Below are positions 1 to 13,701 of a stretch of DNA of 13,701 bases, one piece after another. Under the pieces are notes generated by a model, which made no database searches, was not told where the DNA came from, and saw only the letters and a program-made list of their open reading frames with translations. Source of the DNA: Zygophlyctis sp. KS116 (lineage: Eukaryota > Fungi > Chytridiomycota); assembly GCA_054661495.1 (NCBI GenBank), contig BAAFSQ010000266.1, positions 1-13,701 of the forward strand, in the 5' to 3' direction. The translations under genes and the position numbers were made by a program. The stretch's first letter is position 1. Each line of letters starts with the position of its first letter.

Positions 1-683
1 CTGGCGATATTGTTGATAGAGGTCCAGACGCTAAAGATTTGTATCTTTTACTGATCAAACTCTCTAAACAAGCATTAAAAGCTGGAGGTAAAGTCATTCA
101 ACTATTGGGAAATCATGAAATTATGAATCTTGTTAATAATTGGAATTATGTAACTGATGATGATATTGAGCAATTTGGAGGGGTTCAAGCTAGATTAGAT
201 GCATGGGATAGAGATTCAGGATGGCTAGGAAAGTATTTAATGACTTTAAATGTCACGGCAATTGTAAATTCAACTGTATTTGTACATGGTGGAATACATC
301 CTGAATGGGCTTCAGACTTTGGATTAGAAAAACTTAATTCTGTGACACGATCATTATTGGCTATTAAAACAAATTCTGAATTAAAAGGTGAATATTTCTT
401 ATTTTCACCAGATTCTCCAACCTGGTATAGAGGATATGCACAATTATCAGAGAATGAAATTTGTCCTTTATTAGAAACTACTTTAAAACTCTTAAAAGTA
501 GAAAGAATGGTGGTCGGACATACACCGCAAGGATCAGGGAAAATTTTATCAAGATGTAATGGTAGATTTATAGATATTGATGTTGGAATATCTAAAGTTT
601 ATGGTCGGCATCAAGCAGCACTGGAGATTTATCCGGATCGTGTAGTTGCCTTGTATCCAGAGTACTCTATAAGAATATATTAA
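1..683 (+). CDS. Calcineurin-like metallophosphoesterase, Shewanella-like phosphatase (SLP/Shelph) type; 5' partial
   Basis: Frame is open from nt 3 and reads GDIVDRGPD, then LGNHE, FVHGG, MVVGHTPQ and IDVGIS (bacterial-like PPP signature). Stop TAA at 681-683. The N-terminal DxH motif lies outside the window. Confidence 0.92.
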   Translation, partial: GDIVDRGPDAKDLYLLLIKLSKQALKAGGKVIQLLGNHEIMNLVNNWNYVTDDDIEQFGGVQARLDAWDRDSGWLGKYLMTLNVTAIVNSTVFVHGGIHPEWASDFGLEKLNSVTRSLLAIKTNSELKGEYFLFSPDSPTWYRGYAQLSENEICPLLETTLKLLKVERMVVGHTPQGSGKILSRCNGRFIDIDVGISKVYGRHQAALEIYPDRVVALYPEYSIRIY

Positions 684-761
684 ATTAAGTACAATTGTTT
701 AGGATTTTATTTGGGATATATATGCAGGTCTCACCACTACAGTATATATGAGGGTGGTTTT

Positions 762-802
762 AATCATGGCGTTCCAATCATAAATCACGGCGTTCCGATC
801 AT
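762..802. repeat. Two 20-bp direct repeats (period 21) upstream of the 853 gene
   Basis: aatcatggcgttccaatcat (762-781) and aatcacggcgttccgatcat (783-802), 2 mismatches. Confidence 0.8.
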
Positions 803-824
803 GTGCGATTAGACCGCCGCTTTC

Positions 825-832
825 TATAAATA
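825..832 (+). promoter_or_regulatory. Putative TATA box
   Basis: TATAAATA 20 nt upstream of ATG 853, directly after a GC-rich patch. The AT-rich background makes this weak evidence. Confidence 0.4.
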
Positions 833-852
833 GTATTTACAAAGTTGTAATC

Positions 853-1995
853 ATGTCTCTTGGAAAATCTCTATTTTATTTAGCACTCTTTATGATCAAT
901 CCAAACGTCAACGCTGGTAGTAATGACGATGGGAAGATCTACTCATATACCTTTACAAAATTGAAATTTGGTCCAAATGCAGACTTTATTAACCATGGAG
1001 GAGTTACAGGGGAGCTCTTTAGTGAACCTCAAAAGGTCTCGTTTAATGATCATGTTCTCTTTGAAAACCAAAAAGTCGACAGACTTCTCGATTTAATAGT
1101 CACCAAAAATGCGATATCATATAGTTGTTCACAAGAAAATCCAGTTATAAAATACTCAAGAAATGGCAAAAGAAAGGATGGTAGTGGAATTGGTGGAGGG
1201 GGTACTTCCATGATCATATGTGATGGAACTGAAAGGATTGAAAATTACTTTGATGGGTTTGCTTTCAAATATAAATGTACTCGAAATGATGGAGATCATG
1301 GGCTGCAAAGTAACGCAACAAATTCGAAAAATGAGAGCATTTACCAATTTACCTTTACAACATTGAAATTTGCTCCAGATGGAAACTATATTCACCATGG
1401 GGGAGTGACTGGCGAGCTTTTTTTAGAGCCTCAAAAGGTCTCGTTTAATGATCATGTTCTCTTTGAAAACCAAAAAGTCGACAGACTTCTCGATTTAATA
1501 GTCACCAAAAATGCGATATCATATAGTTGTTCACAAGAAAATCCAGTTATAAAATACTCAAGAAATGGCAAAAGAAAGGATGGTAGTGGAATTGGTGGAG
1601 GGGGTTCTTCCATGATCATATGTGATGGAACTGAAAGGATTGAAAATTACTTTGATGGGTTTGCTTTCAAATATAACTGTACTAACAGTACTGATAATGC
1701 CAATGGAAGCTCAAGCAATCACAATGCTACCGGAAACAACAAAAGCAACAATGCTAACGGACACAATATTAACAATGTTAATGGAAACTCAAGCAATCAC
1801 AATGCTAACGGAATTTTCAACAATAGCAATGCTACTGGAAACTCCAACAACACTAACAATGCTAACGGGAACTCCCACAATAACAACAATCCTAACGGAA
1901 ACAACAGACAGAAGTCTGAAAGAAATCTCTACAAGATTGCTAACAATACTCAACAAAAAACGGATCGAATAGGAACAAACCGTCTGCAAAAGTAG
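853..1995 (+). CDS. Secreted hypothetical protein (380 aa): signal peptide, two tandem ~115-aa Cys-containing domains, Asn-rich tail
   Basis: Intronless ORF with a hydrophobic N-terminus (MSLGKSLFYLALFMINPNVNA). Internal repeat has a period of 134 aa, followed by a low-complexity N/G tail. Confidence 0.85.
   Translation: MSLGKSLFYLALFMINPNVNAGSNDDGKIYSYTFTKLKFGPNADFINHGGVTGELFSEPQKVSFNDHVLFENQKVDRLLDLIVTKNAISYSCSQENPVIKYSRNGKRKDGSGIGGGGTSMIICDGTERIENYFDGFAFKYKCTRNDGDHGLQSNATNSKNESIYQFTFTTLKFAPDGNYIHHGGVTGELFLEPQKVSFNDHVLFENQKVDRLLDLIVTKNAISYSCSQENPVIKYSRNGKRKDGSGIGGGGSSMIICDGTERIENYFDGFAFKYNCTNSTDNANGSSSNHNATGNNKSNNANGHNINNVNGNSSNHNANGIFNNSNATGNSNNTNNANGNSHNNNNPNGNNRQKSERNLYKIANNTQQKTDRIGTNRLQK
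937..1683 (+). repeat. Intragenic tandem duplication, period 402 nt (937-1281 / 1339-1683)
   Basis: 1027-1281 vs 1429-1683 differ at only 2 of 255 nt. 937-1026 vs 1339-1428 differ at about 20 of 90 nt. Confidence 0.95.
1696..1899 (+). repeat. Coding minisatellite, 8 units with core aatgctaacgga (NANG-like), period 24-30 nt
   Basis: Cores translate to NANG, NATG, NANG, NVNG, NANG, NATG, NANG, NPNG, separated by 4-6 Asn/Ser/His-rich residues. Confidence 0.85.
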
Positions 1996-2179
1996 CTTTT
2001 AGATCTTTAAACGATCAAGGCCGCGGCTATTTTTATCATATTGTTCATTTTCAAAAGTAAACACTTATATTCTCCAAGTCTCATTGAGTTTTGAGATTAC
2101 ATTTTACGAGTAGACTTTTAAAATTCGTGGTAGTCATGGTTAAACACACAATATAAATTAAGTTTTCCTTTCCGATAAA

Positions 2180-2762
2180 ATGAGACAAGTGAGCATCATC
2201 GTCATGGGAAATGGTGGAGTTGGGAAATCTGCATTAGTAAGCTCTTATAGAATAATAGTAGTCGATGCGATTTCTACAAAATCTGTTTATTAAAGTGTAT
2301 GATCCAACGATTGAAGACACTTATTCTAAAATTATAACTGTTGAAAATGAAGAAATTCAAACACAAATTATAGATTCTGCAGGCACTGAACAATTTAGTG
2401 CAATGAGAGATTTATACTTCAAAGATGGTCACGGTTTTCTATTAGTATATTCTATAACTTGTCCATCTTCATTTAATGAAATCAAGCAATTATATCATGA
2501 AATCATAAGAGCTAAAGGGACAGTCAATGTTCCCATTTTTATTGTGGGGAATAAATGCGATTTACAAGATCAGAGGTTGATCTCTGAATCGCAAGGCTTA
2601 GATCTTTCAAATAAATTCAATTGCGGATGGAAGGAAACATCAGCTAAAAATATTATAAACATTAATGAACCGTTTATTGAATTAGTAAGACAGATTTCTC
2701 TTTCACATAAATCGATAACACGACCAATAAAGCATTGTATACTTTTGTATTCAATCGTATGA
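2180..2762 (+). CDS. RSR1: Ras-family small GTPase, Rap/Rsr1 (Bud1) type; join(2180..2236,2262..2762), 185 aa
   Basis: Removing the 25-nt intron 2237-2261 (gtaagc...tagtag) restores MRQVSIIVMGNGGVGKSAL-SMRF. Motifs: YDPTIEDTY, DSAGTEQF (Thr61, a Rap hallmark), NKCD, ETSAK. Exact orthology is uncertain. Confidence 0.9.
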
Positions 2763-3123
2763 CTGATTCCATATTTATTACTCCAAAACAAGACAATTAT
2801 AATTATAATCTTGTTTTCCTTTTTGCAATTCCATTCTAAAAATCGGACAAATCCAGCCCGATCAAACAATTGGTCAAGATCTTAAAATCTGATTTTGTCA
2901 TACAATTGAATGGATTTTGTAGCACATATCTTGACCTCTGGGCATTCTTCTAATAGTAGTTTCATCAGACCAGATTGTAGTTCGACTGCACGTTCCATAT
3001 ATTTCTCTTTCCTGGCCATGTTTCTGCTTGATATAAGTGGTTTCCTTAATAAGTTAACAACAACCAATTCATTTTGCAGTAAATAGCGATTAATTGTCGA
3101 AGCTGATGTCAAGTTTCTAACAC

Positions 3124-4095
3124 TTATCTGAGGTTAACAGCTCCCTTATTAAATTCTATTTTAAACTTTTTTGGTGCCTGGTTATCCTCATAATAACGCC
3201 ATCCAGTTGGATACACACAAACCAATCCAAGTTTATGAGCTCTTTCACGAGCATTAGGGGGGAAGGATGTACCACATGCAACTCCAACAACCTTATTTAT
3301 ACCCATTAAAAACTCTTCTTGAGCATGTTTCTGAAATTGTTCCTTGAACGTTTTCAGTTTTTCAAGAATATTTAGTACTTTGATAACACACATGATGTGT
3401 TTTGCTTCGCATAGATACAAAACGTCATCCACTTTGAAAATTGCATCCCATTCTTGCAAAACTTTACCATCGAGTCCATGCACTTTAGTATGCATCTCAG
3501 TTGCATCGAACCCAAGATGCATATGTAAATGATATTTCATAGCCCGCTTAACCGGTGTATGCATAGAATTAAGATTAAAACGCTCCCCAAAACCGGAAAA
3601 AGATTGTTTAAACCGTGAATAGACGCTATACTTTTCCATCTCTTTCAGTTGATTGAACTTTGTAAGTAGTTTTTTAGGTTCGGTGTTGATGAAAAGTGCT
3701 GACCCCCTGCCCATAAATAATTTCTGCAAATCAGCATCATTTTCTATCACTCTTTTCTCAAAGGATCTACAATCTGTATATCTTAAAAATATAGTTTTTG
3801 GCCTATTTGAGTGAATGAGTTTAACAAACAATGGAGACTCGTCACTATTGTTCCTGAGGTCGTTTTTAAGAAGTTCTTTGATTACAAGACCGGGACGCAG
3901 CGCTTCCTTGTCCAGAGAAGTAAAAAGAGCAACTTGAAATTTCGTATTGAGCTCTTGTCCGACCTTTTCAGCAACATCGTCAATATTAGAACATCCATCG
4001 ATTGGAACTTTGATAGACGGACTTCCATGATGCTTTATCCATAATTTCAACGGATATTGAGTAGAATAGTATCTCAGCAAACGGTTATAATGCAT
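3124..4095 (-). CDS. Crinkler/CR-type protein: N-terminal ubiquitin-like header domain(s) + C-terminal PD-(D/E)xK (REase-fold) nuclease, 323 aa
   Basis: Intronless. Header LWIKHHGSPSIKVPIDGCSNIDDVAEKV...ALRPG...NSDESPLFVK resembles CRN-type Ubl headers. C-terminal QEWDAIF...LYLCEAKH matches the REase D...ExK motif. Confidence 0.72.
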   Translation of the reverse strand: MHYNRLLRYYSTQYPLKLWIKHHGSPSIKVPIDGCSNIDDVAEKVGQELNTKFQVALFTSLDKEALRPGLVIKELLKNDLRNNSDESPLFVKLIHSNRPKTIFLRYTDCRSFEKRVIENDADLQKLFMGRGSALFINTEPKKLLTKFNQLKEMEKYSVYSRFKQSFSGFGERFNLNSMHTPVKRAMKYHLHMHLGFDATEMHTKVHGLDGKVLQEWDAIFKVDDVLYLCEAKHIMCVIKVLNILEKLKTFKEQFQKHAQEEFLMGINKVVGVACGTSFPPNARERAHKLGLVCVYPTGWRYYEDNQAPKKFKIEFNKGAVNLR

Positions 4096-4409
4096 TTTAC
4101 TTGGGAGAAATTGCAGTTTTTTTTTTGATACTGGAAAAGGTCTATGAGCGTCGCATTGAAAACAGGCCTTTTATGTTTCCATTTACAGATATCTATCATA
4201 GATAATAGTGTCTGATACACTAAATGCGACCGTTGCACTAAAGTTGGTTGCGTTTGCCGGTGTTGCGCTTGTTTCCATTGATTGACTGAAAAAGGGAGAC
4301 ATTAGGATGTCTTAATCTACATAGCTTTGGGAAAATAAAATCTTTTTCTTGTCCGATTCCCTTTTTACAATCACTTTTGAGCGCCCTGAGAATTTTAGTA
4401 AAAAAACAA

Positions 4410-5930
4410 ATGCAACAAGTGAATGCAATCATGGATTTCTTAAAGGACAAGAGAGTCTGGTGGGAGTATCATAATAATTCATTTTTGGGGGAGAATGGCT
4501 TTTGGGATCTGCATTTTCCTCAAGAATGGAAAGATCCATTGTTGACTCTGGATCAGATGGATTTATTGGACTTGGCTTCATTTGGGACTGAATCTAAAGT
4601 ATTTAATGTAAATTTTAAAAATTTAAAAATAGAAAAATTGGCCTGAATCTCTTACTAATTTTATCCAGCAGTGCTATGCATTGCCTTTAAATAGAGATCT
4701 CTGCGGCGACAGCTTAGGGCTAACAAGTAAATCAATTCACCCTAAATTTAGAATTGAATTTGAAGAATACAATGCAATTGTCTAGAGGAATGTCACCAAA
4801 GAAATTACATGAAGTGGAATCTCTAGGTATTTTTTTCTAATTTATAAATTTTAAGCTGCTCTTGTAAATCATGCATGTCAAGAATCAAACATAAATTTAG
4901 TTTTAGATTTAGGTGCAGGGCAGGGATATTTAGACCTGGCTCTGGCCTATGGTTATGGTAAAACAGTTATCGGAGTTGATGATGATACTATACAGACTCA
5001 TGGTGCGCATAAACGGTCTGTAAAGGCTCTTAGGTTTAAAAGAGATCATAAAATAGGTTCTCTACATTACATAAATAGGAGGATTCATGTCTCGGAATCA
5101 TTTGATTCTTTACTCAATGAATGTTTTCGGACAAAACAAGTTGAAATTCAAAATAAGAATTGGTTATTATGTGGATTGCATACTTGTGGTGATTTGTCTC
5201 CTGCTAGTATTCGTCATTTTTTAGATTCAGATGCTTCAGTTTTAGTAAATGTGTCTTGCTGCTATAATAGACTCACAGAAACGGTACCTCTGGGATACAA
5301 GGATGAACCGAAATTTGAAGAGAATCCAGGATTTCCAATGAGTGGTAATTACTTTAAGAATTTAATTTCAGATTATCTTAAATCATCAAAGATCTATATT
5401 GGCCATTCTGGTCGTTCAACTGCTTGTCAATGTACAATGTAAATAACTTGAATTTATTTTTTAGACGTTGGGCAACTGATCTTGATTCTCTAGATGTATT
5501 TGATCGTCATTTCTATAGAGCTTTATTTCAAAGAGTTGTTATTGATTTCAAGTTATTGGGTGATATTCCAGAAAAAGATATTATCGTTGGACATTTGAGC
5601 CATGGTTCAAAGAATAAAGGCTGGCTAGCTTATTGTTCTTCTATTTTTAAAAAATGGAAGATAGAGGGTCCATCAGATGAAATATTAATGGAGTATTTAG
5701 ACCGCTATAAAAATCTCAAAATACAAGTCTCAATCATTTGGACCATAAGAGCAATGTTGGCTGCATGTCTTGAATCATTGATTTTATTGGATAGATTGAT
5801 ATTCTTGGAAGAATGGAGTAAGCAAAATAATTGTCAATTAAATGTGGAGCTATTGCCTATATTTGATCCCATCATATCTCCAAGAAATATGGCACTCATC
5901 GTCTCAAAACTTGAATCAACTGACCGGTAG
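4410..5930 (+). CDS. METTL25: METTL25/RRNAD1-family SAM-dependent methyltransferase; join(4410..4607,4633..4726,4752..4826,4856..5344,5372..5438,5465..5930), ~462 aa
   Basis: Spliced protein contains WPESL, GMSPKKLHEV, VLDLGAGQGYL, GLHTCGDLS, CCYN, LESLILLDRLIFLEE and IFDPIISPRN. Five GT-AG introns of 25, 25, 29, 27 and 26 nt. Intron 1 has an alternative in-frame donor at 4599. Confidence 0.9.
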
Positions 5931-6108
5931 AGGTATTACTGTATTTTTACCATGGTATTTTCGAGTGAAATAATCAGGCTAAATATTCTTCCATTCATGG
6001 ATATTGCCACACGGAACCTTCCAATGATATTTATAGGACAAATACGCTTAGTGATTCATAAATATGAGGCGGATCGACGAGATGGGCTGACCATCAATAA
6101 ATCAACAA

Positions 6109-7535
6109 ATGAAAACTAAAGGGTTATTTCTTAACCGATTCAATCTGATCAGAGAGCTTGGAGAAGGTTCTTATGGCACAGTTGTCTTAGCAGAGGACAT
6201 TATGAATGAAGACCTTGTTGCTCTTAAAGTTATTCAAAAATCATCAATTTTAAAAATGGCTCACATTAATAGACTCAGAAGAGAGATCAATCTTCTCAGG
6301 CTTCTCAAACATCCAAATGTTGTCCGTCTTTTTGAAGTCATTGTAAGTATATTGTTTATCTGAAATTCAAGGAAACTTTTGATCAGTTGATTTTAGTCAT
6401 GGAATATGTAAATGGGGGGGATTTGTTCGATCTGATCATTGAATCAAAAAGACTGGATGAAAAATTGGCCAGAAAAATATTTCGACAGTTATTTTCAGCA
6501 ATAATGTATTGCCATCATAATATGATGGTGCACAGAGATCTTAAACCTGAAAACTTGCTTCTTGATGAAAATCAAAATCTTAAAATCATTGATTTTGGAT
6601 TTGTCAGGACTTATTCAAAAGATCCTAATTTAACTTTAAAAACTTACTGTGGGTCATTATATTATTGTGCGCCGGAAATGCTGGATGGTACTCCATACCC
6701 AGGTCCATCATCAGATATTTGGAGCTTGGGAGTTATTTTGTATGTTCTGATTAATGGATACTTGCCTTTTAGAGAGACTCAGCTCCCAAAACTGTATGAG
6801 TCTTTGAGAGCCGCAAAGTATGATAGAGGGGAACATTCATCTCCAGGTAAATATTACTTTACTTAATTCAAAGAATGTAATCGACTTATTGAACGAATGA
6901 TTGTTTCAAATCCAGTAGAGAGAATGAGTCTTCAAGATTTAGCAAACGACCCCTGGCTTAATGAAGGATATGACTCAACACCATCCCCATTTTCAGAGTT
7001 AAACAATGACTTGCTCAGATTCAGAGAACAAGTTTCAAAAAAGATTGAAATTCTAGAAAGTCAGGAAGATTCATTAGAACAGGAATTTAAAGAAAACGGA
7101 CTAAAGATTTTGTCTCTGATAATCCCTGTTAGAGATGAAGACATACCCTTGGTGCTGGACAAGGTTGTACGTCGAGCTAGAAGTGAAATATATGAATACC
7201 AATCTGAACCTGTCCCAAAACTATCAGACTTGATTTATCAAGTTGAACCACAGATTCCGAATACTCTGGAAGAAGAAATGGAAAACAATTCAATAGCTTT
7301 AATAGAGGAAAATGAAGCAAATCGCAGAGAATATTGTAGCTGCCCTGTCAGAACAGAGTCATCTAAAAACAGTAGAGAAGAATTTCACATGAATATTGAT
7401 CAAGGAAAAATGAAGGGAAATAACTGGAAACGTAGAATATCAAATTGGTTTCAAAAAGTTGATTCTGTTGCATCTGGATCCGAATCTACTGCTATCAAAA
7501 CCAAGAGAAGATTCTCTTTTTTCCTAAAAAACTAA
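6109..7535 (+). CDS. Ser/Thr protein kinase, CAMK group (AMPK/MARK/Kin1-like); join(6109..6342,6372..6846,6874..7535), 456 aa
   Basis: Motifs GEGSYG, VALK, HRDLKPEN, DFG, TYCGSLYYCAPE, DIWSLG. Introns 6343-6371 (29 nt) and 6847-6873 (27 nt) restore FEVI-ETF and SSPECNRLIERM. Confidence 0.95.
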
Positions 7536-7634
7536 GAGAATCATGACTTTAATAGTCATTGTATTTATTTATACTTTAAGAAACCCAAATATATCTCTTA
7601 AATTTCTATTATTAGATTTCTCCTAAAAATAAAA

Positions 7635-8303
7635 ATGCTTGCTACTTCAATCTCTATTCTTCTACTTTCTTCAATTGTCTCTGCCCAAGGAGCATGTGGA
7701 AATGATATCGACTGTCTTTCCAAATTGTCCCAGTATGTAGTTGTTGGTACTGTTTTATCAAACACTAAGAATGATCCCAATTCATCTCCTACTAATTACT
7801 CTGCATCTATCAATGTAAAGTGTGCTTTCCTTAGTTTCTCTTCTACTGGTCCTGATCGAGGTGACAATCTTATTGGAAATTCAATTTCTGTGTCTAAATT
7901 TGGAGGAAGTAACAAGTGCCCACCTGGTTTTAGTGATGCAACCGTTGGATCTACCCAAATCTTCTTTATAGCTGTCGAGTATGTTTTCTTAGAATATTAA
8001 CTTTATAGAACTTTAAGACCGGCAATTGGAGCTCGCATTAATTATCAAGTTGTTGACATTTGTATCGGAGGTCTGGAAACTAGTTCTTCCAATCTTCAAT
8101 CAATTGGAAAGTTAATGTCTGAATATTCTGACAAGGTTATTCCTTTGGAAAATAGAGGAAATGATCCTATCTGTGCTTCTGTTCCGACGAATACGAATAG
8201 TACTCAATCTACTCCAACGTCTAGAAATGAACCAGACTCTGCATCATCTATCGCAATCACATTTGCATTACAAATCCTTGTTTTGTTATTTGTATTGCAA
8301 TAA
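7635..8303 (+). CDS. Secreted, probably GPI-anchored NtA/TIMP-like OB-fold protein, paralog A; join(7635..7978,8009..8303), 212 aa
   Basis: Signal peptide ending VSA-Q, 6 Cys shared with paralog B, Ser/Thr stalk and hydrophobic C-terminus. 30-nt intron 7979-8008 sits at the same position as in paralog B. Confidence 0.85.
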
Positions 8304-8315
8304 AGCTGTTTTACT

Positions 8316-8348
8316 ACGTCATAGACTTCCCACGTCAATGTCTGACGT
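8316..8348. promoter_or_regulatory. Cluster of three ACGTCA (CRE/ATF-like bZIP) motifs
   Basis: acgtca 8316-8321, acgtca 8332-8337 and tgacgt 8343-8348, within a 59-nt intergenic spacer. Confidence 0.5.
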
Positions 8349-8362
8349 TTTGTTTGTTGACA

Positions 8363-9029
8363 ATGAGATCATTCTATCATATGTTACAATTACTAGCCTT
8401 TGCTTCCATTGCATCTGCCCAAACGGCCTGTGGAAATGATTTAGGATGCCTTTCTAAGCTGTCCCAGTATGTGGTTTTGGGGACTGTGGTTTCAAATACT
8501 CTAAATGTTTCTACCAGAGCAAACTATAACGCAACTATTGCAGTTAAATGTGCTTTTATTAGCTTTACTAGAGAAGGTCCTGATCGTGGAGAGAATCTTG
8601 TTGGAAATACCATTAATGTTTCCAAATTTGGAGGCGGAAGTGGATGTCCGGGTGGATTTACCGATGCAATCGTAAACTCTACTCAAATTTTTTTCATCCA
8701 TGTCAGGTACTTTTTCAAGTTTAATGCTTTATAGTAATTATAGACCTGCATTAGGTGTAAAATTAGATTATACTGTTGTGGACATTTGTGTGGGAGGAGT
8801 TATAGCTACTAGCGAATCTCTAAATACGATTGGTCAATTGATGTCTGAGTATCCAGAAAATGTTATTGATAGTAGATTCCGAGGAAATGATCCAGAATGT
8901 CGATTATCAAATTATATTCCAAATCCGAAACCAACAAATAAAGTCGATGATCCCGTAGCTGATGGAGCTGCAAGTTTCCCATGGGCAATCGTGACTGTGG
9001 TCTTTATATTTGCAATCGCTCTTTTATAA
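8363..9029 (+). CDS. Secreted, probably GPI-anchored NtA/TIMP-like OB-fold protein, paralog B; join(8363..8706,8735..9029), 212 aa
   Basis: Clear paralog of 7635-8303 (ACGND.CLSKLSQYVV.GTV, GPDRG.NL.GN, KFGG, STQIFFI, VVDIC.GG, LMSEY, RGNDP.C). 28-nt intron 8707-8734. Start could alternatively be ATG 8381. Confidence 0.85.
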
Positions 9030-9177
9030 GAATTTATCAAGCGAAATATAAAGAGTTTGTTGGGATTAAGAGATTTTCTCCGTTTAAGACTTTCAGGATT
9101 CGTGAGTTAAAGGAAATTGAAAGTTTCGGACATTCAAACTTTCGTCATTCAAAAGTTAAAATTCCCGATAGAATCTA

Positions 9178-11583
9178 ATGAGCTGTTTGGTATTTTCCAG
9201 TGTATTAATATTAGCATTATCTAGTTCCAGATCTTGTGAGTGATGGTAGATCTAAAGCTGAATTGGTGACGCATAATTCTGAGAAGCAGGATTATTTTCA
9301 AGAGTTATCTAATTTAGCAATCGAGTTGGGATATTCCCCAGTCATACATAAACTAGTAATAAGTAATACGCAAAAAGTTATTGATTCAATACCTGATGGA
9401 GAATTAATTATGAATGTTTGTGATGGTTCGGACATTGATGGGGTACCTGTACTTTATTTTATAAATTTATAATTTCTAGGGACCTTCTGTTGGTAATCAT
9501 TTGGAGTTATAAATCTTTAGCAAAGTACTTGGAAGATAAAGGAAGGCCGTTTGTGATTGGTTGTGACTCTGAATTTATCCTAAATACCACCACAAAAAAT
9601 GGAATGAAGGAGATATTTAAGCAGTATCATGTATCAACTCCACTTGGTTTTGCAGTAGCTTCTGATACAGACATTATAGCAATGGTAGAAAAATATGCAA
9701 TGATGTATCCATTGTTTGTAAAGGTCTCAGATTCATGTAATAATAAACCACTTAACAATAGATGGCTCAGTTGGAATAGATGATTCTTCAGTTTGTCATA
9801 ATGAAGAACAATTATTGAAAAAATGTTCTGCATTATTGACAGAATTTCCAAACCTTACTGTTGAAGAGTTTATTGATGGGCAAGAGTATTCCGTTTTAGT
9901 TTCTGGAAATAGTCGTGATCTGGATCATCCTGTAATTGTATATCCACCTGCAGGTATTCACAATTAATATTTTAAAGTTAGAGCGAGCTTTCAGCCAAAG
10001 TTTAGGACAATTTCAGAAATTTGTGTCTTTTGATAGAAATTGGGACGAAACGCTTTTAGCGCATTCTTACGAAAAAGTTGATGATTCTAATGACTCCATC
10101 GCTCTTCAAGATCTTGCTAGAAGAGCATATATATCTGTTTCAGGAAACTGTTATGGAAGAGTTGATATTAGAAAACGGGATGTTTCAGGTATTTCTAAAA
10201 TTTAAAAAATCAGGGAAATTTTATGTTTTGGAAGTTAATGCAAGTTGTGGTCTGGGAAAAGGAACATCATCTGAATATATTCTTAAATTGGCTGGCCAAA
10301 CTACCCGAGACTTTTTCAAAATTTTAGTAAGTAACTATGCTGCTCCACCTGTTGCAGTTAATGAGATGCAAAGTCTGGTGCCATCTGAAGTGAAAGAAAC
10401 GGTTTCAAAGCTAATTACAAATCCTACTTTAGCCACAGTCCCTACTCCTGTAGTTCATGTAATTGTCTCTGCCGTTTTAGTTGATGCAAAATCTTCGCTA
10501 GTTCCAGACCCAGAGGGAAAATTGTCTGAAGACTATGGGAAAGATGCAGAATATATATCAGAACTTGAGGCTATTTTTAGAAAAATCGGGCTTGATCCCA
10601 TTGTTCATTTGTACCCGGTTGATCCTCTTCAAGATATTCTTCTGAGTCTGAACCGATCAACCGACATTATTTTTAATGCCTGTTTAGGATCATCGGGATT
10701 CGCAGTGGCAGCCATGCTGGGGGAACTAGGTTATGATCGGACTGTTGGATTAAATGCTCAATTTTTCACACAATCAGCATCAAGGCCCATAACTCGTCAA
10801 CTTTTAAAAGCAGCAAACATTGAAACTCCATCTGCTATCACTTTAAACCTCAAGTATGATGGAAAAAAGACGATCAAGGAATTAATCAGCTCATCTAGTG
10901 GTTTGATTAGTAACCTAATGAGCGCAGAGGATATTTCTTTTCCAATCTATATTAAACCTGCAAAAGTCGTGAGACATAGGGAAGGTCAGCATTCCGGAAG
11001 AGCTATTAAAAATGAAGCACAACTAGACCAATTTCTATCAGACTTATTTATTGGTGAAGCTAATCAAAACTCTCCTTCAAAAAATGAACTTTGGATTTTA
11101 GAAGAGTTCATACTGGGGTCGGAATTCCGTGTATTGGTAGCTGGTGATGGTAGAGACTCAAACCGTGAAGTTATAGTGTTGCCTCCTACAAAATACAGCC
11201 CTCTAAAACAAAGACTGTATTCTAAAAATTCCAAAGCTAGTATTACTTCTTCGACGCAGTCATTGCTGAAAAGAAGAGAAAGTATGCAAAAAGTTGATAA
11301 TGTTTTGCTAAATGAAGAGAATGAACTATATACTCGCATGAATGATAGTGAACTAATACTTCAAATGGATATTCAAGATTTAGCACGAAGAGCATACTGT
11401 GCAGTTCATGGCAGTTGCTACGGACTGGTTCATGTTATAAACAAGGATGATGAGGGTAGACTGGTTGTCTTGGGAGTTCAAGGGGATGTTCGATTTGGGG
11501 AAAATGCAAAAGCAGGAATTGTGGTAAAAAGAGCGGGATTGACAATGATGGATTTATTTTCTTGGTTGTTACAAAGAGCATAA
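9178..11583 (+). CDS. D-Ala-D-Ala-ligase-like ATP-grasp protein with two tandem ATP-grasp modules; join(9178..9199,9225..9448,9480..9492,9521..9736,9762..9953,9982..10188,10214..11583), ~747 aa
   Basis: Spliced motifs NVCDG...PGPSVAKYLE, YPLFVK...YGSVGI, VEEFIDGQEY, YGRVDIR, FYVLEVN. The second module repeats these patterns. Introns are 25, 31, 28, 25, 28 and 25 nt. The first exon/start is the least certain part. Confidence 0.87.
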
Positions 11584-11606
11584 TTTTACTATACTTTTTC
11601 ATGAAT

Positions 11607-12585
11607 TTAAGTTCTTGGAGGCGGCGGAGGAGGTCTTATTCCACCAAAAGCTAATAAAAGTTACTAAATTAAAGTCCTACCATTCATTGGTATACTTGGT
11701 GGCCCCATAGGAGGCATCAATGGAAATCCTCCACCAGCAGCCATCATTGGAGGCCTAGAAGGCATAAACATTGGCTGCATAACATGAGGTGCAGGAATAC
11801 TAGAAGGTAGAGAAGGAGGTGGCTGTGGTGCAATCGCAATATTATGTTTCTTTGCTTGAGCAGCCAACATTCTTTCTAAAAATTCAGTTTTTTATAAATT
11901 ATATACCTGCTCCCGACCCATGTAAATCTCCTTTTCCATCTCTTTTCTGTGCATAAGAAACTTGAATTGGCTTATTTGCTAAAAATCTATTATTCATTGC
12001 TTCAATTGCCGCATCTGCAGAATCAAAACTATCATATGCAATAAACCCAAATCCTCTAGAAATACCTGAATCCAACTCTCTAGCAATCTAATTGTTAGCC
12101 ATTTTAAATTACTTTTGGAGTCTGCACAATTCTACCAAATGCAATAAATGTATCATACAACATTTTTTCGTCCACTTCTGCATCCAAATTTCCGATAAAT
12201 AGATTTGCACCAATATCTAATTCTTTCTTATCCACAGTTGCCTTATTGACTCTGATCGGCTTTCCAAACACTTTAATCATATTCAGAATCTAGTTTTTAA
12301 TTTAGAGATAACTACTCTGATTGCATAATCTGCATCTTCTTCAGTCTGAAATTCTACAAATCCATATCCCTGATGCCCTTGTGAGACTCGATCTTTTGGT
12401 AAATGCACACCAGCTAACATTAAAAACTCAAAATTACCGACTGGTCCGGCTTGTAGCATCAATTCCCATAAAAGCGATTCATTCATTCTCTCATCTAGAT
12501 TCCCAATGTAACAGGTAGCGGCCTGGTTCTTGGTCTTCTCCCGGAAATCAAAGGAATTCAATTTACTTGCGACTTCAGGATTCAT
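11607..12585 (-). CDS. SF3B4: Splicing factor 3B subunit 4 (SAP49/Hsh49); complement(join(11607..11650,11681..11875,11907..12087,12113..12289,12316..12413,12438..12585)), 280 aa
   Basis: Two RRMs: [13 protein letters not shown]...[80 protein letters not shown], then a Pro-rich tail. Five introns of 24, 26, 25, 31 and 30 nt. Confidence 0.97.
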
Positions 12586-12879
12586 TTTGTGGCCTTCACC
12601 TCAAACATTGTCCGTTTGTACAAACTTAACTATCCAAGTATTATAATTAATTTCTTAGCATACTATTTTTCATAATGATCATTGTGAAAGTCTTGATGAT
12701 GATCATTAAAATCAAGTCGGATTTCTAGATATTGGAATATAATCAGTTTTCATTCTAAAATCATCTCCAAACCAAACACGACCGCTATTCTATTAATTTA
12801 TTGTTAATCACTTTTTTCCATCATGAGCAACAAGTCTTTTTTCCATCTTGTTAAAATTCCAGAAAGGAACATCAATATT

Positions 12880-13275
12880 ATCATTCACATAAAACGACGC
12901 TGCTCAAAGCATGTAAAAGCAAGGCTGATTTCATTGTAAAAGAAGATCAGATACTAGAATGGAAATCTAGCGACTCAAACCGGACAACAAAAGAAAAACA
13001 CCCAATGAGCAATAATTTATCATCTTTTAGAAAAACATTGTAAATCTGTAAACTGCGCCGACATCAAGTGTTTGTAAAAGAGTAGTTTTCAAACTGTAAA
13101 GGTGCATGCGTATTCGTCATTAAATTGCAGTTTACAGATTGGAAGCTTATGCAAGACAATGATACTTGTCACAGGGCAATCTTGGTAAGGGATTGGTGCA
13201 GTCAAAACAATTTGGAATTTATTGAATGGCCAGCCTACAGTCCTGATATGAATCCTATAGAGAATATTTGGGCAA
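12880..13275 (+). mobile_element. Degenerate Tc1/mariner (DD34E) transposase remnant
   Basis: MQDNDTCH...LEFIEWPAYSPDMNPIENIW at 13149-13271, with D (13155) to E (13260) separated by 34 residues. Weaker frameshifted upstream traces (KTTLL/KHVKARL, EWKS) at about 12890-12970. No TIRs found; the left boundary is approximate. Confidence 0.8.
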
Positions 13276-13289
13276 TAACCATCAAGAAA

Positions 13290-13466
13290 TTTGATACAAT
13301 GTATATGACAAGTGCCATACTAAGAGATCCATTTAATCATTCTGGTCTCAAAAGGGCATTACAGTTATTTGAAAGCACTAGGGGAAAAGAATTTATATTT
13401 CATAATGCTGGAAATGATGCACATGCAACCATGAGATTATTTCTTGCACTAGTCTCCCGGACATAG
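13290..13466 (+). pseudogene. C-terminal fragment of a DEDDh exonuclease (Gfd2/YDR514C-like)
   Basis: FDT...GLKRALQLF...FHNAGNDAHATMRLFLAL matches the ExoIII HxAxxD motif. The ExoI and ExoII motifs are not seen. Confidence 0.65.
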
Positions 13467-13701
13467 TTATTTTCCCAAATAAGCCAAAATCTTTCGGGGA
13501 GGACTAAAAGGATTTCTAAATGTTTATTTAATTAAAATACCTGGAATGCATTACTTGCTTATTATCAATCCAAATTACATCTCCATCTTCCCAAGGAATA
13601 CAAACACGAATTTCCATCATCATTGATAATATATCATCCATAATCTTAGAATCAAATAGAGTTCCATCACCAAAAGTAACTGCCTTTTTAGGATCATTTC
13701 T
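13467..13701 (-). CDS. TauD/clavaminate-synthase-like Fe(II)/2-oxoglutarate dioxygenase, 3' end only; complement(join(13467..13515,13541..>13701))
   Basis: Not in the ORF track. Minus strand reads RNDPKKAVTFGDGT...IPWEDGDVIWIDNKQVMHSR|NPFSPPRKILAYLGK*, with a 25-nt GT-AG intron at 13516-13540. Confidence 0.9.

Follow-up and report, generated by a model that had tools for sequence, protein, structure and literature searches.

Does a chytrid fungus carry, side by side, two surface proteins built on a domain like the laminin-binding NtA domain of animal agrin? The question is raised by a 13,701-nt contig of Zygophlyctis sp. KS116 (BAAFSQ010000266.1; the whole contig is called the window below), for which an initial annotation, made from the letters alone, had proposed such a pair at positions 7635–9029. 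NTR/TIMP modules, above all NtA, are regarded as belonging to the animal extracellular-matrix toolkit. Our data show that this stretch holds two expressed, tandemly duplicated genes for secretory proteins, and the NtA-like interpretation of the pair is supported.

The tandem gene pair

Both genes lie on the + strand, gene 1 at 7635–8303 and gene 2 at 8363–9029, as given by their open reading frames and translation, and each has a predicted product of 212 aa. Their parts are as follows.

7635–7978, + strand: gene 1 exon 1 (open reading frame and translation; 65% identity to gene 2 exon 1)
7979–8008, + strand: gene 1 intron, 30 nt, phase 2 (RNA contig X1; homologues L004 and L005)
8009–8303, + strand: gene 1 exon 2 (translation of 8010–8300, hydropathy, family alignment A2; stop codon 8301–8303)
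8363–8706, + strand: gene 2 exon 1 (open reading frame and translation, match to gene 1, family profile; RNA contig X3)
8707–8734, + strand: gene 2 intron, 28 nt, phase 2 (frame logic; analogy with gene 1 and with L004)
8735–9029, + strand: gene 2 exon 2 (translation, match to the paralogue, family profile; RNA contigs X2 and X3; stop codon 9027–9029)

Judged by sequence comparison, the likeness of the two genes is far above chance level, with 65% identity in exon 1 (E = 1e-45) and 38% in exon 2 (E = 2e-21). A family profile run on the genome matches gene 1 at 7692–8177 (E = 4e-41) and gene 2 in exon 1 (E = 6.5e-27) as well as exon 2 (E = 4.5e-10). Both introns interrupt the same codon, the first one past a conserved FFIxV motif. 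The initial annotation had listed a tandem pair of paralogues, a spliced length of 212 aa, a shared intron position and a layout of signal peptide, ~150-aa domain with six Cys, stalk and GPI-like tail; all these elements were recovered in both genes and both proteins, the signal peptide and the tail being judged by rule of thumb.

Upstream of the pair, positions 5400–7535 hold a Methyltransf_32 gene followed by a split protein-kinase gene with a ~210-aa C-terminal extension. This neighbourhood is kept in three metagenome contigs of related organisms (L004, L005 and L006), and the proteins of L006 share ~99% identity with those of the window.

Splicing and transcription

The intron of gene 1 shows the elements GTATGT...TTAAC...TATAG. 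RNA contig X1 (493 nt, from a freshwater metatranscriptome) spans 7767–8289 and leaves out exactly 7979–8008; it is an assembled contig that differs from the window at 8 positions in 493 nt and comes from a close relative. Since X1 omits precisely these 30 nt, gene 1 is transcribed and spliced as modelled in this close relative. A second AG downstream would give introns of 39 and 37 nt, and these longer versions were ruled out by the X1 junction together with the homologous metagenome loci L004 and L005, where a single AG is found at the matching acceptor and the three extra residues are conserved as TFR and TLR. On the same grounds, the 30- and 28-nt introns are taken to be correct. One of the 8 differences in X1 is a G>C change at 8017 that abolishes the alternative downstream acceptor, which fits that AG being unused.

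For gene 2, RNA libraries cover 8384–8528 (X3) and 8733–8935 (X2 and X3). The alignment of X2 begins at 8733 with six unplaced leading letters, which is compatible with the splicing of gene 2 and is no proof of it.

Protein architecture

Signal peptides, cleavage sites and GPI signals were judged by rule of thumb, from the small-x-small rule and hydropathy. The signal peptide of gene 1 covers ~7635–7685, with probable cleavage past VSA and a mature N-terminus at Gln18; that of gene 2 covers ~8363–8419, with probable cleavage past ASA and a mature N-terminus at Gln20. A conserved Gln stands right behind the predicted cleavage site across the family. In the protein of gene 1, Cys are found at 21, 27, 63, 95, 133 and 170: exon 1 encodes the first two thirds of the domain and the first four of them, and exon 2 the rest with Cys 133 and 170, the domain ending at ~8174. 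It is followed by an Asn/Ser/Thr-rich stalk (~8175–8249) and a hydrophobic, GPI-signal-like tail (8250–8300). Gene 2 is arranged likewise, exon 1 encoding the first two thirds of the domain, in which four N-glycosylation sequons occur, and exon 2 the remainder (Cys 133 and 170) up to ~8900, then the stalk (~8901–8975) and the hydrophobic tail (8976–9026).

In both proteins the stalk is polar and 25 aa long, and the C-terminal hydrophobic stretch comprises 17 residues with nothing beyond. Small residues precede the tails (DSASS in gene 1, ADGAAS in gene 2), and the mean Kyte-Doolittle hydropathy of the last 15 residues is 2.4 and 2.9 in the pair, as against 1.5–3.0 in ~40 family members, whose stalks measure 21–67 aa and consist to 56–85% of S/T/P/G/A/N. 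By this heuristic test the layout is that of GPI-anchored surface or wall proteins, with signal peptide, stalk, small residues, a hydrophobic end and no cytoplasmic tail, and we infer that the C-terminal tail is a GPI-attachment signal. The domains in the window are near neutral in charge, as counted from their translations.

Distribution of the family

Exons were queried separately in the searches. An alignment of exon 1 (A1) was used for an exhaustive profile search of 1.84 billion representative proteins at E ≤ 1e-3, which returned 71 proteins. Three of these, the repetitive bacterial proteins P0051 (14 DUF11 repeats), P0075 (RTX) and P0078, were dismissed as spurious. Most matches are full length, 205–250 aa, with the same Cys spacing, stalk and tail, and the six-Cys spacing of gene 1 recurs in ~50 homologues. 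With the exon-1 reading frame as query, a word-based search yielded nothing but metagenomic exon-1 fragments; their syntenic loci bear the tandem pair as well.

The family spans at least six chytrid orders and the Neocallimastigomycota. Its members include Boothiomyces macroporosus, Boothiomyces sp. JEL0866, Batrachochytrium dendrobatidis (BATDEDRAFT_35848), Gorgonomyces haynaldii, Rhizophlyctis rosea, Thoreauomyces humboldtii (Spizellomycetales), Entophlyctis helioformis (Chytridiales) and Synchytrium microbalum, and, among the Neocallimastigomycota, Neocallimastix, Piromyces, Anaeromyces and Orpinomyces. All named members are annotated as hypothetical or uncharacterized proteins and have no Pfam domain. 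In our literature searches no paper connected chytrids with NtA, NTR or TIMP-like domains, and none turned up on BATDEDRAFT_35848; the word "agrin" in a paper on flagellated fungi turned out to be merely an author's name. On this evidence, the initial annotation is not refuted by an earlier description of the family in fungi.

The source genome (12.7 Mb in 1175 contigs) has three members: the tandem pair and, on contig C17, a divergent copy rich in introns. This third paralogue (L003:1501-2287, + strand; G000 contig C17, ~69406-70192) shows 36% identity over exon 1 and has at least four tiny introns; it shares the signal peptide, six Cys and hydrophobic tail of the pair, but its stalk is rich in Gly/Ser. 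In a maximum-likelihood tree of the exon-1 region, one of the checks that had been suggested for this locus, the pair and its metagenomic relatives form one clade of nine rows (support 98/92), inside which the gene-1 type makes up a subclade (100/96). This confines the duplication to this lineage but dates it before the splits among the metagenomic relatives. Two proteins of Boothiomyces macroporosus, P0014 and P0020 (HK103_007427 and HK103_007428), have adjacent locus tags and form another tandem pair. As the tree places them apart from the window pair, tandem duplication seems to be recurrent across chytrid lineages. Larger architectures were also seen: P0079 (Boothiomyces sp. JEL0866, 414 aa) has two complete six-Cys domains, which may be a genuine feature of one protein or come from two tandem genes merged in the gene model, and P0076 (Entophlyctis helioformis, 532 aa) has one N-terminal domain followed by ~340 residues that match no Pfam model.

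Predicted fold and likeness to NtA

At the level of sequence profiles no link to known domains was found. Pfam hmmscan at E ≤ 10 gave nothing relevant for the exons, nine exon-1 homologues or ten full-length members, and the curated profiles for NTR (PF01759), TIMP (PF00965) and NtA (PF03146) gave no match among them. The PF03146 model run against the whole genome had zero matches at E ≤ 10, and control genomes gave none either. Against all PDB sequences, profile A1 produced a single match (7x5j, E = 0.078), dismissed as chance, and A2 produced none. The HMMER comparison with Pfam NtA, TIMP and NTR that the initial annotation had proposed came out negative, for the exons as for the ten full-length members.

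The predicted structure gave a different result. The full domain was modelled on the closest full-length, intron-less homologue (P0010:18-172), 39–43% identical to the exons of the window, from the 52-row alignment A2. The model (pLDDT 92.2, pTM 0.87) is a five-stranded barrel between an N-terminal and a C-terminal helix, in the order helix, five strands, helix, as in an OB fold. When it was compared with the PDB by Foldseek, four agrin NtA entries led (E = 1.5-2.2e-4, probability 1.00, TM by target 0.62–0.66), and C3 C345C, PCOLCE NTR, meteorin NTR, TIMP-1 and TIMP-3 came behind. NtA was the best structural match of this homologue model by three methods, ahead of PCOLCE NTR by just ~1.3–1.5 Z units. 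For gene 1 itself, an AF2 model of exon 1 (7689–7976, pLDDT 82.7) likewise had NtA as top match in Foldseek and VIA-align. Its structural alignment covers NtA residues 2–90 at 24–25% identity, as against 7–16% for other NTR modules. The structural check against agrin NtA thus returned a clear match to NtA and TIMP-like OB folds, for the homologue domain and for exon 1, and the collinearity with NtA that had been noted in the initial annotation holds over exon 1.

Searches of other kinds gave similar neighbours. A shape search of the ESM atlas with the P0010 domain model retrieved an agrin-like NtA cluster (TM 0.60/0.60), and a protein-language-model search, which uses sequence only, had an NtA cluster at the top (0.90, 169 shared features), followed by TIMP and NTR clusters, its ten best Pfam-bearing matches all falling within one family or clan. 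Vertebrate CCDC3 (TM 0.63), the N-terminal parts of neuregulin-2 and a pro-neuregulin-1 isoform (TM 0.57–0.59) and several bacterial hypothetical clusters were among the ESM-atlas neighbours, which suggests that the NtA-like shape is more widespread than Pfam models show.

A disulfide between the N-terminal segment and the beta3-beta4 loop is found in TIMP-1 (Cys1-Cys70) and in NtA (Cys2-Cys74). The invariant Cys at positions 3 and 79 of the fungal domain occupy the equivalent sites by sequence and secondary structure.

Because these structure-level tests are positive, membership of the predicted domain in the NTR/TIMP-like OB-fold superfamily is well supported. A closer kinship to NtA is indicated consistently across methods, with modest margins; as no sequence-profile link to NtA, TIMP or NTR was found, homology to NtA would rest on predicted structure and low identity.

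Possible function

By analogy with its closest structural relative, we lean somewhat towards reading the fungal domain as a surface-displayed, NtA-like protein-binding module on a stalk, which would serve adhesion or matrix anchoring and would not act as a TIMP-type inhibitor. Held by its GPI signal and raised on a stalk, the glycosylated module would be exposed on the outside of the zoospore or thallus, at the plasma membrane or the wall. In this position it would tether or organise a partner in the cell coat or in the substrate, like NtA and other non-TIMP NTR modules, and a role in adhesion or cell-coat organisation would parallel the anchoring of agrin through NtA. Laminin is unlikely as the partner, since a search of the genome for Laminin_N, a weak one in which the control was silent too, detected none.

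The same proteins might instead be surface-bound metalloprotease inhibitors that protect the cell surface from zinc proteases, be it the fungus's own M36 fungalysins or enzymes of hosts and competitors; we consider this unlikely. TIMPs are not known as inhibitors of M36 enzymes, which counts against this reading, as does the search of the genome for matrixins (M10), which found none and gave matches in control genomes. A free N-terminal Cys1 in a zinc-chelating Cys-x-Cys ridge was not seen, with cleavage placed by the small-x-small rule: the first Cys stands at predicted mature position 2–12 in 35 members (position 4 in both window proteins), so that 1–11 residues precede it, and Cys1 and Cys2 are spaced by 5–9 residues in the family. 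The TIMP mechanism requires Cys1 as free N-terminus (PMC3439447), and since by predicted cleavage the first Cys never stands at the N-terminus, zinc-chelating inhibition of the TIMP type is improbable. The closest relative argues in the same direction, as NtA starts with Asn1 and does not inhibit MMP-2, -3, -7, -12, -13 or -14 (PMC3439447). As to the M36 repertoire, fungalysin (Peptidase_M36) genes were seen at no fewer than three loci (G000 contigs C828:74-466, C142:20649-21857 and C59:47807-48617).

An equally improbable reading is that of a structural or glycan-binding GPI wall protein, whose barrel would bind chitin, glucan or a host glycan or would be a cross-linked building block of the wall. 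A signal peptide, a small domain rich in Cys, a Ser/Thr stalk and a GPI-like tail make up a layout typical of fungal wall proteins, and it is present here; some NTR modules, moreover, bind heparin or glycosaminoglycans. The window domains, however, are roughly neutral, unlike the basic heparin-binding modules of the netrin type, and heparin-type binding is for this reason unlikely. Glycan binding is also disfavoured by NtA, the nearest relative, which binds a protein coiled coil, and by the top Foldseek and VIA-align matches, which include no carbohydrate-binding module. Finally, the fungal domain might be an independently evolved, disulfide-stabilised OB fold, its likeness to NtA and NTR being an analogy from which no function could be transferred. 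OB folds recur widely, and no HMM-level link to animal NTR proteins was found in Pfam, in PDB sequences or among the 1.84 billion proteins searched; convergence strikes us as quite improbable.

Origin and significance

Returning to the NtA-like module, we regard the pair as part of a family that is new within a known superfamily, takes that superfamily into a further kingdom and shows a new stand-alone, GPI-tailed architecture. A conserved NtA-like family in zoosporic fungi would place the origin of the module at or before the fungus-animal split, or else point to an old gene transfer. It is possible, if rather doubtful, that the family is a true homologue and perhaps the sister group of agrin NtA, descended from a stand-alone GPI-anchored ancestor that predates the fungus-animal split, and that a coiled-coil partner may be bound by it to this day in the zoospore coat of flagellated fungi, among them B. 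dendrobatidis, a pathogen of amphibians. Were it a true homologue, the module that fixes agrin to the laminin of the basement membrane would be no animal invention. For a group of "hypothetical proteins" that includes a surface protein of B. dendrobatidis, a predicted fold and a testable hypothesis are now at hand. As a simple system with a single domain, the family also lends itself to the question of which partners NtA-type modules had before there was laminin.

Comparison with known systems

Agrin NtA forms the N-terminal head in front of follistatin-like domains and binds the laminin gamma-1 coiled coil. It is the nearest solved relative of the fungal domain as judged from the predicted structure (Pfam PF03146; PDB 1JB3, 1JC7, 1PXU, 3I70). 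Both have an N-terminal helix, five strands and a C-terminal helix, in neither is the N-terminal residue a Cys, and NtA Cys2 and Cys74 have positional counterparts in two fungal Cys, one close to the N-terminus and one in the beta3-beta4 loop. The fungal proteins, however, have six conserved Cys where NtA has a single N-terminal disulfide, and they are stand-alone and GPI-tailed, while NtA heads a large metazoan proteoglycan with follistatin repeats; in the window proteins only signal peptide, domain, stalk and hydrophobic tail are found.

The NTR modules of PCOLCE1, meteorin, complement C3/C4/C5 (C345C) and hookworm AceES-2 (PF01759, SMART C345C) share 6–14% identity with the fungal domain and give no profile match. 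Those of PCOLCE1, meteorin and C345C are C-terminal in multidomain animal proteins and many are basic, whereas the fungal domain is N-terminal, the sole one, and near neutral. Compared with TIMPs (N-terminal domain PF00965), the fungal family shows no Cys1 at the predicted mature N-terminus, no Cys-x-Cys and no TIMP C-terminal domain.

In a survey of 388 eukaryotic genomes the netrin/NTR domain was scored as lacking in fungi (Leclere and Rentzsch 2012, PMC3516229), and outside animals it was found only as single-domain TIMP in Sphaeroforma, Ectocarpus and some bacteria (PMC3516229). Bacterial hypothetical clusters are also among the neighbours of the fungal family in shape and features. Like the "TIMP-like" proteins of Sphaeroforma, Ectocarpus and bacteria (PMC3516229), the fungal proteins are stand-alone domains of the NTR type; they differ from them in being missed by Pfam models, in their GPI-like tail and in standing closer to NtA than to TIMP.
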